Shown here: positions 1 to 64,000 of the stretch, in pieces
How the letters are laid out: the number at the start of each line of letters is the position of its first letter
Numbering within the stretch: position 1 is the first letter of the stretch
Assembly (NCBI GenBank): GCA_038318785.1
Contig: JBBQCO010000003.1
Location: 1,761-65,760, forward strand
Reading direction: 5' to 3'
Source: Desulfobulbales bacterium
Lineage (GTDB): Bacteria > Desulfobacterota > Desulfobulbia > Desulfobulbales > Desulfobulbaceae
DNA: 64,000 bases
The notes under the pieces: generated by a model
What the model was told of the DNA's origin: nothing
Database searches by the model: none
What the model saw: the letters and a program-made list of their open reading frames with translations, nothing else
Made by a program: the position numbers and the translations under genes

Positions 1-903
1 GAGGAGGGGAGCGGTTTTGAAGTGTATTATCTGCCGGTGGTCGACGAATGCGCTCCGGACCTGGGAGCTATGGAAAAGGCCTTGGACTGGATGGATGAGA
101 GCATTTACCTCGATAAAAAAGTGCTGGTGCACTGCCGTCTTGGTCATGGCCGCACCGGCACCTTTATCGCTGCTTACCTGCTACGCCGGGGCTTTGATTT
201 CAAGCTGGCCGAAAAGACCATGAAGGGCAGGAATGCCAAGCCCGCCACCTATGAACAGCGCAGTTTTTTAAAAAAGTACGGCAAACAGGTGGGGCCGCTG
301 CAAACCGCGCCGCCCAAGATCGACAACCGTCCGACCCATGATGTTTCACCCCTGCTCCAAGCGTATGAGCACCTGATCGCGCGTTTCGATGCGCAAATCG
401 GCCTCCCCGAGCGGACAGAGTGCTGCGGCCGCGATCAAAGCGAATGCTGCCGGCAACCGTTTGACCTCTTGTTGATTGAAAGCATGCATTTCAGCCAAGC
501 GATCAACCGGAGCCTCAAGCAGGAGCAACGGCAGGCAGTGATCGAACGGGCTCTTGACCTGGCGCGCCGTCTGCAGGAATTGCATCATCGGCAACCAGGT
601 CTGGGCACCGCTGCGGTGGCTGCCCGCTTTCCCGAAGAACCCCTCCAATGCCCGCTCCTGGAAGAAGGCCAATGTCTGATCTTTGCCGAGCGGCCGCCGC
701 GTTGCCGTTACTGGGGCGGACTCTCCAGCGAGGTTCAGACCCAAGAAATCGACCAGGCTGTAGCCGACCTTTCCCGGCAAACCTATCAAACCCTCACCGG
801 CAGGACAGCACCGCCTGGCGATTTGCGTTTTTCCTCGGCGGACACCATCTCCGGCAAGTTCGTTCAGCTCTATTTTCAAGCTATGACCGTTGAAAACGGG
901 TAG
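1..903 (+). CDS. Dual-specificity/tyrosine protein phosphatase fused to a C-terminal YkgJ-like Cys-cluster domain (5'-partial)
   Basis: CX5R loop VHCRLGHGRTG; C-terminal CC..CC, CPLL...C..F..RP.RCR pattern; frame open from base 1. Confidence 0.8.
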   Translation, partial: EEGSGFEVYYLPVVDECAPDLGAMEKALDWMDESIYLDKKVLVHCRLGHGRTGTFIAAYLLRRGFDFKLAEKTMKGRNAKPATYEQRSFLKKYGKQVGPLQTAPPKIDNRPTHDVSPLLQAYEHLIARFDAQIGLPERTECCGRDQSECCRQPFDLLLIESMHFSQAINRSLKQEQRQAVIERALDLARRLQELHHRQPGLGTAAVAARFPEEPLQCPLLEEGQCLIFAERPPRCRYWGGLSSEVQTQEIDQAVADLSRQTYQTLTGRTAPPGDLRFSSADTISGKFVQLYFQAMTVENG

Positions 904-912
904 AGCAAGAGC

Positions 913-2337
913 ATGAGCGAGACAACCCAACCCAAGATCCTGGTCGTTGACGATGAGCGCGACATGCTCAATTTTCTGGCCAAGATGCTGGCTAAGAAAG
1001 GCGGTTATGTCGTTCAGACCGCCGTTTCGGCCGAGGAGGCACTGGCAAGGGTCCAGGCCGATTCACCCGATGCCGTGCTCACCGACATCAAGATGCCGGG
1101 TATGGATGGGCTTGAATTCTTACAGCGGATGAGCATGGTTGATCCGGCAATCACCACCATCCTTATGACCGGCTACGGCACCATCGAGATGGCGGTGCAG
1201 GCTCTGAAAGACGGAGCCTATGATTTCATCGAGAAGCCCTTTGACAATGACCGGATTCTCCGCACTCTTGGCCGGGCAATCGAACGGACCCGGATCTTGC
1301 GGGAGAACGTCCATCTCCAGCACAAACTCTCCGATCAGGAGAGCCTCTACGGTTTTATCGGCCGTTCGCGCCGATTGGTGCAAACGGTGGAACGGCTGCG
1401 CCGGATCGCCCAAAGCAATGTCACCGTCTTGATACGCGGTGAATCGGGCACCGGCAAGGAACTGGCGGCCAAGGCCCTGCATGCCATGTCTCCCCGGGCC
1501 AGCCGCCCGATGATCACGGTCAACTGCCCGGCCCTGCCCGAGCATATCCTGGAAAGCGAGTTATTCGGCTATCGCAAGGGGGCTTTCACCGGGGCGGACC
1601 GGGATAAGACCGGGTTGTTTGTCGAAGCCGAGGGATCGACCATCCTCCTTGATGAGATCGCCGACATCCCGGTGAGCGTGCAGACCAAGTTGCTACGGGT
1701 CTTGCAAGAAAAAGAGGTGCAGCCCCTGGGGCAAAACAAGACCTTCAGCGTTGATGTGCGGGTGATCGCCTCCACCAATCAGGATCTGGAGGCCAAGATC
1801 CGGCGGGGTGAATTCCGTGAGGATCTCTTCTACCGGCTCAATGTCATGTCCGTCACCATGCCGAATCTGGCGACTATGGCTGGAGATATTCCCCTGTTGG
1901 CCGAGCATTTTCTGGAACGCTACTGTCGGGAGCACGGACGTGAGAATCTGGAATTCAGTGCCGAGGCCCTGCACGCCCTGATGCAGCATCCATGGCAGGG
2001 CAATGTTCGCGAATTGCAGAATGCGGTCAACCGGGCGGTTCTTCTCTGCGAGCATTCTGTCATTGAGGCTGACGACCTCTGGGATGGCCCGGAACCGGTG
2101 GAATTGCCGGACGATGAAATGGATTCGGCCGCAATCGACGCGGCGGCATTGGGCCAACTCCCCTACCGGGAGGCCAAAGAAAAACTGTTGCACCGGTTCA
2201 ACGCTGCCTATCTCGCTCAAGCCCTGCAAGCAGCAGGCGGCAATGTCACTGTGGCAGCCCGCACCTGCGATATGGAGCGGCAGGCTTTTCAACGTCTGTT
2301 GCGGCGTTACAACATCGAATCGAGGAGTTTTCGCTGA
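913..2337 (+). CDS. Sigma-54-dependent NtrC-family response regulator (REC-AAA+-HTH)
   Basis: ILVVDD/DIKMP receiver, GESGTGKE Walker A, GAFTGA, C-terminal Fis-type HTH. Confidence 0.95.
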   Translation: MSETTQPKILVVDDERDMLNFLAKMLAKKGGYVVQTAVSAEEALARVQADSPDAVLTDIKMPGMDGLEFLQRMSMVDPAITTILMTGYGTIEMAVQALKDGAYDFIEKPFDNDRILRTLGRAIERTRILRENVHLQHKLSDQESLYGFIGRSRRLVQTVERLRRIAQSNVTVLIRGESGTGKELAAKALHAMSPRASRPMITVNCPALPEHILESELFGYRKGAFTGADRDKTGLFVEAEGSTILLDEIADIPVSVQTKLLRVLQEKEVQPLGQNKTFSVDVRVIASTNQDLEAKIRRGEFREDLFYRLNVMSVTMPNLATMAGDIPLLAEHFLERYCREHGRENLEFSAEALHALMQHPWQGNVRELQNAVNRAVLLCEHSVIEADDLWDGPEPVELPDDEMDSAAIDAAALGQLPYREAKEKLLHRFNAAYLAQALQAAGGNVTVAARTCDMERQAFQRLLRRYNIESRSFR

Positions 2338-2732
2338 TGCAGCCTCCGCCGGCAGACTACATCCTGGCCCGCAACAAGTTGTATTGCAACTACTGTCCTG
2401 GATACTGCTGTTACCGGCTTCCCGGGGCCACGCTCTATCTCGACGCCGAAGACATCAATCGCCTTGCCCGTCATTTGAGCATCAGCGACGGCGAGGTTCG
2501 CCGCCGCTTCCTGGAAAACAAAAACACCTTCAAAACCAGGGAAGACGGCTCCTGTGTCCTGTTGGCCAACGGCCGTATGTGTAAACGCTGCACCATCCAT
2601 GAGGCCCGGCCCAGACAATGCCGTGACTTTCCCTATGAAAAGCCCTGCCCCTACCTGGAAAATCCCGGCCTGCTTGAGATCATCCAATCCCAGGTAGAGC
2701 AGAGTCTCTTCGGCAAGAAGAGCGACCTTTAG
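2337..2732 (+). CDS. YkgJ-family Cys-cluster (CxxCxxxCC) protein
   Basis: CNYCPGYCC, C..L...CTIHEARPRQCRDFP; TGATG overlap with upstream gene. Confidence 0.85.
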   Translation: MQPPPADYILARNKLYCNYCPGYCCYRLPGATLYLDAEDINRLARHLSISDGEVRRRFLENKNTFKTREDGSCVLLANGRMCKRCTIHEARPRQCRDFPYEKPCPYLENPGLLEIIQSQVEQSLFGKKSDL

Positions 2733-2776
2733 TTCCGGATTATTTCCCCTTCAGAGCACCTTGACGGCCCGCCCGG

Positions 2777-2814
2777 CGCAACCTTTTTGTTTCACCTGCA
2801 ACATTTTTATTGCA
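2777..2814. promoter_or_regulatory. Two tandem pseudo-palindromic enhancer-binding-protein sites (TGCAAC-N6-GTTGCA-like)
   Basis: CGCAAC-CTTTTT-GTTTCA (2777-2794) and TGCAAC-ATTTTT-ATTGCA (2797-2814), 20-bp period, 107-144 bp upstream of the sigma-54 promoter. Confidence 0.65.
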
Positions 2815-2920
2815 CTTGGAGTGGGCTTCGAGCAGAAACTCAGCGCTGCCTGCGGTTCGATATCCAGCCAATTGATCCTATTTTTAGGCTGATACCCGTC
2901 TTTATTCTGCGCTCATTTTC

Positions 2921-2936
2921 TGGCATTCGATATGCT
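2921..2936 (+). promoter_or_regulatory. Sigma-54 (-24/-12) promoter
   Basis: TGGCATTCGATATGCT with GG(2922-23) and GC(2934-35) at the canonical spacing. Confidence 0.75.
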
Positions 2937-2962
2937 ATGAGTAAGCCAAGGATACTTGTGTA

Positions 2963-3469
2963 GTGAACTACATCTCTTTGGACGGGTTGATGATCAAGGG
3001 TAAAATACTCAGCAATGCAGGGCTTGTTATGCTGGTTCTCGGTATGCTGCTGCCTAGCGAGGCCTTGGCTCTCCAGGTGCATGGCGAACCTGAGGGTTTG
3101 TATGTGCATCAGATGGCACATCTTCACTACATCGTCGCCCTTGGCTATTTTTACTGGGACATCCGGCGCTCTTCCTTTACCGGTCGCGGGTGGCGGTATC
3201 TGCAGATGTTCTGCCTCCTGATGGCCTGTTGGAACACCCTGGCCTTTATCGGTCATCTGGCGGGGGTCTATCTGGATCCGCAGTCACTGCTTCAGACCGA
3301 CTGCTACCTGCAAACCCAATTGCTCCGTCCCTTTACCCTTAACAAGTACCTGTATTTCATCACCAAGCTGGATCATCTCATCTATGTTCCAGCCCTTTTT
3401 TGTCTGTTCCTCGGACTGCGCTCTTTCTACCATTGCGCAGCAAAAACAACCTTTGGGGAAAGCAGATGA
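2963..3469 (+). CDS. Hypothetical membrane protein with His-rich motif (start may be 2990)
   Basis: Signal-like N-terminus, ALQVHGEPEGLYVHQMAH, several hydrophobic helices; ATGA overlap with kinase. Confidence 0.7.
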   Translation: MNYISLDGLMIKGKILSNAGLVMLVLGMLLPSEALALQVHGEPEGLYVHQMAHLHYIVALGYFYWDIRRSSFTGRGWRYLQMFCLLMACWNTLAFIGHLAGVYLDPQSLLQTDCYLQTQLLRPFTLNKYLYFITKLDHLIYVPALFCLFLGLRSFYHCAAKTTFGESR

Positions 3470-5052
3470 ATGGCTTGCCCATGTTGCCGACCATTATCGT
3501 CGACATCACCGGCTCGGCCGCCAATATTCTTTTTTCCTTTCTTTCTCTCTGGTATGCCTTCCGCCTGACCCGACTTAAGCCCGATAATTTTCTGTGGGGG
3601 TATCTCTTTTACGTCACCCTGGCCATCACCGCCTTCGCTCTCTCCAGGGCTGTCGGCCATATTGCCAAGGAATTTCTTTATATCGCCGGCAGGGCTGATC
3701 TCTGGCAGTTCCTGGCCCCTTATTCCGGCGGGTTTAATACCCTGTGCATGATTTCGGTGTCGGCGGTCATGATTTTCTATCACAAGGGCGTGCAGGCCTA
3801 TGAGGCCATTGAGCAGGAAGCGGCCAAGCTGAAACAGTCAAAGGTTCGCTTGACCCAAGCCGCCACCGAACTCAAGGAGTTGAATCTCAGCCTCGAGGAC
3901 AAGGTCGAGGAACGGACCGCAGAACTGTCCAAGTCGGAAAAGAAATTCCGCCACCTGTTCACCGCTTCCAAGGATATGGTGTTTTTTTCGGACAACAAGT
4001 ACGCCATCCTCGATATGAACGCCTCCGGTTCGGAAATGCTTGGCTATTCGCGGCACGAAACCTCGCTGCTTGCCCTGCGCGATATTTTTCGTCACGAGGG
4101 CGATGTGACCATGTACGCTAAAATGCTGGAACTTGATGGCTATATTCTAGACCTTGAGGCTGAGTTTAAAAAAAAGGACGGCTCGACCCTCTATGTGCTG
4201 ATTTCAGCCACCGCTCTTTACGACGAGCAAGGGCAGGTGGTTGGTTCCGAAGGCATTGCCAAGGACCTGACCCGGTTGAAAACCATGATGGAGCAGTTGG
4301 TATCCAGTGAAAAGATGGCCTCGGTCGGCCAGATGGCGGCCGGCATCGCCCATGAGATCAACACACCGCTCGGCATCATCCTCGGTTATTCCCAGTTGAT
4401 GATGGACGATTTCGACAAGGATTCGGAAACCTATCAGAATCTTGAGGTGATTGAACGCCAGACTCAGGCCAGTCGCAAGATTGTCGCCGACCTGCTCAAA
4501 TATTCCCGTCAGTCGGGTAGCGCCCGGGAATCGGTCGATCTCAACGAAATCATCCGTGATGCCGTGTCTATCACCGAGCATAACCTTAACCTTAATCATA
4601 TCAAGGTTGTCCTTGAATTGGTAACCAACCTCCCGCCGATCATTGGTGACCCAGAAAAATTACGACAGGTGGTGGTCAATCTGATCAATAACGCCCATCA
4701 CGCTATGGAAAAGAAGGGGGAGGGCGGACAATTGCTGCTCCGCACCCGCTGGGATATGGAATTAGCCAAGGTCATTGCCGAGGTGCAGGACAACGGCCAT
4801 GGCATCCCCGAACATATTAAAGCCCGGATTTTTGATCCCTTTTTTACCACCAAGCCGGTGGGTAAGGGGACTGGCCTGGGCCTCTCGGTTTCCTACGGTA
4901 TTATTCAGGAACACGGCGGAACCATCGCAATAGAAAGCCCCGTATCCGGTCCAGGTAACACCCGAACCCAGGGAACTCTGTTCCGGTTGGTGCTGCCGAT
5001 GGCAATGGAACCGGCAGCTCTAAAAAAAGAATCGATTGAATCAATTGGTTAA
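3466..5052 (+). CDS. Membrane PAS-domain sensor histidine kinase (NtrB-like)
   Basis: N-terminal TM helices, [15 protein letters not shown]-box, NLINNA N-box, DNGHG, FFTTK, GTGLGL. Confidence 0.92.
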
Positions 5053-5063
5053 AGGAGGAAGAA

Positions 5064-5435
5064 ATGGCTGAAATACTGACCCTGGACGATGTCCTTGACG
5101 CCACTGTGCTGGTCGGCAAGATTTTGAAGAAAAAGGGGCATGTGGTCCACACCTTCACCGAAGAAGATGAAGCCATTGCCTTTGCCCGCCAGCATCCCGT
5201 TGATCTGGCAATCCTCGATATCAAGCTGAAAAAGATGAGCGGCATCGAGGTTCTGGCCATATTGAAGGAGGATAATCCAGCCCTGCGGGCCATCATGCTC
5301 ACCGGCTACCCGACCGTGGAAACCGCGCGTGAGGCCATTAGCCTGGGGGCGGATGAGTACTGCGTCAAGCCGATCGACCGGATTGAACTGGAACAAAAGG
5401 TGGAAAAGGTTCTGGCGGCAAAACCTGGAGCCTGA
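5064..5435 (+). CDS. Single-domain response regulator
   Basis: LTLDD, ILDIKL, TGY, VKP receiver motifs; AAGGAGG RBS. Confidence 0.9.
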   Translation: MAEILTLDDVLDATVLVGKILKKKGHVVHTFTEEDEAIAFARQHPVDLAILDIKLKKMSGIEVLAILKEDNPALRAIMLTGYPTVETAREAISLGADEYCVKPIDRIELEQKVEKVLAAKPGA

Positions 5436-5459
5436 TCGGGTTTTTCTGGTAGGGCAATT

Positions 5460-7160
5460 ATGGACACACACGTTGCAGAAGATGGGATGACAGTGAACGG
5501 CGCGCAATCCCGTGAGCAGCAGTTTCTCGGGGTATTCCAGAAGATTACCCGGCTGACCTCCATGGTCTTTGACCATCAGGAGGTGATGGACACCATTGTT
5601 CGCGGCCTGCCGGAATTGCTGACTATCGATGCCTGCACCATCAGGCTGCTCGACAGCTCCGTCGGCTCCTTTGTCCTCGGCGCCGCCCACGGAGTATCGC
5701 TGGAGTATCTTTCGCGTGAAGTGATCGACACCGAAGAGACCCTTTCCATGATCCGGTCCGGTTATCCGGTTTACAATGCCCATGTCGACGAAGATCCCTT
5801 CCTGCCGTTTCGCGAGGCCGCCAGTCGCGAGGGAATCAAGAGCGTGCTCACCTTGCCGATCCTTTTCCAGGGGGAATTGATCGGGTTAATGCGCCTCTTG
5901 ACCCGGAGCGCCCGCAGCTTTTCGTCCGGGGAAATCTCTTTTGCCATGGCTTTGGCCGAGCAGGTGGGGATCGCCATTTCCCATGGTCGGATGTTCAAGG
6001 AGATGGAGGCCCAGTTGACCTTCCTCCGCGAGATCCAGTCTATCTCCACCCTAGTCAATTCAACCCTGGATCTGAACGGTATCCTCGCCTCTCTTGCTGA
6101 ACGGGCGGCGGTGACCATGGGCGCCAAAGGGTGCACCCTACGTTTGGTCGATCCCGAATCGGGCCATCTGGAACTGAACGCGTCTTATGGTGTTTCCAGC
6201 GAATACCTGCAGCGCGGCGAGGTGGAAAACGAGCGCAACATCAAGTTGGTGCTGAGCGGGCAACCGGTGGCCATCTATGACGTCTGCCACGACCAGCGCA
6301 TCGAATATCATCAGCAGATGGCGGTCGAGGGCATTGTCTCGCTGCTGGCTGTACCGGTGAAGGTCAACGGCGAGGTGATCGGTGTCATGCGCATCATCAC
6401 CGATACCCCCCGGGTGTTCACCGACACCGAGGTTCGGTTTGCGGTCACCTTGGCCGAGGTCGGCGGCACCGCCATTCGCAATGCGCGTAATTACCAGCGG
6501 ATTAATCTTCTGGTTGAGCAGGCCAGGGGGCACGAAAAATTCCTCGCCGACATCATTAACAGTCTGCAGCATCAGTTGCTGGTGCTTGATCACGACCGCC
6601 GGGTGGTGCTCGCCAACCAGGTTTATCTCGATACCGCCGGCAAGAAAGAGGACGAGGTGCTGGGCACCCACTACGGCGAGTTGTGCCGCGCTGCTGACGG
6701 TGTCTGTCCGGTCGATCAGATCTTCCAGGGTGAGGAGATGCGACCTTTTGTCCAGGAATTCCGGTCCGATGATCAGACGCACTGGTTCGAGCGCACCGCT
6801 TCGCCAATCCGCGATGCCGGCGGCAAGATTGCATATGTTATTGAGGTCATCCGCGACATCACCAGCGAACATCTGCTGACAGAGGAGAAAAATCAAAGGG
6901 GCAAACTGCAGGCAATCGTCGAACTGGCCGGAACCGTGGCCCATGAGATCAACAGTCCGCTTTTCGCGGCCCTTGGAACGGCGCAGCTGCTTGTCGAAGA
7001 CACTCTGCCGCCCGAGGCGGGCGAGGAGTTGGCGGTGATTATCCGCAACTTGCAACAGATCGGCGAGTTGACCCGGAAGATGGCGACTATGACCGGGTTC
7101 ACCAGTCGGGACTATGTGGGCGAGAGTAAAATACTATCATTGACGCAAAACCAAGAGTGA
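5460..7160 (+). CDS. GAF-GAF-PAS-HisKA protein lacking the HATPase domain
   Basis: Two GAF repeats (CTIRL/CTLRL...P...GEL/VIG.MR), PAS, AHEINSPL H-box near the C-terminus, no N/G boxes. Confidence 0.85.
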   Translation: MDTHVAEDGMTVNGAQSREQQFLGVFQKITRLTSMVFDHQEVMDTIVRGLPELLTIDACTIRLLDSSVGSFVLGAAHGVSLEYLSREVIDTEETLSMIRSGYPVYNAHVDEDPFLPFREAASREGIKSVLTLPILFQGELIGLMRLLTRSARSFSSGEISFAMALAEQVGIAISHGRMFKEMEAQLTFLREIQSISTLVNSTLDLNGILASLAERAAVTMGAKGCTLRLVDPESGHLELNASYGVSSEYLQRGEVENERNIKLVLSGQPVAIYDVCHDQRIEYHQQMAVEGIVSLLAVPVKVNGEVIGVMRIITDTPRVFTDTEVRFAVTLAEVGGTAIRNARNYQRINLLVEQARGHEKFLADIINSLQHQLLVLDHDRRVVLANQVYLDTAGKKEDEVLGTHYGELCRAADGVCPVDQIFQGEEMRPFVQEFRSDDQTHWFERTASPIRDAGGKIAYVIEVIRDITSEHLLTEEKNQRGKLQAIVELAGTVAHEINSPLFAALGTAQLLVEDTLPPEAGEELAVIIRNLQQIGELTRKMATMTGFTSRDYVGESKILSLTQNQE

Positions 7161-7313
7161 GTGCCGTAGACCGGCGCAAAGGAGGTGCGAACAGACAAAT
7201 GGGGGATGCATCCTGCTCCTGGCAGGAGAAGACAACAACGTGGATACCGTACCGCTTGTTGCCGGAAACGGCGTCGGGTGGACCGAATTAAATACAATCA
7301 GAGGAGATTGGGT

Positions 7314-8549
7314 ATGAAAAAGAGGGTAGGGATCGTACCATCGCTTTTTGCGGCAATGGTGATGTTTTTTGGTGTCAATACACCCATTGGGGCGGAAATC
7401 GTTACTCCTGCTGGAGAGCAGGGTGCGGTTGCCGCACCAACGATTACCATTGATAAAACCGAACTCAACAACGGCGGCACCATCAAGGTCAGCGGTCAGG
7501 CTCCGGCCGGTAAACCGGTGTATCTTGAGGTCTGGGCGGATGAACGTGATGTGCGCGCCAACCGTTTCGACGCCGATCCCGACAAGGACACCGGCAAGCG
7601 GCCGTATATTTTCTACTTAACCGGTGAAATGCCGGCCTACTACAAGATTTTCGTTCCCAAGACCCTCAAGCCGGTCATAGAGGAGGAAAAGAAACTGGGG
7701 AACAAGTGGAGCTATTCCAAACTGCTCAAAGATCTGGGCGCGGATGTTGCCTACTCTGCTCCGGCCAAGGTCAATATCGAGCGTTATCAATCCACGCTGA
7801 TGGCCAGTGTCATCGGCAGCCGAGGTGATCTCCTCCCGGCCATGGACGAGAAGCAGACCCGGAGCCGCTCCATGCAGCTGATCAAGGCCCGCTTCCGGAG
7901 CATCGGCAATGTGTTTGCCCCTGAGGTCGACGTTAAGCCCGATGGTTCCTATACTGCTGAGCTCAAGATTCGTGATGGCATTGCGCCCGGCAAGTACAAG
8001 ATCGTCGCAGTGGTCGACAAAACGGCCAAAAGCGAGACCATGACCTTTGAGAACAAAATCGCCTTTCCCACCATGTATCTCCCCAACGCGGGAACGAGCA
8101 TGAATCTGATTTATCCGTTCCTCTTGACCCTGGTGGTCGCCGTCTTTGGCGTGTTGATGGGGGCGGGCGGCGGTTTCATCATGAATCCGCTCCTGCTCGC
8201 CCTGTTCCCGGCCCTGCCGCACACCGTGGTTGCCGGTACGGTCACCCCGACCGTTCTCTTCTCCCAGGGGAGCGGCATCTTCAATTACTCCAAAATCAAT
8301 TTCATCAGTTGGAAGCTCGGCTGCGGTATCGGCTGCGCAATGCTCCTGGGCGGTTTCATCGGTCCCAAACTGACCGAGATGATCACCCTGGACCAATTCA
8401 AGTTCGCCTTCGGCTGGATTCTTCTTATCCTCGCCGCCCTGATGCTCTGGCAGACAACGCCCGGCTATCTGGCCAAGAACAAGAAGGAGCAATCCATTCT
8501 CAAAGAGTTCAAGAAACGCGCCGAAGAATCGGCCAAAGGCAAAAAATAA
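7314..8549 (+). CDS. TauE/SafE (TSUP) family half-transporter with a large N-terminal extracytoplasmic domain
   Basis: GAGGAG RBS before ATG 7314, signal-like N-terminus, about 230-aa soluble domain, then GAGGGFIMNP TSUP motif and about 4 TMs. Confidence 0.8.
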   Translation: MKKRVGIVPSLFAAMVMFFGVNTPIGAEIVTPAGEQGAVAAPTITIDKTELNNGGTIKVSGQAPAGKPVYLEVWADERDVRANRFDADPDKDTGKRPYIFYLTGEMPAYYKIFVPKTLKPVIEEEKKLGNKWSYSKLLKDLGADVAYSAPAKVNIERYQSTLMASVIGSRGDLLPAMDEKQTRSRSMQLIKARFRSIGNVFAPEVDVKPDGSYTAELKIRDGIAPGKYKIVAVVDKTAKSETMTFENKIAFPTMYLPNAGTSMNLIYPFLLTLVVAVFGVLMGAGGGFIMNPLLLALFPALPHTVVAGTVTPTVLFSQGSGIFNYSKINFISWKLGCGIGCAMLLGGFIGPKLTEMITLDQFKFAFGWILLILAALMLWQTTPGYLAKNKKEQSILKEFKKRAEESAKGKK

Positions 8550-8574
8550 GAGATAATTCGAGGAGGAATCGATT

Positions 8575-8964
8575 ATGAAAGTAGAATTTTGGGGTCAGGA
8601 ATTTAAGGTCAACATGGTGGTCGGTTGTATCGGTGGTTTTCTTATCGCCATCATGTCGTCGATGTTCGGCTTCGGTGGCGGACCCTTCATGGTGCCGCTG
8701 ATGACCGTGGCTCTGCGCCTGCCCATGTACCTAGTGGTCGGCAGCTCTCTGTTGGCCATCTTTTTCAACACCTCGGTCAGTTCGATGCGCCATTACCAGT
8801 TCGGCAACTTTGACCTGATCTTTTTTCTGGCCATGTTCCCGGCCGCTATTCTCGGCGGTTATATTGCGCCGCAGATCGCCAAACGTGTCAGCCCGCTGGT
8901 GGTTAAGCGAATTGCCTGTGTCGGTCTGACCGTGCTGGCATTGAACCTGCTGGGAGTGTATTGA
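8575..8964 (+). CDS. TauE/SafE (TSUP) family second half-transporter
   Basis: GFGGGPFMVP...VVGSSL motif, about 4 TMs, own GAGGAGG RBS. Confidence 0.82.
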   Translation: MKVEFWGQEFKVNMVVGCIGGFLIAIMSSMFGFGGGPFMVPLMTVALRLPMYLVVGSSLLAIFFNTSVSSMRHYQFGNFDLIFFLAMFPAAILGGYIAPQIAKRVSPLVVKRIACVGLTVLALNLLGVY

Positions 8965-9029
8965 TGCTCTGAGGTCTTTTGGCCGCATTATTGGTTGATT
9001 GATCCGTTTTTAACGTACTCAGTAGATAG

Positions 9030-9067
9030 AAAACGCTGGGACGGAATTCCGTTCTGGCGTTTTTTTT
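9030..9067 (+). terminator. Rho-independent terminator
   Basis: AACGCTGGGACGG-AATT-CCGTTCTGGCGTT hairpin followed by a T run. Confidence 0.8.
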
Positions 9068-9070
9068 GCC

Positions 9071-9559
9071 ACGGGGAAAAGGCTCCAGCAGATCACCGGC
9101 TTGCGTCGGTCCGGTGCCGATCGATTGCAGTCAACGGATGAGACCGTTATTTTGCAGGGTGATCAACTGTTGATTATTTCGGAGCGGAATGATCTAGCGG
9201 TAGCGGAAGAGGTGCAGGCTTTCCCCAAAAAGATTGTGATTATTGATGATAATCCAGTGATTGTTCCGGTCTATACCCGGTTGTTTCAGAAGGCCGGGTT
9301 TCATCCACTCACTGCCGACAGCGGTGATGTGGCCTGGCTTTGATTCTCAGGGAAAAACCGGCCGCCGCAGAGGTGGATTTCATGTTGCCCGGATTGTCCG
9401 GGCTGGAGATGTGCCGACACGTTCGCCAAGCCGTTCCCCATGAATCGATGAAGCTTGTTGTCTTTACTGCAGACGACACGCCTCTAGTGCGCGAACAGTT
9501 TGGCTGCAGGGGCGGATGAGGTGATTGTCAAGAGTTCCGAGGCGTCACACATTATGTAG
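9071..9559 (+). pseudogene. Degraded TrkA-C (RCK_C) + receiver-domain gene fragment
   Basis: ITGLRR...VILQGDQLLIIS then KKIVIIDDN; frameshift near 9340 to LILREKP...DFMLPGLSGLEMC; second shift near 9500 to LAAGADEVIVKS; no start or RBS. Confidence 0.7.
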
Positions 9560-9769
9560 GCGTTGTCAGTCGACTTCTTCATCCTTGATTTTTTATATCC
9601 TGCAAGAGGGACAATCAGATTTTCTCAAGGGGCACGCAAGGTGTGCAATCCAGATGAACAAGCATCTGATCGGCTTACAAAAAGCGAATTACTGCTTGCC
9701 TTAATTTTTGGGGAATGCGATACTAAGCTCAAATTTACTGAAAAATTACTTTTCCCTTGAGGGCCGGAG

Positions 9770-10177
9770 ATGACGACTGCAGGGTCATCAGCATTTAATC
9801 CTGAAAAACGCCGGCATACTAGGGTGATATTTACCCGGAGCGTGAAGGTTTTCATTCAAGATAAACCGCAAGGCCAGTTTCCGGCAAGAAACTTGAGTCT
9901 GGGTGGCCTCTTTATTGAGGGTGAGGTCAATTTACCTATTGGCGAAGATTGTCGTTTGGAATTGCATGAAACTGGGCGCCGATCCAGCCTTATTTTGAAT
10001 TTTTGCGGGACAGTTCTCAGAAGGGAAAAGGGCGGTATCGGAGTAAAGTTCACCAACATGGAAGAAGACAGCTTTATGTTTCTCCAGACCATGGTGCTGT
10101 ACTCTTCAGATGATCCTATAGGGGTAGCTGAAAATTTTCTTGAGGATTTTGTCCAGAAGCCTGCATCAACCTGCTAA
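9770..10177 (+). CDS. PilZ-domain (c-di-GMP-binding) protein
   Basis: EKRRHTRV (RxxxR) and NLSLGG (D/NxSxxG) motifs, GIGVKF. Confidence 0.85.
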   Translation: MTTAGSSAFNPEKRRHTRVIFTRSVKVFIQDKPQGQFPARNLSLGGLFIEGEVNLPIGEDCRLELHETGRRSSLILNFCGTVLRREKGGIGVKFTNMEEDSFMFLQTMVLYSSDDPIGVAENFLEDFVQKPASTC

Positions 10178-10300
10178 TTTCATATATAAAAGACAAATAG
10201 GAAGTTCTTGCCCTGATCTCTGTGGTATGAACTTCTTTTTCTTGTTAGAAAACCGGTTCCGATATCCCCCACGCGAACCGGAGAGACAACTGTAGAGTAC

Positions 10301-11119
10301 ATGAATCAAGCTGAAAAAGAACCAACATCGTTCCTCCGCATCGTTGGCGGGATAGGTGACCGGGCGCTCTATATCCTGACCGATCTCGGTCGAATGGGGA
10401 CCTTTTTATTTTTTGCCTTGCTCGGCATGTTTAAACGCCCTTTTCGTTTTAAAGAGTTAATCAAGCAGCTGGGGTTCATCGGTGCGGGTTCAATCACCGT
10501 TATTTTTTTTACGGCCCTGTCCTCGGGCATGGTGCTTGGTCTGCAAGGGTACTATTCCCTCCATAAATTCGGCGCTGAGGGCATGCTGGGATCGGCTGTT
10601 TCCCTGACTCTGATCATGGAGCTCGGTCCGGTGCTGACTGCCCTGATGGTAGCGGGCCGTGCTGGTTCGGCAATGTGTGCCGAAATTGGCATAATGCGGA
10701 TTTCTGAACAAGTCGACGCGCTGGAATGTATGGCCATCGATCCCTTCCGTTACCTCATCTCCCCCAAATTTTTGGCGGCCTTGATCTCAATTCCTCTGCT
10801 GACCGCTGTTTTTGATGTGGTGGGCATCATGGGCGGGTATCTGGCTGGAGTCAAGTTGATGGGGGTCAACGGGGGCTCTTTTTTTGCGGGCATGCAGCAG
10901 AGTGTCACCAACCACGATATCCGTTTAGGCGTGATCAAATCTTTTGTTTTTGCCTTGCTCCTTGTTTGGATTTGCACAGGCCGCGGGTATTTTGTCCAGA
11001 AGATTCGTGGCGCAGGTTTTGGGGCTGAAAGCGTCAGCAAGGTGACGACCCAGGCGGTGGTCTTTTCTTCAATTTCAGTCTTGATTTTCGATTACCTGCT
11101 GACTGCGGTGTTTTTATGA
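10301..11119 (+). CDS. mlaE: Mla ABC permease
   Basis: ELGPVLTALMVAGRAGSA...EQVDALECMAIDP. Confidence 0.93.
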   Translation: MNQAEKEPTSFLRIVGGIGDRALYILTDLGRMGTFLFFALLGMFKRPFRFKELIKQLGFIGAGSITVIFFTALSSGMVLGLQGYYSLHKFGAEGMLGSAVSLTLIMELGPVLTALMVAGRAGSAMCAEIGIMRISEQVDALECMAIDPFRYLISPKFLAALISIPLLTAVFDVVGIMGGYLAGVKLMGVNGGSFFAGMQQSVTNHDIRLGVIKSFVFALLLVWICTGRGYFVQKIRGAGFGAESVSKVTTQAVVFSSISVLIFDYLLTAVFL

Positions 11120-11901
11120 GTGCCGAGAACATTGTGGCCCCCGAGTCTGCCATCCGTTTTGTCGATGTCTGTAAATCCTTTGGTGAGCGGGCGAGGCGGC
11201 ACCTCGTGCTTGATCGGGTTAGTTTTTCAGTGCCCATGGGGAAAACGACGGTCATTGCCGGTGGAAGTGGACAGGGAAAAAGCGTTATCCTCAAGTTGAT
11301 CCTTGGTTTGCTGCGGCCGGAGTCAGGACAGGTACTGGTTGGTGAAAAGAACGTGTCCACAATGGGCTATAAGGCTCTGCAAGAATTAAGGATGCTTTTT
11401 GGCGTTCTTTTTCAGGGTTCTGCTCTGTTTGATTCGTTGACCGTCTTTGAAAATATTGCTCTCCCCCTACGGGAAAGGACAAAATTGACCGAGGGGGAGA
11501 TTCGAAACCGGGTCGCGGCGACGCTGGAGCAACTTGAGCTGACCGGGCATGAGGATAAGTTTCCGGCGCAGCTCAGCGGTGGTATGAAAAAACGAGTCGG
11601 TCTGGCAAGGGCGCTGCAGTTAGAACCGAAGATCGTCTTGTTTGATGAACCTACGACCGGACTCGATCCGGTGATGACCAAGGAGATTTACGAGCTCTTT
11701 GCCCAGACACAGCAAAGACTCGGGTATACGGCGGTGATTGTCAGTCATGATATTCCGCAGATTTTTGCCCTTGCCGATCAAATCATTTTGTTGAATAAAG
11801 GAGAGTTAGATGTGTTCACCGAGGCATCCCAGATCCCTTTTTCAACCAAGCTCAATATTCGCGAATTTGCCCGGCTAGTCATGGGACAGCACACCGTTTA
11901 A
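11116..11901 (+). CDS. mlaF: Mla ABC ATPase
   Basis: GGSGQGKS, LSGGMKKRVGLARA, FDEPTTGLDP. Confidence 0.92.
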   Translation: MSAENIVAPESAIRFVDVCKSFGERARRHLVLDRVSFSVPMGKTTVIAGGSGQGKSVILKLILGLLRPESGQVLVGEKNVSTMGYKALQELRMLFGVLFQGSALFDSLTVFENIALPLRERTKLTEGEIRNRVAATLEQLELTGHEDKFPAQLSGGMKKRVGLARALQLEPKIVLFDEPTTGLDPVMTKEIYELFAQTQQRLGYTAVIVSHDIPQIFALADQIILLNKGELDVFTEASQIPFSTKLNIREFARLVMGQHTV

Positions 11902-11919
11902 GGGACAAGGAGAATTGCT

Positions 11920-12372
11920 ATGGGAAATTCCCGGGTGGAAATATTTGTCGGTTTTTTCCTGATTGTCGGTTTTTTGGCACTCAGCTGGCTGGCGCTGCAG
12001 CTCGGAGAGGTTCCATGGTTGACCGGCTCGAAAACCTACGCCATCAATGCGGCGTTCAATAACATTTCCGGGGTCAAGGCTGGGGCTGATGTCCAGATAG
12101 CTGGAGTCACTGTCGGCAAGGTCCGGCAGCTTGATTTGAGTGAGGATAATCAAGCCATGGTTGGTATGCAGATCAATCGTGAGGTGGCTGTTCCGGTTGA
12201 TTCAATAGCCTCGGTTAAATCCCAGGGGATTATTGGCGACAAGTACATCCAGATAACCCTTGGGGGGGATGAATCTCTCTATAAGCCTGGAGAAACCATC
12301 GTCGATACCGAATCGGCCGTTGACCTGGAATCCCTTATCTCCAAATTTGCCTTTGGCCAGGTAAATAAATGA
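11920..12372 (+). CDS. mlaD: MCE-domain protein
   Basis: N-terminal TM, GADVQIAGVTVG, SQGIIGDKYI. Confidence 0.92.
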   Translation: MGNSRVEIFVGFFLIVGFLALSWLALQLGEVPWLTGSKTYAINAAFNNISGVKAGADVQIAGVTVGKVRQLDLSEDNQAMVGMQINREVAVPVDSIASVKSQGIIGDKYIQITLGGDESLYKPGETIVDTESAVDLESLISKFAFGQVNK

Positions 12373-13145
12373 AATTGGTGGAATGTATGCGTTGGAAAAA
12401 TTTTCGTCTGATACCGCACAGACTTTTAGTCGGTTGGGCGGTCATGTTTCTTTGTTGGGCTTCCTTTGCCCAAGCGGCTGATTTTCTCAGTGATGAGAGT
12501 TATGAGGACCAGGCGGAGAGTCTTCGGGTAGCCGATCCCATCGAGCCGTTTAATCGGGCGGTTTTCACCTTGAACGACAAGGTCTACATCTGGGTGCTTG
12601 AGCCGGTGGCCACTGGGTACAGCAAGGTGTTACCCGCCGATATCCGGAGCTGTATCGGCAACTTTTTTTACAATCTTGGCGAACCGGTCCGTTCAGTGAA
12701 CTGCCTCTTGCAGGGGAGGGTGCGTGACAGCGGTTTGGTCCTTGGCCGTTTTGTCATCAACAGTATCGGCGGCGTCTTCGGTTTGGCGGACCCAGCCTCA
12801 AACGAATTCAAAATAGCGCCTATCTATGCCAACCTTGGAGAAACATTGGCGGTTTGGGGTTTAGGAGACGGTTTTTACCTGGTTGTTCCACTTATAGGAT
12901 CTTCGACTCTACGTGATTTTACCGGAACCGTGGTTGACGGAATGGCCACGGCGACCTATTCTCCGTGGAATGATGACGTCCTGACCTCAGCGACAGTTCA
13001 AGGGACCAATACGGTTAACCGGACCTCTCTCCGTCTCGGTGACTATGAAGAGCTTAAATCGTTGAGTTTTGATCCCTATGTAGCCTTTCGCAACGGCTAT
13101 TTTCAGATGCGAAGCAAACAGCGCAATCATTCCCAAAACCAATAA
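12369..13145 (+). CDS. mlaA: MlaA/VacJ-family protein
   Basis: DPIEPFNR, NLGEP, GETLAVWG.GDGFYLVVP, DPY. Confidence 0.9.
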   Translation: MKLVECMRWKNFRLIPHRLLVGWAVMFLCWASFAQAADFLSDESYEDQAESLRVADPIEPFNRAVFTLNDKVYIWVLEPVATGYSKVLPADIRSCIGNFFYNLGEPVRSVNCLLQGRVRDSGLVLGRFVINSIGGVFGLADPASNEFKIAPIYANLGETLAVWGLGDGFYLVVPLIGSSTLRDFTGTVVDGMATATYSPWNDDVLTSATVQGTNTVNRTSLRLGDYEELKSLSFDPYVAFRNGYFQMRSKQRNHSQNQ

Positions 13146-13184
13146 TAGCGAAAAATCCGGAGCTTTCCGGACGCATGGTGTTTT

Positions 13185-13820
13185 ATGCAACCTAAGAATT
13201 TGACGTTATCTTTCATTGTTTCTGTTCTTTTCGTTTTAATAACATTGTTTTTCACGCAGCCGGCGATTTCTGCAGCACCCGATCCCACCGAACAGTTTCG
13301 TCCCTTTCTTAAAAAGATGACCGAGACTCTTGCAGATCCAGGACTGAAGGCTATTCCTAAAAACGAACAAAGCCAGCGTATTATTGGTATCGTCCGTGAA
13401 CATTTTGATTTTCGCGAGATGAGCAAACGGGTTATCGGTCAGCAGTGGCGAAATCTCTCCGAGAAGGAGCAAGGAGAATTTGAACAGCTGTTTACCCAAT
13501 TGTTGCAATATGCTTACGTCGAAAAAATCGACGAATATTCGGGGCAACAAGTGCAATTCACCCAGCAACGGATCAAGGGAGAACGAGCGGAAGTCCAGAC
13601 TTTGCTGGTGGATAAGAACAAGTCAATTCCGGTTTTCTATATTATGCTGCTCCGAGGCGATCAGTGGATGGCTTATGATGTGGTCGTGGAAGGAGTGAGT
13701 CTTGTTCGTAATTATATGGAACAGTTCAGTGAAATCTTGCGGAAGGATGGGTATTCCGGTCTGGTCAAACAGATTGAGCAAAAAATTGCTGAATTGGAAA
13801 AAGGCATAAAAAAGACCTGA
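13185..13820 (+). CDS. mlaC: Periplasmic phospholipid shuttle
   Basis: Signal peptide, FDFREMSKRVIG, W.AYDVVVEGVSLVRNY. Confidence 0.9.
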   Translation: MQPKNLTLSFIVSVLFVLITLFFTQPAISAAPDPTEQFRPFLKKMTETLADPGLKAIPKNEQSQRIIGIVREHFDFREMSKRVIGQQWRNLSEKEQGEFEQLFTQLLQYAYVEKIDEYSGQQVQFTQQRIKGERAEVQTLLVDKNKSIPVFYIMLLRGDQWMAYDVVVEGVSLVRNYMEQFSEILRKDGYSGLVKQIEQKIAELEKGIKKT

Positions 13821-13953
13821 GTTGTTGCCTGCGTTCTAGTTTCTTCACCCGGAGCACTCTTTACCAAGAGCCATTTTTTTGCGCCTGTTGCGTTGTTGGC
13901 ATTCAGGTTGCGAGGATTGGTTATCCCTAATTGCCCCTTGTTTTTCTTTTTAC

Positions 13954-13982
13954 TTGGCGAAGATAGTTTTTTTTTGTATAAT
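13954..13982 (+). promoter_or_regulatory. Sigma-70 promoter of the yceD-rpmF-plsX-fab operon
   Basis: TTGGCG-17bp-TATAAT. Confidence 0.6.
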
Positions 13983-14032
13983 TTCCCGTTTTACACGGAA
14001 GTGTAGGCTGGGTTTTTTAAGGTGCGCCCGTA

Positions 14033-14548
14033 ATGCTTATTCGGTTCAATGAAGTCTCTGCTCTTGGCAGTCGGTACGAGATTCGGGAGGTTGACGGGCT
14101 CAACGCTTCACGAGATTTTGTGGTGAAAGGTCCTGTGGATGCGCGTTGCGCGCTCAATCGAAAGGGCGACCACAAGGTGGAAGTGCAAGGCCATTTACAG
14201 GCCACCTTGACTCTGACTTGTGATCGTTGTCTTTCTGTGTATGACTGGGAGGTCGATACCGAATTGCAGATCCTGTTCGAGGTCGAAACCGAGGCTTCCC
14301 GGCATTTAAAAGATTTGGAGTACAACATACCGGATCTGGATACGGTCTCCCTTGAGGAGCCGATCATCGATCTTGACGATGTTTTACGGCAGCAGTTATA
14401 CTTAGCGCTTCCCATGAAATCCCTCTGCACAGAACACTGCCGAGGAATCTGTTCCCGGTGCGGAGCAAATCTAAATCATGCAGAATGCGGATGTGCCGAC
14501 GAAAACAAGGAGTCGCCTTTCGCGGTCCTTGCCCAATTGAAAAAATAA
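14033..14548 (+). CDS. yceD: YceD/DUF177 protein
   Basis: CDRCL, LALPMKSLC...CRGICSRCGANLN, SPFAVL; upstream of rpmF. Confidence 0.9.
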   Translation: MLIRFNEVSALGSRYEIREVDGLNASRDFVVKGPVDARCALNRKGDHKVEVQGHLQATLTLTCDRCLSVYDWEVDTELQILFEVETEASRHLKDLEYNIPDLDTVSLEEPIIDLDDVLRQQLYLALPMKSLCTEHCRGICSRCGANLNHAECGCADENKESPFAVLAQLKK

Positions 14549-14621
14549 GCAATATTATCCGATGAGCGTTTGGTTTTACGAGTTGAAACCGGGTGGCAAT
14601 ACGGATTAATGGAGGAGCACA

Positions 14622-14810
14622 ATGGCTTTACCGAAACGTAGACATTCCTATTCACGGACAAGACTCCGTCGGGCACACGATTTCTTGACCAAGCCGAACG
14701 TCGGCCAGTGTCCTGAATGTGGTGAACCGAAAATGCCCCACCAGTTGTGCAGCGGCTGCGGTATGTATAAAGGCCGGAGTGTTATCCGTCTTGAGGAAGA
14801 ACTGAACTAG
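14622..14810 (+). CDS. rpmF: 50S ribosomal protein L32
   Basis: MALPKRRHS, CPEC...PHQLC..CG.Y. Confidence 0.97.
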   Translation: MALPKRRHSYSRTRLRRAHDFLTKPNVGQCPECGEPKMPHQLCSGCGMYKGRSVIRLEEELN

Positions 14811-14818
14811 GCACTGTT

Positions 14819-15829
14819 GTGAGGATAGCCCTTGACGCCATGGGTGGCGACGGGGGGTCAGAGATGGCGATCCGAGGCGCTCTTGCCGCGGTTCGAGACC
14901 GGAGTGATCTGCGTGTCATCTTGGTGGGCCCTCGTATTCTTTTAGAACAACAAATCGCTGACAATTCGTCTGGTTACGACAATGTGTTGGAGCGAATTAG
15001 CGTTCATCACGCCTCCGAAGTCATCACCATGGACGATTCGCCGGTAGATGCTGTCCGCAAAAAGAAAGAAGCCACCATCATGGTTGGCTTTGATTTGGTG
15101 AAAAACGGTGAAGCAGATGCGGTGGTTTCAGCCGGCAACTCCGGCGCCACCATGGCTGCGGCGATCAGGAAACTCGGCAGACTGCCGGGTGTTTCCCGTC
15201 CGGGCCTCGCTAGTTTTTTCCCAACGGTGAAAAAGCCGGTGATGTTGATGGATATCGGGGCCAATGTCGATTGTCGGCCACAGCATCTCTACCAGTTTGC
15301 GGTCATGGCTTCTTCCTGTTCCCGTCTGCTGCTCAACTATGACCGTCCCCGCATCGGTTTGCTCAGTATAGGCGAAGAGACTGGTAAGGGAAACGCACTG
15401 GTTAAGGAAACCTATGATCTTCTGAAGCAGAGTCCGCTCAATTTCATCGGTAATGTTGAAGGGCGTGATGTGTATAAGGGAGATGTAGACGTCATTGTTT
15501 GCGACGGCTTTGTCGGCAACATTTCCTTGAAAATAAGCGAAGGGCTGGCCGAAGCAGCCATGCAGATGCTCAAACGGGAGATCCTGAAAACCTGGCGCGC
15601 CAAACTCGGTTATCTCCTTATGCGCGACGCCGTAGCCGGATTTAAAAAACAGGTGGATTACGCCGAATACGGCGGTGCCCCCTTGCTGGGTATCGACGGT
15701 ACCGGTATCATTTGCCACGGCGCCTCTAACGCCGTTGCTATTCGTAATGCCATTGAAGTTGCAGCGAACATGGTGCGCAACCGGATCAATGAGGCAATAG
15801 TTCAGGCGCTTGGCGAAAACGCCGCCTGA
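14819..15829 (+). CDS. plsX: Phosphate acyltransferase
   Basis: IALDAMGGD, SAGNSGA, DGFVGN, GGAPLLG. Confidence 0.96.
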   Translation: MRIALDAMGGDGGSEMAIRGALAAVRDRSDLRVILVGPRILLEQQIADNSSGYDNVLERISVHHASEVITMDDSPVDAVRKKKEATIMVGFDLVKNGEADAVVSAGNSGATMAAAIRKLGRLPGVSRPGLASFFPTVKKPVMLMDIGANVDCRPQHLYQFAVMASSCSRLLLNYDRPRIGLLSIGEETGKGNALVKETYDLLKQSPLNFIGNVEGRDVYKGDVDVIVCDGFVGNISLKISEGLAEAAMQMLKREILKTWRAKLGYLLMRDAVAGFKKQVDYAEYGGAPLLGIDGTGIICHGASNAVAIRNAIEVAANMVRNRINEAIVQALGENAA

Positions 15830-15843
15830 AAACAGGTTTCTTC

Positions 15844-16821
15844 ATGACAAAAGCTGTTATTCTCGGAACCGGATCCTGTCTTCCGGAGCGAATACTTACC
15901 AATGCCGATCTTGAGCAGATGGTCGAAACCTCTGACGAATGGATCACCTCAAGGACCGGAATCCGCAACCGGCGGATCGCCGGCAAGAATGAACAAAATT
16001 ACCAATTGGCGACCAGGGCCGCTCGTCGAGCCCTTGCGGTCACAGGCGTTGATGCCGAAGAGCTGGATCTGATCATTGTCGCCACTATTTCGTCCCACAT
16101 GATCATGCCGTCCACGGCATGTTTTGTGCAAGCCGAGCTCGGTGCGGTGAATGCCTTTGCCTATGATATCAATGCTGCTTGTGCTGGATTCACTTACGGA
16201 CTGGATCTAGCCAGTAACTATATCCAAAACCGCCCGGACATGAAAATTCTGCTGATCGGTGCGGAAACACTCTCTGCGCGAGTCAACTGGGAAGACCGGA
16301 ACACCTGCGTGCTGTTTGGCGATGGTGCGGGCGCGGTTATTCTTACGGGCTCTAATGACGGTAGAGGCGTCTTTGGCAGTAGCCTGCACGCCGATGGAAA
16401 ACTGTGGAATTTGCTGTGTATGGACAGTCCGGAAAGCCTGAACCCGGAATTGCGGCGAGACGACTGGCAGGGCGCTCACATCCGGATGAATGGTGTTGAT
16501 ATCTTCAAACATGCTGTTCGGTTGATGGAAGACGCTGTTACCAGCCTGCTCAGGAAACATGACCTCACTATTGACGATATTGGCCTGATGATTCCTCATC
16601 AGGCCAATATTCGCATCCTCAAAAATCTGAAAGAAAGACTGGGATTGCCCGAGGATAAAATTTTTATCAATCTCAGTCAATATGGCAATACTTCTGCAGC
16701 CAGTATTCCGATAGCCTTAGACGAAGCGCATCGGCTGGGACGGTTGGTGCGGGGAGATATTGTGCTTTTATGTACCTTTGGCGGCGGCCTCACCTGGGGC
16801 TCTCTGCTTATGCGTTGGTAA
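15844..16821 (+). CDS. fabH: 3-oxoacyl-ACP synthase III
   Basis: AACAGF, PHQAN, GNTSAAS catalytic triad motifs. Confidence 0.96.
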   Translation: MTKAVILGTGSCLPERILTNADLEQMVETSDEWITSRTGIRNRRIAGKNEQNYQLATRAARRALAVTGVDAEELDLIIVATISSHMIMPSTACFVQAELGAVNAFAYDINAACAGFTYGLDLASNYIQNRPDMKILLIGAETLSARVNWEDRNTCVLFGDGAGAVILTGSNDGRGVFGSSLHADGKLWNLLCMDSPESLNPELRRDDWQGAHIRMNGVDIFKHAVRLMEDAVTSLLRKHDLTIDDIGLMIPHQANIRILKNLKERLGLPEDKIFINLSQYGNTSAASIPIALDEAHRLGRLVRGDIVLLCTFGGGLTWGSLLMRW

Positions 16822-16840
16822 GACACTAAGGAGTGTATTT

Positions 16841-17989
16841 GTGGATTATTTTTTCACTGAACAGCAACAGATGATCATCGATACCGCCCGGGAAATCACC
16901 AATGAAAAGATTATTCCGGTACGGGCGGAACTTGATGAGAAAAACCAATTCCCTCGGGAAATCCTGCATGACATCGCCAAGGCCGATCTTTTTAGTGTGT
17001 TTGTTCCCGAAGAATACGGTGGATTTGGCGGTGGCTGCTTCGAAGTTGTCTTGGCCCTGGAAGAATTGGCCCGTGGATGCGTCGGCGTGGCCACCAGTTT
17101 TGCCGCCAGCGCCTTGGGTATTTTTCCGGTAATGATAGCCGGCAGCGAGGCGCAGAAACAAAAATACCTACCCGACATCGCCAGTGGTGCGCGTTGGGCC
17201 GCCTTTGGTCTTACCGAGTCCAACGCGGGGAGCGATGCTTCGGGCATACGGACCACCGCTGTCGAAGATGGTGAAGAATGGGTGCTCAATGGCACCAAAC
17301 AATGGATCACCAACGGCGGCGAATCTCAGATTTACACAATCATTGCTCTCACCGATCCCAACAAAGGGGCGCGTGGGGCCTCCATTTTTGTAGTTGAGGA
17401 GGGCGATCCCGGTTTTTCTTACGGCAAAAAAGAAGATAAAATGGGTATCCGCTCCTCTGCAACCCGGGAACTGATTCTCAAGGATTGCCGGATACCTAAA
17501 GATCGGCTGGTCGGCAGAAAAGGTACTGGTTTTATCACTGTGATGAAAACCTTGGATATGTCGCGTCCAGGTATTGCCTCCCTCGGTATCGGTCTTGCCC
17601 AAGCTGCTTTGGACGAGGCAGTTGTCTACGCTAAACAGCGAGTCCAATTCGGCAAGCCGATTATTTCTTTCCAGGCCGTGCAGCACATCCTGGCTGATAT
17701 GGCCATACAACTTGAAGCCGGTCGAGCTTTGGTTTATGGCGCGGCAAAGCACATTGATGCGCACCCTAAGGACATGTCCAAGGTTTCGTCAATGTGTAAG
17801 GTTTTTGCTACCGATATGGCCATGAAGGTTACCACCGATGCAGTGCAGGTCCTAGGCGGTTACGGGTACATGAAAGAGTATCCGGTGGAGAAGATGATGC
17901 GTGACGCCAAGATTCTCCAGATTTACGAAGGCACCAACCAGATCCAGCGCAATGTCATTGGCCAGGAACTGAACAAAGAATACTCCTGA
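16841..17989 (+). CDS. Acyl-CoA dehydrogenase (butyryl/caffeyl-CoA reductase type)
   Basis: AAGGAG RBS + GTG at 16841; FGLTESNAGSD, KQWITNG, RVQFGKPI, QIYEGTNQIQR. Confidence 0.93.
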   Translation: MDYFFTEQQQMIIDTAREITNEKIIPVRAELDEKNQFPREILHDIAKADLFSVFVPEEYGGFGGGCFEVVLALEELARGCVGVATSFAASALGIFPVMIAGSEAQKQKYLPDIASGARWAAFGLTESNAGSDASGIRTTAVEDGEEWVLNGTKQWITNGGESQIYTIIALTDPNKGARGASIFVVEEGDPGFSYGKKEDKMGIRSSATRELILKDCRIPKDRLVGRKGTGFITVMKTLDMSRPGIASLGIGLAQAALDEAVVYAKQRVQFGKPIISFQAVQHILADMAIQLEAGRALVYGAAKHIDAHPKDMSKVSSMCKVFATDMAMKVTTDAVQVLGGYGYMKEYPVEKMMRDAKILQIYEGTNQIQRNVIGQELNKEYS

Positions 17990-18003
17990 GAGATTCACGG
18001 GTC

Positions 18004-18783
18004 ATGAAGATTATTGTCTGCGTCAAACAGGTCCCGGACGCCAAGGATGTCCGGCTTGATCCCAAAACCAATACCTTGGCGCGTGAAGGGGTGGATGCGA
18101 TCATGAACCCCTATGATCGCCATGCCCTGGAAGAAGCGGTCGCCATCAAGGAAAAGCAGGGCGGCACGGTAACAGTGATTACCATGGGACCGCCGCAGGC
18201 CGAGACGGTGCTCCGCGAGGCCATTGCCTGTGGAGCCGATGATGGGGTGTTGATTTCTGATCGAGCCTTTGCCGGGGCTGATACCTGGGCTACTGCTTAT
18301 ACCCTGGCTAAGGCTGTGCAAACGCTCGGCGGCGCCGACCTCATTCTCTGCGGCAAGCAGGCAATCGATGGTGATACTGCCCAAGTCGGTCCTGGGTTAG
18401 CTTGCCGTTTACAGGTGCCGTACGCCACCTGCGTCCAGAAAACACGCAACGTAACCGCTACTACTATTGAAGTGGAGCGGATGATGGACGACGGTTTTGA
18501 TGTTCTCCGATTGCCTCTACCTGCTTTGATTACGGTGGTCAAAGATATCAACGAGCCCCGGGTCGCGTCGTTAAAAGGTAAGATGAAGGCAAAAAAAGCA
18601 GCAATTCGACAACTCTCCGCCGCTGCTATTGGTGCTGATCCGCAGTGCATCGGATTAGCCGGATCGCCGACGCAAGTCGTGCGTGTCTTTCCCCCGGAAC
18701 CTCGGGGAAACCGGAAAATATTCTCGGGAAGCGTCGAGGAGCAGGTCGAGCAGCTGGTTGCCTGTCTCAAGGCACATCTCTAG
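18004..18783 (+). CDS. etfB: Electron transfer flavoprotein beta subunit
   Basis: CVKQVPD, NPYD, AGADT, GKQAIDGDTAQVGP. Confidence 0.95.
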   Translation: MKIIVCVKQVPDAKDVRLDPKTNTLAREGVDAIMNPYDRHALEEAVAIKEKQGGTVTVITMGPPQAETVLREAIACGADDGVLISDRAFAGADTWATAYTLAKAVQTLGGADLILCGKQAIDGDTAQVGPGLACRLQVPYATCVQKTRNVTATTIEVERMMDDGFDVLRLPLPALITVVKDINEPRVASLKGKMKAKKAAIRQLSAAAIGADPQCIGLAGSPTQVVRVFPPEPRGNRKIFSGSVEEQVEQLVACLKAHL

Positions 18784-18822
18784 GCAAAGAAGAGCTTCAC
18801 CTTTACAATCGAGTTTTTTTCT

Positions 18823-20013
18823 ATGCTGATTATCGATAGTGAGAAATGTACGGCCTGCGGCATCTGCGAGACCAGTTGCGCCTTCGGGGCCATCAGCGTC
18901 GTGGCGGATTGTGCGGTGGTCACCGAATCCTGCACACTCTGCGGTGCTTGTGTTGACCATTGTCCGGTCGGCGCCCTTCGTATTGAAATTGCCGATAAAC
19001 GTACACAGGCCGACATCGGTGAGTATGTGGGGATTATGGTGTTTGCAGAGTATCGCCACGGTAAGGTCGCGCCCGTGAGTTATGAGTTGTTGGGCATCGG
19101 CCGCAAACTTGCTGATAAGCGCGGTGTCAAACTCAGCGTGGTGTTACCCGGTGGTGCAGTGGCCGCCTATGCGGGCGACCTCATTGCTGCCGGCGCCGAT
19201 ACCGTTTTCCTTGCCGAACACCCGGTGCTGGAGCAGTTTCGCGAGGACGTGTATGCCAGGGTCTTGGAGCAGGTGATCCGGGAGCAGAAGCCCGAGGTGG
19301 TTCTTGCCGGGGCAACCGCCATCGGCCGGTCGGTCATTCCTTTTGTAGCCACCGCCATCGACGCTGGTTTGACCGCTGATTGCACTCACCTGGAAATCAG
19401 GGAAGAGGACGGCATGTTGCTGCAGACGCGACCCGCCTTTGGCGGCAATATCATGGCGACCATCGAATGCCCGCACACCCGGCCACAGATGGCCACTGTC
19501 CGACCAAAGGTTATGGCACCTGCTGAACCCGATCCTTCCCGCAAAGGTGAAGTTATTTCGGTGCAGCTGCCGCAACATCTTGTGCAGTCCAAGATTGAAG
19601 TGCTTGAAACAGTGATCAACACCGAAGATCAAGTCAATATTCAGGAAGTGGAAACCCTGGTCGCAGGTGGCCGTGGCCTTGATTCGCCCAAGGGGTTTGC
19701 GTTGATCCGGGAACTGGCCTCTGAACTCGGTGGTGCGGTGGCCGCATCACGGGCCGCCGTCGATTCCGGTTGGATTCCCTATCCGCATCAGGTCGGCCAG
19801 ACGGGCAAGACAGTTAGCCCCAAGCTCTACATAGCCTGCGGAATATCCGGCGCCGTGCAACATGCAGTGGGCATGCAGTCCGCTGAAATTGTGGTCGCCA
19901 TTAATCGTGACAAGAGTGCGCCTATTTTTGATATCGCCACCTATGGCGTGGTTGGAGATCTGTATGAGGTGGTGCCTCAGTTGATTAAACGGCTTCAGGA
20001 GATCAAAAAATGA
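18823..20013 (+). CDS. etfA: Electron transfer flavoprotein alpha subunit with N-terminal 2x[4Fe-4S] domain
   Basis: CTACGICETSC and CTLCGACVDHC; GLTADCT, RPAFGGN, QVGQTG, GISGAVQH. Confidence 0.95.
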   Translation: MLIIDSEKCTACGICETSCAFGAISVVADCAVVTESCTLCGACVDHCPVGALRIEIADKRTQADIGEYVGIMVFAEYRHGKVAPVSYELLGIGRKLADKRGVKLSVVLPGGAVAAYAGDLIAAGADTVFLAEHPVLEQFREDVYARVLEQVIREQKPEVVLAGATAIGRSVIPFVATAIDAGLTADCTHLEIREEDGMLLQTRPAFGGNIMATIECPHTRPQMATVRPKVMAPAEPDPSRKGEVISVQLPQHLVQSKIEVLETVINTEDQVNIQEVETLVAGGRGLDSPKGFALIRELASELGGAVAASRAAVDSGWIPYPHQVGQTGKTVSPKLYIACGISGAVQHAVGMQSAEIVVAINRDKSAPIFDIATYGVVGDLYEVVPQLIKRLQEIKK

Positions 20014-20759
20014 TGCTGGAGAAGATGATTGCCGTGGTCACCGGCGGCAGCCGCGGCATCGGGCGGGCAATCTGTGTGAAACTGGCTTCCATGGGTGCCA
20101 TCGTCGGTATTAATTATGTATCCAATCCGGCGGCAGCCGAAGAAACCTTGAAACAGATTGAGGCCCTAGGGGGCAAAGGGTTTACGGTCCGTTTTGATGT
20201 TGCCGATGGCGAAGCGGTCCATGAAAATTTCAAAGAAATTATTGCTACCCATGGCCAAATTGACATTCTCATCAACAATGCCGGCATCACCCGCGATGGC
20301 TTGATGGCGCGCATGAAAGAGGATGACTGGGACAGCGTGCTTGATACCAATCTGAAAGGTGCGTTTCTCTGCAGCAAGGCAGTGATGCGGACCATGATGA
20401 AAAAAAGGTGGGGTCGGATCATCAACGTCTCGTCGGTGGTTGGTTTTGTCGGCAACAGTGGCCAGGTTAATTATGGTGCGGCCAAAGCTGGTTTGACCGG
20501 TTTGACCAAATCCATGGCGAGGGAGCTAGCCGGACGGAACATCACCGTCAACTGCGTTGCTCCCGGATATATCGTCACCGACATGACGGACGGCCTTACC
20601 GAAGATGTTCAGGAAGCGCTCAAGGCCCAAATACCTCTGGGCATCTTGGGGACACCAGAAGATGTTGCCGCTTCAGTGGGTTTCCTGGCATCAACTGACA
20701 GTAATTACGTTACCGGTCAGACCCTGCACGTCAATGGCGGGATGTATATGGGACATTGA
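20010..20759 (+). CDS. fabG: 3-oxoacyl-ACP reductase
   Basis: TGGSRGIG, NNAGITRD, YGAAK. Confidence 0.96.
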   Translation: MMLEKMIAVVTGGSRGIGRAICVKLASMGAIVGINYVSNPAAAEETLKQIEALGGKGFTVRFDVADGEAVHENFKEIIATHGQIDILINNAGITRDGLMARMKEDDWDSVLDTNLKGAFLCSKAVMRTMMKKRWGRIINVSSVVGFVGNSGQVNYGAAKAGLTGLTKSMARELAGRNITVNCVAPGYIVTDMTDGLTEDVQEALKAQIPLGILGTPEDVAASVGFLASTDSNYVTGQTLHVNGGMYMGH

Positions 20760-20784
20760 CAAGAGATACCCGAATGTCTACTCT
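20756..20784 (+). promoter_or_regulatory. Internal sigma-70 promoter for acpP overlapping the fabG stop
   Basis: TTGACA-17bp-TACTCT. Confidence 0.6.
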
Positions 20785-20839
20785 TTCGGGCATTGTTTTA
20801 TGACAGAACAATCACAAGACTATTTTGAGGAGAATAACA

Positions 20840-21073
20840 ATGGCTGTTGAAGATAAAATGATTGATATCATCGTCGAGCAACTGAGTGTCGACCGCGACA
20901 AAGTCGTTCCAGGCGCTTCCTTTGTCGACGATCTTGGTGCTGATTCACTGGACTTGGTCGAGCTGATCATGGCTATGGAAGAGGAATTTGATGTCGAAAT
21001 TCCTGACGAAGAGGCTGAGAAGATCGTAACGGTGCAAAACGCCATCGATTTTGTCTCCAAAATTCAAAACTGA
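20840..21073 (+). CDS. acpP: Acyl carrier protein
   Basis: [12 protein letters not shown]; GAGGAG RBS. Confidence 0.97.
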
Positions 21074-21089
21074 GTCGAGGCTTGTAAGC

Positions 21090-22328
21090 GTGAAACGACG
21101 GGTCGTTGTAACAGGGATTGGCTTGGTTACACCGCTAGGTATTGGGACCGAGCAGACGTGGAATGCTCTGATCAACGGACAAAGCGGCATCGGACCGATC
21201 ACCCGCTTTGATGCCTCTGATCAGGCTTCGCAGATTGCTGCCGAGGTAAAAGGTTTTAATCCTGAGGACTGGTTTGAAAAAAAGCAGGTGAAAAATCTGG
21301 ACCCCTTTGTGCAATACGCGGTTGCAGCAGCAGACATAGCCTGGAAAAGCAGCGGCCTGTCGATTACCGATGACAATGTCAATAGAGTTGGGGTTATAAC
21401 CGGTTGTGGTATGGGCGGCCTCCCCACCATTGAAGAGTATCATGGCGTTCTGGTGAATAAGGGGCCGCGCAAAATCACGCCGTTTTTCATACCCAGGGTT
21501 ATACCTAACATGCCCTCTGGCCATATTTCCATGCGGATAGGCTGCAAGGGGCCCAATCTTTCCCAGACGACTGCCTGTGCGGCCGGAACCCACGCAGTGG
21601 GCGAAGCCTTTCGTCATATTGTTTATGGCGATTGCGACGTGGCCATAACCGGCGGCACCGAATCGGTTATCTGTCCGCTGGCTGTGGGTGGATTCAGTGC
21701 GATGAAAGCCCTCTCGACGCGAAATGACGATCCGACTGCTGCCTCCAGACCCTTTGATCGCGATCGGGATGGGTTCGTCATTTCCGAGGGGTCAGGCATG
21801 TTGGTTCTGGAGGAATTGGAGTCAGCTAAACGGCGTGGAGCCACCATTTATGCCGAGATTATCGGTTACGGTCAGACCAGCGATGCTTACCATATAGCCG
21901 CTCCACCCGAAGATGGTGAAGGCGCTGCCCGCTGCATGGCCGCAGCCTTGCGGGATGCGGGACTTAATCCCGAAAATATCGATTATATCAACGCCCACGG
22001 CACCTCGACTCCGCTCAATGATAAATGCGAGACTCTGGCCATCAAAACCGTTTTTGGTTCGCATGCCAACAAGTTAGCTGTCAGTTCCACCAAATCGATG
22101 ACCGGTCACATGTTGGGTGCAGCTGGAGGGATTGAGGCGGCATTCACTGCCTTGAGCCTGTATCATGGCATCCTTCCGCCCACTGCCAATCTGCAGAACC
22201 CGGATCCTGATTGTGACTTGGATTACGTACCTCTAACAGCCCGGGAGGTACGGATTGAAACAGCCATGTCGAACTCCTTTGGATTCGGTGGTACCAATGG
22301 GGTAGTTGTCTTCCGGCGGTTTAAATAA
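21090..22328 (+). CDS. fabF: 3-oxoacyl-ACP synthase II
   Basis: [35 protein letters not shown]. Confidence 0.96.
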
Positions 22329-22351
22329 TTTGAATGTGATGGAGCAAACAC

Positions 22352-22777
22352 TTGAATGTTGCATTGGGGTGTGACCATGGCGGATTTGCTCTTAAACGAG
22401 AGCTGATCCACTTACTTGAACAATCCAGCCATACGATCATTGATCTAGGATGCTATTCCGAGGAATCGGTGGATTATCCTGATTTCGCCGACAAAGTCTG
22501 TGCGGCAATCAAGGATGGGCGCTGTTCACATGGTATCCTTATCTGCGGGACAGGTATCGGTATGTCGATAGCCGCCAACCGGCACCGGTACATTCGGGCA
22601 GCACTTTGCCATGAGGCCTTTTCCGCCAGAATGAGCCGGGAGCATAACGACGCCAACGTCCTCTGCCTTGGTGCCCGAGTAATAGGGAGTGCCATTGCTT
22701 TGGATATCGTCAAGGTCTGGCTCGAAACCAAGTTTGCCGGCGGTCGTCATCTGCGAAGGATTAGTATGATGGGGTAG
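22352..22777 (+). CDS. rpiB: Ribose-5-phosphate isomerase B
   Basis: GCDHGG, DYPD, CGTGIG, HNDAN, GGRH. Confidence 0.95.
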   Translation: MNVALGCDHGGFALKRELIHLLEQSSHTIIDLGCYSEESVDYPDFADKVCAAIKDGRCSHGILICGTGIGMSIAANRHRYIRAALCHEAFSARMSREHNDANVLCLGARVIGSAIALDIVKVWLETKFAGGRHLRRISMMG

Positions 22778-22804
22778 TCGGTTGACACCTGTTCTGAGTC
22801 TTCC

Positions 22805-22842
22805 AAACCGGTATGCTTTTGCACAAAGCTGCCGGTTTTTTT
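22805..22842 (+). terminator. Rho-independent terminator
   Basis: AAACCGGTA...TGCCGGTTTTTTT hairpin with T tail. Confidence 0.6.
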
Positions 22843-22888
22843 GTGTAAAGATTTTAACCTCTTTTTTGAAATTATTTCAGGGTGTGCC

Positions 22889-23353
22889 ATGAAATGTCCC
22901 TATTGTGGTCATTTAGATAGTCGGGTGATTGATTCACGGATCAATAAAGACAAGACCATCACCCGGCGTCGACGGGAGTGTGATTCCTGCCAACGCAGAT
23001 TCACCACCTATGAACGCATTGAGTTGACGTTGCCGATGCTGATAAAAAAAGACGGCAGACGAGAACCTTGGGATCGAGGAAAAATCATCGTTGGACTGGA
23101 AAAGGCCTGCGAAAAACTGGCGGTCAGCATGACCGACATTGATCTCTTTGTCGATGCTATCGAGCAGAAATTACAGGACTATGGCGGCAAGGAAATTCCC
23201 ACCAGTCAAATAGGGGAATGGGTGATGGAGGCATTGCCTGCGTTGGATGAGGTGGCCTATGTTCGCTTTGCTTCAGTCTACCGACAGTTCAGGGATGTCA
23301 ATGAGTTTATGAACGAACTGAAATTCTTCCTTGGCGAAAAAGGAAAACACTGA
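22889..23353 (+). CDS. nrdR: Transcriptional repressor NrdR
   Basis: [30 protein letters not shown]. Confidence 0.96.
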
Positions 23354-23359
23354 CCACTC

Positions 23360-24475
23360 GTGCTACGCATGCAAAACGATCACACCTCTTTTATGGAGTT
23401 AGCCTTGGTCGAGGCGCGAAAGGGACTCGGGCGAACTTCGCCGAATCCGACGGTGGGCGCTATCATTGTCAATAACGGCAAGGTCGTAGGCAGGGGATAT
23501 CATAAAAAAGCCGGAACTCCCCATGCCGAGGTTAACGCCATTGTCGACGCCGGTGAGCAGACGAACAATGCGACGCTCTATGTTACCCTGGAGCCTTGTA
23601 ACCATACGGGGAGAACGCCGCCCTGTTCCGAAGCCATTGTTCGTAGCGGAATTACCCACGTTGTTATTGGTATGTCTGACCCTAACCCACATGTGACCGG
23701 GGGAGGGGGGGACTTTTTGCGAGCAAGGGGGATTGAAGTATGTGGCGGGGTGCTTGAGCAGCAGTGCAGAGAGCTCAACTACCCATTTATCAAGTACAGC
23801 GCCACCGGATTGCCATGGATCATTATGAAAGCCGGATTAAGTCTCGACGGCAAAATCACCTTTCATCCCCGGCAAGGATGCGCCCTGACGGGTCCTGAAT
23901 CGAAACGATATGTACATCAGATACGCAATCAGGTTGACGCGATTTTAATTGGCGTTGAAACGGCAATAATCGATAATCCCAGCTTGACCACACGGCTTGA
24001 AGACGCAGGGGAGACGCGTGATCCACTCCGCATTGTCCTCGATTCTTCTTTGCGATTACCTGCGAACGCGCTCATGCTCACCCAAAATTCCACTGCTGAG
24101 ACATGGGCCATCTGCAGTGAAGGGGCTTCCATGGAAAATGAAGCGCGGCTGGTTGCAAGAGGAGCAAGGGTGTTTCGGCTCCCAGTTAGCGACATTGGAA
24201 AAGTTAAATTGTCGGCCTTGCTCATTTTCCTGGGGGAAAAAAATATTACCTCAGTGCTCGTGGAAGGAGGAGCACAGGTGCATGGAGCTTTTTATCGTCA
24301 AAATCTTGTTGATGAATTGCTTCTATTGTATGCGCCGCTCATTATTGGTGATGACGGCACACCCCTGGTTCGCGGCTATGGTATTGGTAGCCGGGCGGAG
24401 GCTCCACTCTTGCATAATGTAGCCTTCCAACTACTGGGGAAAGATCTGCTGTTGAAAGCCATTGTGCAGCGGTAA
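23360..24475 (+). CDS. ribD: Riboflavin biosynthesis deaminase/reductase
   Basis: PNPTVG, HAE, TLEPCNH.GRTPPC, SLDG, EGG. Confidence 0.95.
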   Translation: MLRMQNDHTSFMELALVEARKGLGRTSPNPTVGAIIVNNGKVVGRGYHKKAGTPHAEVNAIVDAGEQTNNATLYVTLEPCNHTGRTPPCSEAIVRSGITHVVIGMSDPNPHVTGGGGDFLRARGIEVCGGVLEQQCRELNYPFIKYSATGLPWIIMKAGLSLDGKITFHPRQGCALTGPESKRYVHQIRNQVDAILIGVETAIIDNPSLTTRLEDAGETRDPLRIVLDSSLRLPANALMLTQNSTAETWAICSEGASMENEARLVARGARVFRLPVSDIGKVKLSALLIFLGEKNITSVLVEGGAQVHGAFYRQNLVDELLLLYAPLIIGDDGTPLVRGYGIGSRAEAPLLHNVAFQLLGKDLLLKAIVQR

Positions 24476-24481
24476 AAAAAA

Positions 24482-25438
24482 TTATTGCTGGATAAGAGCC
24501 TTCATTTTCTCCCATTTCTCCTTCAAAGCCTCTATGTTGGCAAAGCGACAACGCATTTCTATGCTGTCGTCCTCAAAAAATGGGCTTGGCTTGATCGTCA
24601 TCCCGTCCGGAACTTGCAATCCTTGAACAAATTGTTGAAAGTTTTTTTCCATTGCCGATTTTTCTGGCCAATACATTTCATACAGTGTTTGCAGAAGCCC
24701 TTGTAACCGTTGAGGAGCATTTTTTTCCTCAAATGCTTGATCCGCAGCAGGTAACCATTCTCGGATAAGTACTTGAACAGGCATGTTTTCCCTCAAGGAT
24801 AATTCCGTGACCATTTCAACCAGTTTTTGTTGTTTTGATCCACCAAGTTGGTAGGTGCTAATGAGCCGGACCAACAACCCTTGGTCTTCATGTGAAAGAA
24901 ATTTAAACAGTTTCCCCGTTTTAAGTGACAGGATTCCCTGATGCAAGGCTGCGATGGCCAATGGGGCAAGTCGTAGGAGGTCGGTGAGTTCATCGAGTTT
25001 GTAGAGCTGAGGCTTGTGTCCCATCAAGGAGAGAAAGGAGCACGTCTCCTTGTCGGTGAGCTTTTGTCGCGCCTGCTGCAAAAGATACGCCTGTAGAATG
25101 GGGCTGGCCTGGGGATCAGCGAGCCCGTGGAGGATCTGCAGAGAATAGAGTTGGAGCGGTGAAGTGGAGCGGGGGAGAACTTGACAGACGACTTTTTCTA
25201 TCCCCAGCGAAGTGATCGCAGTAAAAGATGAATAGTAGGCAATGAGCTGATATTGTTTCTCTGCTTGTTGCCAGACCAGCAAGGGGACTGTTTGACCAAC
25301 TAGTTGTAATCTTTCAACAAGCAAGGAATCAGGGCTTTCATGAAGCGACCGGATGAAATCGTCGGGATAATCTATGAACTGACAACTGATCGTTTTGAAT
25401 GGGTAACTCGGCTGCATTGCAATATTTTTTAAATGCAA
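24482..25438 (-). CDS. Hypothetical protein, possibly with a degenerate ParB-like N-terminal domain
   Basis: SLLVERLQLVGQTVPLLV resembles ParB-N; helical C-terminus; weak call. Confidence 0.5.
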   Translation of the reverse strand: MHLKNIAMQPSYPFKTISCQFIDYPDDFIRSLHESPDSLLVERLQLVGQTVPLLVWQQAEKQYQLIAYYSSFTAITSLGIEKVVCQVLPRSTSPLQLYSLQILHGLADPQASPILQAYLLQQARQKLTDKETCSFLSLMGHKPQLYKLDELTDLLRLAPLAIAALHQGILSLKTGKLFKFLSHEDQGLLVRLISTYQLGGSKQQKLVEMVTELSLRENMPVQVLIREWLPAADQAFEEKNAPQRLQGLLQTLYEMYWPEKSAMEKNFQQFVQGLQVPDGMTIKPSPFFEDDSIEMRCRFANIEALKEKWEKMKALIQQ

Positions 25439-25523
25439 ATATAGATATAAAAAGTGGAAGAGTTAGATATCAGCTATAGGTACTTTTCATGCTGCTGTGA
25501 GGCAACCGCTATCGAGGATTGGG

Positions 25524-25559
25524 AAAAACAAAAAGGCGCCGCTTGCAGCAGGCGCCTTG
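25524..25559 (-). terminator. Rho-independent terminator of ihfA
   Basis: Minus strand AAGGCGCC-TGCTGCAAGC-GGCGCCTTTTTGTTTTT. Confidence 0.75.
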
Positions 25560-25583
25560 ATCGAACTCGATGCAAAAGTGGTT

Positions 25584-25871
25584 TTAATCGGAATTAATGC
25601 GAGAGCGAAGAATTCCAGAGGGTTTGAAAGTAACGACCCGTCTGGCATCAAGTGTGAGTTCGCTCCCTGTCTGTGGGTTTCGACCACGACGGGATTTTTT
25701 ATCTTTGATATTGAACTTGCCAAATCCACTAAGCAACAAGTCTTCGCCTATAATTAAGGAAGATTTGGACAATGACAGAAAGGTTTCGACAGAATCCGTG
25801 GACTGCGATTTGGTCAGGTTGGGATGCGCCTTGTACACCTGCTGTACCAGATCAGCCTTTGTTAAAGTCAT
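25584..25871 (-). CDS. ihfA: Integration host factor alpha subunit
   Basis: LTKADL, SGFGKF, GRNPQTG, RRVVTFKPS. Confidence 0.88.
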   Translation of the reverse strand: MTLTKADLVQQVYKAHPNLTKSQSTDSVETFLSLSKSSLIIGEDLLLSGFGKFNIKDKKSRRGRNPQTGSELTLDARRVVTFKPSGILRSRINSD

Positions 25872-25963
25872 TTTTGTACCTCCAGGATAACTCGTGAAGA
25901 GAGGATCATTTTATTATTACTGATTCTATAATAGGAAGTAATACAGCAGGTTGTCAACCTGGT

Positions 25964-28499
<2,536 letters not shown>

Positions 28500-28554
28500 G
28501 AAGAGGTCTCCGGCAATTTCTTGAAATTTTGTAAAAAGTAGCAGCGATAAGGTG

Positions 28555-28583
28555 TTGACAGATACTTCTTTAGTTTTTATAAA
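28555..28583 (+). promoter_or_regulatory. Sigma-70 promoter of the PxxKW gene
   Basis: TTGACA-17bp-TATAAA. Confidence 0.65.
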
Positions 28584-28689
28584 TAGCGCCTTTGAATATT
28601 GAGAATGGCGTTAGACACTTATTTTTTATTGTATGGAAGATTTTTTTCTGATTCAAGAAAAAGTTTATATTTTTTCAGGAGTTGGCAAT

Positions 28690-28935
28690 ATGCAAACAAG
28701 CAATGCGGCTAAATTCAACGATGGATCGTTTCTGCCGGTAATTGAGCAGTGCGAAGGATGTGAGCGAATCGTTGAGGCGGAAGGTGGTAAATTCTGTGAT
28801 ACCTACATGAATCCAGGGGCAAAATGGCGGCTGGGCATATGTAATTTTGCAACTCATGCAAAACCGGAAGTCACAATTGTAAAAATTCGCGTCAACCCGC
28901 TGAAGGCTGCAAAGAGGGCATCTCGCCGCAAGTAG
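28690..28935 (+). CDS. PxxKW-family cysteine-rich protein
   Basis: CEGC...C..Y..PGAKW..G.CNFATH...NPLKAAKR; CAGGAG RBS. Confidence 0.85.
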   Translation: MQTSNAAKFNDGSFLPVIEQCEGCERIVEAEGGKFCDTYMNPGAKWRLGICNFATHAKPEVTIVKIRVNPLKAAKRASRRK

Positions 28936-29057
28936 TACCCGGTTTTTAAAAGAGAGAAAGAATGCTGTGCTCTTCGCATTTATTTTGTGTGAAGGCTGAA
29001 TCCGCAACTTCTTCATGCCCACCCTCTAGCTGTCCCCCCTTTTTTAACGGTCTCGAA

Positions 29058-29095
29058 ATCCAGTTCCCTTCAACCAAAGCTGAAGGGAACTGGAT
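29058..29095. repeat. Perfect 15-bp inverted repeat between convergent genes (probable bidirectional terminator)
   Basis: ATCCAGTTCCCTTCA-8nt-TGAAGGGAACTGGAT. Confidence 0.8.
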
Positions 29096-29165
29096 GACTC
29101 CTCATCTTTACCCCCCACTGTACCTCTATATATTAGAAAGCCAGCATCGTGCATGGTGGTATGAA

Positions 29166-29861
29166 TCATGAAACATGGCGAAGCGCACCGAACAATGCTG
29201 TGCCGACTCGAACAATGGTGGCGCCTTCCTCAACAGCTACCGGATAATCGCCGGACATGCCCATTGAAAGCTCAACATGCGAATTATCTGAGAAAAGATT
29301 GAGAGCGGCAAGTCGATTTGCACAATCTTTCAATTCCCGGAAATAGGGCCGGCTGTTCTCCGGATCGGAAGAGAACGGAGGCATTGTCATCAGTCCAAGA
29401 ATGCGGAGATCGGTTTCCTGAGTAACCTGGTAAAGTAGTGCATCCGCCTCTTCAGGGAGCACCCCTGATTTTTGTTTTTCTCTGCCTGTATTGACCTGGA
29501 TGAGCACAGATAATTTTTTTTTGAGCATTTTTGCATGGCTGTCTAAGGCCTTCGCAACCTTCAATCGGTCCACCGTTTCGATTACGTCGAAAAGCTCCAC
29601 CGCCTGTTTAGCCTTGTTACTTTGCAAATGGCCTATGAAATGCCAGCTGACCGTGGGGGGAAGGAGGGCGATTTTGCCTGCAGCCTCCTGGAGGTAGTTT
29701 TCTCCGAAAAGCATTTGGCCATTTTCTATGGCTTGTCGCATGAGGTCGACGTTGATCATCTTGCTGACAGCCACCAGCTTGATGTCTTTTGGGTCTCTAT
29801 CGACTCTTCCGGCCGCTTGTGCAATAGTCTCCAGGATTTGGGCAAGATTATCATGAATCAT
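29166..29861 (-). CDS. yggS: PLP homeostasis protein YggS
   Basis: LVAVSK, FGENYLQE, WHFIGHLQSNK, LSMGMSGD, VRVGTALFG. Confidence 0.95.
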   Translation of the reverse strand: MIHDNLAQILETIAQAAGRVDRDPKDIKLVAVSKMINVDLMRQAIENGQMLFGENYLQEAAGKIALLPPTVSWHFIGHLQSNKAKQAVELFDVIETVDRLKVAKALDSHAKMLKKKLSVLIQVNTGREKQKSGVLPEEADALLYQVTQETDLRILGLMTMPPFSSDPENSRPYFRELKDCANRLAALNLFSDNSHVELSMGMSGDYPVAVEEGATIVRVGTALFGALRHVS

Positions 29862-30681
29862 GAGTATTCTCAGGGAGGTGGAAAAGCCGAACGGCGTTGG
29901 CTGTGGTCCTTTGGGCCACCTCGTCAAGTGAAACCTGTTTGAGTTCCGCCACCTTTTGGGCCGTATACAACATCAATTTTGGTTCGTTTCGTTTTCCCCG
30001 AAAGGGCACCGGAGCCAGATACGGTCCATCGGTTTCCAGCAGCAGATGCCGGAGGTCGATGGCGCGAATAACCTCATGAAGAGTGTGGGCATTGGTAAAG
30101 GTGGCCACCCCTGGGATCGAGATGTAAAATCCCAGATCGATCATTTCTTCGGCCAGTTGTCGGTCGCCCGAGAAGCAATGCATTACACCGCCTTGAGGAA
30201 AAGGGCCGATTGATCGGATCAGGTGGCAGACATCGTCATGGGCTTCGCGATCATGGATCACAACCGGCAGGTCAAGATCCTTGGCTAGGTGGAGCTGCTC
30301 GGAAAAGATTTTGAGTTGCACATCGCGCGGGGCATAATTTTTAACGTAATCAAGGCCAATTTCCCCGTATCCGACCACGGATCGATGAGATGCCAGATCG
30401 GCAAGCATCCTTAGGGCGCTGGATGTGGCTTGATGCGCATCATGGGGATGGAACCCGATGGTCGCAAAGACATTGGGGTAGCGATCAGAGAGAGTCACCG
30501 CCTCTTTGGAACTTGGATAGTCGATTCCAATGGTGACAATGCGCTTGATGCCGTGTTGAAAAGCCGATTGGACGATGTCTTCCAGGTCAGGCTGGTAGGC
30601 CCCCATATCGAGATGGCAGTGGGTGTCGATGAGTTCGGCCTGATCGGAAAGTTTTGGGAGCGGGAATGTTTGCTGTTGCAT
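29851..30681 (-). CDS. tatD: TatD-family hydrolase
   Basis: DTHCH, GEIGLDY, IHDREA, HCFSG, ETDGPY. Confidence 0.94.
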   Translation of the reverse strand: MQQQTFPLPKLSDQAELIDTHCHLDMGAYQPDLEDIVQSAFQHGIKRIVTIGIDYPSSKEAVTLSDRYPNVFATIGFHPHDAHQATSSALRMLADLASHRSVVGYGEIGLDYVKNYAPRDVQLKIFSEQLHLAKDLDLPVVIHDREAHDDVCHLIRSIGPFPQGGVMHCFSGDRQLAEEMIDLGFYISIPGVATFTNAHTLHEVIRAIDLRHLLLETDGPYLAPVPFRGKRNEPKLMLYTAQKVAELKQVSLDEVAQRTTANAVRLFHLPENTHDS

Positions 30682-31094
30682 CGGGAGGTGGTGTGAAAGA
30701 AATACTTGTTGCTGAATGGATCAAAAGTAGCCGGGAAAATTGAAATCGATTTGTTTTCATCCTGCATTTAACAATACATCTGTACCATAGTGAATGTTTA
30801 TTGACATTAAAACCTTTATTTTTTACAACTGGTTGTCTCGGTTTCTCCTTTCGTCCTTCCTCGCCGTCTTGCCCTCTAGATTGATGAGTCTTAGCTTGGT
30901 CCACAGGGCTTCAGGCCTGAATGGGGTCAGGATTTGTGCAGTTGCAAGGATGAATTGGGTTATTGTATCGTTGTCGGAGTCGAAAAAATATTGATGATTG
31001 GAAAGAGAATAGCGTCTGATTTCTTTGCGGGTTTTTTCGGCTCCGAGGTCATACTGTTGCAGGATAAATGCATATTTATTACTAGAACCGGAGG

Positions 31095-31586
31095 ATGAGT
31101 CAAATGAAAAAAAGTAATGGAATGAAGTGGTTTGTTTTGCTTGGTGTGGCGCTGCTCCTCATTTCCGCCGGCTGCGCGTCGAACAAGAGTATGGTGGGAT
31201 CCGATGCGGCGGGCTTGCCGCAAATCAGCAATTTTGCTGATGATATCAAAGATATTACCCTGCCCACCGAGCTTGCTTGGGATCGGAAAAATTCGATGGT
31301 CATTAAGACCGAATCGTTTCGAGGCGGTATTTTTACCTATAAAGGAAGAGTGGAGATGATGTCCTTGAAGGATTATATGGTCGCCTCCATGCAGGATAAT
31401 AAATGGCGATTGGTAGGTGAGACCGCCTCAAAGGATATCATGCTTGCCTTTGTCAAACCTAACAAGACCTGCATGATGGTGATTTCCGAAGGTGTTCTTG
31501 GAAAAACCGATCTCAAGCTGTATGTGGCCATCGATAAAACCGGCGGAGCCAATGCCAGTGCTCCAAGTAATTCTTTTTCCCAGTAA
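31095..31586 (+). CDS. Hypothetical lipoprotein
   Basis: Lipobox ISAGC after a hydrophobic stretch; GGAGG RBS. Confidence 0.75.
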   Translation: MSQMKKSNGMKWFVLLGVALLLISAGCASNKSMVGSDAAGLPQISNFADDIKDITLPTELAWDRKNSMVIKTESFRGGIFTYKGRVEMMSLKDYMVASMQDNKWRLVGETASKDIMLAFVKPNKTCMMVISEGVLGKTDLKLYVAIDKTGGANASAPSNSFSQ

Positions 31587-31598
31587 GGTTTTGAGGGT

Positions 31599-32813
31599 AT
31601 GCCTGGTCTTCAAGGGAAAAGAGTTCTCCTCGGGGTTACCGGATCTATAGCTGCCTATAAAGCTGCAGAATGGGTCCGGTCGTTGGTCAAGGAAGAGGCG
31701 ATGGTGACGGTCATTATGACCGAGGCTGCCGAACGATTTGTGGCGCCGCTGACTTTTTCTGCTCTTACCGGTAATCCGGTCCATCGCGATATGTTTGACG
31801 AGACCCCTGACTGGGTCATGGCTCACATTAATCTGTCTCGGGAGGCCGATGTCATTTTGATTGCCCCTGCCACGGCGCAGACCATTGGTCGGCTCGCGCA
31901 CGGCATGGCTGATAATCTGTTGGCAACGGTTGTTCTAGCTGCCCAAATACCCGTGGTTGTCTGTCCTGCGATGAACTCGGCCATGCTGTCCCATCCTGCC
32001 ACACTGGCAAATATCAGTCGCCTGGAGCAATTCGGTTATCACCTGGTACAATCTGGTAGCGGTTCCCTTGCCTGTGGCGATACAGGAGACGGGCGTTTGG
32101 CCGATTGGGATGTCGCTCGGGAAAAACTGCTGGCCCTGTTTCAACCAGATGATCTCAAAGGGCGAAGAATTCTGATCACCGCAGGCCCGACCAGGGAACC
32201 GCTGGACCCTGCTCGTTTTCTCAGTAATCGTTCGAGCGGCAAAATGGGCTTTGCACTGGCGCGTGCGGCTCTCCGCAGAGGGGCGGAGGTGACATTGGTT
32301 ACAGGTCCGGTTCATCTGCCCAACCCCCCCGGCATAGAAGTGATTCGAGTGACGACCGCAGCAGAAATGGCGGTGGCTGTTTTTGAGCGGGCTAAGACAA
32401 TGGAGGTTATTGTTAAATCGGCGGCGGTTGCCGATTTCAAACCGTCCACCTATGCGTCGCATAAAATTAAGAAGACGCAGCAAGGGTTCCATCTGGATCT
32501 GGTCAAAAATACCGACATCTTGACTGAATTAGGAAAAAACCGTTTTCCGGGACAGGTTTTGGTTGGTTTTGCGGCTGAAAGTCGTGATCATGTCAGTGAG
32601 GGGCAACGAAAACTTCGGGAAAAAAATTTGGATCTGATAGTGGTCAACGATATCCTTGGCGCAAAAACAGGTTTTGACGTGGAAACCAATCAGGTAACGT
32701 TAATCGACAGGCAAGCAAGTGCTTCCCTGCCGTTGTTGTCCAAGGAAGCCACCGCCAACCGGATTTGGGACAAGGTCGTCCTGTTGCTCGAGAAGTCCGA
32801 TAATGAAGTATAA
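31599..32813 (+). CDS. coaBC: Phosphopantothenoylcysteine decarboxylase/ligase
   Basis: [33 protein letters not shown]. Confidence 0.96.
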
Positions 32814-32837
32814 CCAAGGTCAGGCGATCAAGCGGTC

Positions 32838-33389
32838 ATGCAAATAAGTCGATCAGAGCAGAAAAGACGCATCAAGGAGATTGAGAAACTCGTCTCTGAG
32901 TTGGTGGCTTTGCCACCTCAGGTGCTCGGCCAGACCCCGGTTCCGGAGGAGCTGCGGGAGATGCTGCTTGAAACGGCCAAGCTGCAGGGCAGTGTTAAAC
33001 AACGCCAAGTGAAATACCTCACCAAGCTGGTGCAGGAGCATCCTCTCGAAGATCTGTACGCATTGGTTGGCAGGCATCGCGGCAAAACTCTGTCGGCCCA
33101 AAAGCAGTTGCACACACTGGAATTCTATCGCGATGCTTTAGTCAATGAAGCTCTGGAAAAACAGCGAATTAGTCGTCAAAACAACGCGGAGTGGGGAGAG
33201 AGCTGGGCAAGCGATACCCTGATTGAACTCAAAAATCACTTGCCGGAGATAGATGAGCTTACCCTTTCCCGGCTCTCCTATCTGTTCTCCCGTACCCGAA
33301 ATCCTCGATACAGTCGGGAAATTTTCCGCTACCTCCGTGCCGTGCAGGAGTTACAGCAACGAAGCAGTCGGCAGCCTGAAGAGGCATGA
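32838..33389 (+). CDS. DarP/YjgA (DUF615) ribosome-associated protein
   Basis: SRSEQKR...L...L.AL, RQVKYL.KL, SREIFRYL. Confidence 0.75.
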   Translation: MQISRSEQKRRIKEIEKLVSELVALPPQVLGQTPVPEELREMLLETAKLQGSVKQRQVKYLTKLVQEHPLEDLYALVGRHRGKTLSAQKQLHTLEFYRDALVNEALEKQRISRQNNAEWGESWASDTLIELKNHLPEIDELTLSRLSYLFSRTRNPRYSREIFRYLRAVQELQQRSSRQPEEA

Positions 33390-33532
33390 TTCCGAATCAG
33401 GAATCGATCAGGGTTTTCTTCTTTCGTCGTCAGGCCGACAGGGTAAGCAAGCGTTTCTCAATGTTTCTGTGCCTCTTTTTTTTAAGAGGTTGAGACTGAT
33501 CAGTCAGTTCGCCCACCAATCCTGGAGTCCGA

Positions 33533-34444
33533 TCATTCCATCTGTCTTATTTTCCTGGCATAGGTGGCTGCCTCCATTCCGGCAACACACCCCTCCCCCA
33601 CGGCCTTGGCCATCTGCCAAGGCGGTCCGACAATGTCACCTGCAGCATAAATGCCTGTAATATTGGTTTCCTGTTGTCGGTTGGCGGCAATGTACTTGAA
33701 CGATTCCGTGTCGAGCTGTACGCCAACTTGGGTTGCAAGCTCCAATGCACCCTTGGAACCCAATTCGATGAAAATGCCTTCTGTTTCTAAGGATTGGCCA
33801 TTAGCCAGCAGTAACGAGGTAACTACCCGGTCACCGTTGATCTGTTTGATTGAACTGGCAACGTGTTCGACCTTGCTCGCCTCCAGTCGGGCCAACAATT
33901 CTTTCGAGACGTGGAGTTCTTCCGCAACGAGATAAACTTTGGAGGCATAATCAAGCAGAGTTAAAGCGCCGTCCACAGCAGCACTGCGGTCACCGGTGAC
34001 GGTTACGACTGCACCCCGGTAAAAATTGGCGTCACAATCCACGCAATAAGAGACCCCCCGGCCGGAAAGCTCTTTCTCGCCGGGAACACTGAGTTTCTTT
34101 TTTGATACACCCATGCAGAAAATAAGGGAACGAGCGGTGATGCTCTTACCGCTTTCCAACTCCAGATGAAAAAGGTTTTCTTCCTGGGAAATTTTCAGTA
34201 CGTCTTCGGCCGAGGTCTCAGCCCCAAAATTTTTGGCCTGCTCCAGGCCGACGCGGAGGAGATCGGCTCCCGTCGAAATACCGGCAACAAAGGCGTAATT
34301 TTCGACATGGGCGTTATAAAGAGCAGAATTTTCTATACGTCCCAGCACCAAAACCCGGGTTTTTTTCCGGGAGGCATGAATGGCGGCCTGTATGCCGGCC
34401 GGTCCGGCTCCTATGATGACGACATCGTACGTCTGTCCTGACAT
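33533..34444 (-). CDS. Thioredoxin-reductase-like flavoprotein
   Basis: GAGPAG FAD site, GVSYCVDCD, TNITGIYAAGD. Confidence 0.88.
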   Translation of the reverse strand: MSGQTYDVVIIGAGPAGIQAAIHASRKKTRVLVLGRIENSALYNAHVENYAFVAGISTGADLLRVGLEQAKNFGAETSAEDVLKISQEENLFHLELESGKSITARSLIFCMGVSKKKLSVPGEKELSGRGVSYCVDCDANFYRGAVVTVTGDRSAAVDGALTLLDYASKVYLVAEELHVSKELLARLEASKVEHVASSIKQINGDRVVTSLLLANGQSLETEGIFIELGSKGALELATQVGVQLDTESFKYIAANRQQETNITGIYAAGDIVGPPWQMAKAVGEGCVAGMEAATYARKIRQME

Positions 34445-34817
34445 GTGTGGCTCCTTTTTGCGAGATAATTCGAGGAAGGGATTTCGCCACCAATGATGCC
34501 TTTCGGTCGTTACGAATCCCTAGCGATTTGTACAGCATCTCCAGATCAAGGTCGACAGAATTATTGATTTCGTATACAATTCGAGGTTATTGTGATCGAC
34601 TTCTCCAATCGATCCAGCCCTTGCATCGAAGGCAGACCTAATGTGCGCACCCTCTCTTTTGGCCCGCTTGCAGATCTTGCCATAACCGGCAGATCATCGG
34701 TTGCAGAGCGGGTTGTGTTTTGTGCACTTGTTTCGGCTGCGTTGAACCGGGTAAGAAGGCTCTTTCCCGCTGGTTGTTGGGAACAACGCAAGATTAATAT
34801 CAACAAGAAGGAACGTC

Positions 34818-35510
34818 GTGGATTTATCTATCTTTGAAATTATGAAACATGCCGGGATGATGGGCAAATTGATCATGCTCATTCTGCTCATTTTCTCGGT
34901 TATTTCATGGTCCATTGTCATTATGAAATTTCTCATGTTCAGGAAGGCACGGAACGCTTCCTTGGATTTTCTCGATGCTTTCTGGGACAGCAAAACCTTG
35001 AACGAGGCCCACGAGGCAGCTCGGGAATTTCCACTCAGCCCCGAAGCCACGGTTTTTGTTACCGGATACAATGAGTTGAAAAAGATCAGCGCCGCACGGA
35101 GCACCGGACAAACCCCAGTCACCTTGGAGATGCAGTTGGCGACCATGGACAACCTCAAGCGGGCGGTTCGAAAAGCCCAGTTTCTCGAGTCTGATCGCTT
35201 GGCCAATTCGCTTGCTATTTTAGCTACCACCGGCAGCGCTACCCCGTTCATTGGTCTGTTTGGCACCGTTTGGGGCATTATGGCCTCTTTTCAGAGTATC
35301 GGCGAACGTGGGTCAGCCTCATTGGCGGTTGTTGCTCCGGGTATTTCCGAAGCGCTCGTAGCCACCGCCGCCGGTCTTGCCGTCGCTATTCCGGCTGTTA
35401 TTTTCTATAACTATTTTGCCAATAAGGTCGCCGAATTCGATTCCAATGTGGAGAGTTTCAGCACGGATTTTATCAACCTGATTGAAAGAGACATTCTCAC
35501 CAGGACGTGA
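34818..35510 (+). CDS. tolQ: TolQ
   Basis: PFIGLFGTVWGIM, VAPGISEALVATAAGL. Confidence 0.94.
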   Translation: MDLSIFEIMKHAGMMGKLIMLILLIFSVISWSIVIMKFLMFRKARNASLDFLDAFWDSKTLNEAHEAAREFPLSPEATVFVTGYNELKKISAARSTGQTPVTLEMQLATMDNLKRAVRKAQFLESDRLANSLAILATTGSATPFIGLFGTVWGIMASFQSIGERGSASLAVVAPGISEALVATAAGLAVAIPAVIFYNYFANKVAEFDSNVESFSTDFINLIERDILTRT

Positions 35511-35514
35511 TTGT

Positions 35515-35940
35515 ATGGGACCGTTAGGAAATAATAGGGGCAAGCGGGGTTTGGTTGCCGATATCAACGTCACGCCTCTTGTTGATGTCATGCTTGTTTT
35601 ATTGATCATATTTATGGTTACCGCCCCAATGATGACCCAGGGGCTTGAGGTTGATCTCCCGGAAGCCACCACCAAGGCGCTTCGCCAGCAGGAAGAGCCT
35701 CTGGTGGTGACGATCAAAAAAGAAGGGGATGTCTATCTCAAAAAAGAAAAAGTCACCTCCCTTGCCTTGCAGCAGCAGTTGCGTGACATGCCGCCAGAGG
35801 TAAAAAAACAGGGGATATTTCTCCGTGCAGATAAAAATGTACCCTACGGCGTGGTGACATTGGCCATGGCCGATATCCATGCCGCAGGATTCGAAAAGCT
35901 GGGAATGATCACCGTGCCGGCTGAAAAAGGGAAGCAATAG
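35515..35940 (+). CDS. tolR: TolR
   Basis: INVTPLVDVMLVLLIIFMVTAP. Confidence 0.93.
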   Translation: MGPLGNNRGKRGLVADINVTPLVDVMLVLLIIFMVTAPMMTQGLEVDLPEATTKALRQQEEPLVVTIKKEGDVYLKKEKVTSLALQQQLRDMPPEVKKQGIFLRADKNVPYGVVTLAMADIHAAGFEKLGMITVPAEKGKQ

Positions 35941-35957
35941 GGACTGGTTGGACAGCT

Positions 35958-37124
35958 GTGCATTATACCGAAGCAGAATTTTTTCTCCAGCAGCAGGAGG
36001 CTGATCGACGATGGTGGCTGGCCTCGACGCTGGCTATTGGCGTGCATGTGGCTGTTGTTATGATGGTCATGTTTATGCCTTCTCTTTTTGAGGTCACACC
36101 CATCATCGAGGAAGTGGTCTCCGTGAGTCTCGTTGCTATGCCGGATTCCGGTGGTGCCGCGTCCCCGCCGCCTGCGGCAGCCACTAAGGCCAGCCAACCC
36201 GTTGCCGAGAAAAAAGTTGAGCCTCCTCCTCCGCCCCCCCCTCCACCTGAACCGGCTACCCAGCCAGAACCGGTAGCGCCGCCTGAACCCGTTTCTCTGC
36301 CATCGACGCCGAAGGAAAAAGTTGCGGTGCAACCTGAAACCGTTGCCCCTGAACCTGTTGAAACAAAAAACCCGATTTCCCTTGCTCCCGATAAACGAAA
36401 GATCAAGAAAGCCCAGGATACCCGGCTGGAGGAGGAGAAGGTGAAGGAGCGCGAACAGGAACAGCGCAAACAGGAAGAGAAGGAACTGCAGAGAAAGATC
36501 GAGGAACGCAAGCGGGAAGCGGATCAACGGAAACAGGAAGAGAACGAGCTGCAGAAAAAGATCGAGGAGCGTAAGCGCGAAGCCGAACGCAAGGAAACCC
36601 AGCGGCGTGAAGATGAGCGGCAGAAGGTCATCGCCCAGGCTCGGGCGGAACAGGCCAAAGCTGAAAGCGAGGCGCGTGCGGCTGCAGCCGAAGCTCGCGA
36701 GCTTGCCGCGCAAGCCAATGCCGCTGCCAATGCTGCCGCGGCTGTTCGTGCCGACGCCGCTCGAAAGTCGCAGGCCATGCAAAGTGCGGTCACGGGCGGC
36801 TCCGCCGGTAGGCAACATGCCCAATCGATTGTTGAGCAGACCTACTGGGGTGCTGTGGCGCAACGGGTGAAGACCTTCTGGGTCTTGCCGGAAATGCGAA
36901 AGTGGGATGCGGGTCTGCTTGCTCAAGTGGTCATTACCATCAATAAAAATGGCGAGGTGACCAATATTCAGTTCGATCAACGCTCGAAAGATCCCCTCTT
37001 TGACCAGTTGGTGGAAAAAACCATAAAGAGTGCGACTCCGATGCCTCGTTTTCCGGCGCTGATGCAACAGGAAACGACTGAAGTCGGGTTTAAATTCAGA
37101 CCCGGTGAGCTTGGCAATCTGTAA
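35958..37124 (+). CDS. tolA: TolA
   Basis: N-terminal TM with His, Pro-rich and charged coiled-coil linker, TonB-C-like end; position in tol operon. Confidence 0.88.
   Translation: MHYTEAEFFLQQQEADRRWWLASTLAIGVHVAVVMMVMFMPSLFEVTPIIEEVVSVSLVAMPDSGGAASPPPAAATKASQPVAEKKVEPPPPPPPPPEPATQPEPVAPPEPVSLPSTPKEKVAVQPETVAPEPVETKNPISLAPDKRKIKKAQDTRLEEEKVKEREQEQRKQEEKELQRKIEERKREADQRKQEENELQKKIEERKREAERKETQRREDERQKVIAQARAEQAKAESEARAAAAEARELAAQANAAANAAAAVRADAARKSQAMQSAVTGGSAGRQHAQSIVEQTYWGAVAQRVKTFWVLPEMRKWDAGLLAQVVITINKNGEVTNIQFDQRSKDPLFDQLVEKTIKSATPMPRFPALMQQETTEVGFKFRPGELGNL
36462..36587 (+). repeat. 63-bp (21-aa) tandem duplication inside tolA
   Basis: QRKQEEKELQRKIEERKREAD / QRKQEENELQKKIEERKREAE. 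Confidence 0.85.
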
Positions 37125-37189
37125 GAGATCGTGTATATACAAAAGGCTTAATATCTCTCTTCCTTCTAAACATCTTTTCACAAACGGTT

Positions 37190-38467
37190 ATGATGCATAA
37201 ACGACATGTTACAACGGTCCTGGCTCTGGTCGCGTGTTTTTTTGTCTGCTCTTTGACAAAAGAGAGCATGGCGGAGCGTGCATACTTTGACATCACCGCC
37301 TCTGATGTGCGCAAAATCATGGTGGCGGTCCCCAATTTTTCTGGAGATGGCCAGGGGCCATCGGTTGCGCAACTGCTCACCAAGGGGTTTGCCCTGCATG
37401 GATTTATCAGCGTCATTGATTCGAGTCGGTATGGCGGCGGTAAGGATGGCGATTGGAAGAGCCTGGGGGCCGATTATGTGGTCATGGGGCAGGTGGGTGC
37501 TGACCCCGCCGGCATCGTGATTGAGGGACAAATTCTCGATGTCGCCAGCAATAAGCTCCTCGCCGGCCGGCGCTATAAAGGAGCTGCTGCTCAGCTCGAA
37601 GATATGACCTTGCGGCTTTGCGATGCCTTAATTGAGGATTTCACCGGAGAAATGGGTGTCGCTCGAACCCGCATGGCCTTTGTTTCCGACGCCACCGGCC
37701 GGAAAGAGGTGTACATCACCGATATCCTCGGTCGACACCCTCGTCAGGTGACCAGCCATCGGGCCCTTTGTGTGTCTCCCCGTTTTACCCCGGACGGTAA
37801 TTTCCTGGCCTATTCCACTTACCACCGTGGCAACCAGGATCTCTACATTACCGATCTGCGGCAGAATGCCAGTACCAATGCCCTTTCCCGTCGCAAAGGG
37901 CTCAATCTGGCACCCGCCTTTGCTCCTGATGGCCGCAGTATGGTGCTCACGTTAAGCAAGGGAGGCAATCCCGACCTGTACAGCATGGATCGGCAAGGGG
38001 AGAGTCTCCAGCAGTTGACCTCCGGCGCTGGAATTAATGTTTCACCCTCCTTCTCCCCCGATGGCCAGTCGATCGCCTTTGTTTCCGATCGTAGTGGCAA
38101 ACCTAATGTGTATGTCATGAGCCCGACTGGCGGGCAGGCTAAACGGTTGACCTTCAAAAACTCGGAAAATAGTGAGCCGGCTTGGTCACCAAAAGGCGAT
38201 GAGATCGCTTTTACCGGCCTGCAAGGCGGGGCATATCAGCTTTTTGTCATGGACCGTAACGGAGGCAATGCACGCCAATTAAGTGCCGGGGGAGGGAATT
38301 ATGAATCGCCCACCTGGTCGCCTGATGGCCGCTTGATAGCCGTTACCCGGAAAAGCGGCAGCCACTCTGAAATTTGTGTTGTCAGTAAAAACGGTAAAGA
38401 TGTTCGGACCCTCTTTACCCTGAAAGGAAACCAATCCTATCCGCAATGGTCCGGCCGTTTGCCCTGA
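37190..38467 (+). CDS. tolB: TolB
   Basis: Signal peptide, PD40 repeats (P.FSPDG, P.WSPDG). Confidence 0.93.
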   Translation: MMHKRHVTTVLALVACFFVCSLTKESMAERAYFDITASDVRKIMVAVPNFSGDGQGPSVAQLLTKGFALHGFISVIDSSRYGGGKDGDWKSLGADYVVMGQVGADPAGIVIEGQILDVASNKLLAGRRYKGAAAQLEDMTLRLCDALIEDFTGEMGVARTRMAFVSDATGRKEVYITDILGRHPRQVTSHRALCVSPRFTPDGNFLAYSTYHRGNQDLYITDLRQNASTNALSRRKGLNLAPAFAPDGRSMVLTLSKGGNPDLYSMDRQGESLQQLTSGAGINVSPSFSPDGQSIAFVSDRSGKPNVYVMSPTGGQAKRLTFKNSENSEPAWSPKGDEIAFTGLQGGAYQLFVMDRNGGNARQLSAGGGNYESPTWSPDGRLIAVTRKSGSHSEICVVSKNGKDVRTLFTLKGNQSYPQWSGRLP

Positions 38468-38554
38468 GGGGATGCGACAAAGAAGGATATTCGCCCTCCG
38501 CGCTATCCTCTGTAACGAGCCGATTATCTTGATGGCCTCTGAGAGAAAGGGAGT

Positions 38555-39733
38555 ATGAGCATTATGAAAACCATTAAAAATATCGCACTGGCCGGTTGTT
38601 CGCTGCTGTTGTTAACTCAATGCGCCTCGCAGGATGAGGTGCAAAATCTGCAGTACCAACTTCGGGCGGTTAATCAGAAGCTTGAGGACGTCAAAAGCAC
38701 CACCGTCAACCAGATGCAAAAAAAACAAGCCAGTTCTGTGAGCAAAATTGATCAGGTTGAGGATGAAACCCTGAGAATTAAATCGAGTATAGAGGAAAAC
38801 GCCAGCCAAACCAGCCAGTTTCGTGACCATGTAAATCAAAACATCTCCAAAGTGCAATCCTCGGTTGATACGATGAAGGCCGAGCAGGATGCCAAGATTT
38901 CTGAGCTCAATCAGAAGGTAGCGGTTCTGGAAGAAAAGCTGGCCTTGGTGAGCGAGAATTTCAGCAAGGCCCAGCAGGACCGGATCACCGATGCTGAAAA
39001 ACGGGCACAGGCCGCCTCGCAAAAGGCTGAGGCCGCCAAACAAAAGGCTGCCCAGGCGAGTGCCGCCACCGTCACCCCGCCGCCGGCTCCCCTGACTGTA
39101 CCGCCGGCTGCTGCCACAACTACTGCCGGCGTGGTTAAGGTGAACCCCGATACCAAGAAGACCAAGGTTGCCGCCGTAGCACCAGCAGTCGAGGCTGCTC
39201 CGGCTAAAAAGACGGCTGAACCAGCAAAAGAAACGGCTGCCGTTCAACCTGCTTCAGGAAAAAGCGCCAGTGCCACTCCCGCCACCGCCGGGAAAAGCGC
39301 CAGCCCTGCTCCAGCTCCCGTCACCGAGAAAAGTGCGGCGCCTGCTGCTGCCCCGGCTGCCGCCGCTTCTTCCGACCCCTTTTCTCAAGGGATGAACCAG
39401 TACAAGGCAAAAAATTACAAAGAGGCCTATAAATCTTTTGAACAGTCGCTTTCGGCCAACCCTAACGGGTCTCAAGCTGCCAAGACCCTGTATTATATGG
39501 GGGAAACCTTGTATAGCCAAGGCGAGTATGATCTCGCTATTCTCGACTACCAGAAAGTTATTTCTAACCACGGTAAAGACGCCCTCACCCCTGGCGCTCT
39601 CCTCAAGCAGGGCATGTCTTTTGAGAAGCTGACCGACCAAGAAACGGCGAAAATCATCTATAAAAAATTGATCAACGACCATGGCGGCAGCGCCGAAGCA
39701 ACACAGGCCAAGGAAAGATTGGGTAAACTGTAA
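38555..39733 (+). CDS. cpoB: CpoB/YbgF-like TPR protein with long Ala/Pro linker
   Basis: Lipoprotein-like signal (LLTQC), coiled coil, C-terminal TPRs (YYMGETLY...ALLKQG). Confidence 0.8.
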   Translation: MSIMKTIKNIALAGCSLLLLTQCASQDEVQNLQYQLRAVNQKLEDVKSTTVNQMQKKQASSVSKIDQVEDETLRIKSSIEENASQTSQFRDHVNQNISKVQSSVDTMKAEQDAKISELNQKVAVLEEKLALVSENFSKAQQDRITDAEKRAQAASQKAEAAKQKAAQASAATVTPPPAPLTVPPAAATTTAGVVKVNPDTKKTKVAAVAPAVEAAPAKKTAEPAKETAAVQPASGKSASATPATAGKSASPAPAPVTEKSAAPAAAPAAAASSDPFSQGMNQYKAKNYKEAYKSFEQSLSANPNGSQAAKTLYYMGETLYSQGEYDLAILDYQKVISNHGKDALTPGALLKQGMSFEKLTDQETAKIIYKKLINDHGGSAEATQAKERLGKL

Positions 39734-39742
39734 GAGCGGCTG

Positions 39743-40555
39743 TTGACGGCGGGGACAAAAAAACAGCGGCTTGATCTCCTGATCTTTGAACGGGGATTAG
39801 CGGACAATGTTGACCTGGCCCGACGGTTGATAGGCGCGGGCAGTGTTCAGGTTGAAAATCGGGTCTGTGACAAAGCGGGAACACTTGTTGATCCAGCCTG
39901 TATAATAGCAGTCAAAACCACCAAGCGGTTTGTCAGTCGTGGCGGCGATAAACTTGAAGCCGGTCTCCGGGGCACAGAGGTGAACCCCCTAGGGTACACC
40001 TGCGCTGACATCGGTTGTTCAACCGGCGGTTTCACCGATTGTCTGCTGCAGCATGGGGCGAAAAAGGTGTACTGCGTTGATGTCGGTTATGGCCTCCTTG
40101 ACTGGAAACTGCGACAAGATGGTCGGGTCGTTGTCCTTGAACGCACCAATGCCCGTCACCTGACCAGACAACAGATGACCGAGCCCCTTGATTTGGCCGT
40201 GATCGACGCCTCGTTTATCTCGTTGGAACCGCTTCTCGCCCCCTTACTGCCCCTTTTCCGGGACGCAATTCGAATTTTGGCGCTTGTCAAACCGCAGTTT
40301 CAATTGCCCCGAGAAATGGTGGGGCCGGGCGGCATTGTTGCAGATGCCGTCTTGCACCAACAATCGCTGGCAATGGTCAGGCAGTTCGGTCAAAATTTGG
40401 GGCTGCGCTGTGCGGGTATTGTCGCCTCGCCCGTCCGAGGTGCAAAAGGGAACCAGGAATTTTTTATGTTATTGACCAATTCTTCCGAAGGGAAGAATGA
40501 AGAAATGAATACTCTGGAACAAGGAGATTGTGATGTTGTTTCGACCACTGATTAA
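39743..40555 (+). CDS. tlyA: TlyA-family rRNA 2'-O-methyltransferase
   Basis: S4 domain, VSRGGDKL, DIGCSTGGFTD, LVKPQF, GN.EF. Confidence 0.93.
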   Translation: MTAGTKKQRLDLLIFERGLADNVDLARRLIGAGSVQVENRVCDKAGTLVDPACIIAVKTTKRFVSRGGDKLEAGLRGTEVNPLGYTCADIGCSTGGFTDCLLQHGAKKVYCVDVGYGLLDWKLRQDGRVVVLERTNARHLTRQQMTEPLDLAVIDASFISLEPLLAPLLPLFRDAIRILALVKPQFQLPREMVGPGGIVADAVLHQQSLAMVRQFGQNLGLRCAGIVASPVRGAKGNQEFFMLLTNSSEGKNEEMNTLEQGDCDVVSTTD

Positions 40556-40982
40556 AAGCATACCGATGAGTTTGCTGGCCTCTGCTTTTGCCCTGACTTC
40601 AGCTCTTGCTGGAGAGTATGTGAGCGTCATCAAGGACGGGGTCAATTTGCGCTCCGGTCCCAATACCAACGCCGAAATCCTTTTTCAATTGCCGGTCGGC
40701 TATCCGTTGGAAATACTCAGCAAAGAAGGGCAATGGCTGAAGGTGAGCGATTACGAGGGCGACAAAGGGTACATCACTGAGTCGCTGGTTGATAAATCAT
40801 CCCATGTGATCGTCAAGGTGAAGGAGTGCAAGGTCCGCAGCGGCCCGAGTGCCAAGGATCAGGTCGTGGGCAACGGCGTCAAGGATGTCATTTTCACCAA
40901 AATCGAGCAGAAAGGCGATTGGATAAAAGTGACCCATCCCGACCTCACCGGCTGGGTGCATAAAGACCTTGTCTGGCCCTGA
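40533..40982 (+). CDS. Secreted tandem bacterial SH3-domain protein
   Basis: Signal peptide, two (N/K).RSGP...W..V...G(W/Y) repeats. Confidence 0.85.
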   Translation: MLFRPLIKSIPMSLLASAFALTSALAGEYVSVIKDGVNLRSGPNTNAEILFQLPVGYPLEILSKEGQWLKVSDYEGDKGYITESLVDKSSHVIVKVKECKVRSGPSAKDQVVGNGVKDVIFTKIEQKGDWIKVTHPDLTGWVHKDLVWP

Positions 40983-43932
40983 GTATTCGTTTTCCCCGCT
41001 CCAGGGTTTCCCTGATTGACCGGGAAAAATCAACCGGCAGCCGCACCTCCTGACCCGCTTTGTTCTGGAAGAGGAGGTGTTGGTTCCGGAGTCCGAACAA
41101 GAAAAGATCACGTGTAATTTCAACATCCTTCCGGCAATACTCTGCGAGTTTTTTCATTTCCCCCTGCTTGAACCAGCGCAAGGCATCTAGGCCGTCCACG
41201 TCTTTTTTCACCAGCAGGGTTTTTTCCGCTAACCTGTCCAAGCTGAGCCGATATCCCAATTGCTCGGTGATCACCTCAAGAATATCAAAAGACGGCAGCA
41301 GGCTGAGATCTTGCTTGGTGTAGGCCGAAAGCACCTTGTTGTCGAACCGTTTGTTGTTGAACCCGACCACCAGGTCCAGAGCAAACAACCGTTGGATCAG
41401 TTCTCCAATGGCGTCCTCGGTGAAGGTGGTGAATTGTTGCCCCTCACTCTCATAAAGCACGGCGACGCTGATCTGCATCAGGTTGGCTCGGTTCCAGCCA
41501 CCAACCTCCTGGGCCGATTTTTGGGTTTCCACGTCAAAGACGCCGAATTTTTTCGGAAGATCAAAGGTTTCCTTTAGGTTGATCGCGGGCGCTCTAAGCG
41601 GGGCAGGTCGATTATTGTCGGGAAGAGCTCTTTCTGGTTGCGTGGCATGGAGTTGTTCCAGGAGAAAAAGACAGGCCTGTTTGTCGAGGGGCCGGTTACC
41701 GGAGCCGCATTTGGGCGAATGGACACACGAGGGGCAGCCGAGATCGCAGGGACAGTCGCTAACGATTTTTCGGGTCTGTTCAAGCAGGCTGGCCATAGCG
41801 GCAAAGGCCTTGGAGGTCAATCCCATGCCGCCGGCGTATCCATCGTAGACAAAGACTGCCGGGCCTGCTACCTGATCGTGCCAAGGGTGGGAAATGCCGC
41901 CGAGATCGTTGCGGTCGCAAAGTACCAGCAGGGGCATAAGTCCAATCATTGCATGTTCCATGGCGTGAATGCCGCCCATGAAATGTAATTGAGCCGCCTC
42001 GGTTTTTTTTTGCAGCCAGACCGGGATCTCGATCCAGAAGCCCTCGGTTTCAAAGATCTGCGGTGGCAGGTCGAGGGGGATCCGGTTGATGATTCGCATG
42101 CTGCCCTGCGCTATTTTTTGGTAGCCGGTTATGCGTTCAGTGACCCGTAGTTCGCCGAAATGGACAAAAGTCGCACCGCACCGGATGCTGCGGCGGACCT
42201 CCAGGATCTCGGTGGTTTTCTCGGTCAGCACCCTGGTGAAATAGGAAGGCTTGACCGGTGAAACCAGAACCTCCCGGCCTTCCTGATCCAGGCTGTCGAC
42301 ATGATAGGTGCGGGCACTATGGAGATAGATGGCGCCGGGGTGGCACTCCCGCAGGGCCCGGTAAGCGTCGATCTCGCCCAATAATTTTCGTTGTGGCTGC
42401 TCTAAAATCGCCATCGTCGTGCCACCGCCGCGGAGATTGACATGGCGTTGCGGATAGGTCTGGGGCGAGAACCAGGTGCCGCCGTCTGCCGACTGCAGGA
42501 GTTGCCCGTCCTTGGTCAGGCGATCAATAAGTATCCTCCTCTCATTGGCCAGCAGCAAGGGATCGGTCCCAGTGAGCGGCAGTTCGGCAGCGGCACAGAC
42601 CATCTGGGGACCTGCGATGAAGGGATTATCCGGATTGATGGTCACCGGTTCCACTGGCCGGGTGAAGAATTCCTCCGGATTGCGCATGAAATAATGATCC
42701 AAGGCATCTTCATGGCCGATCAGCACCACCAGCGACTCCTGCTGTTTCCTGCCGACTCGGCCTGCCCGTTGCCAGGTGGCCATCATCGATCCGGGGTAGC
42801 CGACCAGGATGCAGATGTCGAGGTTACCGATGTCGATTCCCAATTCCAGAGCTGAGGTGGAGATCACACCCAAGAGGTTGCCGTTGGCCAGGCGGTCTTC
42901 GATGTCACGGCGCTCCTCCGGCAGAAAACCGGAGCGGTAGGAGGCGATCAGGCCCTTTTGTTCCTTAAGCCGCCCCTCGGTCCAGATGGTGATCAGTTCG
43001 GTCATTTTGCGCGACTGGCAGTAGACAATCGTGCGTAGGCCCCGGCTGACTGCTGCTTCCAGCAACTGACTGGCGCTGGCGGCGGCGGAATCGAGAGGGT
43101 TGAGCAGGAGGATGTTGCGAGCGGCACTCCCTGCCCCGGATTGAGTTACTTCCGTCACCGGTGAATCGATCAACAGCCGGGCATGTTCCCCGGGATTGCC
43201 GATGGTGGCCGAGGCCAGGATAAAGGTGGGGTTTGAGCCGTACAAGGCGCAGATGCGTTTGAGCCGCCGCATCACCCAGGCCACGTGTGAGCCGAAAACG
43301 CCCCGGTAGGTGTGGACCTCGTCGATGACCACATGCCGCAGGTTTGCCCAGAAGTGGCCCCAACGATCATGGTAGGGCAGCATCGAGAGGTGCAGCATGT
43401 CTGGGTTGGTGATCAGGATGGGCGGCAGAAAATCGCGGATTTTTTTGCGGCGGTAGCCGGATGTGTCGCCGTCATAGATGGCGGCGGGTTGCTGCTCACC
43501 GCGGATCGCCTCCGGCAGCATTCGCCAGAGCCTGTCGACGGTTTTGAGTTGATCCTGGGCTAGTGCCTTCAAGGGAAAGAGATAGAGGGCCTTAGCGGAG
43601 GGGTCGCGGAGAAAGGTCTGTAAAACCGGCAGGGTGTAGATCAGGCTCTTGCCTGAGGCGGTGGGTGTGGCCACCACCGTATTCTGGCCGGCCAGGATAT
43701 GGGCGATGGCCGTGTATTGGTGGGTATAGAGGTTGTGCACCCCCATATCCCGGACCAGCTGTTGCAGTGCGGTTGCCAGGAGATCGGGCGGAGCGGTGGT
43801 TGCCGCCGCGGCCGCAATAATACGGTGATCCACAACCTGCGGCCCGAATTTTTCCGAAGCTTTCAAGGCGAGGATATATTCCGCCACCGTGCCACGTTCC
43901 GGTCTCATCTCATGTGTCCGAGCATCGCTCAC
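40945..43932 (-). CDS. MrfA/Hrq1-like DEAH helicase (DUF1998 Zn domain) fused to a C-terminal RNase H-fold DEDD exonuclease
   Basis: PTASGKS, DEVH, SAT, ELGIDIG, QRAGRVGR, CPC..GCPSC; then FDVET, GFNNKRFD, YCRKDV. Confidence 0.9.
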   Translation of the reverse strand: MSDARTHEMRPERGTVAEYILALKASEKFGPQVVDHRIIAAAAATTAPPDLLATALQQLVRDMGVHNLYTHQYTAIAHILAGQNTVVATPTASGKSLIYTLPVLQTFLRDPSAKALYLFPLKALAQDQLKTVDRLWRMLPEAIRGEQQPAAIYDGDTSGYRRKKIRDFLPPILITNPDMLHLSMLPYHDRWGHFWANLRHVVIDEVHTYRGVFGSHVAWVMRRLKRICALYGSNPTFILASATIGNPGEHARLLIDSPVTEVTQSGAGSAARNILLLNPLDSAAASASQLLEAAVSRGLRTIVYCQSRKMTELITIWTEGRLKEQKGLIASYRSGFLPEERRDIEDRLANGNLLGVISTSALELGIDIGNLDICILVGYPGSMMATWQRAGRVGRKQQESLVVLIGHEDALDHYFMRNPEEFFTRPVEPVTINPDNPFIAGPQMVCAAAELPLTGTDPLLLANERRILIDRLTKDGQLLQSADGGTWFSPQTYPQRHVNLRGGGTTMAILEQPQRKLLGEIDAYRALRECHPGAIYLHSARTYHVDSLDQEGREVLVSPVKPSYFTRVLTEKTTEILEVRRSIRCGATFVHFGELRVTERITGYQKIAQGSMRIINRIPLDLPPQIFETEGFWIEIPVWLQKKTEAAQLHFMGGIHAMEHAMIGLMPLLVLCDRNDLGGISHPWHDQVAGPAVFVYDGYAGGMGLTSKAFAAMASLLEQTRKIVSDCPCDLGCPSCVHSPKCGSGNRPLDKQACLFLLEQLHATQPERALPDNNRPAPLRAPAINLKETFDLPKKFGVFDVETQKSAQEVGGWNRANLMQISVAVLYESEGQQFTTFTEDAIGELIQRLFALDLVVGFNNKRFDNKVLSAYTKQDLSLLPSFDILEVITEQLGYRLSLDRLAEKTLLVKKDVDGLDALRWFKQGEMKKLAEYCRKDVEITRDLFLFGLRNQHLLFQNKAGQEVRLPVDFSRSIRETLERGKRILRARQGLYAPSR

Positions 43933-44198
43933 GTCATTTTCTAAAAAAATCTTGCCTATCCGCCGCTGAAAATGTATTGGACCGTGTTGGAGTTATTTTT
44001 TCGGATTCGCCTCGCATGCCGCGCTTCTCTTTTTCCTGAAAAATCCACCTCTCCATGGGCAACGGCTTCACGGTTGTCGCACGATTTTTGTTCATCGAGG
44101 CTGGGGGCAAGGGTTGGGCCCATACGGGACGACAATGCCGGGCAGTACTCGGCCGGTGAAGGAATGCACACTCAAAACCTGCGCAGGAACACCCCACA

Positions 44199-45884
44199 AT
44201 GAAAACAATCGCCACCCTCGGGCCGGAACAATCCCAGTCATGGCAGGCCGCCGTCCAGTACGACAGTGAGGCGGAAATACGGCTGTATCCGCACGTCAAG
44301 GCCCTGCTCGATGCCTTTGCCGCGCGTGAAGTCGAGTATGCCGTCCTGCCGGTGTATAATACCCGCGAAGGTGAAAAGAAACAGTATTTCCGTTTTTTTG
44401 ATCAGATCAAGGCCGGGTATTGGGTCGATAATGTTATTCTGCACTCCAATCTCTCGCTGGGCGTGTTCAACGAGGAGGATGCAGTCGAAAGCCTGCGCAT
44501 GCTGGTGGGGAAGCGCGAGGTTTTCAACCAGTGCGAGGAGTTCATTGAAAACCGTTTGCCCGGCATCACCGAGATGAGTGTCCAGGATATCGACCAGGCC
44601 ATCACCGAGATCCGGGACAGCGGCCAGAGCAAGGGCAGGGCGGTCATCGACAATGCTGAGACCCTGACTGCCCACGGCTTGCGCATCATTGAGCGCGAGG
44701 TTGCTCCCCATAACCGCACCCGATATGCAGTCCTCGGGCACGCCTTGGCCCCGGTGACCGGCTATGATGCCACCAGCCTGATTACCGAACCGCTGGATGA
44801 TCGGGTGGGCATCCTGGTGGATATCTTGAGCGAGTTCTCCCGCCGCGGCATCAATATTGTCGACATGCGCTCGGAAAACGATATCAAGACCCAGAAGTTG
44901 CGTATTTATCTTGAGGCAGAGGGCCATATCCAAACCAGCATCATGGCCAGTGCTCTGGCGCACATCGAGTCCCGGGTTATTCAGCAACAGGGCATGATCC
45001 GCGTCCTTGGCAGTTTTCCTCGGGTCGATATGCGGACCAAATATGTTAAATCCTTTGGTTTCATCGGCACAGGCTCCATGAGCAAGTGGTTTGCCAAACG
45101 GTTGGAGAGCGAGGGGTATGAGGTGCTACAGACCGGCCGGACTACCACCTTGCGACCCGAGCAGATGATTGAACGAGTCGACGTGGTGGTGGTCTGCGTG
45201 CCGATCTCGGTCACCTCGGCCACGGTCCGTCAATATGGCTCGCTGATCAAGGCGGGTAAAGCCCTGATCCTCCTGGCCGGCGAATCAGAAGAGACCATCA
45301 AGAGCGCCCTCGAATCGACCAACGAGGAGGTCGAGGTCATGCTGGTCCATAACCTCTGGGGCCCCCAGGCTGCCACCATGAAGGATAAGAACGCCATTGT
45401 TGTGCGGACCTCGCGCAGCGGTATGTTCTGCAGTGAGTTCGAGGCCTTTCTCTATAAGCATGGGGCTGATATCTTCCATGATTCGCCTTCCAAGCACGAT
45501 CTGCTGATGGGCATCGGTCAGAAGCTGCCCACGGTGATTTCGGTGGCCCTGGCCATGACGCTGGGTGAGAACAACATCACCAGTGAGGACATTGCCAGCC
45601 ACTGCACCCTGACCTCGCTCTATCCCATTCTCGCCATGTCACGGGTGCATTCGCAGAACCCCCGAACCTATGCGGAGATCATGTCCACCATGGGCGACAG
45701 CCGCAAGATCGTCGCCGATTTCGCCAAAAACCTGGACAAGGTGATCCGGATGGCGGAGACGGCCTCCATCCCCGGTCTCTGTTCCCTGATCGATGCAAAC
45801 GCCGAGCACCTGACCGAGACCTTTCTCCAGGCCCGGATGCAGCAGGCCAAGGCAGTCGACGATGTCCTGGGCCGGATGATTTGA
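44199..45884 (+). CDS. Prephenate dehydratase (PDT+ACT) fused to prephenate dehydrogenase
   Basis: IATLGP, PVYNT.EG, NRTRY, ACT (D.VG.L...L..F), then GFIGTGSMS, CVPI, H.LWGP, HD.LM. Confidence 0.8.
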   Translation: MKTIATLGPEQSQSWQAAVQYDSEAEIRLYPHVKALLDAFAAREVEYAVLPVYNTREGEKKQYFRFFDQIKAGYWVDNVILHSNLSLGVFNEEDAVESLRMLVGKREVFNQCEEFIENRLPGITEMSVQDIDQAITEIRDSGQSKGRAVIDNAETLTAHGLRIIEREVAPHNRTRYAVLGHALAPVTGYDATSLITEPLDDRVGILVDILSEFSRRGINIVDMRSENDIKTQKLRIYLEAEGHIQTSIMASALAHIESRVIQQQGMIRVLGSFPRVDMRTKYVKSFGFIGTGSMSKWFAKRLESEGYEVLQTGRTTTLRPEQMIERVDVVVVCVPISVTSATVRQYGSLIKAGKALILLAGESEETIKSALESTNEEVEVMLVHNLWGPQAATMKDKNAIVVRTSRSGMFCSEFEAFLYKHGADIFHDSPSKHDLLMGIGQKLPTVISVALAMTLGENNITSEDIASHCTLTSLYPILAMSRVHSQNPRTYAEIMSTMGDSRKIVADFAKNLDKVIRMAETASIPGLCSLIDANAEHLTETFLQARMQQAKAVDDVLGRMI

Positions 45885-46122
45885 AGACCGCCGGTTGACC
45901 GCACTGGGGCCAATGGTTACTATGACCGCATGACGAACCAACGTAAAAGAAACCTATTACTGCTGGCGCTTTTTGCTCTGTGGTGCGCTGTCCTTTTGTT
46001 CCGGCCTGTTGCCCCCAGCCCCGGTTGAGCCAGTCTGATCGCACCGCCGGTCGGCGGTCCGCCTTGCCCTCTGCCGCAGGTAGCAAGCCCAACCCCATCC
46101 TATTAAGGAGTCAGAAATCATC

Positions 46123-46779
46123 ATGCTGTTAACCGTCTTGAAATATATTGAAGAAAAGCATTACTGCCCCCATTGCAGCGGCGATCTCAAACTGTGTCAC
46201 GCGCCGCCGGTGCATGTTGGGGACGGGCTGGGTTGGGGCTCGGAGTTTTTGTTTGTCTGTCTCAATGATGAATGTCCGCTTTTTGTCAAAGGATGGGAGT
46301 ATATCGAGAATCAGTACGGGCATGTCGGCTCCTATCGCTACATGGAGATTCCTGATTCCAAGGAAAGTTATAATATGATGGTCGTCGGTAAAGATGCTTT
46401 TACCGGCAGTCTCGTCGATGTTGAGGCCCTCAAGCAGCAGAGTGTGCGTTACCAGCGGCTGCAAGAAGCGCTTGCAGCCCTGGAACATTGTGTCGAGCGA
46501 CAGGAGTTGGAACCGGTGCTCACCGTCTTGCTCGACGACTCGGCCTCGATCGATAGCCGACAACGGGCGGTAAAGCTGCTGGAACCATTGAATGACATTG
46601 CCTGTATCGAGCCCTTGCGCAATCATGTTTTTACAATCCCCCATCTGAAGGAAGAGGTAAAACGGGCAATCGGCAAGGTGCTGGCCGCAAATTTCCTCAA
46701 GGAATGCCCCTACTGCGCTGAGTTGATCAAGGCGAGGGCAACGGTCTGCAAACACTGTCAGCGAGAGTTGACGGCCTGA
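46123..46779 (+). CDS. Zinc-ribbon/HEAT-like protein
   Basis: CPHC...C.NDEC, C-terminal CPYCAE.I...A.VCKHC; AAGGAG RBS. Confidence 0.75.
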   Translation: MLLTVLKYIEEKHYCPHCSGDLKLCHAPPVHVGDGLGWGSEFLFVCLNDECPLFVKGWEYIENQYGHVGSYRYMEIPDSKESYNMMVVGKDAFTGSLVDVEALKQQSVRYQRLQEALAALEHCVERQELEPVLTVLLDDSASIDSRQRAVKLLEPLNDIACIEPLRNHVFTIPHLKEEVKRAIGKVLAANFLKECPYCAELIKARATVCKHCQRELTA

Positions 46780-46787
46780 CTTTCTGC

Positions 46788-46816
46788 TTGCGAAAAAGAC
46801 GGCGTACGGGTATAAA
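46788..46816 (+). promoter_or_regulatory. Sigma-70 promoter of tRNA-His
   Basis: TTGCGA-17bp-TATAAA about 15 nt upstream of the tRNA. Confidence 0.65.
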
Positions 46817-46831
46817 AGCGCTCGATTGCGT

Positions 46832-46909
46832 GGTGGGCGTAGCTCAGCTGGTGGTAGCACCGGGTTGTGGCCTCGGAGGTCGTGGGTTCAAGTCCCATCG
46901 CTCACCCCA
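46832..46909 (+). tRNA. tRNA-His(GTG)
   Basis: G-1, acceptor GTGGGCG/CGCTCAC, anticodon arm CCGGG-TTGTGGC-CTCGG, GTTCAAG T-loop, C73, encoded CCA. Confidence 0.95.
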
Positions 46910-46942
46910 TTTGTACATTTAAAGCAGTCCGAAGAAATACAT

Positions 46943-46976
46943 AAACCCGCTTCCTTTGTAGGAAAGCGGGTTTTTT
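46943..46976 (+). terminator. Rho-independent terminator after the tRNA
   Basis: AAACCCGCTTCCT-TTGT-AGGAAAGCGGGTTTTTT. Confidence 0.85.
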
Positions 46977-47173
46977 GTTGTCCAGTCACGGCTGCCAAAA
47001 TTTACGGATATCCATCCAAGAAATGTGTTGGATCGTGCGAGAGGATTATTCCTGATTGGTTTGATTTTCTTGAGTTTTTTATCGCGAAACATCAAATAGG
47101 CGTATAAGGTGAGCAGGTTTGAGCTAAAATTCTGTTGATAAAACACCAAAGGATGCATCAGGATGCTGAAGCC

Positions 47174-49972
47174 ATGACTAAGTCTGAGGCACAGACTCGA
47201 TCTGACCTTATTGACCAACAATTGGTGCTGGCCGGTTGGGACGTGAATGATCCTATCCAGGTCATCCAGGAGTTCGATATCCTGACGGAGCCATCATTTG
47301 CCACGGCTGAACCCGCTTCCCCCTATGCAGGCCACCAGTTCAGCGATTACGTCCTGCTGGGAAAAAACAGCAAACCCCTTGCCGTGGTTGAAGCCAAGAA
47401 AACAAGCAGAGATCCGGCTCTCGGCCGGGAACAAGCCAAACAATACTGCACCCATATCCGCAAGCACCTGGGCTGCGAACTCCCCTTTTGTTTCTACACC
47501 AACGGGCTCGAAACCTTTTTCTGGGATCTGGGCAACCACCCTCCTCGCAGAGTGGTGGGCTTTCCAACCCGCGACGACCTTGAGCGATTCCAGTACATCC
47601 GCCGCAACCGCAAGCCGCTCACCCAGGAACTCATCAACACGGCCATCGCCGGTCGTGATTACCAGATTCGCGCCATCCGTGCGGTTCTTGAAGGCATCGA
47701 GCAAAAAAAACGCGATTTTCTCCTGGTCATGGCCACCGGTTCCGGCAAAACCCGCACCTGCATCGCTCTGGTTGACGCCCTCATGCGGGCCAGTCACGCC
47801 GAGAAAATCCTTTTTCTCGTTGATCGCATCGCGCTCAGGGAACAGGCGCTTGCCGCCTTCAAGGAACATTTGCCCCATGAACCGCGTTGGCCCAATGTCG
47901 GAGAAAAGCTGGTCGCCAAGGATCGTCGCATCTATATCGCCACCTATCCCACCATGCTCAACATCATCCGGGATACGGCGCAGCCACTGTCACCCCATTT
48001 TTTTGATTGCATCATCATCGACGAGAGCCATCGCTCCATCTACCATACCTATGGTGAGATTCTCGACTATTTCAAAGCCATCACTCTGGGCCTGACCGCC
48101 ACCCCCACCGACATCATCGACCACAACACTTTTATCCTGTTCCACTGCGACGACGGTCTCCCCACCTTTGCCTACACTTTCGAGGAGGCGGTCAACAACA
48201 TCCCGCCGTATCTCTGCAATTTTCAGGTGATGAAAATTCAGACCCGGTTCCAGATGGAAGGCATCAGCAAGCGCACCATCACTCTCGAAGATCAGAAAAA
48301 GCTCCTCCTGGAAGGTAAGGAGATCGAAGAGATCAACTTCGAAGGTTCGCAGCTGGAAAAGCAGGTGATCAACAAGGGCACCAACACCCTGATCGTCAAA
48401 GAGTTCATGGAGGAATGCATCAAGGACGCTAATGGGGTTCTCCCCGGCAAGACCATCTTTTTTTGCTCTTCCGTGGCTCATGCCCGCAGGATCGAAGTGA
48501 TCTTCGATGCGCTTTATCCGCAGTATCACGGGGAATTGGCCAAGGTGCTCGTTTCCGACGATCCTCGTGTCTACGGCAAGGGCGGCCTGCTCGAGCAGTT
48601 CACCCTCAACGACATGCCCCGTGTGGCCATCAGCGTCGATATGCTCGATACCGGCATTGACGTCCGCGAAATCGTCAATCTGGTGTTCGCCAAACCGGTT
48701 TATTCGTACACTAAATTTTGGCAAATGATTGGACGCGGCACCCGATTGCTGGAAACAAGCAAGCCCAAGCCCTGGTGCCTCGAAAAAGAGGTTTTTCTCG
48801 TACTCGACTGCTGGGACAATTTCGAATATTTCAAACTCACCCCCAAAGGCAAGGAGCTGCCGCCGCAACTGCCCTTGCCGGTGCGACTGGTTGGCTTGCG
48901 TCTCGACAAGATCGAAAAGACCATCGACGCTGATCTGCCGGAAATTGCCTCCCGTGAAATTATCAAACTGCGCCGCCATATTGATGATTTGCCGGGAAAT
49001 TCGGTGGTGATCAAAGAGGCGGCGACCGCCCTCAATCGGCTTGCAGAAGAAAACTTCTGGATCAACCTGAACCATCAAAAACTCGAATTTCTCCGCACCG
49101 AAATCAAGCCCCTGTTCCGCACCCTTTCCGAAGTTGATTTCAAGGCAATGCGCTTCGAGCGCGATGTGCTGGAATACTCGTTGGCCCGGTTGCGCGACGA
49201 GAAAAGGAGGGCGGAAACACTAAAAGATGGGATTGTGGAGCAGATCGGCGAGTTGCCCCTCTCTGTGAGTTTCGTCCAGGTGGAAGAGTCGTTGATCCGG
49301 GCCAGTCAGACCAATCACTTCTGGGCCAAGGCGGATGAAGATGCCTTGGATGAGCTCACCACCCGGCTTGGTCCGTTGATGAAATTCCGAGAACAGACCA
49401 CCGGTCCCGGCCCAATCCACCTCAATCTGACCGATGCGCTCCATCGCAAGGAATGGGTGGAGTTTGGGCCGCAGCATGAAGCGGTGCATGTCAGCCGCTA
49501 CCGGGAGATGGTCGAGGCGCTGATCAATGAGCTGACCACCCGGCACCCGGTGCTGATCAAAATAAAAAGCGGTGACGAGATCACTCCCACAGAAGCGCAG
49601 GAGTTGGCGGAACAGTTGCACGCCGAGCATCCCCATATCACCGAGGACCTGCTGCGGCAGGTCTACAAAAACAGCAAAGCGCATTTCATCCAGTTCATCC
49701 GTCACATCCTCGGCATCGAACACCTGAAAAGTTTCCCGGAAACGGTCACCGAGGCCTTTATCCTTTTCATTGGTCGGCACACCAACCTCAGCCGCCGCCA
49801 ACTCGACTTCCTCGACCTCCTGAAAAATTTTCTCATCGAGCGCGAAAAATTGGACAAAAAAGATCTAATCAGCGCCCCCTTTACCGTCATCCACCCGCAG
49901 GGTATTCGCGGCGTGTTCAGCCCGGCCGAGATCAACGAGATCCTCCAGTTCACTGAACGGCTGGCGGCTTAA
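47174..49972 (+). CDS. hsdR: Type I restriction enzyme R subunit (EcoEI/EcoAI-like)
   Basis: SDYVL...VEAKK nuclease, MATGSGKT, DESHRS, GLTATP, DTGID, QMIGRGTR. Confidence 0.93.
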   Translation: MTKSEAQTRSDLIDQQLVLAGWDVNDPIQVIQEFDILTEPSFATAEPASPYAGHQFSDYVLLGKNSKPLAVVEAKKTSRDPALGREQAKQYCTHIRKHLGCELPFCFYTNGLETFFWDLGNHPPRRVVGFPTRDDLERFQYIRRNRKPLTQELINTAIAGRDYQIRAIRAVLEGIEQKKRDFLLVMATGSGKTRTCIALVDALMRASHAEKILFLVDRIALREQALAAFKEHLPHEPRWPNVGEKLVAKDRRIYIATYPTMLNIIRDTAQPLSPHFFDCIIIDESHRSIYHTYGEILDYFKAITLGLTATPTDIIDHNTFILFHCDDGLPTFAYTFEEAVNNIPPYLCNFQVMKIQTRFQMEGISKRTITLEDQKKLLLEGKEIEEINFEGSQLEKQVINKGTNTLIVKEFMEECIKDANGVLPGKTIFFCSSVAHARRIEVIFDALYPQYHGELAKVLVSDDPRVYGKGGLLEQFTLNDMPRVAISVDMLDTGIDVREIVNLVFAKPVYSYTKFWQMIGRGTRLLETSKPKPWCLEKEVFLVLDCWDNFEYFKLTPKGKELPPQLPLPVRLVGLRLDKIEKTIDADLPEIASREIIKLRRHIDDLPGNSVVIKEAATALNRLAEENFWINLNHQKLEFLRTEIKPLFRTLSEVDFKAMRFERDVLEYSLARLRDEKRRAETLKDGIVEQIGELPLSVSFVQVEESLIRASQTNHFWAKADEDALDELTTRLGPLMKFREQTTGPGPIHLNLTDALHRKEWVEFGPQHEAVHVSRYREMVEALINELTTRHPVLIKIKSGDEITPTEAQELAEQLHAEHPHITEDLLRQVYKNSKAHFIQFIRHILGIEHLKSFPETVTEAFILFIGRHTNLSRRQLDFLDLLKNFLIEREKLDKKDLISAPFTVIHPQGIRGVFSPAEINEILQFTERLAA

Positions 49973-49976
49973 GGTC

Positions 49977-50378
49977 ATGAACCACGAAAATCACGAAAGG
50001 CACGAAAAGGTATTTTTCAAAGAAGAGAGCTACCTGATTCAAGGCGCCATCTTCGAGGTATACCGAGAGATGGGCTGCGGCTTTCTCGAAGCCGTGTATC
50101 AGGAGTGCCTGGAAAAGGAATTGCACCTGCGCGGTATCCCTTTTGTCGCTCAACCGGAACTTGCATTGAGCTACAAAGGGGATCGTTTGCGGCTGGCCTA
50201 CAAACCGGATCTGATTTGCTATGGGCAGATCATTGTCGAACTGAAAGCCGTCAAGGAAGTCGCTGCTGAGCACAAGGCCCAAGTGCTCAACTACCTCAAA
50301 GCAACCGGCATGAAGCTTGGATTGCTCGTCAATTTCGGCACCTATCCCAAGGCAAACATCATCCGATTAGCCCTCTAG
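49977..50378 (+). CDS. GxxExxY-family protein (putative PD-(D/E)XK nuclease)
   Basis: GFLEAVY motif, KPDLI...IIVELKA, QVLNYLKATG..LGLLVNFG. Confidence 0.92.
   Translation: MNHENHERHEKVFFKEESYLIQGAIFEVYREMGCGFLEAVYQECLEKELHLRGIPFVAQPELALSYKGDRLRLAYKPDLICYGQIIVELKAVKEVAAEHKAQVLNYLKATGMKLGLLVNFGTYPKANIIRLAL
49980..50009 (+). repeat. Array A: 3x 9-nt CACGAAAnn, forward
   Basis: AAC-CACGAAAAT-CACGAAAGG-CACGAAAAG; encodes NHENHERHEK. Confidence 0.95.
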
Positions 50379-50380
50379 CA

Positions 50381-50400
50381 CTTTCGTATTTTTCGTGCTT
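50381..50400 (-). repeat. Array B: 2x 9-nt repeat, inverted, truncated
   Basis: CTTTCGTAT-TTTTCGTGC-TT, 2 nt after the GxxExxY stop. Confidence 0.85.
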
Positions 50401-50410
50401 GAAGACCATG

Positions 50411-50440
50411 AACCACGAAAGGCACGAAAAGCACAAAAAA
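50411..50440 (+). repeat. Array C: 3x 9-nt repeat, forward
   Basis: AAC-CACGAAAGG-CACGAAAAG-CACAAAAAA. Confidence 0.92.
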
Positions 50441-50571
50441 GTATTGTTCAAGGAAGAAATCTGCCGGATTCAAGCCGCCAATTTCGAGGTATACCGAGAG
50501 ATAGGTTTGGGATCACTCCAATCGATGTATCCGGAGTGTCTGGAGCAACCTTACCCGTTTAACCCTTTACC

Positions 50572-50598
50572 TTTCGTGTTGTTCGTGTCTTTCGTGGT
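50572..50598 (-). repeat. Array D: 3x 9-nt repeat, inverted
   Basis: TTTCGTGTT-GTTCGTGTC-TTTCGTGGT, just upstream of the hsdM RBS. Confidence 0.95.
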
Positions 50599-50616
50599 CA
50601 AATAAAAGGAACTCCC

Positions 50617-52344
50617 ATGCTGCAAAACAACCCCGAAATCAAAAGCAAAATCGACCAGCTGTGGAACAAATTCTGGTCCGGCGGTATCTCCAACCCGCTC
50701 ACCGCCATCGAGCAGATCACCTATCTGCTGTTCATGAAGCGGCTCGACGAACTCGACCAGAAAAAGCTGGCCGATGCCGACTTCACCGGCGAGCCCTATA
50801 CCTCCAAATTCGAAGGACAATGGATACCACCGGAATACCGCGCTAAAGCAAGGGAAGACGACAGCCAAAAAGAGAGCGACAAACGCCGGGCCGATGCCAA
50901 GATTTATGAAATCGACAAGCGCACCTTGCGCTGGAGCGAATTCAAGCGCATGCAGGCCGAAGAGATGCTCCAGCACGCCCAGACCAAGGTTTTCCCCTTC
51001 CTCAAGGACATGAACGGGACCGAAAGCAACTTCACCCACCATATGCGAAACGCCGTGTTCATCATCCCCAAACCGAGCCTGTTGGTGGAGGCAGTCAAGA
51101 CCATCGACGAGATCTTTGAGGTCATGGAAACAGACTCTCGGGAAAAGGGGCAGGCCTTTCAGGACATCCAGGGCGATATTTACGAGATGCTCCTTTCCGA
51201 GATCGCCAGCGCCGGCAAAAACGGGCAGTTCCGCACCCCGCGGCACATCATCAAGCTGATGGCCGAGTTGGTGCGTCCGCAACTCGGCCACCGCATTGCT
51301 GACCCGGCCTGCGGGACCGGCGGCTTTTTGCTCGGCGCCTACCAGTACATCGTCACCCAATTGGCCATCAAGGCCGGCACCAACGACCTGCGGCCCGATG
51401 AAGACGGTTTTATCCGCACCTCGGTGGCGGCTGGGTATACCGAAAAGGCGCAGGCCATTCTGCAAGCCTCCCTCTACGGTTACGACATCGACAGCACCAT
51501 GGTCCGCCTGGGATTGATGAACCTGATGATGCACGGCATCGACGAGCCCCAGATCGACTACAAGGACACCCTCAGTAAGAGTTACCTCGAGGAAGCCGAG
51601 TACGACATCGTCATGGCCAACCCGCCCTTCACCGGCAGCATCGACAAGGGAGACATCAATGAAAACCTGACCCTTGCCACCACCAAGACCGAGCTGCTCT
51701 TTGTCGAGAACATCTACCGCCTGCTCAAAAAGGGTGGCACTGCCTGCGTCATTGTGCCGCAAGGGGTGCTGTTCGGCTCCGGCAAGGCTTTCAAAGACCT
51801 CCGGGAAAAATTGGTGACGCGCTGCGACCTCAAGGCCGTGATCACCATGCCCAGCGGCGTGTTCAAACCCTACGCCGGGGTCAGCACCGCGATTCTGCTT
51901 TTCACCAAGGTTTGGGGTCCGAAGGACAAGGTGACCCGACCAGCCACGGAATCGGTCTGGTTTTACGAGATGCAAGCCGATGGGTATTCGTTGGACGACA
52001 AGCGCACCAAGCAGGAAGGGGTTGGCGATTTGCAGGATATTGTCGCCCGATTTCATGCCCGCAACGATGAAACCGGGAATGACCGCACCCGGAAATGCTT
52101 TCTCGTGCCCCGCGTTGAGATTGAGGATGAAGGGTATGACCTGTCGCTCTCCCGGTATAAGGAGGATGTGTTTGAGGAGGTGGCTTATGAGGCTCCGGGG
52201 GTGATTTTGGGGAGGTTGTTGGTGGGGGAGTTGGGGGAGGAGTTTTTTAACCACGAAAGACACGAACAACACGAAAAGGTTTTGGAGGGGGCGAAGAGCG
52301 GGATTGTGCGGGAATTGCTGGAGTTGCGGGGGATGATTGGATGA
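50617..52344 (+). CDS. hsdM: Type I N6-adenine methyltransferase M subunit
   Basis: GQFRTPRH, DPACGTGGFL, NPPF, GVFKPYAGV. Confidence 0.95.
   Translation: MLQNNPEIKSKIDQLWNKFWSGGISNPLTAIEQITYLLFMKRLDELDQKKLADADFTGEPYTSKFEGQWIPPEYRAKAREDDSQKESDKRRADAKIYEIDKRTLRWSEFKRMQAEEMLQHAQTKVFPFLKDMNGTESNFTHHMRNAVFIIPKPSLLVEAVKTIDEIFEVMETDSREKGQAFQDIQGDIYEMLLSEIASAGKNGQFRTPRHIIKLMAELVRPQLGHRIADPACGTGGFLLGAYQYIVTQLAIKAGTNDLRPDEDGFIRTSVAAGYTEKAQAILQASLYGYDIDSTMVRLGLMNLMMHGIDEPQIDYKDTLSKSYLEEAEYDIVMANPPFTGSIDKGDINENLTLATTKTELLFVENIYRLLKKGGTACVIVPQGVLFGSGKAFKDLREKLVTRCDLKAVITMPSGVFKPYAGVSTAILLFTKVWGPKDKVTRPATESVWFYEMQADGYSLDDKRTKQEGVGDLQDIVARFHARNDETGNDRTRKCFLVPRVEIEDEGYDLSLSRYKEDVFEEVAYEAPGVILGRLLVGELGEEFFNHERHEQHEKVLEGAKSGIVRELLELRGMIG
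52250..52276 (+). repeat. Array E: solo forward array in frame inside hsdM; exact reverse complement of array D
   Basis: ACCACGAAAGACACGAACAACACGAAA, 27/27 match; encodes NHERHEQHE(K). Confidence 0.95.
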
Positions 52345-53564
52345 AAATGCTGCAACTCCATACCGTTACGAAAATAATTGCCGGGCAATCTCCGCCGTCA
52401 TCAACATACAATTCTACGGGAGATGGGTTACCATTTTTTCAAGGTAAAGCTGATTTTCAAGAGAAATTCCCAACGGTTCGTATGTGGTGCAACAGCGCGA
52501 AACGGAAAGAAGCCAAACCCGGTGACATTCTGATGTCAGTTCGTGCGCCCGTTGGTTCTGTAAACTTTTGCGACCGGAAATCAATTTTAGGCCGAGGGCT
52601 ATCGGCGATTAGAGCGGGTTCGAGGATAGACTCTGAATTTCTCTACTACTTCTTGAAATCGAGCGAACAGTCGATAGCAAAACTCGGTACAGGCTCTACA
52701 TTCAAAGCCATTACACAGGAAACACTCAAAAAAATAGAAATCCCCCTCCCGCCATTCGACGACCAAATACGCATTGCCCATTTGCTCGGCAAAGTGGAAG
52801 GGCTGATCGCCCAACGCAAACAACACCTGCAACAACTCGACGAACTCCTCAAAAGCGTCTTTCTGGAGATGTTTGGTGACCCGGTGCGTAATGAGAAGGG
52901 GTGGGACACTTCCGATTTTGAAAATATCCTTTCTGATTTAAGAAATGGCCTATCACCTTCCAAAGGCGGCAGCGAAAAAGGATGTGTGTACACGTTATCA
53001 GCTATAACTGGTCAATGTTTCAAGGAAATCTACAAGGAAGATACGTTTTCTCAGATTCAAGATAAATATTTTCCGAAAGAGAATGACTTTCTTATCTGTC
53101 GTGGTAATGGCAACAAAAAGTTAGTTGGTAAAGGGTATTTTTTCACAGGGAAGAGCTCAAACATTATTTTCCCGGATACAATAATTGGCGTTTCGATAGC
53201 GCCTAATACTATCAACAGCCACTTTCTTGAGTCGTTATGGAAAACACGATTCATTAGGCTGCAAATCGAGAATAATGCGAGAACTACAAATGGAGCGTAC
53301 AAGATAAATCAGGAGGTAATAAAAAAGATCAAAATAATCTTTCCTCCTTCAAATCTCCAAGACCAATTTGCCGCCATCGTTGAAAAGGTCGAAAGCCTCA
53401 AAACCCGCTACCAGCAAAGCCTTGCCGACCTGGAAACCCTCTATGGTGCGTTGAGTCAGAAGGCGTTCAAGGGCGAGCTGGATCTGTCGCGGGTGCCGCT
53501 GACGGCAAGGGAATTGGACCACCGGAACCAAGCAAGTGAAGCTGTGGAGGCGGTCGTGCCATGA
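52341..53564 (+). CDS. hsdS: Type I specificity subunit
   Basis: Two AT-rich TRDs separated by IPLPP..DQ.RI and FPP..LQ.QF conserved helices, FLEMFGDP. Confidence 0.93.
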   Translation: MKMLQLHTVTKIIAGQSPPSSTYNSTGDGLPFFQGKADFQEKFPTVRMWCNSAKRKEAKPGDILMSVRAPVGSVNFCDRKSILGRGLSAIRAGSRIDSEFLYYFLKSSEQSIAKLGTGSTFKAITQETLKKIEIPLPPFDDQIRIAHLLGKVEGLIAQRKQHLQQLDELLKSVFLEMFGDPVRNEKGWDTSDFENILSDLRNGLSPSKGGSEKGCVYTLSAITGQCFKEIYKEDTFSQIQDKYFPKENDFLICRGNGNKKLVGKGYFFTGKSSNIIFPDTIIGVSIAPNTINSHFLESLWKTRFIRLQIENNARTTNGAYKINQEVIKKIKIIFPPSNLQDQFAAIVEKVESLKTRYQQSLADLETLYGALSQKAFKGELDLSRVPLTARELDHRNQASEAVEAVVP

Positions 53565-54622
53565 AGAGCCGCGACCAAAAGCTGATCCGCAATTCGACGA
53601 CGGAGTTTTTGTTGTACACCACGCCCAATGGCAAGGTGAAGGTGGAGATTTTTCTGAAAGATGAAAACATCTGGCTGACGCAGGAACGCATTGCCCAACT
53701 GTTCGGGGTGCAGCGCCCGGCCATCACCAAGCACCTGAAAAACATCTTTGAATCTGGTGAGTTGCAGGAGGGAGTGGTCAGTTCCGTTTTGGAACAGACC
53801 ACTCCGCACGGCGCGATAGAGGGCAAAACGCAAACCAAAGCCGTCAAGTTCTACAATCTGGATGCCATCATCTCCGTCGGTTACCGGGTCAATTCGCTAC
53901 AAGCGACACAGTTTCGTATCTGGGCAACGGAGCGCTTGAAAGAATACATCATCAAGGGCTTCACCATGGATGATGAACGCCTGAAAAACCCCACCCGCAT
54001 TTTCGGTGAGGACTATTTCGAAGAGCAGCTCGCCCGGATCCGGGATATCCGCTCTAGCGAACGACGCTTCTACCAAAAAATCACCGACATCTACGGCCAG
54101 TGCAGCGCCGACTACAACAAGGACGCCGAGGAGACCCAACGCTTCTTTGCCACGGTCCAAAACAAACTCCACTGGGCCATTGCCAGGCAAACGGCGGCAG
54201 AGATTATCCGCAACCGGGCGGATAGCCTGAAATCGAACATGGGGCTGACTTCCTGGAAAAATGGTCCCGCAGGCCCCATCCGCAAACCGGATGTTTCGAT
54301 TGCGAAGAACTATTTGAATGAAGAGGAATTGGATAGCCTAAACCGGATTGTGACCATGTATCTCGACTATGCCGAAATCCAGGCCCAGAAGCGGAAAGTG
54401 ATGAACATGCGGGACTGGATTCAGAAGCTGGATGCCTTCCTTCAGTTCAATGAACGAGAAATTCTGCATCATTCTGGCAAGGTCAGCGCCGAGATAGCCA
54501 AAAGTTTTGCCGAGTGCGAATTCGAGAAATACAGCCTTGCGCAGGATCAGCTCTTTGAGAGCGATTTCGACAAGGTGATGAAGCAGATCGAGTCCTCCGG
54601 TACGAAGGGAGGCGAGAAATGA
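53561..54622 (+). CDS. RhuM-family protein
   Basis: WLTQ.RIA.LF, YNLDAIISVGYRVNS, IRDIRSSERRFYQK, AKNYL. Confidence 0.9.
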   Translation: MKSRDQKLIRNSTTEFLLYTTPNGKVKVEIFLKDENIWLTQERIAQLFGVQRPAITKHLKNIFESGELQEGVVSSVLEQTTPHGAIEGKTQTKAVKFYNLDAIISVGYRVNSLQATQFRIWATERLKEYIIKGFTMDDERLKNPTRIFGEDYFEEQLARIRDIRSSERRFYQKITDIYGQCSADYNKDAEETQRFFATVQNKLHWAIARQTAAEIIRNRADSLKSNMGLTSWKNGPAGPIRKPDVSIAKNYLNEEELDSLNRIVTMYLDYAEIQAQKRKVMNMRDWIQKLDAFLQFNEREILHHSGKVSAEIAKSFAECEFEKYSLAQDQLFESDFDKVMKQIESSGTKGGEK

Positions 54623-54770
54623 ACGGCAGTAATTCTACCTGTCAGCATCCCTACACCATCACTCCTGTCATTGTGTATCTGGGTGCCCGGATTAGTGAAG
54701 CGATAGGGCGTTTGACCGTGCTCAGCGATCAGTCCAGGGCGCTGCGACGCATCAACCGCATTCTGATGGC
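54619..54770 (+). pseudogene. N-terminal remnant of a Fic-family gene
   Basis: PYTITPVI...ISEAIGRL...ALRRINRI resembles Fic-family N-termini; no HPFxxGNGR; ORF runs on through a terminator. Confidence 0.55.
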
Positions 54771-54858
54771 CGGGCTCACTGGCTCCTCCAGGGGCTTTGT
54801 CACTGAAACAGGAAGCGATTCCGAACAAATAATCCTGGGATTTGCAAAGCTTCAGTCT

Positions 54859-54896
54859 AAACGGGTAATTGGAGAAATCCAATTACCTGTTTTTTT
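54859..54896 (+). terminator. Rho-independent terminator closing the RM operon
   Basis: AAACGGGTAATTGGA-GAAA-TCCAATTACCTGTTTTTTT. Confidence 0.85.
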
Positions 54897-55444
54897 GTCC
54901 GAGGGGCTGTTATAAAGACAAGTATGTCGACGAGAGGGGCAGTGTTTTCGAGATATATATCTCCTCTTCTTTTTTTGGCCTGATGACTCCTTGGTCATCC
55001 AGTCGACGACTCAAGAACCCTCGGGCCTGACTCGGTACAGAATTTTCCGGTGCCACTTCTTGGGAGCATATTTGAAATCTGAGAGTTGCCCCTGGTAATC
55101 AATTGGATTTATCATTTGTTGATGCAAAATAGATTTTCTTTTTGACTTCGAATTTTGTAGATATACCAATCACTTTTAAAGTTTTGTTTCGCATAACGGC
55201 GGGTTTGTATCAATGTTGTTGATCAGGGGGCGTGGAAACAGGGTAATGTTCCGTTTCTCCATTCAAAGAGAAAGAAGGTGGAAAAGGTAATTACCCGGAA
55301 AAGGGTATTTGGAGCTGAGGGCTGCAACAATTGACCTTCGGCGCTTGCATGAATTGTATCAATTGAACTTATTAAAGTGGGTGGGGGCTGTCGATGAGGA
55401 TTTCGGCAGGCTGAGGTGCGGTATCCAAGTTAAGGAAAGAAACG

Positions 55445-57529
55445 ATGAAAGAGACCAAATACAGCATTTGCGGGATGTGCGCCGTGCGCTGTCCGATAAC
55501 GGTGCAGGTGGAAGACGGCAAACCTGTCTGGATCGAAGGCAATAGCCACGATGGCGGCATGGGCCGCAGTCTCTGCGCCAAAGGTGGAGCCGCCTTTGCT
55601 CAGCGTCTGGACAAGCAACGCCCCACAGCACCGCTCCTCCGCATGGGGCAACGCGGCGATGGGCAGTGGCGGGAAGCCTCCTGGGATGAAGCCTATGAGT
55701 ACATCACCTCCCGCCTCAACACCATCATTGCCGAGCACGGTGGCCGTTCCATCATGTTTTCCGATCGCGGCGGTCCTTTTGCCGACCTGCGTCAGGCCTT
55801 TGTCAAGGCTCTGGGATCGCCCAACTACATTAACCACGACTGTACCTGCGGCCGGAACGTGCATCACGCCTCCAAGTCAGTGTACGGTCTGGGGCGTAAG
55901 GATTTTGCCTACGATTACGAAAACGCCCGCCATATCGTCCTGTTTGGCCGGAACATTACCGAATCCCTCAAGGTCAAGGAAGTGAAAAGCTTCCTCAAGG
56001 GCATCAAGAACGGGGCTCGGGTCACCTATATCGACCCGCGTGCTTCGGTGACCGCCGGCAAGGCCAGTCGCTACTGGCAAATCAAGCCGGGGACCGATTA
56101 TGCCCTGCTGTTGGGCATTGCCCACTGTCTCGTCTACAACAACTATTACGATCTTGAATTTGCAGAAAAATATATCAACGGGCTCTCCGAGTTCAAAACC
56201 TTCCTTGGCCCCTACACCCCGGAGTGGGCAGCGGGTGAAACCGGCATCAGCGCCAACGAAATCGAGGCCTTCTGTCGGGAGCTCAATCAGGACCGGCCCA
56301 AGGTGATCATTCATCCCGGCTGGATGCTGGCCCGGTATCGCGATTCCTTTCATGCCTCTCGGATGATCCACATCCTCAATGCTCTTCTGGGCAGCATCGA
56401 GCAACCCGGCGGGCTTTTCTATCCCAAGGGACCCAAGGATGCAGGCAAATCGGGCTTGAAAAGTCTGGCCGCTCTCGTCCCAGCGGTCAACGAAGAACGG
56501 GCGGACGGCTGCGGCACCCGTTATCCCCAGTGGGACAAGGGGGCGGGAATGCTCCAGACTGCCTACGAGGCCATCGATTCCGGCAGTCCTTATCCGGTCA
56601 AAGCCTATTTTGTCCATCGTCACAATCCCTTCATCGCCCTGCCCGACACCAAGGAGCAGCGGCGGATCCTCGACAAGCTCGACCTGATCGTGGCGGTCGA
56701 TGTCAATTTCAGTGAAACCGCCTGGTTTGCCGATGTCATCCTGCCGGAAAACACCTTTGTCGAGCGCGACGATATCCTGCGCACCGAAAAGGGGCTGAAA
56801 CCCGGATTCGGCCGGCGGCAGCAGTGTGTCAAGCCGCTGAACAACACCAAGGCCGGTTGGGAGATCTACATTGACCTGGCCAAACGGATGGGCAAGGGGG
56901 ACAGCTTTCCTTTCAATTCCATCGAGGATATCTGGCAGTATCAGTTGCAGGACACCGGCCTGTCGGTCGCCGATTTCGACGCCAAGGGGTTTGTCAAGCT
57001 GAGCAGCCAGGCCATCTGGTATGATCGGGACAAGCTCAAATTCGGCACCGAATCAGGAAAAATCGAGATCATCAACCAGAAATGGGAGGCCATGGGCATC
57101 CCTTCATTACCGCCTTACGAGGCCCCGGAACAGCCGCCGGAAGGCAGCTTTCGCCTGCTGTTTGGCCGTAACGGCTATCAGGCCCACGGTCAGCATCAGA
57201 ACAATCCGATCCTCTGCGAACTGCTTGATGTCAACAAACTGTGGATCAACACCGCAGCTGCCAAAAAACTGGGTATCAAGGACGGTGACCAGGTGCTGGT
57301 GACCGCTGGCGACGAGCAGGGGAAGATTGCCGCCTATGTCACCGACCTGATTCATCCCGAGGCTGTCTTTATGCTCCATGGTTTTGGCACCGATGTGCCC
57401 GCCAAGAAACGATCGTTTGGCAAGGGGCTGGCCGATCAGATGTACATGCAGGGCAAGCTTAAAGAGTGGGACAAGGCCGGCGGCGGTCTCAACCTTGCGG
57501 AAAGTTTCGTCACCGTTACCCCGGTTTAA
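55445..57529 (+). CDS. Molybdopterin (bis-PGD) oxidoreductase, Psr/Phs-like catalytic subunit, no Tat signal
   Basis: CGMCAVRC...LCAKG [4Fe-4S], NHDCTC putative Cys ligand, IDPR, PGTDYA, ADVILP, HGFG. Confidence 0.88.
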   Translation: MKETKYSICGMCAVRCPITVQVEDGKPVWIEGNSHDGGMGRSLCAKGGAAFAQRLDKQRPTAPLLRMGQRGDGQWREASWDEAYEYITSRLNTIIAEHGGRSIMFSDRGGPFADLRQAFVKALGSPNYINHDCTCGRNVHHASKSVYGLGRKDFAYDYENARHIVLFGRNITESLKVKEVKSFLKGIKNGARVTYIDPRASVTAGKASRYWQIKPGTDYALLLGIAHCLVYNNYYDLEFAEKYINGLSEFKTFLGPYTPEWAAGETGISANEIEAFCRELNQDRPKVIIHPGWMLARYRDSFHASRMIHILNALLGSIEQPGGLFYPKGPKDAGKSGLKSLAALVPAVNEERADGCGTRYPQWDKGAGMLQTAYEAIDSGSPYPVKAYFVHRHNPFIALPDTKEQRRILDKLDLIVAVDVNFSETAWFADVILPENTFVERDDILRTEKGLKPGFGRRQQCVKPLNNTKAGWEIYIDLAKRMGKGDSFPFNSIEDIWQYQLQDTGLSVADFDAKGFVKLSSQAIWYDRDKLKFGTESGKIEIINQKWEAMGIPSLPPYEAPEQPPEGSFRLLFGRNGYQAHGQHQNNPILCELLDVNKLWINTAAAKKLGIKDGDQVLVTAGDEQGKIAAYVTDLIHPEAVFMLHGFGTDVPAKKRSFGKGLADQMYMQGKLKEWDKAGGGLNLAESFVTVTPV

Positions 57530-57545
57530 ACGCAGGAGAACCAAA

Positions 57546-58049
57546 ATGAGCAAATATATCGTTACCCAGAACGTGGCCGACTGCATCGGATGCCGGGCCT
57601 GCGAGGTCCACTGCAAGGATAAAAACAATAGCGGCCCCGGCGCCTTCTACTGCCGGATGATCGAGGTCACCTCGACCGAAAGCCCATTGCCGCGGATCGA
57701 CTTCGTCTATCTCTCCTGCTTTCACTGTGAAAAGGCCTGGTGCGTCGATGCCTGTCCCACCGGGGCCATGCGTCGCCGCGAAAAAGACGGTATCGTCTAT
57801 GTCGACGCCAAATCCTGCGTCGGCTGCAAGGCCTGCATCACCGCCTGTCCCTGGACCGTGCCCCAGTGGAATCCGGAAAACGGCAAGGTGGAAAAGTGTG
57901 ACCTGTGCATGGACCGGATCGATGAAGGGCTGGAACCGGCCTGCGTCACGAAATGCACCACCGGCTGCTTGAGCTTCACCACCCCGGCCGAGGCCTCACA
58001 GGCCGCCCGGCAAGTCTATGCCGAGCAGCTGTTGCAGAATCGGCGCTAA
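57546..58049 (+). CDS. 4Fe-4S dicluster subunit (PsrB/DmsB-like)
   Basis: CIGCRACEVHC, CFHCEKAWCVDACP, CVGCKACITACP, KCDLC...PAC...C. Confidence 0.92.
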   Translation: MSKYIVTQNVADCIGCRACEVHCKDKNNSGPGAFYCRMIEVTSTESPLPRIDFVYLSCFHCEKAWCVDACPTGAMRRREKDGIVYVDAKSCVGCKACITACPWTVPQWNPENGKVEKCDLCMDRIDEGLEPACVTKCTTGCLSFTTPAEASQAARQVYAEQLLQNRR

Positions 58050-58063
58050 ACGGAGTACGGATT

Positions 58064-58432
58064 ATGGACGCCATACCCAGGGAATATCTCGGCATTCTGC
58101 TGCTCCTGATTTTCGGTGTTCTTTTCGGGGTGCTGACCCTTTTCCTGGGCCGGTTTTTCCGATTGAGCCGGCCGTACCCGGAGAAGCTGATCGCCTACGA
58201 ATCGGGCAATGAACCGACCGAAGCGCCGCGCATGCGTTTTTCAGTGAAATTCTACCTGATTGCCATCCTTTTTGTGGTCTTCGATGTCGAAGCCATCTAC
58301 CTCTACCCCTGGGCCGTCAGTTACGACCGGTTGGGCCTTTTTGCCCTGGTGGAGATGCTGCTGTTCATCGCACTGCTTCTGGTCGGTTACGTCTATGCCT
58401 GGAAAAAGGGGGTCCTGCAATGGGAGAAATAA
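58064..58432 (+). CDS. nuoA: Complex I subunit A
   Basis: [24 protein letters not shown]. Confidence 0.93.
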
Positions 58433-58941
58433 GCGATCCGTCCATGGTCAAGCTGGAAGAGGGGGTACGCTATATCCCCGGCGCCAACGCCATCCTGGGG
58501 CCGCTCAATAAACTGGTCAACTGGGGGCGGGCCGGCTCGATCTGGCCGGTGACCTTTGGTTTGGCCTGCTGTGCCATCGAGATGATGGATGCCGGGGCCT
58601 CGACCAACGATCTCGACCGCTTCGGTATTCTTTTTCGCGCCAGTCCCCGGCAGGCCGACTGCATGATAGTGGCCGGTACCTTGACTAAGAAGATGGCGCC
58701 GGTGCTACGCCGGGTCTATGACCAGATGCCCGAACCCCGCTACGTAATGGCCATGGGGAGTTGTGCCTGCAGCGGCGGCGTCTTTGAAACCTACGCAGTG
58801 ACCCAGGGCGTCGATCTGATTATCCCGGTGGATGTCTATGTTCCTGGTTGCCCCCCCCGGCCCGAGGCCCTGATGGAAGGCTTTCTCAAATTGCAGGAAA
58901 AGATTCTCAAGGAGCAGTTCCGATGGAGTCAATGGCGATAG
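58420..58941 (+). CDS. nuoB: Complex I subunit B
   Basis: [27 protein letters not shown]. Confidence 0.95.
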
Positions 58942-59510
58942 CCGAACGGCTGCGGGCCGAGTTCCCCGATGAGATTATAAGCAGCTATTCGAACCAGGGC
59001 CAGGTAGCGGTGATTCTTCGAGCTGGCCGGATTGTTGATATTCTCCGCTGGCTGCGCGACACCGATGATTTGCAAATGAACCATCTGCGCTCACTCTGCG
59101 GGGTGGATAATGTTCGGCGCAAGGACCCCGGTTTGTCGCGGTTCGAGGTGGTCTACAACCTCTATTCCATCCCCCATCGTCACGAAATTCGCCTTCGGGT
59201 TGAGCTGGGTGACAAAGATCCTGCCATCGATTCGGTGGTCGGCCTCTGGGTCGGGGCCGATTGGCTGGAGCGGGAAACCTTTGATCTGATGGGCATCCGC
59301 TTCAACGGCCACCCTGATCTGCGGCGGGTGCTCCTGCCTGAAGACTGGAAAGGGCATCCCCTGCGCAAAGACTATCCGCTTAAAGGCAAGGAAGAGTGGG
59401 CCGGTTTGACCGAACTGCTGGAAAAGGTCAAGGAGCTGGATCAGTTCGGCTTTGATCCGGCAGGACATGCGCACGGCCAAAGCGAACCTAACGAGGAGGA
59501 TGAGCCATGA
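58923..59510 (+). CDS. nuoC: Complex I subunit C
   Basis: [29 protein letters not shown]. Confidence 0.93.
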
Positions 59511-60733
59511 CCTCGCCGATCAAGCAGACTCTCGAAGTTCCGGTGGCCGACGGCGAAGGCGAACGCTATTCCCTGCGCATGGGGCCGCAGCATCCGGCTA
59601 CCCACGGGGTGCTCCGGGTCGATCTCGAACTGGATGGCGAAACCATCATCGAATGCAAACCCCAGGTGGGCTATCTCCATCGCGGCTTTGAAAAGCTGGC
59701 GGAAAACCGGACCTACGCCCAGGCCCTGATTCTCACCGACCGGCTGGACTACATCGCGGCCATGGCCAACAATGTCGGCTACTGTTTAGCCGTGGAAAAA
59801 CTACTCGGCATCTCGGTGCCGCTGCGGGCCCAGTACATCCGAACCGTGGTTTGCGAGATGTCGCGCCTCTGCTCGCATCTGTTGTGGCTGGCCACCCATG
59901 CCCTGGACATCGGGGCAATGACCGTTTTTCTCTACTGCTTCCGTGAACGTGAGATTTTACTCGATCTGTTCGAGGAGCTGTGCGGGGCACGCCTGACCTT
60001 CTCCTATCCCAGGATCGGCGGCGTCCGTCAGGATGTTACCTCGCATTTTATCGATGAGTTGCAACGGTTCCTCGACATCTTCCCCTCGAAAATCGAAGAG
60101 TATGAAACCCTGATCGACACCAACCGCATCTGGCTGAAACGCACCGTCGGCGTCGGCAAGCTCACCGGCGAGGAGGCCCTGGCCCTTGGCCTCACCGGCG
60201 CCTGTTTGCGCGGCTCCGGCGTTGACTACGATCTGCGCAAACACCAGCCCTACGACGCCTACAATCAGGTGGAATTTGAGGTGCCGCTGGGCAGCGACGG
60301 CGATATCTATGCCCGCTACCGCTGCCGCATGGAAGAGATGCACCAGTCGGTCCGCATTATCCAGCAGTGCATCGATCAACTGCCCCCCGGTCCGATCATC
60401 GGCCCGGATGCCCCGGATCTGGTCATGCCCAACAAGGTTCCGGCTCGAATCGAGGCCGGCAGCAGCGCCTACGGCACCGGCCTGATCAAACTGATCCGCG
60501 ACCGCACCCCTTATCTAACCGGCGATGTCTACGTGGCCACCGAGGTTCCCAAGGGTGAACTGGGTTTTTATTTCATTTCCGACGGCAACAACCGCCCCTA
60601 CCGGATGCACATCCGCTCCCCCTCGTTCATTCATATTGGGGCACTGGCCGCGATTGCCAAAGGCGAATTGATTGCCGATCTGATCGCCAATATCGGCAGC
60701 CTGGACGTGGTTCTGGGCGAATCCGACCGGTAA
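59507..60733 (+). CDS. nuoD: Complex I subunit D (no NiFe-binding CxxC)
   Basis: [40 protein letters not shown]. Confidence 0.95.
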
Positions 60734-60776
60734 CGTTCTTGCCGGCAACCGGTCTTTCTGCACACCGAGGAACAGA

Positions 60777-61745
60777 ATGAACATTCTTCTCATGCTCATG
60801 TGGATCATCATCCTCTTTGCCGTGGTCATGCTCCATGTGGCCTATGCGACCTATTTTGAGCGCAAGATCATTGGCCATATGCAGGTCCGCCTAGGTCCGA
60901 TGCGGGTCGGCTGGCACGGGCTGCTCCAGCCCATTGCCGATGGGGTTAAATCCTTTTTCAAGGAAGACATCATCCCGACCAATGCAGACCGGCCCACCTT
61001 TTTGGCCGCGCCGATCATCTGCCTGGTGGCGATGATGACCTCGCTGGCGGTGCTGCCCTTTGCCAAGGGATGGGTCCTGGCGGATATCAACATCGGCCTG
61101 CTGTTCATTTTTGCCATGAGTTCGCTGGCCAGTTATGGGGTTGTTCTCGCCGGTTGGGCCTCAAACTCGAAATTTAGTTTCCTCGGTGGCCTGCGCTCCA
61201 TGGCCCAGGTCATCAGCTATGAGATCAGTATGGGGCTGAGCTTGGTCGGGGTGATGCTGCTCTCGGGTTCGCTCAACTTAAGCGAGATCGTCGAAGCCCA
61301 GGGCAGCTCCATTCTGGGCATGTATCTCCTGCCCCAATGTGTCGGTTTTTTTGTCTTTTTCATCAGCATGCTGGCCGAAACCAACCGGGTGCCCTTTGAT
61401 CTGCCCGAGGCGGAGACCGAACTGGTTTCCGGTTATGCCACCGAGTACAGCGGCATGCGCTACGCTATCTTTTTCATGTCCGAGTATATCGGCATGATGG
61501 TTATGGCCTCCATCGGCACGGTCTGTTTTCTCGGCGGCTGGAACGGCCCCTTTGCAGTGCCCTTTTTCCCGCCGCTCTGGTTCGTCCTCAAGGTCTACTT
61601 GTTTATGTTCCTCTTCATTTGGATACGGGCCACGCTGCCGCGCTATCGCTATGATCAGTTGATGGATCTGGGCTGGAAACTGCTCATTCCCCTGGCGCTG
61701 GCAAATATTGTCCTCACCGCCTGCCTCAAGGCGATGATCGGGTAA
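60777..61745 (+). CDS. nuoH: Complex I subunit H
   Basis: ERK, GLLQPIADG, Q.ISYE, R.PFDLPEAE.EL, PRYRYDQ. Confidence 0.95.
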   Translation: MNILLMLMWIIILFAVVMLHVAYATYFERKIIGHMQVRLGPMRVGWHGLLQPIADGVKSFFKEDIIPTNADRPTFLAAPIICLVAMMTSLAVLPFAKGWVLADINIGLLFIFAMSSLASYGVVLAGWASNSKFSFLGGLRSMAQVISYEISMGLSLVGVMLLSGSLNLSEIVEAQGSSILGMYLLPQCVGFFVFFISMLAETNRVPFDLPEAETELVSGYATEYSGMRYAIFFMSEYIGMMVMASIGTVCFLGGWNGPFAVPFFPPLWFVLKVYLFMFLFIWIRATLPRYRYDQLMDLGWKLLIPLALANIVLTACLKAMIG

Positions 61746-61768
61746 GGGGAGGGGAGAACTCAAAAAAT

Positions 61769-62407
61769 ATGCAGATTCAATACAAACCCAAACGCGGCTG
61801 GCTGGCGACCATTTTCCAGGTGGAGATTGTCCAGGGCATGACCCTGACGCTCAAGAAGCTCTTTTCCAAGCCGATCACCCGCCAGTATCCCGATGAAAAA
61901 CCGCAGATCCAGGTTGGATTCCGTGGCCAGCACGCCCTGGTGCGCGACCCGGAGACCGGCAGAAGCAAGTGCATCGGCTGTATGCGCTGCGCCATGGCCT
62001 GTCCCTCGCGCTGCATCCGCATCCGCTCGCACAAGGACAAGGAGCCGGGCAGTCGCCGGGTGATCGACTGCTATCGGATCGAGTCTCTGCGCTGCGTCTA
62101 TTGCGGCTACTGCGAAGAGGTCTGCCCGGTCAATGCCATTGTCCTGACTGAAGTCTATGAATACGGCTCTTACGATCGGCCTTCGCTCTACTTCACCATG
62201 GAGCAATTGCTGGCCAATTGGGACCGGTTCGCCGCCGGGATGGACCGGCCGGTTGAAGAATATGTCAATCCCTTCTGGCGGCCGCGCGGCCTGGCCGAGC
62301 GCGATCTGCCCGCCCCGAAGCGGCTGCCCGTCTCGCCCGAGTGGAGCGGCGAGCAGCAGGTGGTGGGACGAAAATGGCGGCAGCACCACGCGCCGGAACA
62401 ATCCTAA
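61769..62407 (+). CDS. nuoI: Complex I subunit I with C-terminal extension
   Basis: T.QYPDE, FRG, CIGCMRCAMACP, CVYCGYCEEVCP. Confidence 0.93.
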   Translation: MQIQYKPKRGWLATIFQVEIVQGMTLTLKKLFSKPITRQYPDEKPQIQVGFRGQHALVRDPETGRSKCIGCMRCAMACPSRCIRIRSHKDKEPGSRRVIDCYRIESLRCVYCGYCEEVCPVNAIVLTEVYEYGSYDRPSLYFTMEQLLANWDRFAAGMDRPVEEYVNPFWRPRGLAERDLPAPKRLPVSPEWSGEQQVVGRKWRQHHAPEQS

Positions 62408-62421
62408 AGAGGGGGCTGTCG

Positions 62422-63003
62422 ATGTTTCTCCAGATCTTTTTTGGCTACTGCGCCCTGATGATCATTGCCAGCGGCATCCTGGCCATCAGCCTGCGTAACC
62501 CGGTCCACTGCGTGCTCATGGTCCTGGTGCTCTTTTTCCACATGGCCGGACTTTACCTGACCCTCAACGCCGAGTTCCTGGCGGCGGTGCAGATCATTGT
62601 CTATGCCGGGGCCATCCTGGTGCTCTACCTTTTCGTACTCTTCCTGGTCAGTTTGCGCGAGGAACTGCACCTGGACGCCTTTATTCCCAACGCCTGGGTG
62701 GGCAGGATTATCGCTGTTGGTCTGGCCTTGGCCCTGGTCTATGTCATACCCGCCTTCACCCTGGGCGAAAAGGGCACCTGGTCGACAGCAGCGATCAACG
62801 AACTGACCCATACCAAGGCCATGGGGCAGGAGATGTATACGACTTACCTGCTGCCTTTTGAGATCGCCGGTCTCATCCTGTTGGTGGCCTTGATCGGCGG
62901 TCTGGTGCTGGCACGACGGGACGAGGGCCAGATCGAGGAGGTCGAGACCCCGAGCGACCAGAAACCCCGCTCTCAAGCCGACCCCAAGGAGGTGACGCTG
63001 TGA
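62422..63003 (+). CDS. nuoJ: Complex I subunit J
   Basis: NPVH, AEFLAAVQIIVYAGAI, PFE. Confidence 0.93.
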   Translation: MFLQIFFGYCALMIIASGILAISLRNPVHCVLMVLVLFFHMAGLYLTLNAEFLAAVQIIVYAGAILVLYLFVLFLVSLREELHLDAFIPNAWVGRIIAVGLALALVYVIPAFTLGEKGTWSTAAINELTHTKAMGQEMYTTYLLPFEIAGLILLVALIGGLVLARRDEGQIEEVETPSDQKPRSQADPKEVTL

Positions 63004-63302
63004 TTCCTCTTTCCTGGTACATGACCCTGGCCGCCATTCTGTTCTGTATCGGGGTCTGCGGTTTTCTCACCCGGCGCAATGTGATCATCATGTTTCTCTC
63101 CATTGAACTGATGCTCAACGGCGTCAATCTCAACCTGGTGGCGCTGAGTCATTTCCTCGACAGTCTACGCGGCCAGGCCTTCACCTTTTTCATCATCACC
63201 GTGGCCGCGGCCGAGGCCGCCATCGGGCTGGGCATCGCCATTGCGCTCTACCGAAGCAGGCGTACTGTGCACGTCGACACCATCAACCAACTGAAAGGAT
63301 AA
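63000..63302 (+). CDS. nuoK: Complex I subunit K
   Basis: RRN, IELMLN, AAAEAAIGL. Confidence 0.95.
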   Translation: MIPLSWYMTLAAILFCIGVCGFLTRRNVIIMFLSIELMLNGVNLNLVALSHFLDSLRGQAFTFFIITVAAAEAAIGLGIAIALYRSRRTVHVDTINQLKG

Positions 63303-63307
63303 CTGTT

Positions 63308-64000
63308 ATGCCGGCTTCTTTGCTTGCCATACCGCTGCTGCCGCTGGCCTCCTTTGTCCTGACCCTGCTCTTGGGCAAGCGTTGGGGAACACGGGCGCAT
63401 TGGTTGCCGATCGTCACGGTCCTGCTTTCCTTTGCCTGTGCCTTGGCCGCCTTTTTCCGGGTCCGCTCCGGCGAGATCATCAACCAGGATATCTACACCT
63501 GGATCGAGTCCGGCAACCTGAGCGTCTCGGTGGGCTTTCTTGTTGACCAACTGACTGCGGTGATGCTGATCGTGGTGACCAGCATCAGTTCCTTGGTGCA
63601 CATCTATTCGGTGGGCTACATGAAAAGCGAGGAGGGCTACTACCGCTTTTTTGCCTACCTGAGCCTCTTTACCTTTTCCATGCTGATGCTGGTACTGGGC
63701 AACAATTTTCTCCAGTTGTTCTTCGGCTGGGAGGCCGTCGGGCTTTCCTCCTACCTGCTGATCGGGTTTTATTACGAAAAACGATCCGCCGCCGATGCCG
63801 GCAAAAAGGCCTTTATTGTCAATCGCTTCGGTGATTTCGGCTTTATCCTCGGCCTCTTTCTCATTTTTACCCAATTCGGCAGCCTCCATTATCAGGAGGT
63901 GTTCAGCCGAGTGGGTTCCCTGGACGGCCAGATGATTTCTCTCTTTGGCAGCCAGGTGAGTCTGGCCACGGTGATTGCCCTGTTGCTGTTTTGCGGGGCA
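63308..64000 (+). CDS. nuoL: Complex I subunit L (3'-partial)
   Basis: Manual translation: IPLLPL, VDQLT, HIYSVGYM, GWEAVGLSSYLLIGF, KAFIVNRFGDFGF; runs off the window. Confidence 0.93.
   Translation, partial: MPASLLAIPLLPLASFVLTLLLGKRWGTRAHWLPIVTVLLSFACALAAFFRVRSGEIINQDIYTWIESGNLSVSVGFLVDQLTAVMLIVVTSISSLVHIYSVGYMKSEEGYYRFFAYLSLFTFSMLMLVLGNNFLQLFFGWEAVGLSSYLLIGFYYEKRSAADAGKKAFIVNRFGDFGFILGLFLIFTQFGSLHYQEVFSRVGSLDGQMISLFGSQVSLATVIALLLFCGA

Follow-up and report, generated by a model that had tools for sequence, protein, structure and literature searches.

A candidate Etf-dependent enoyl-ACP reductase in the fatty acid synthesis operon of Desulfobulbales

Introduction

In a Desulfobulbus genome of the order Desulfobulbales, genes for an acyl-CoA dehydrogenase (Acd) and for both subunits of an electron transfer flavoprotein (Etf) lie within the operon for fatty acid synthesis (FAS II), which raises the question of what such a module does there. 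The initial annotation of the window, a stretch of 64,000 nucleotides, suggested either an electron-bifurcating enoyl-ACP reductase (ENR) in place of FabI or a source of acyl-CoA primers for FabH.

The Operon and Its Surroundings

The genes from plsX onward were called with Pfam and NCBIfam models, the two upstream of it as open reading frames, and all lie on the + strand:

14033..14548, + strand: yceD/DUF177-like gene, conserved head of the operon (ORF; presumably of the yceD/DUF177 family)
14622..14810, + strand: rpmF, ribosomal protein L32 (62-aa ORF starting MALPKRRHS, which we take to be rpmF)
14819..15829, + strand: plsX, phosphate acyltransferase (TIGR00182, 371.9 bits, cut-off 243)
15844..16821, + strand: fabH, beta-ketoacyl-ACP synthase III (NF006829, 421 bits, and TIGR00747, 393 bits, both above cut-off)
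16841..17989, + strand: acd, Bcd-like acyl-thioester dehydrogenase or reductase, 382 aa (three ACAD Pfam domains)
18004..18783, + strand: etfB, small Etf subunit of the bifurcating type (PF01012; best PDB match CarD)
18823..20013, + strand: etfA, large Etf subunit; 2x[4Fe-4S] ferredoxin domain at its N-terminus, about 18823-19020 (ETF, ETF_alpha, two Fer4)
20010..20759, + strand: fabG, 3-oxoacyl-ACP reductase (TIGR01830, 336.7 bits, cut-off 297.75)
20840..21073, + strand: acpP, acyl carrier protein, 77 aa (TIGR00517, 104.9 bits, cut-off 70)
about 21093..22328, + strand: fabF, beta-ketoacyl-ACP synthase II (TIGR03150, 654 bits, cut-off 494)
22352..23353, + strand: rpiB and nrdR, downstream neighbors (TIGR01120 and TIGR00244, both above cut-off)

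The annotated order plsX-fabH-acd-etfB-etfA-fabG-acpP-fabF is real, with the spacings of 19, 14, and 39 nt exactly as described and an ATGA overlap in which the fabG start lies over the etfA stop. Upstream, yceD and rpmF extend the operon, and in nearly all related loci a yceD orthologue is found 5' of plsX; downstream, rpiB and nrdR are likewise conserved neighbors in related loci. The true start of acd is GTG 16841, preceded by an AAGGAG site, and that of acpP is ATG 20840, with the DSL motif read in the sequence.

As had been noted, the cluster contains no fabD, no fabZ, and no known enoyl reductase. In the source assembly, a metagenome-assembled genome (MAG) of 222 contigs that is 85% complete, lspA and ffh flank fabD on contig C11 (260.0 bits, just under the cut-off of 260.9), contig C203 has fabZ, and contig C82 has a FabK-like gene. 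The phrase "fabD slot" used for the position of the module is only descriptive. Nitrospirota and several Desulfobacterota families have fabD in the operon, and there acd(-etfBA) lies between it and fabH. The place between fabH and fabD is that of fabK in Firmicutes clusters.

The Subunits and Their Relatives

The proposed resemblance of the module to CarCDE and Bcd-EtfAB, both established enoyl-thioester reductases that depend on NADH, was borne out. Here, the best PDB matches of Acd are the butyryl-CoA dehydrogenases (Bcd) 5OL2_C, 4L1F, and 1BUC together with CarC. Acd reaches 349-389 bits against the Bcd-EtfAB systems (Clostridium difficile 5OL2, at 389 bits; A. fermentans 4KPU, 4L1F; M. elsdenii 1BUC) and 321 bits against CarC, so that it is nearer to Bcd than to CarC. 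The catalytic Glu motif, IYEGT, is retained. Acd scores below every NCBIfam equivalog cut-off and no ACP-specific feature was identified in it; judged by its sequence, it looks like an ordinary Bcd-like enzyme.

EtfB carries the reported motif GKQAIDGDTAQVGP and shares DGDTAQVGP with the Bcd-associated Etfs, to which EtfA and EtfB score 216-291 bits. Its best PDB match is CarD (6FAH_B, 245 bits), and CarD and other bifurcating Etfs score two to three times higher than non-bifurcating ETF (about 100 bits). The N-terminal 2x[4Fe-4S] domain of EtfA was confirmed by two Fer4 motifs within residues 1-60, and EtfA aligns over its full length, ferredoxin domain included, with CarE (6FAH_A, 428 bits). 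Of 92 EtfA orthologues, 86 have two CxxCxxCxxxC motifs, and the subunit motifs are maintained over about 120 loci.

With CarCDE, the caffeyl-CoA reductase-Etf complex of Acetobacterium woodii (PDB 6FAH), the module has the three-subunit layout in common, and the expected chemistry, an NADH-driven reduction of an enoyl-thioester, is alike. In contrast, CarCDE acts in caffeate respiration on a CoA ester, whereas acd-etfBA lies inside a core FAS II operon with acpP nearby and no CoA-pathway genes. Bcd-type EtfA is without the ferredoxin domain that the operon EtfA possesses. Furthermore, Bcd genes have crt, hbd, and thl as neighbors in clusters for butyrate, whereas hbd was not found in most genomes carrying acd. 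Among NCBIfam models, those for the subunits of the acryloyl-CoA reductase AcrABC of Clostridium propionicum (NF042970-2), a non-bifurcating enzyme of the acrylate pathway, score highest with Acd and EtfA and second-highest with EtfB, but all three scores fall far short of the equivalog cut-offs (432 of 640, 240 of 475, and 348 of 600).

Distribution of the Module

Of 121 Desulfobulbales genomes, 119 have one copy of the Acd orthologue, and it lies in the fab operon. All 20 relatives compared, from 16 families, show the order plsX-fabH-acd-etfB-etfA-fabG-acpP-fabF, and about 50 named Desulfobulbales loci have the same plsX-to-fabF order with acd-etfB-etfA. Throughout the phylum Desulfobacterota a single-copy orthologue is present in 186 of 401 genomes, on an all-or-none basis per family, and in further families of this phylum acd stands directly 3' of plsX(-fabH) in all 20 sampled. 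In the Nitrospirota class the order is plsX-fabH-acd-etfB-etfA-fabD-fabG-acpP-fabF. The FAS II synteny is conserved far more widely than could be foreseen from the window alone; the arrangement is far beyond chance and recurs in all relatives examined. The median identity of Acd is 77% to other families of the order, 67% to other Desulfobacterota families, and 66% to Nitrospirota, which equals that of AcpP and exceeds those of FabF, FabG, FabH, and PlsX.

Some variation was observed as well. Many acd-bearing operons do not have fabH adjoining acd, the operons of the G183 clade contain acd without etfBA, and the module occurs in genomes of 1.5-2 Mb and across very different lifestyles. In one genome (G154), acd has lost 53 nt, and no replacement ENR was identified there.

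Known Enoyl-ACP Reductases in These Genomes

No known ENR was found in the 85% complete source MAG, nor in ten Desulfobulbales genomes, one of them the closed genome G045. In the Nitrospirota class, FabI, FabL, or FabV was detected in none of 38 genomes, the FabV search being one model with no positive control, and FabK-type matches of at least 190 bits occur in only three genomes. The suggestion that the module acts in place of FabI is supported only in part: the source MAG agrees with it, but most of its kin have a canonical ENR. Of the 121 genomes of the order, 94-96 (about 80%) carry a FabL that exceeds the NCBI equivalog cut-off, and therefore the module is dispensable there for closing the cycle. 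In one lineage (G183), FabI above cut-off (415 bits) is present beside an intact fab-linked Acd. Five Acd-less genomes of the phylum are also without FabI and FabL, which excludes a simple complementarity at phylum level.

Within Desulfobulbales, Acd occurs without FabL in 23 genomes, and the converse case, FabL without Acd, in none; FabL has been lost repeatedly and Acd has not. Since loss of Acd would be expected in FabL-bearing lineages if it were a mere second ENR, this pattern could equally mean a different, non-redundant function.

True FabI occurs in the order only in G040 and G121 (285-293 bits; E. coli FabI reaches 292.6 bits on the same model), both 99-100% complete, and these are also the only two genomes without Acd. 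In G040 the plsX-fabH-fabG junction is clean and acd-etfBA is gone, while in G121 decayed fragments of etfB and etfA (34-45% identity) still mark the former place of the module between fabH and fabG. FabI has thus replaced the Acd-Etf module in one genus, where the module decayed. This replacement is one evolutionary event.

Other candidate reductases were considered. A FabI-like SDR of Desulfobulbus was rejected as ENR, as it sits in a secondary-lipid cluster. In the FabK-like protein, four cysteines align one-to-one with the [4Fe-4S] ligands of Helicobacter pylori FabX (PMC8626469), at a position where the FabK alignment has a gap; it is therefore probably the enzyme for unsaturated fatty acids rather than a reductase. 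Among Nitrospirota, the NMO-like protein proved to be an orthologue of FabX over its full length (227 bits). FabX-type genes are present in 111 of 121 Desulfobulbales and 37 of 38 Nitrospirota class genomes. The ten Desulfobulbales genomes without a detected FabX-type gene, several of them 99-100% complete, all retain Acd-Etf.

An Etf-Dependent Enoyl-ACP Reductase

The best reading, in which our confidence is evenly balanced, is that Acd is the catalytic subunit of a candidate Etf-dependent enoyl-ACP reductase serving FAS II. The module would then probably be an undescribed enzyme for the final reductive step in making lipids; a 2022 review of ENR classes makes no mention of an enzyme of the Acd-Etf type. 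This reading is supported by the gene order, the subunit subtypes, the strict fab linkage and conservation, the missing CoA context, the ENR gaps in several lineages, the rejection of the other candidate reductases, the persistence of Acd where FabL was lost, and the decay after FabI gain. We infer an ACP-bound substrate, the reductive direction, and the reduction of ferredoxin; bifurcation by the complex is less certain.

Mechanistically, NADH would reduce the FAD of EtfB. One electron path would lead via the FAD of EtfA to that of Acd, where trans-2-enoyl-ACP would be reduced to acyl-ACP. A second may reach ferredoxin via the N-terminal 2x[4Fe-4S] domain of EtfA, as in the flavin-based bifurcation of CarCDE and Bcd-EtfAB. 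If bifurcating, the module possibly saves energy during lipid building. Many bacteria have two ENRs, and in genomes that also possess FabL or FabI, Acd-Etf and FabL/FabI would be parallel reductases.

In comparison to FabI, FabL, and FabV (SDR) and FabK (FMN TIM barrel), Acd-Etf shares the operon place between fabH and fabD, and in lineages without these enzymes the ENR is the sole FAS II activity left unassigned where Acd-Etf stands. Fold and cofactors are unrelated, since Acd-Etf combines an ACAD with an Etf and has three subunits, three FADs, and two Fe-S clusters, and ferredoxin may be its second acceptor. H. pylori FabX (PDB 7E1Q) is likewise a non-SDR flavoenzyme of FAS II at the C2-C3 bond of acyl-ACP, and FabX-type genes co-occur with the module; in contrast, FabX is a single-subunit, oxidative enzyme of the NMO fold for unsaturated fatty acids and is not homologous to Acd.

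Against the ENR reading stand the FabL of most of the order, the retention of Acd in every FabL-bearing lineage, FabI beside Acd in G183, the five genomes without Acd, FabI, and FabL, the acd deletion in G154, the ordinary Bcd-like sequence of Acd, and the fact that FabI replaced the module in a single event. FabX-type Fe-S flavoproteins could in principle also run in reverse as the missing reductase.

Alternative Functions

The alternative that survives best, although it is rather unlikely, is a genuine acyl-CoA enzyme (Bcd/Etf, acryloyl-CoA or a similar enoyl-CoA reductase) co-regulated with FAS II, which might supply butyryl-, propionyl-, or valeryl-CoA primers to FabH or balance the acyl-CoA pools of PlsX/PlsY. 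Desulfobulbus makes odd-chain fatty acids, and acd stands 3' of fabH, the sole FAS II enzyme accepting CoA primers. The best sequence matches of Acd, butyryl-CoA dehydrogenases and CarC, and the nearest NCBIfam models, the three clostridial acryloyl-CoA reductase subunits (all below cut-off), point the same way, and similar genes have been taken as Bcd/EtfAB (Matheus Carnevali et al., 2019; PMC6349859). Nevertheless, a 3-hydroxyacyl-CoA dehydrogenase (3HCDH_N) was detected in only 24 of 121 Desulfobulbales genomes, where it lies beside a 50%-identical Acd paralogue and not the fab-linked acd. It was not found in the other 97, in which there is therefore no CoA pathway for Acd to serve, and yet the module is kept there. 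With this, the suggested supply of acyl-CoA primers to FabH loses ground. Furthermore, acd in many operons has no fabH neighbor, the module is retained in small genomes and across very different lifestyles, and its loss coincides with the gain of FabI, which is unrelated to primers.

It is quite improbable that Acd instead oxidizes acyl-ACP like FabX or MbtN, introducing a trans-2 double bond for unsaturated or modified fatty acids while Etf takes the electrons. Desulfobulbus makes monounsaturated acids anaerobically and FabA was found nowhere in the order Desulfobulbales. Enzymes of the ACAD fold acting on carrier-protein thioesters exist (MbtN, PigA, and RedW models), but the scores to these models are far below cut-off. 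That Acd is never lost beside FabL and is kept beside FabI in G183 would suit a non-ENR function. On the contrary, a FabX-type enzyme, a known backtracking dehydrogenase/isomerase, is already present in nearly all of these genomes and stays intact in G040 after the loss of Acd-Etf, and a NADH-linked bifurcating Etf drives the reduction of enoyl-thioesters, the reverse being strongly uphill by established thermodynamics.

Least probable is that the missing enoyl-ACP reductase is the FabX-type [4Fe-4S] flavoprotein, supplied by a low-potential donor, and that Acd-Etf has another FAS-linked redox role, e.g., supplying or removing electrons: FabX catalyzes the ENR reaction in reverse (PMC8626469), its genes are nearly universal where FabI, FabL, and FabV are lacking, one shares an operon with acd-etfBA (L099), and the G121 copy has a stop codon after the FabI gain, but ten genomes have Acd-Etf and no detected FabX-type gene, the G040 gene is intact despite the acd-etfBA deletion, and in H. 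pylori FabX acts as a dehydrogenase alongside FabI (PMC8626469).

The acd-etfB-etfA module in the fab operon

The operon for type II fatty-acid synthesis (FAS II) lies in a metagenome-assembled genome (MAG) of Desulfobulbus (3.49 Mb, 222 contigs, completeness 85%) and includes three genes for an acyl-CoA-dehydrogenase-like protein (Acd) and two Etf subunits:

16841-17989, + strand: acd, with a GTG start at 16841 and AAGGAG upstream
18004-18783, + strand: etfB
18823-20013, + strand: etfA

On the + strand the gene order is yceD, rpmF, plsX, fabH, acd, etfB, etfA, fabG, acpP (ATG start at 20840), fabF, rpiB and nrdR. The intergenic gaps are 19 nt for fabH-acd, 14 nt for acd-etfB and 39 nt for etfB-etfA, and the overlap of etfA and fabG is ATGA. 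Two Fer4 motifs are located at the N-terminus of EtfA, and EtfB contains GKQAIDGDTAQVGP. Gene order, spacings, overlap and the features of both Etf subunits are all present in the window as described in the initial annotation.

Searching the operon for promoters and terminators returned counts at chance level and is therefore uninformative. In three studies, close relatives yielded metatranscriptome contigs that cover the operon and span the junctions plsX-fabH, fabH-acd, acd-etfB and fabG-acpP-fabF, and no bridging of etfB-etfA or etfA-fabG with 31 letters on both sides was seen among the metatranscriptome pieces listed. With DNA carry-over possible, these contigs do not prove a single transcript and are a weak hint that the operon is expressed as one unit.

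Conservation of the module in FAS II operons

The same gene order was found in 20/20 fetched relatives from 16 families of the Desulfobulbales and in about 50 named loci of this order, cable bacteria among them. In an even draw of 121 Desulfobulbales genomes of at least 90% completeness, exactly one Acd orthologue is present in 119, with 71-97% identity. Across the phylum, an orthologue occurs in 186 of 401 Desulfobacterota genomes drawn and is distributed all-or-none per family; here, acd directly follows plsX(-fabH) in the fab operon in 20/20 further families. Within the Nitrospirota class sampled, Acd was scored in 35/38 genomes, and in the three negative genomes the gene is either cut by a contig end (two genomes) or broken (genome G154). 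The FAS II synteny therefore holds well beyond the Desulfobulbales, and the genomic association with FAS II genes that is looked for in an enoyl-ACP reductase (ENR) is present.

On the tree, the fab-linked Acds form one tight clade, distant from their paralogues. Their median identity is 77% in other families of the order, 67% in other Desulfobacterota families and 66% in Nitrospirota, and among the enzymes of the operon Acd ranks first in conservation, on par with ACP and above FabF, FabG, FabH and PlsX.

The initial annotation placed the module in the slot of fabD. Operons that retain fabD read fabH-acd-etfB-etfA-fabD-fabG, which shows the module to be inserted ahead of fabD and not to replace it.

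Relation of the subunits to bifurcating enzymes

Acd has the ACAD fold with a catalytic glutamate, comprising three ACAD domains (Pfam) and the catalytic IYEGT motif, and I[YF]EGT is retained in 118/120 orthologues. Its closest PDB matches are the butyryl-CoA dehydrogenases 5OL2_C of C. difficile (389 bits), 4L1F and 1BUC, as well as CarC (321 bits). EtfA displays the Pfam domains ETF, ETF_alpha and two Fer4, and is of the CarE subtype: along its full length, with the ferredoxin domain included, it matches CarE from the caffeyl-CoA reductase of A. woodii (428 bits), and the N-terminal 2x[4Fe-4S] domain is retained in 86/92 orthologues. For EtfB the top PDB match is CarD with 245 bits, and five bifurcating Etfs score 215-245 bits in comparison to 97-105 bits for human and Paracoccus ETF. 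The top matches of both EtfA and EtfB are all bifurcating Etfs, and non-bifurcating ETFs reach less than half the score. These scores, together with the motif DGDTAQVGP found in 94/97 orthologues, predict that EtfB belongs to those Etfs in which AMP is replaced by NADH and a second FAD.

None of the three subunits reaches an NCBIfam equivalog cut-off. The models of the clostridial acryloyl-CoA reductase are the top ones for Acd and EtfA and the second for EtfB, all well under the cut-off (432 of 640 bits for AcrC, 240 of 475 for AcrB and 348 of 600 for AcrA). The carrier-protein-dependent ACAD models are also missed by Acd, with 75 of 700 bits for MbtN, 227 of 500 for PigA and 250 of 650 for RedW. 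Judged by family, the module is a CarCDE/Bcd-EtfAB-type enoyl-thioester reductase, and the resemblance to bifurcating Bcd/Etf and CarCDE that had been proposed is upheld by the PDB matches of all three subunits.

CoA pathways and primer supply

No neighbouring CoA-pathway gene making a CoA thioester was found, all neighbours of the module being FAS II genes. The 3-hydroxyacyl-CoA dehydrogenase domain (3HCDH_N) occurs in 24/121 Desulfobulbales genomes only and was not found in the other 97, and in Desulfobulbus this dehydrogenase adjoins another Acd, which is 50% identical to the fab-linked one. The scarcity of 3HCDH_N and its pairing with the paralogue therefore indicate that neither a butyrate nor a beta-oxidation route has the fab-linked acd as its Bcd. 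The same two observations weaken the suggestion that the module supplies acyl-CoA primers for FabH.

Distribution of other enoyl-ACP reductases

In the MAG (85% complete), which encodes seven SDRs in total, FabI, FabL and FabV were not found. FabL is above the NCBI cut-off in 94-96/121 Desulfobulbales genomes, so most relatives have a canonical ENR; its surroundings, examined in one case, show a solitary gene flanked by a peptidase gene and maf. FabL has been lost in at least six groups of the order, and no comparable repeated loss was seen for Acd; FabL without Acd occurs in 0/121 genomes. In ten Desulfobulbales genomes, including the closed genome G045, no SDR-type ENR candidate was found. 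A divergent FabI-like SDR was located within a gene cluster for secondary lipids in the one case examined, Desulfobulbus G018:

L128:864-9297, + strand: amine-oxidase-like flavoprotein, acyltransferase_3, FabG-like, FabA-like, FabI-like SDR, KSIII (OleA-like), alpha/beta hydrolase and AMP-ligase

For the Nitrospirota class, FabI, FabL and FabI-like proteins were found in 0/38 genomes, and an NMO protein of at least 190 bits in only 3/38. FabV (PF12241) was unmatched in the MAG and in all 38 genomes of this class, a result that leaves its absence unproven since control genomes were unmatched too. In this class, Acd-Etf is the sole candidate for the enoyl reduction step. Furthermore, FabI and FabL are missing from four closed Acd-bearing genomes of other Desulfobacterota families.

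At the phylum level, no simple pattern of Acd versus FabI emerged. Complementarity between Acd and known ENRs is favoured by the confinement of true FabI to two of the 121 Desulfobulbales genomes, both Acd-less, and by the Nitrospirota class, in which no known ENR was found. Against it stand the wide occurrence of FabL, the presence of FabI together with Acd in genome G183 and five Acd-less Desulfobacterota genomes in which FabI and FabL are both missing. The proposal that the module acts in place of FabI thus agrees with the MAG itself, where no canonical ENR was found, but not with the relatives having FabL. Likewise, the expectation that genomes with this arrangement lack fabI, fabK, fabL and fabV fits the Nitrospirota class and the ten Desulfobulbales genomes, but not the majority of the order.

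Lost, broken and Etf-less modules

The two Acd-less Desulfobulbales genomes, G040 and G121, belong to one genus, are 99-100% complete and are exactly the two with an E. coli-type FabI; FabL is missing from them as well. In G040, fabG directly follows fabH. In G121, the 1.2 kb between both genes retain fragments of etfB and etfA, and acd is gone:

G121, L137:9969-11121, - strand: decayed etfB/etfA remnants between fabH and fabG

The etfB fragment covers residues 1-143 with 34% identity, and the etfA fragments cover residues 63-166 and 260-393 with 39-45% identity, without the ferredoxin domain; intact orthologues from other families of the order show about 58-71%. These remnants at the fabH-fabG site indicate that the ancestor possessed the module, which then decayed in the lineage gaining FabI. 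A loss of the module upon FabI gain is suggested by this one event but not proven.

A further defect is present in Nitrospirota G154:

G154, L148:12704-13895, - strand: broken acd with a deletion of about 53 nt and a frameshift, query residues 141-164 missing, fab operon otherwise intact

Either an error of assembly or a true loss could account for this deletion. G154 also contains the best TIGR03151 match of its class (258 bits) and was considered as a second natural replacement. This was rejected, since the apparent FabK scores 383 bits to P. aeruginosa PA1024, an NADH:quinone reductase, versus 187-195 bits to FabK. A known ENR was not identified in G154.

A single clade of Desulfobacterota on the tree lacks etfBA beside acd and has the order plsX-(fabH)-acd-fabD-fabG-acpP-fabF (loci L154, L156, L157, L162, L163 and L115). 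One member of this clade, G183, combines a canonical FabI (415 bits) with a fab-linked Acd that is intact.

Proposed function

The ENR step pulls each cycle of fatty-acid elongation forward and is a classic antibiotic target. To our knowledge, four or five structural classes of ENR are known, none of which is an ACAD/Etf complex and none of which conserves energy. The preferred reading of Acd-EtfAB, with about even chances, is an Etf-dependent ENR of FAS II. A more far-reaching version, which we regard as rather unlikely, is that the complex would be a flavin-based bifurcating ENR, serving as the main ENR of FAS II in anaerobic Nitrospirota and in about half of the Desulfobacterota, the cable bacteria among them.

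The bifurcation scheme is established for Bcd-EtfAB and CarCDE, and its extension to ACP substrates is something we infer by analogy. NADH would reduce the FAD of EtfB, from which one electron would pass via the mobile FAD of EtfA to the FAD of Acd, and the other to ferredoxin, perhaps with the two [4Fe-4S] clusters of EtfA as relay; after two rounds, trans-2-enoyl-ACP would be reduced. A lineage with FabL or FabI as well would possess two ENRs, the complex being one of them. A complex prediction of the Acd dimer with AcpP, run without controls, gave a score of 0.00, which counts neither for nor against the proposal. The initial interpretation as an electron-bifurcating ENR is sustained with respect to the CarCDE/Bcd-type module and its synteny with FAS II, and only in part with respect to FabI, and its ACP substrate is still argued from analogy.

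The novelty lies in the context and in the substrate proposed, the parts themselves (ACAD, bifurcating Etf and CarE-type ferredoxin domain) being known. Acd, having the ACAD fold, shows no homology to FabI, FabL, FabV or FabK and, if it is an ENR, represents a new structural class, which should be insensitive to triclosan. No description of an Etf-dependent ENR was found in full-text literature searches, and a 2022 review of ENR classes mentions neither acyl-CoA dehydrogenase nor Etf, ferredoxin or bifurcation. In Margulisbacteria and Saganbacteria, a Bcd near EtfAB has been interpreted as Bcd/EtfAB (Matheus Carnevali et al., 2019; PMC6349859).

If the module is the reductase, an annotation gap would be closed for many anaerobes without a findable ENR, and anabolic lipid synthesis could add to the pool of low-potential ferredoxin, a matter of importance for sulfate reducers short of energy, for cable bacteria and for syntrophs. 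In the bifurcating case, each elongation cycle would oxidise two NADH and yield one reduced ferredoxin, so that energy lost with FabI-type enzymes would be recovered.

FabX-type genes

The sole FabK-like gene of the MAG reaches 180 bits in comparison to a cut-off of 453, and its product scores equally to FabK structures and H. pylori FabX. In the alignment to FabX, C257, C261, C265 and C270 each fall on one of the four [4Fe-4S] ligands, and the alignment to FabK is gapped there:

C82:3148-4125 (L003:1477-2454), outside the window, - strand: FabX-type gene, CX3CX3CX4C matching the H. pylori FabX ligands, adjoining pcnB

FabX acts as decanoyl-ACP dehydrogenase/isomerase in making unsaturated fatty acids, and its [4Fe-4S] domain stands where FabK has the NAD(P)H motif (PMC8626469). 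Due to the cysteine match, this function and the lack of any FabA in the Desulfobulbales, the FabK-like genes are read as FabX-type and not as ENRs. In these anaerobes, such an enzyme is the probable source of the double bond, suggesting a route to unsaturated fatty acids where FabA is lacking.

The FabX type is present in 111/121 Desulfobulbales genomes, and the orthologous NMO protein of 373 aa in 37/38 genomes of the Nitrospirota class, for example:

G141 (Nitrospirota), L152:5025-6128, + strand: full-length FabX orthologue, 227 bits to 7E1Q

Descriptions of FabX usually call it rare and limit it to Helicobacter and Campylobacter. The FabX-type gene of G121 is interrupted by an internal TAG. 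In addition, the MAG encodes a PKS-like or PUFA-synthase-like ORF of 2667 aa (C5:24677-32674, - strand) with acyltransferase and NMO-type enoyl-reductase domains, and giant ORFs resembling it are found in the relatives G083, G135 and G030.

Follow-up and report, generated by a model that had tools for sequence, protein, structure and literature searches.

A candidate repeat-armed GxxExxY nuclease cassette between hsdR and hsdM of a Type I restriction-modification operon in a Desulfobulbales bacterium

Why should a small nuclease gene, with inverted arrays of a 9-nt repeat on either side of it, sit between the restriction and methyltransferase genes of a Type I restriction-modification operon? 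The question is raised by a stretch of 64,000 nt from a Desulfobulbales bacterium, referred to below as the window, in which three open reading frames (ORFs) are identified by their Pfam matches as hsdR, hsdM and hsdS and together form such an operon. A first-pass annotation, made from the letters of the window, had described four arrays, A to D, in the hsdR-hsdM gap, and had read them as the arms of an inserted cassette whose nuclease may recognize them and whose transcript may fold so as to loop the insert out of the mRNA. The layout of the locus, to which the present analysis adds array E and the start codon of the truncated gene copy at 50408, is as follows (positions are those of the window).

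47135-49972, plus strand: hsdR, Type I restriction subunit (matches to ResIII, EcoEI_R_C and HSDR_N)
49977-50378, plus strand: intact GxxExxY / PDDEXK_3 nuclease gene, 133 aa (PF13366, TIGR04256)
49980-50007, plus strand: array A, AAC and three CACGAAAnn units, left arm of the intact cassette
50382-50397, minus strand: array B, two units (TACGAAA and CACGAAA on the minus strand), right arm of the intact cassette
50408-50605, plus strand: internally deleted GxxExxY copy, an ORF of 65 codons from the ATG at 50408 to the TAA at 50605
50411-50438, plus strand: array C, three units, left arm of the truncated copy
50572-50599, minus strand: array D, three units, right arm of the truncated copy
50617-52344, plus strand: hsdM, Type I methyltransferase (matches to N6_Mtase and HsdM_N)
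52249-52276, plus strand: array E, a lone array in frame within the 3' part of hsdM (FFNHERHEQHEKV)
52341-53564, plus strand: hsdS (Methylase_S match)
53561-54622, plus strand: RhuM-family passenger gene after hsdS (Virulence_RhuM at 1e-111)

The hsdR stop codon (TAA, 49970-49972) is followed after 4 nt by the ATG of the cassette, and at the other end of the insert AAATAAAAGGAA, an A-run with a Shine-Dalgarno sequence (AAGGA), comes after array D and leads into the hsdM start; the truncated ORF runs through array D, and its TAA stands 11 nt upstream of the hsdM ATG. The GxxExxY gene and its truncated copy are the only ORFs of the insert, in which we found neither a promoter-like nor a terminator-like site. 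Re-examination of the insert for a transposase or integrase of a known family had the same negative outcome as the earlier reading, and the comparison of filled with empty junctions likewise gave no target-site duplication.

The four arrays themselves proved to be real: the two-unit pattern CACGAAANNCACGAAA, searched with up to 1 mismatch, is matched 9 times in the window, where 0.03 matches would be expected, and across the 3.49-Mb assembly (222 contigs) arrays of the CACGAAAnn repeat occur at the hsdR-hsdM-hsdS locus only, the eight other one-mismatch matches being isolated singles. The outer ends of the insert read AACCAC on the left and GTGGT(C) on the right, and terminal inverted repeats are present, AACCACGAAA...TTTCGTGGT(T/C). 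Within the window the arm pairs are 76-85% complementary, A:D being at 81%, and array E is the exact reverse complement of array D. Array A is translated as NHENHERHE, and array E is read within HsdM as NHERHEQHEK. Between C and D, where a deleted copy of the gene had been postulated, 143 nt align at 80% identity with the start of the intact copy, and the encoded protein keeps residues 1-57, with 58% identity to the intact protein, and lacks the catalytic half that carries D78, E88 and K90; by this alignment, C/D is an internally deleted copy of the cassette. An invertible hsdM switch operating through the D/E pair was also considered and judged possible but unlikely, there being no recombinase, and inversion would sever the last 22 codons of the gene; divergent perfect pairs like D/E are found in only 4 of 86 loci.

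The assignment of the intact ORF to the GxxExxY family, of which it is the sole member in the genome, was confirmed by matches to PF13366 (PDDEXK_3; E 2.7e-42, 144 bits against a cut-off of 22) and TIGR04256 (GxxExxY; E 8.5e-41, 139 bits against a cut-off of 35). G35, E38 and Y41 form the GxxExxY motif, and D78, E88 and K90 the PD-(D/E)XK core. In the AF2 model, which is confident (pLDDT 92) and has residues 1-9, the translated array, in a disordered state, the protein is a PD-(D/E)XK fold whose likeness to Cas4 (SSO0001), lambda exonuclease and Hjc, all among its Foldseek matches (probability 0.9-1.0, TM 0.4-0.56), is generic only; Foldseek returned no close structural relative, and the PDB holds no sequence relative of the protein. 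Since each of E38, D78, E88 and K90 is retained by at least 90% of 70 sequences and the PD-(D/E)XK model is confident, the protein is predicted to be an active enzyme. The 2012 survey of the PD-(D/E)XK superfamily gave the function of PF13366 as unknown and recorded 'multiple transfers', with which the spread of the window protein's relatives over 15 phyla, described below, agrees.

That the cassette was inserted into the operon can be judged from orthologous operons in five other genomes of the order, in which HsdM is 77-86% and HsdR 77-80% identical. The hsdR-hsdM spacers of G042 and G037 (HsdM identity 82% and 77%) are about 40 nt long, free of arrays and thus empty sites; at the same junction G039 and G018 hold a GxxExxY cassette along with a KilA-N gene and additional hairpins (in G039 the outermost pair of arms is perfectly complementary, 25/25), and G155 holds a different ORF together with a remnant array. 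Because two orthologous operons have the short, array-free spacer, the 633 nt between hsdR and hsdM are, relative to those operons, a true insertion, and the earlier description of a repeat-bounded inserted cassette stands; the empty sites were seen only in operons 77-82% identical at HsdM, and the filled orthologous operons can be explained by a single ancestral insertion. Array E has a matching distribution: in the HsdM alignment it is an in-frame insert in the window, G039 and G018, which are also the operons with GxxExxY, and it is absent from G155, G042 and G037. The HsdS subunits are only 37-39% identical between operons whose HsdM proteins are 77-86% identical. Metagenome (Logan) contigs, with a depth of 2-7 at the locus, yielded no clear presence/absence polymorphism. 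As a separate observation, one low-depth contig in X2 joins 50008 to 50579 through 7 other letters, and it may represent a solo-hairpin allele or another organism.

The window cassette is not alone of its kind. A search for relatives with the window protein as the query, in one genome per species, gave 80 loci in 15 phyla, with proteins 62-80% identical to that of the window, and these loci hold 341 arrays of CAC[GA][GA]A cores. A distance of 9 nt from core to core is found 535 times and accounts for most of the spacings up to 40 nt, and an unbiased autocorrelation gives a lag-9 identity of 0.355 in the gene flanks versus 0.279 in controls. An array lies within 150 nt of the GxxExxY gene in 75 of the 80 relatives, and the convergent bracket that the first-pass annotation expected to be enriched, with a forward array upstream and a reverse array downstream, does indeed surround 47/80 GxxExxY genes versus 7/110 neighbouring ORFs. 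The commonest layout is forward array-gene-reverse array (24/80), followed by hairpin-gene-hairpin (9/80). Flanks read by eye show inverted arrays at 18 of 19 family genes from relatives; among these 19 genes the array unit varies by clade (CACGAAA, CACGGAA, CACAGAT, CACAAAT, CGCAAAG, CGCGAAG and others), and in distant family members the period, read by eye and not computed, is apparently 8-10 nt. Plasmid carriage does not explain this spread, since relatives occur in only 8 of 72,556 plasmid records and all of these are below 60% identity. By its sequence features, the window cassette thus belongs to a class of cassettes in which inverted arrays of 7-nt cores, with a 9-nt period and AACCAC...GTGGTT ends, enclose a GxxExxY gene. 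Our literature search, which was limited in reach, found no published description of a GxxExxY gene with repeat arrays.

The genomic settings of these arrays show a strong association with restriction and related defence operons. In five related genomes the arrays are clustered within a few kb in single operons and are not dispersed, a pattern that fits operon co-transfer as well as local hopping. Type I systems carry them in the window, G039, G018 and G012, the last of which has a second restriction locus with hairpins and no GxxExxY gene; in G016 they are found in a BREX operon that runs brxB, GxxExxY cassette, brxC, a PF05635 gene and then pglX, and its pglX contains three in-frame hairpins read as STKNTKNTK...FVPFVD. 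The 146 immediate neighbours of the 80 cassettes, 78% of them co-directional, include 20 HsdR, 19 HsdS, 9 HsdM and 8 N6_N4 methylases, and some cassettes sit in housekeeping contexts. Hairpins without a gene lie in intergenic positions as well as, in frame, within the genes for HsdS, methyltransferases and HsdR; 21 long ORFs contain arrays well away from their ends, and of these ORFs 10 encode HsdS, 5-6 methyltransferases and 3-4 HsdR. The arrays stand at module boundaries, namely between hsdR and hsdM, at the 3' end of hsdM, in the inter-domain linker of HsdS and before hsdR, and also in the BREX gene pglX. The idea that the Type I enzyme recognizes these arrays as its own target site was rejected, because the same cores flank operons with differing HsdS (37-39%) and occur in BREX loci. 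Also rejected, as weak, was the idea that a stop-free, frame-preserving unit of 9 nt is a designed feature: distant members have an apparent period of 8 or 10 nt, and, on a rough estimate, about 65% of random 9-mer arrays would contain no stop in any of the three forward frames.

The comparison of paired arms reveals which parts of the arrays are conserved, and it bears directly on the proposal that the element acts in the mRNA, where A:B and C:D stems (or A:D) would loop out the insert in the manner of an intervening sequence, perhaps with processing by RNase III, and leave hsdR and hsdM coupled. In the minimum-energy fold of 49960-50625 (-222 kcal/mol, z -4.4), array A pairs with B and array C with D, so the stems of this model can form, and the folding check suggested by the first-pass annotation bears out that part of the expectation; the lack of a terminator in the insert, the perfectly complementary outermost arms in G039 and the presence of a PF05635 '23S IVS protein' gene in the related BREX operon also speak for it. 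The comparative data, however, give no sign that pairing is maintained. Paired arms have in common their cores and their AAC/GTT ends, and their 2-nt spacers match no more often than permuted ones (e.g., 0.25/0.48 observed versus 0.27/0.51 permuted), which is to say that the spacer bases are non-compensatory; among the non-Watson-Crick positions there is no excess of G·U on the sense strand (172 versus 187, p 0.46), and in solo hairpins the G·U bias is opposite in direction. Because the spacers are not complementary beyond the permuted level and G·U is not in excess, the constraint lies on the core sequence and not on continuous pairing, and the loop-out of the mRNA gains no support. The model is further weakened by array E, which stands alone, and by arrays translated inside ORFs with no partner nearby, by the apparent period of 8-10 nt in the flanks of distant members that were read by eye, by the lack of an Rfam match for the insert, by the only 81% complementarity of A:D and by the PF05635 gene, which on checking has no such arrays. 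The known 23S rRNA intervening sequences with an ORF, as in Leptospira and with the S23p of Coxiella (PMC4990558), resemble the present locus in that a small ORF lies between inverted repeats inside a transcription unit whose downstream function is kept; they differ in that the insert here lies between protein-coding genes, encodes PF13366 and not PF05635, and has arms whose pairing is without compensatory evolution. We regard an RNA-level element as distinctly improbable.

Other features of the arms tell of how they multiply. The 7-nt cores are near-invariant and the adjacent spacers free; the core type is uniform within each locus, and core base 5 (A or G) agrees in 0.92 of comparisons within a hairpin versus 0.59 between loci. 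Many loci contain direct copies of entire hairpins, in which the left and right spacers peculiar to each hairpin are repeated, and the identity of their spacers implies that whole hairpins are copied as double-stranded units. Long-range perfect inverted pairs are rare (D/E, the outermost pair of arms in G039 and a handful more) and probably mark recent copying.

The reading that we prefer, and to which we give an even chance of being right, takes the insert for a tandem pair of nuclease cassettes with repeat arms, the first complete and the second with an internal deletion; the encoded protein would recognize its own arms, and the cassette would last by riding along in defence operons. In this scheme the GxxExxY nuclease would bind the repeated cores, several protomers to an arm, and would nick or cut at or near the arm ends, after which host repair or replication would copy cassettes and hairpins to nearby sites. 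The build of the element, with an ATG at its left end, an A-run and ribosome-binding site after its right end, no terminator and a stop-free unit, would render it harmless to the operon. Restriction and other defence operons are addictive and often transferred, and it is by hitch-hiking in them that the element would persist and travel. No movement has been observed, and the arrays occupy a single locus in the genome; both facts count against a mobile cassette. To our knowledge, a PD-(D/E)XK nuclease alone has not been found to transpose DNA.

These same facts are what would be expected of an inert relic, in which horizontal transfer brought in the cassette and its arrays along with the restriction operon, and slippage and gene conversion have since kept the repeats. 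In several other phyla, as read by eye in the flanks, an hsdM that opens with an identical MLQNNPE coding sequence stands immediately downstream of the arm, a sign that cassette and operon may have been transferred together. The gene, however, is intact and its catalytic residues are conserved across 15 phyla at 62-80% identity, and the cores are near-invariant beside free spacers; an intact, conserved gene together with such cores argues for ongoing selection on both, and an inert relic is in our judgement rather improbable.

A further possibility is that the selection acts for the benefit of the host. The nuclease would then be domesticated and, in the manner of Ssn and its NTS repeats, would modulate recombination, DNA uptake, or the expression or modular exchange of defence operons, the arrays being functional sites, acted on for example as single-stranded DNA, and not selfish ends. 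There is a precedent in the Ssn system, in which small nuclease genes are flanked by hairpin repeats that are bound and cut (PMC11893778), and the conserved catalytic residues, the placement of the arrays at module boundaries of restriction operons and in the BREX pglX, and the divergence of HsdS between operons with similar HsdM agree with such a role. Set against this, the truncated copies, remnant arms and tandem junk, as in C/D and G155, look like decay, orthologous operons work without arrays, some of the cassettes are found in housekeeping contexts, and there is no known phenotype. Domestication is an unlikely explanation, though one of appreciable weight.

Both the preferred cassette reading and a domesticated nuclease have the protein recognizing the arrays, as the first-pass annotation had proposed, and here the sequences offer a lead. 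Array D of the window reads CACGAAA-ga-CACGAAC-aa-CACGAAA, and its ortholog in G018 reads CACGGAA-ga-CACGGAC-aa-CACGGAA; the spacers (GA, AA) and the variant final C of the middle core are kept, and base 5 is A in the window and G in G018 in every unit of the array. The in-frame HsdM array of G018 is likewise of the HG type. Base 5 goes together with residue 22 of the protein, which lies within the motif Y-x-I-Q-G-A in helix 1: the residue is Q or N at all 70 loci with CACGAAA cores and R at all 13 with CACGGAA or CACAGAA cores, so that the match has no exception among the 83 loci of the close family, and a distant member, L003, combines N with G at base 5. Glutamine or asparagine with adenine and arginine with guanine are the classic pairings of side chain and base. 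The tree, however, shows only 2-3 changes, significance would take at least 6 concordant independent pairs against the 1-3 available here, and a single R clade is not rejected by the AU test (p 0.60, on a 36-row subset of the 85-row set), so the match may reflect a single evolutionary event and is a lead, not a result. The proposal that the nuclease recognizes its arrays hence comes out as suggestive only, with the conserved core and the covariation of residue 22 and base 5 in its favour and the possible single origin of that covariation as its weak point. A bolder version, in which protein and arrays form a programmable recognition pair, helix 1 reading the 7-nt core with residue 22 in contact with base 5, and in which cutting drives both spread and modular exchange, strikes us as a long shot. 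Under it, cuts at the module boundaries of restriction and BREX operons would alter defence specificity by way of exchange or spacing, and a seat in frame inside a modification gene would make imprecise loss lethal.

Among known systems, the nearest published one is the Ssn family, single-strand nucleases of the GIY-YIG type that cut the hairpin NTS/SRM repeats flanking their own genes (Chenal et al. 2025, PMC11893778), with REPIN/RAYT and the Rickettsia palindromic elements as further analogues. The Ssn/NTS system and the present class both consist of a small stand-alone nuclease gene with its own hairpin-forming repeats on one or both sides, in both cases repeat variants go with nuclease variants, and both are widespread across phyla. 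They differ in the fold, which is GIY-YIG in Ssn and PD-(D/E)XK here (the only matches being PF13366 and TIGR04256), in the repeats, which are tandem arrays of 7-nt cores with a 9-nt period here and one short hairpin in Ssn, and in their distribution, as the arrays are clustered in a few defence operons and the Ssn repeats are dispersed in hundreds of copies. REPIN/RAYT resembles the class in having a single-copy nuclease-type gene framed by inverted short repeats, from which gene-less hairpin doublets are derived. RAYT is a Y1/HUH tyrosine transposase, and REPINs are dispersed genome-wide and strictly extragenic, whereas the present elements have a PD-(D/E)XK protein, local copies that are often in frame inside genes, and arms of several units. 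In-frame insertion is the trait in common with the Rickettsia palindromic elements (RPEs), which were reportedly described by Ogata et al. in 2000 as lying in frame in protein-coding genes and being translated as extra loops; its counterparts here are STKNTKNTK...FVPFVD in PglX and NHERHEQHEK in HsdM. RPEs, however, have neither an associated nuclease gene nor arms of tandem units. Finally, the coexistence of full-length, internally deleted and gene-less derivatives with the same ends, and of several repeats resembling protein sites at each end, recalls MITEs and their parent insertion sequences (IS), from which the class differs in its lack of a transposase of a known family and of target-site duplications, and in its single locus in the window genome.

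What is new here comprises the empty sites, the link to restriction and BREX operons with its in-frame copies, the spacer and wobble statistics, and the residue 22-base 5 lead. GxxExxY/PDDEXK_3 is a very common family, for which this locus and its relatives offer a candidate substrate, the arrays of 7-nt cores, and a candidate specificity residue. One subfamily of GxxExxY resides nearly always within restriction-modification and BREX operons, and even in frame in the genes of their subunits. Should the protein indeed recognize its arms, PD-(D/E)XK would be the second fold, after the GIY-YIG of Ssn, in which small nucleases carry their target repeats with them; if true, this would make the family a possible source of new sequence-specific nucleases and might account for part of the modular variability seen in Type I systems.

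The hsdR-hsdM junction of this Type I restriction operon is a passenger-gene hot spot, as seen when the window (49973-50616) is set against the loci L114, L113 and L118 of relatives. A KilA-N domain gene occupies the junction in both G039 and G018, whose orthologous operons carry the GxxExxY cassette, and the orthologous operon of G155 holds there an ORF of about 300 aa that shares a similar C-terminal end with the ORF preceding the L031 cassette. In the window, a RhuM gene lies directly downstream of hsdS.

At the right end of nearly all cassettes (window 50603-50616; L030-L109), the arm is followed by GTGGTT and then by an A-run with AGGA, the latter lying 6-9 nt upstream of the ATG of the following gene, while the left end frequently reads ATGAACCAC, so that the TGA stop of the upstream gene can overlap the ATG. 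Both ends would thereby keep translational coupling.

Two arrays of the window, one just upstream of hsdM and one inside it, form a pair:

50572-50599, minus strand: array D, right arm of the truncated cassette copy
52249-52276, plus strand: array E, in frame inside hsdM

Together they make up an inverted repeat without mismatch (25/25 in the core span that was compared; 27 nt including the ACC end), with the outer ends of both pointing toward hsdM. Divergent perfect pairs of this kind are rare, being found at just 4 of 86 loci, and no recombinase gene lies near the D/E pair. In G039, the hsdM array contains an odd 31-nt insert, and a near-exact inverted copy is located directly after hsdR.

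Hairpins, that is, gene-less pairs of such arrays, also occur in the BREX operon of G016 (L110):

L110 (G016:C155:39000-57000), 6598-10371, minus strand: pglX, BREX PglX methyltransferase, with three in-frame hairpin elements of about 23 codons each

One further element lies within the gene next to pglX, and between brxC and pglX there is a gene for a PF05635 "23S rRNA intervening sequence protein", which is without such arrays. A second cluster of hairpins of this class was found in G012, a genome assigned to the genus of the window's own sediment-metagenome genome (Thermodesulfobacteriota). It is at a restriction locus (L111; G012:C1:2361000-2372000) 160 kb away from the sole GxxExxY gene of this complete genome, with hairpins inside and flanking an N6_N4 DNA methylase split into two pieces, beside an AbiEii-like AAA_21 gene. 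At some loci the whole hairpin is repeated in 5-10 tandem copies with a period of 37-110 nt (L051 1264-1728; L078 27-947; L083), giving long arrays of arrays that adjoin the GxxExxY gene.

Arrays are likewise found in frame inside HsdS:

HsdS ORFs with an in-frame array (n=10): L035, L038, L041, L051, L059, L061, L071, L093, L096, L112

As read from the alignment consensus, the array is translated as TTKxTKxT and sits where the central conserved helix meets the second target-recognition domain. A gain or loss of units at this HsdS junction, at three codons per unit, might change how far apart the domains lie and, through that, the spacing of the recognition site, as is known for EcoR124I/II.

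Follow-up and report, generated by a model that had tools for sequence, protein, structure and literature searches.

Which electron partner serves a complex I whose operon lacks nuoEFG and carries, in their place, the genes of a Psr/Phs-type molybdoenzyme without any membrane anchor? The question is raised by a locus of a Desulfobulbus genome, in a 64,000-nucleotide stretch of DNA analyzed as a whole and referred to here as the window. From position 55445 onward, 13 genes lie in one direction on the + strand, in the order MoA (catalytic Mo subunit), FeS (iron-sulfur subunit), and nuoABCDHIJKLMN. The genes nuoL, nuoM, and nuoN extend past the window end and are complete in the full locus (L001, contig C3:64800-73527). 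The features were as follows.

55352..55377, + strand: semi-conserved upstream motif AATTGTATCAATTGAACTTATTAAAG, ~70-90 nt before the Mo-subunit start
55445..57529, + strand: Mo-bisPGD catalytic subunit, PhsA/PsrA-like, Tat-less, 694 aa (Pfam, PsrA match, conservation)
57546..58049, + strand: four-cluster FeS subunit, PhsB/PsrB/HycB-like, 167 aa (Pfam Fer4_11, PsrB/HycB matches, alignments A1 and A3)
58064..58432, + strand: nuoA, 14 bp after the FeS gene (Pfam Oxidored_q4, NCBIfam NuoA)
58420..58941, + strand: nuoB (Pfam Oxidored_q6; NCBIfam NuoB, 244 bits)
58923..59510, + strand: nuoC, start overlapping the nuoB end (Pfam Complex1_30kDa, translation, orthologue starts)
59507..60733, + strand: nuoD (NCBIfam NuoD, 517 bits; aligned with complex I 49-kDa subunits)
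60777..61745, + strand: nuoH (Pfam NADHdh, 423 bits)
61769..62407, + strand: nuoI, 212 aa (NCBIfam NuoI, alignments A2 and A4)
62422..63003, + strand: nuoJ, start uncertain, 62374 or 62422 (Pfam Oxidored_q3, translation)
63000..63302, + strand: nuoK (Pfam Oxidored_q2)
63308..64000, + strand: nuoL, 5' part, running off the window (Pfam Proton_antipo_N, Proton_antipo_M)

Operon organization and genome context

The FeS gene stops at 58047-58049 and nuoA begins at 58064 with ATG; the 14-bp gap given by an earlier sequence-only reading is exact, and the nuoBCD-HIJKL order it described was borne out by coordinates and Pfam/NCBIfam matches. The nuo genes overlap one another within the cluster, and nuoH is the next gene after nuoD, with no nuoEFG between them. 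Downstream of nuoN, where the same reading would have sought nuoEFG, the genes on the contig beyond the window were chrB, an MFS gene, and chrA, and nuoEFG were not found there. The absence of nuoEFG thus holds for this operon but not for the genome, which encodes them elsewhere, within a canonical 14-subunit nuo operon that is separate and complete (nuoABCDEFGHI); the remaining NuoF-like genes of the genome are those of a Hox-type hydrogenase. The lack of a PsrC/NrfD anchor was likewise upheld, as the contig carrying the operon has no NrfD-family gene, and the three NrfD genes of the genome are located on contigs C52, C1, and C23.

The intergenic region upstream of the Mo gene is 530 bp long and is preceded by a strong terminator-like hairpin (54859-54892). 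Alignment of 12 Desulfobulbus loci revealed a TATCAAT..AATTTAT..AAA block in most upstream regions, and the motif at 55352..55377 is a candidate promoter or operator. No terminator or promoter signal above background was identified between the FeS gene and nuoA. Metatranscriptome contigs of relatives from two studies run across the boundary between FeS and nuoA (57911-58177 and 57818-58117) and across that between MoA and FeS; we regard them as weak evidence of co-transcription, as contigs from RNA libraries may include DNA and leave a single transcript unproven.

The Mo-bisPGD catalytic subunit

The Mo subunit comprises the Pfam domains Molybdop_Fe4S4 (residues 4-50), Molybdopterin, and Molydop_binding. 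The ORF has no start between the preceding stop and 55445 and so cannot be extended upstream; the protein begins MKETKYSICGMCAVRCP, leaving no space for a twin-arginine leader, in agreement with the sequence-only reading, and the absence of a signal places the subunit in the cytoplasm. The FS0 cysteines are C9, C12, C16, and C44. All relatives, 77/77 without and 5/5 with a Tat leader, share the Mo-ligand Cys135; Cys133, indicated by pairwise alignment, was rejected on this basis. Among solved structures, PsrA is the closest (2vpw_A, E 1.3e-111, residues 4-690), and the Tat-less proteins form a single clade in the tree of Mo subunits (support 99).

The substrate is uncertain given that the NCBIfam PhsA score is 537 bits, under the 694 cut-off, that Trp/Tyr occupies the position of PsrA Arg332 in the Tat-less family, and that Arg108 is invariant in and specific to this family. 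The low equivalog score and an active-site signature unlike that of PsrA and of Tat-bearing Psr-like proteins would suit an enzyme that docks on Nuo and acts on another oxyanion or an organic compound, its link to sulfur disproportionation being coincidental, and substrates in the DMSO-reductase family are not readable from sequence alone (PMC12998232). We consider this rather improbable, since PsrA and PhsA are by a wide margin the nearest solved and curated relatives, the family occurs mainly in Desulfobacterota that cycle sulfur, TauE/SafE sulfite-exporter-family permeases are linked to its sister clades, and thiosulfate disproportionation strongly induces a homologue (PMC13490349).

The FeS subunit and its partners

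Translation of the FeS subunit was assigned to the ATG at 57546, which has AGGAGA just before it, and the start of the longest ORF (57378) was rejected. The four clusters ascribed to this subunit were recovered as four Cys motifs; among solved structures it is closest to PsrB (2vpw_B, E 1.5e-29), and it also matches HycB (E 2e-11). A conserved C-terminal tail, EASxxxRQxFAEQLLxNRR, was found in homologues linked to Nuo and in those linked to a GltD-like flavoprotein. In the tail comparison, it was missing from a 150-aa partner-less clade and from L020, the sole Desulfobulbus locus without nuo downstream. Proteins were grouped by redox partner (Nuo or the GltD-like NAD(P)H flavoprotein) better in the FeS tree than in the MoA tree. 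A GltD/NfnB-like NAD(P)H flavoprotein gene follows FeS in 29/61 non-Nuo loci, and natural FeS-GltD fusions exist; to judge from these neighbors and fusions, the Mo/FeS module also plugs into partners other than Nuo. The fusion search found no fusion of FeS to a Nuo subunit, which is weak evidence against the link.

On the Nuo side, NuoD passed its equivalog cut-off (517 bits vs 360) and carries the quinone-site motifs previously noted, namely the loop GPQHPATHG with its His and the RLDY tyrosine; it has no NiFe cysteines, its C-terminus reading GESDR as opposed to the hydrogenase DPCxxC. The NCBIfam NuoI match is confined to residues 11-159, and is followed by a C-terminal extension of ~55 residues, encoded from ~62186 and conserved in alignments A2 and A4 (LLxNWDxF...YxNPxWRPRG...KR), which the two other NuoI proteins of the same genome lack. 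Strong matches to the extension were identified in 25/401 genomes of the phylum, all within five families. Where loci were checked, the complex I genes had a four-cluster FeS gene ahead of them in every case but that of G016. In this closed genome, which belongs to the same genus, the Nuo type persists together with the NuoI extension, but nuoA is preceded by an rRNA operon and not by MoA/FeS, and a search with this MoA query found no homologue. The pump is therefore not strictly dependent on the module and can, by this comparison, work with another donor.

The arrangement in G016 would suit two co-transcribed but separate enzymes, a soluble PhsAB-like protein and a Nuo that passes electrons from ferredoxin or another carrier to menaquinone, sharing regulation and a diffusible electron carrier without docking. 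Ferredoxin or several donors have been proposed for other 11-subunit complexes (PMC11238625), and a second Thermodesulfovibrio Nuo adjoins pyruvate:ferredoxin oxidoreductase genes (PMC5165239); the Dissulfuribacter thermophilus homologue is encoded away from nuo and described as cytoplasmic (PMC13490349), and FdhF, the catalytic subunit of formate hydrogenlyase (FHL), is itself loosely bound (bioRxiv 10.1101/2022.03.21.484881). However, four-cluster subunits of such enzymes normally deliver electrons to a partner bound to them, the flavoprotein of the sister arrangement is encoded next to FeS or fused with it, FeS phylogeny and tail track the partner type, the NuoI extension co-occurs with FeS genes ahead of complex I genes, and the operons of families f1, f95, and f44 have no ferredoxin gene. 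We consider separate enzymes possible but unlikely.

Distribution and phylogeny of the linkage

The survey of synteny across Desulfobacterota found the order MoA-FeS-nuoABCDHI kept in ~28/29 informative Desulfobulbus/Desulfobulbaceae loci, and the link also in four other families, making five in all. The whole 13-gene cluster is kept in f95, f103, and f44, whereas in f33 the link is kept within a rearranged order (MoA-FeS-nuoB-D-I-A-C-H-J-K-L-L-M-N). The recurring 13-gene order, as read from these genomes, exceeds chance.

The Mo-subunit tree requires 3 or more changes in Nuo linkage along well-supported branches. The f44 FeS is 66% identical and nested within the FeS clade of Desulfobulbaceae (100/99), and identity in the f44 Nuo subunits is 77-84%, whereas the f44 MoA is just 42% identical and placed in another clade, which suggests that the catalytic subunit was exchanged while FeS stayed with Nuo. 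The linkage to Nuo is recurrent and partly independent; both the number of independent origins and the swap are less secure because of the long branches of f33 and f44, and the trees omit the sequences of D. thermophilus S69 and Desulfolithobacter dissulfuricans GF1. Most linked loci are close Desulfobulbus relatives whose counts are not independent, as would be expected of a functionally meaningless adjacency inherited within one lineage; we hold this to be very improbable, as the link occurs in five families, outlasts reshuffled gene order and the apparent exchange of the catalytic subunit, and is reported in Thermodesulfovibrio, from another phylum (PMC5165239).

Proposed coupling and comparison with known systems

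A signal-less Mo/FeS pair directly ahead of a complex I without its NADH module is a strong candidate for the electron partner of this proton pump. Recurrence in five families, the rearranged f33 operon, the partner-tracking FeS phylogeny, and the C-terminal extensions of NuoI and FeS point to a functional Mo-Nuo link through the FeS subunit. The coupling suggested by the sequence-only reading is partly supported, as a probable functional link but not as a strict dependence.

On balance, though by no great weight of confidence, we favor a sulfur-acting Mo enzyme wired via FeS to an 11-subunit complex I, replacing NuoEFG. The 13 genes would constitute a single operon encoding a modular respiratory enzyme. 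Its cytoplasmic PhsA/PsrA-like subunit would use an inorganic sulfur compound, thiosulfate or a polysulfide/sulfane sulfur species being the likeliest, and the four-cluster subunit would connect it to the Q-module. FeS may dock on NuoI as HycB does on HycF in FHL, so that the Mo/FeS pair would stand in for NuoEFG. Given the reversibility of complex I, such an assembly would connect a sulfur couple of low potential with menaquinone/menaquinol and translocate protons. During disproportionation of sulfur compounds, electrons would probably flow in reverse, from menaquinol to the Mo site, driven by the proton motive force, which would supply the energy to reduce thiosulfate or sulfur uphill. The potentials are ~-400 mV for thiosulfate/(sulfide+sulfite), ~-270 mV for sulfur/sulfide, and ~-75 mV for menaquinone, a gap of the size bridged by reverse complex I with the proton motive force.

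The coupling idea is not new, having been proposed by Frank et al. in 2016 for Thermodesulfovibrio sp. N1 (PMC5165239). In that member of Nitrospirota, Psr/Phs A+B (THER_0567/0568) are directly linked to an EFG-less 11-subunit nuo (THER_0569-0582); the case was noted in passing and is likened here by gene arrangement alone.

Proteome and transcriptome evidence comes from other species. In D. dissulfuricans GF1, PhsA-1/PhsB-1 (GF1_30490/30500) lie directly before Nuo (GF1_30510/30520), judged from consecutive locus tags, and these Nuo subunits were detected only in thiosulfate disproportionation (PMC9751629). In Ca. Desulfobulbus rimicarensis, phsAB and nuoABCDHIJKLM were among the top transcripts (PMC7117923). 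The D. thermophilus S69 enzyme (DITHS69_2027/2028), strongly induced as described above, differs in that its genes do not adjoin nuo and its authors model a soluble enzyme (PMC13490349); Nuo in that species was more abundant under H2/sulfite than in thiosulfate disproportionation. The S69 and GF1 enzymes, both from sulfur-disproportionating Desulfobacterota, resemble that of the window in being two-subunit and thiosulfate-reductase-like, without a Tat leader or PhsC, and a Nuo complex is discussed in neither paper.

PsrABC of Thermus thermophilus (PDB 2VPW) and PhsABC of Salmonella, the closest solved and curated relatives, share with the window enzyme the fold, domain order, FS0 motif, Mo-ligand cysteine, and four-cluster FeS subunit, whereas the latter has no Tat leader or NrfD-type anchor, has its active site facing the cytoplasm, and departs from PsrA/PhsA in the residues and score given above. 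E. coli FHL-1 (FdhF-HycB-HycCDEFG; PDB 7Z0S/7Z0T) also combines a Tat-less Mo-bisPGD enzyme with a complex-I-like membrane module, the two joined by a four-cluster ferredoxin-like subunit. Its catalytic subunit is a formate dehydrogenase, whereas that of the window is Psr/Phs-like, and in place of a hydrogenase the operon encodes a genuine quinone-reducing Nuo, which has the His and Tyr of the quinone site and three antiporter-like subunits. The NuoI homologue HycF holds HycB by a C-terminal extension (bioRxiv 10.1101/2022.03.21.484881); the window NuoI also has a conserved extension at this end, one with no Cys4 metal site.

Gene organization of the operon

All eleven core nuo genes were identified in a single cluster directly downstream of the genes for a Mo-bisPGD subunit (MoA) and a four-cluster FeS subunit, in a metagenome-assembled genome (222 contigs, 85% complete) whose closest public relatives are Desulfobulbus MAGs and isolates. 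The genes within the window, which spans 1761-65760 of contig C3, are as follows:

55445-57529, + strand: Mo-bisPGD subunit gene, 694 aa (Pfam domains, translation)
57546-58049, + strand: four-cluster FeS subunit gene, 167 aa (translation)
From 14 bp after the FeS gene, + strand: nuoA, B, C, D, H, I, J, K, and L (domain and NCBIfam matches)

Every operon feature described in the sequence-only reading was borne out, with 2 corrections of detail: an FeS gene start at 57546 and Cys135 as the Mo ligand. Past the window, the same contig carries the remainder of nuoL, then nuoM and nuoN, the latter followed directly by chrB, an MFS transporter gene, and the chromate transporter gene chrA (L001:5506-8727, contig C3). 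With the contig read past the window, no nuoE, nuoF, or nuoG was identified inside the cluster or after nuoN, the position that had been named as the place to look for them. No PsrC/NrfD anchor is encoded on the contig, in line with the sequence-only reading, and the NrfD-family genes of the genome lie on other contigs. The nuoD gene is directly followed by nuoH, and its product is of the quinone-reducing type, with the loop His of GPQHPATHG and the Tyr of RLDY present, a GESDR C-terminus, none of the NiFe-binding cysteines looked for, and an NCBIfam equivalog match of 517 bits, in agreement with the first description.

The genome encodes 3 complex I operons: that of the window, an EFG-less nuo operon with four antiporter-like subunits (contig C33), and a canonical nuoABCDEFGHI operon (C92/C120). 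A second NuoF-like gene (C92) sits in a Hox-type NiFe hydrogenase cluster, and the third, of 620 aa, was found on C103. It is unlikely that nuoEFG from elsewhere in the genome serves the window's complex, as the sole true nuoEFG set lies within its own nuoABCDEFGHI operon.

Upstream, a type I restriction-modification cluster comprising HsdM, HsdS, a RhuM-family gene, and a 98-aa ORF was identified at 50617-54915; a terminator-like hairpin with a 15-bp stem (54859-54892) closes it, and a 530-bp intergenic region then leads to the Mo gene. Consensus promoter and terminator scans gave counts of 4 vs 4.0 and 13 vs 11.0 in shuffled sequence, no excess and a result neutral as to an internal promoter. 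Metatranscriptome runs cover 0.05-0.20 of the window, with sequence from relatives 90-97% identical, and four metatranscriptome contigs of relatives (activated sludge, sediment) bridge the MoA-FeS and FeS-nuoA junctions, lending weak RNA support to co-transcription.

Identity of the Mo subunit

By motif, ligand, and nearest relatives, the Mo subunit fits the Psr/Phs clade of the Mo/W-bisPGD (DMSO reductase, CISM) family, as expected from the sequence-only reading; it is closer to PsrA/PhsA than to Fdh, Nap, Dms, Arr, or Ttr. It contains the Molybdop_Fe4S4, Molybdopterin, and Molydop_binding Pfam domains and the FS0 motif CxxCxxxC...C (C9, C12, C16, and C44). The nearest solved structure is Thermus PsrA (E 1.3e-111, full length; next solved match 2.5e-48), and among curated families thiosulfate reductase PhsA comes closest, at 537 bits vs 232 for Fdh-alpha (NCBIfam), a score below the PhsA equivalog cut-off of 694 bits. 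The Mo ligand is Cys135, conserved without exception in the 77 Tat-less and 5 Tat-bearing relatives and matched in the alignment to the region of PsrA Cys173; Cys133, suggested by pairwise alignment, was dropped, Cys135 being the invariant residue. Assignment as a formate dehydrogenase, which would make the enzyme a strict analogue of E. coli formate hydrogenlyase (FHL), was also rejected, with Fdh models scoring far below PhsA/PsrA.

The absence of a twin-arginine leader was upheld, because the first FS0 cysteine lies only 8 residues after the start and the ORF cannot be extended upstream. Homologues at E <= 1e-120 were identified in 102 of the 401 phylum genomes sampled (34-84% identity), and all 30+ relatives checked were leaderless, with RRxFLK motifs present in the outgroups. 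Tat-less homologues form a single clade (support 99) relative to Tat-bearing Psr-like proteins and the genome's own Tat-bearing MolyA-like protein. In this family Arg108 is invariant, and the PsrA Arg332 position is occupied by Trp/Tyr, unlike PsrA itself and the Tat-bearing relatives, in which it is Arg. The window's enzyme further differs from PsrABC and PhsABC in that, being leaderless, it lacks a periplasm-facing active site, and in that no NrfD/PsrC-type anchor is encoded with its A and B subunits.

The family is the "cytoplasmic PhsAB-like" enzyme of Dissulfuribacter thermophilus: the window's enzyme likewise has two subunits and lacks both a Tat leader and PhsC, and it falls in the Tat-less clade of a Mo-subunit tree built without the published proteins of D. 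thermophilus and GF1. That enzyme was among the proteins most induced by thiosulfate disproportionation (2026; PMC13490349). A sulfur compound is the candidate substrate of the Mo subunit; sequence alone cannot tell, and the active site departs from that of PsrA.

Linkage of the Mo/FeS pair to complex I and other partners

The MoA-FeS-nuoABCDHI order is kept in approximately 28 Desulfobulbus/Desulfobulbaceae loci, including the operons of Desulfobulbus elongatus DSM 2908 and D. alkaliphilus DSM 24258; D. oligotrophicus has a close MoA homologue, and the presence of the operon in Desulfolithobacter dissulfuricans GF1 is inferred from consecutive locus tags (PMC9751629). The synteny survey proposed earlier showed the linkage to recur in 4 further Desulfobacterota families (f33, f44, f95, and f103). 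The complete 13-gene cluster was also identified in f95 and f103, the latter with an extra small four-cluster ferredoxin gene inserted between FeS and nuoA, and in f44, though MoA is just 42% identical there. In f33, complex I genes in the altered order B-D-I-A-C-H-J-K-L-L-M-N still come directly after MoA-FeS. This reshuffled operon was seen at loci L124 and L127 (genomes G030 and G257), with two NuoL-like genes before M and N, and both genomes carry a second operon in which a 142-aa four-cluster ferredoxin gene abuts nuoA (L125:4844-5272). Homologous MoA genes were also observed downstream of a nuoN-like gene (L163, genome G096) and divergent from nuoA-nuoB on the opposite strand (L165, genome G319).

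Nuo linkage requires at least 3 changes on well-supported branches of the Mo-subunit tree. Among 61 non-nuo loci, 29 have a GltD/NfnB-like NAD(P)H flavoprotein gene (~760 aa) after FeS, and natural FeS-flavoprotein fusions of ~900 aa were found; in a third clade, the FeS subunit is short (150 aa) and permease genes of the TauE/SafE type lie nearby. Because the pair is linked to nuo, a GltD-like flavoprotein, or neither at different loci, the Mo/FeS pair is a portable head plugged into alternative electron modules.

The arrangement in the window is of a kind already hypothesised since Frank et al. 2016 (PMC5165239), and hence not new in kind, as those authors pointed out that in Thermodesulfovibrio sp. 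N1 a nuo cluster lacking EFG is linked to genes for Psr/Phs-type A and B subunits. New here are an FeS phylogeny that tracks the partner, an apparent swap of the catalytic subunit, the reshuffled operon, and paired C-terminal elements on NuoI and FeS as candidates for docking.

The FeS subunit as a candidate plug

The FeS subunit is nearest to PsrB, and HycB, the four-cluster subunit of FHL, was also matched. Its tree groups sequences by partner better than the Mo tree, with the GltD-linked state requiring 4 changes (2 forced) vs 7 changes (6 forced). The f44 FeS is nested inside the Desulfobulbaceae FeS clade (support 100/99), and the f44 Nuo subunits are 77-84% identical to the window's, the same level as congeneric genomes, while the f44 Mo subunit falls in a different, well-supported clade; on these grounds FeS seems to have remained with Nuo while the catalytic subunit was replaced, a reading made less certain by long branches.

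We identified a NuoI C-terminal extension of ~55 residues with invariant residues (LLxNWDxF...YxNPxWRPRG...KR), absent from the two other NuoI proteins of the genome. Strong matches to it were found in 25 of 401 genomes, all in Desulfobulbaceae, f33, f44, f95, and f103, and a PhsB-like or small four-cluster FeS gene lies ahead of the complex I genes in the extension-bearing loci checked, with one exception (G016). A C-terminal tail on FeS is present in the Nuo-linked and flavoprotein-linked forms and absent in the 150-aa form that has neither partner. It is likewise absent at L020, the only Desulfobulbus locus without nuo downstream (n=1), where FeS ends before the tail as a 154-aa protein (L020:8103-8567). 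A convergent PocR/PAS hybrid sensor kinase gene (L020:8759-11731) follows MoA-FeS there in nuo's place, which may reflect either a genuine rearrangement or chimeric co-assembly. A word-based search, which is weak for this purpose, found no natural fusion of FeS to any Nuo subunit; FeS-GltD-like and FeS-NrfD fusions were recovered.

The partner-tracking tree, the NuoI extension, and the FeS tail all point to FeS as the putative plug. Two features of the operon recall FHL: the adaptor is ferredoxin-like with four clusters, and the NuoI homologue is extended at its C terminus. In E. coli FHL, HycB is held by the C-terminal extension of the NuoI homologue HycF (bioRxiv 10.1101/2022.03.21.484881); the analogy is close, and adaptor-NuoI binding is predicted here.

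Proposed function and its energetics

On this evidence we consider it somewhat probable that MoA, FeS, and Nuo form a docked complex. Electron transfer between the Mo site and menaquinone would run by way of FS0, the four clusters of the FeS subunit, both NuoI clusters, and the NuoB cluster N2, coupled to proton translocation by NuoH/A/J/K/L/M/N. In the forward mode, reduced sulfur species would be oxidised and protons pumped; in reverse, menaquinol-driven reduction of thiosulfate or sulfane sulfur would be powered by the proton motive force, with Dsr and Apr, the oxidative branch, supplying the menaquinol through DsrMKJOP and Qmo.

Such a complex bears on how sulfur disproportionators move electrons from menaquinol-level donors to the far more negative thiosulfate and sulfur couples. 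The thiosulfate/(sulfide+sulfite) couple lies at approximately -400 mV and sulfur/sulfide at approximately -270 mV, with menaquinone at approximately -75 mV, and the thiosulfate reductase of Salmonella depends on the proton motive force. The reverse mode would fit observations on Nuo during disproportionation, since in D. dissulfuricans the Nuo subunits encoded beside PhsA-1/B-1 were detected only in thiosulfate disproportionation (PMC9751629), and in Desulfurivibrio dismutans Nuo was induced in sulfur disproportionation.

It also bears on what feeds the widespread 11-subunit complex I without an NADH module, for which, in a passage of PMC11238625 citing Moparthi and Hagerhall 2011, the search for a common donor is described as having failed and a docking platform for various donors is proposed. 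A Mo/FeS head encoded in the nuo operon would, if true, settle both points and give the complex I superfamily a further kind of input module. For mutagenesis and structural studies, cultured strains carrying the operon offer concrete and inexpensive targets in the NuoI extension, the FeS tail, and the exchanged catalytic subunit.

We regard it as rather unlikely that MoA-FeS and Nuo are co-regulated but physically separate, a reading to be set against the paired C-terminal elements and the partner-tracking FeS tree. Bearing on it from the other side, the closed 2.77-Mb genome G016 of the same genus has the window's Nuo type and the NuoI extension, with an rRNA operon directly upstream of nuoA, and a search with the window's Mo subunit found no MoA homologue in it; the pump therefore evidently works without the Mo/FeS module as well. 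At this locus (L126; G016:C1:1582000-1600000), 16S, two tRNAs, 23S, and 5S stand where relatives have the Mo/FeS genes, and Nuo is intact. Further, the PhsAB-like genes of D. thermophilus are unlinked to nuo (PMC13490349), and its Nuo abundance did not track that of PhsAB-like.

A broader reading, possible though somewhat doubtful, is that the PhsB-like protein is a true twelfth subunit in a separate lineage of complex I and a socket for swappable catalytic heads. The NuoI extension, together with the C-terminal tail of the protein itself, would keep it in place, with PhsA-like enzymes of different clades or just a small ferredoxin-like protein as the candidate heads. Fitted with a PhsA-like head, the enzyme would act as a sulfur-compound:menaquinone oxidoreductase that pumps protons and works reversibly and, if true, would be the source of the energy-dependent reverse electron transport long postulated for thiosulfate/sulfur disproportionation.

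Other redox gene clusters of the genome

The source genome encodes dsrAB and a Tat-bearing MolyA/MolyB/TorD-like cluster. The latter (C11:16650-20320; L114:1152-4824) encodes a TorD-like chaperone, a Mo subunit of 736 aa with a Tat leader, and an FeS subunit of 266 aa but no NrfD anchor, a layout matching that of the MOLY (MolyCAB) cluster put forward in the literature as a marker of sulfur disproportionation. A 2026 survey rated the MOLY-type cluster the best marker of sulfur disproportionation in Desulfobacterota (PMC12998232). The EFG-less operon at C33:8861-20328 encodes a short NuoI (150 aa) and antiporter-like subunits of 500, 596, 505, and 471 aa, and possibly represents a form of complex I that has gained a pumping subunit.
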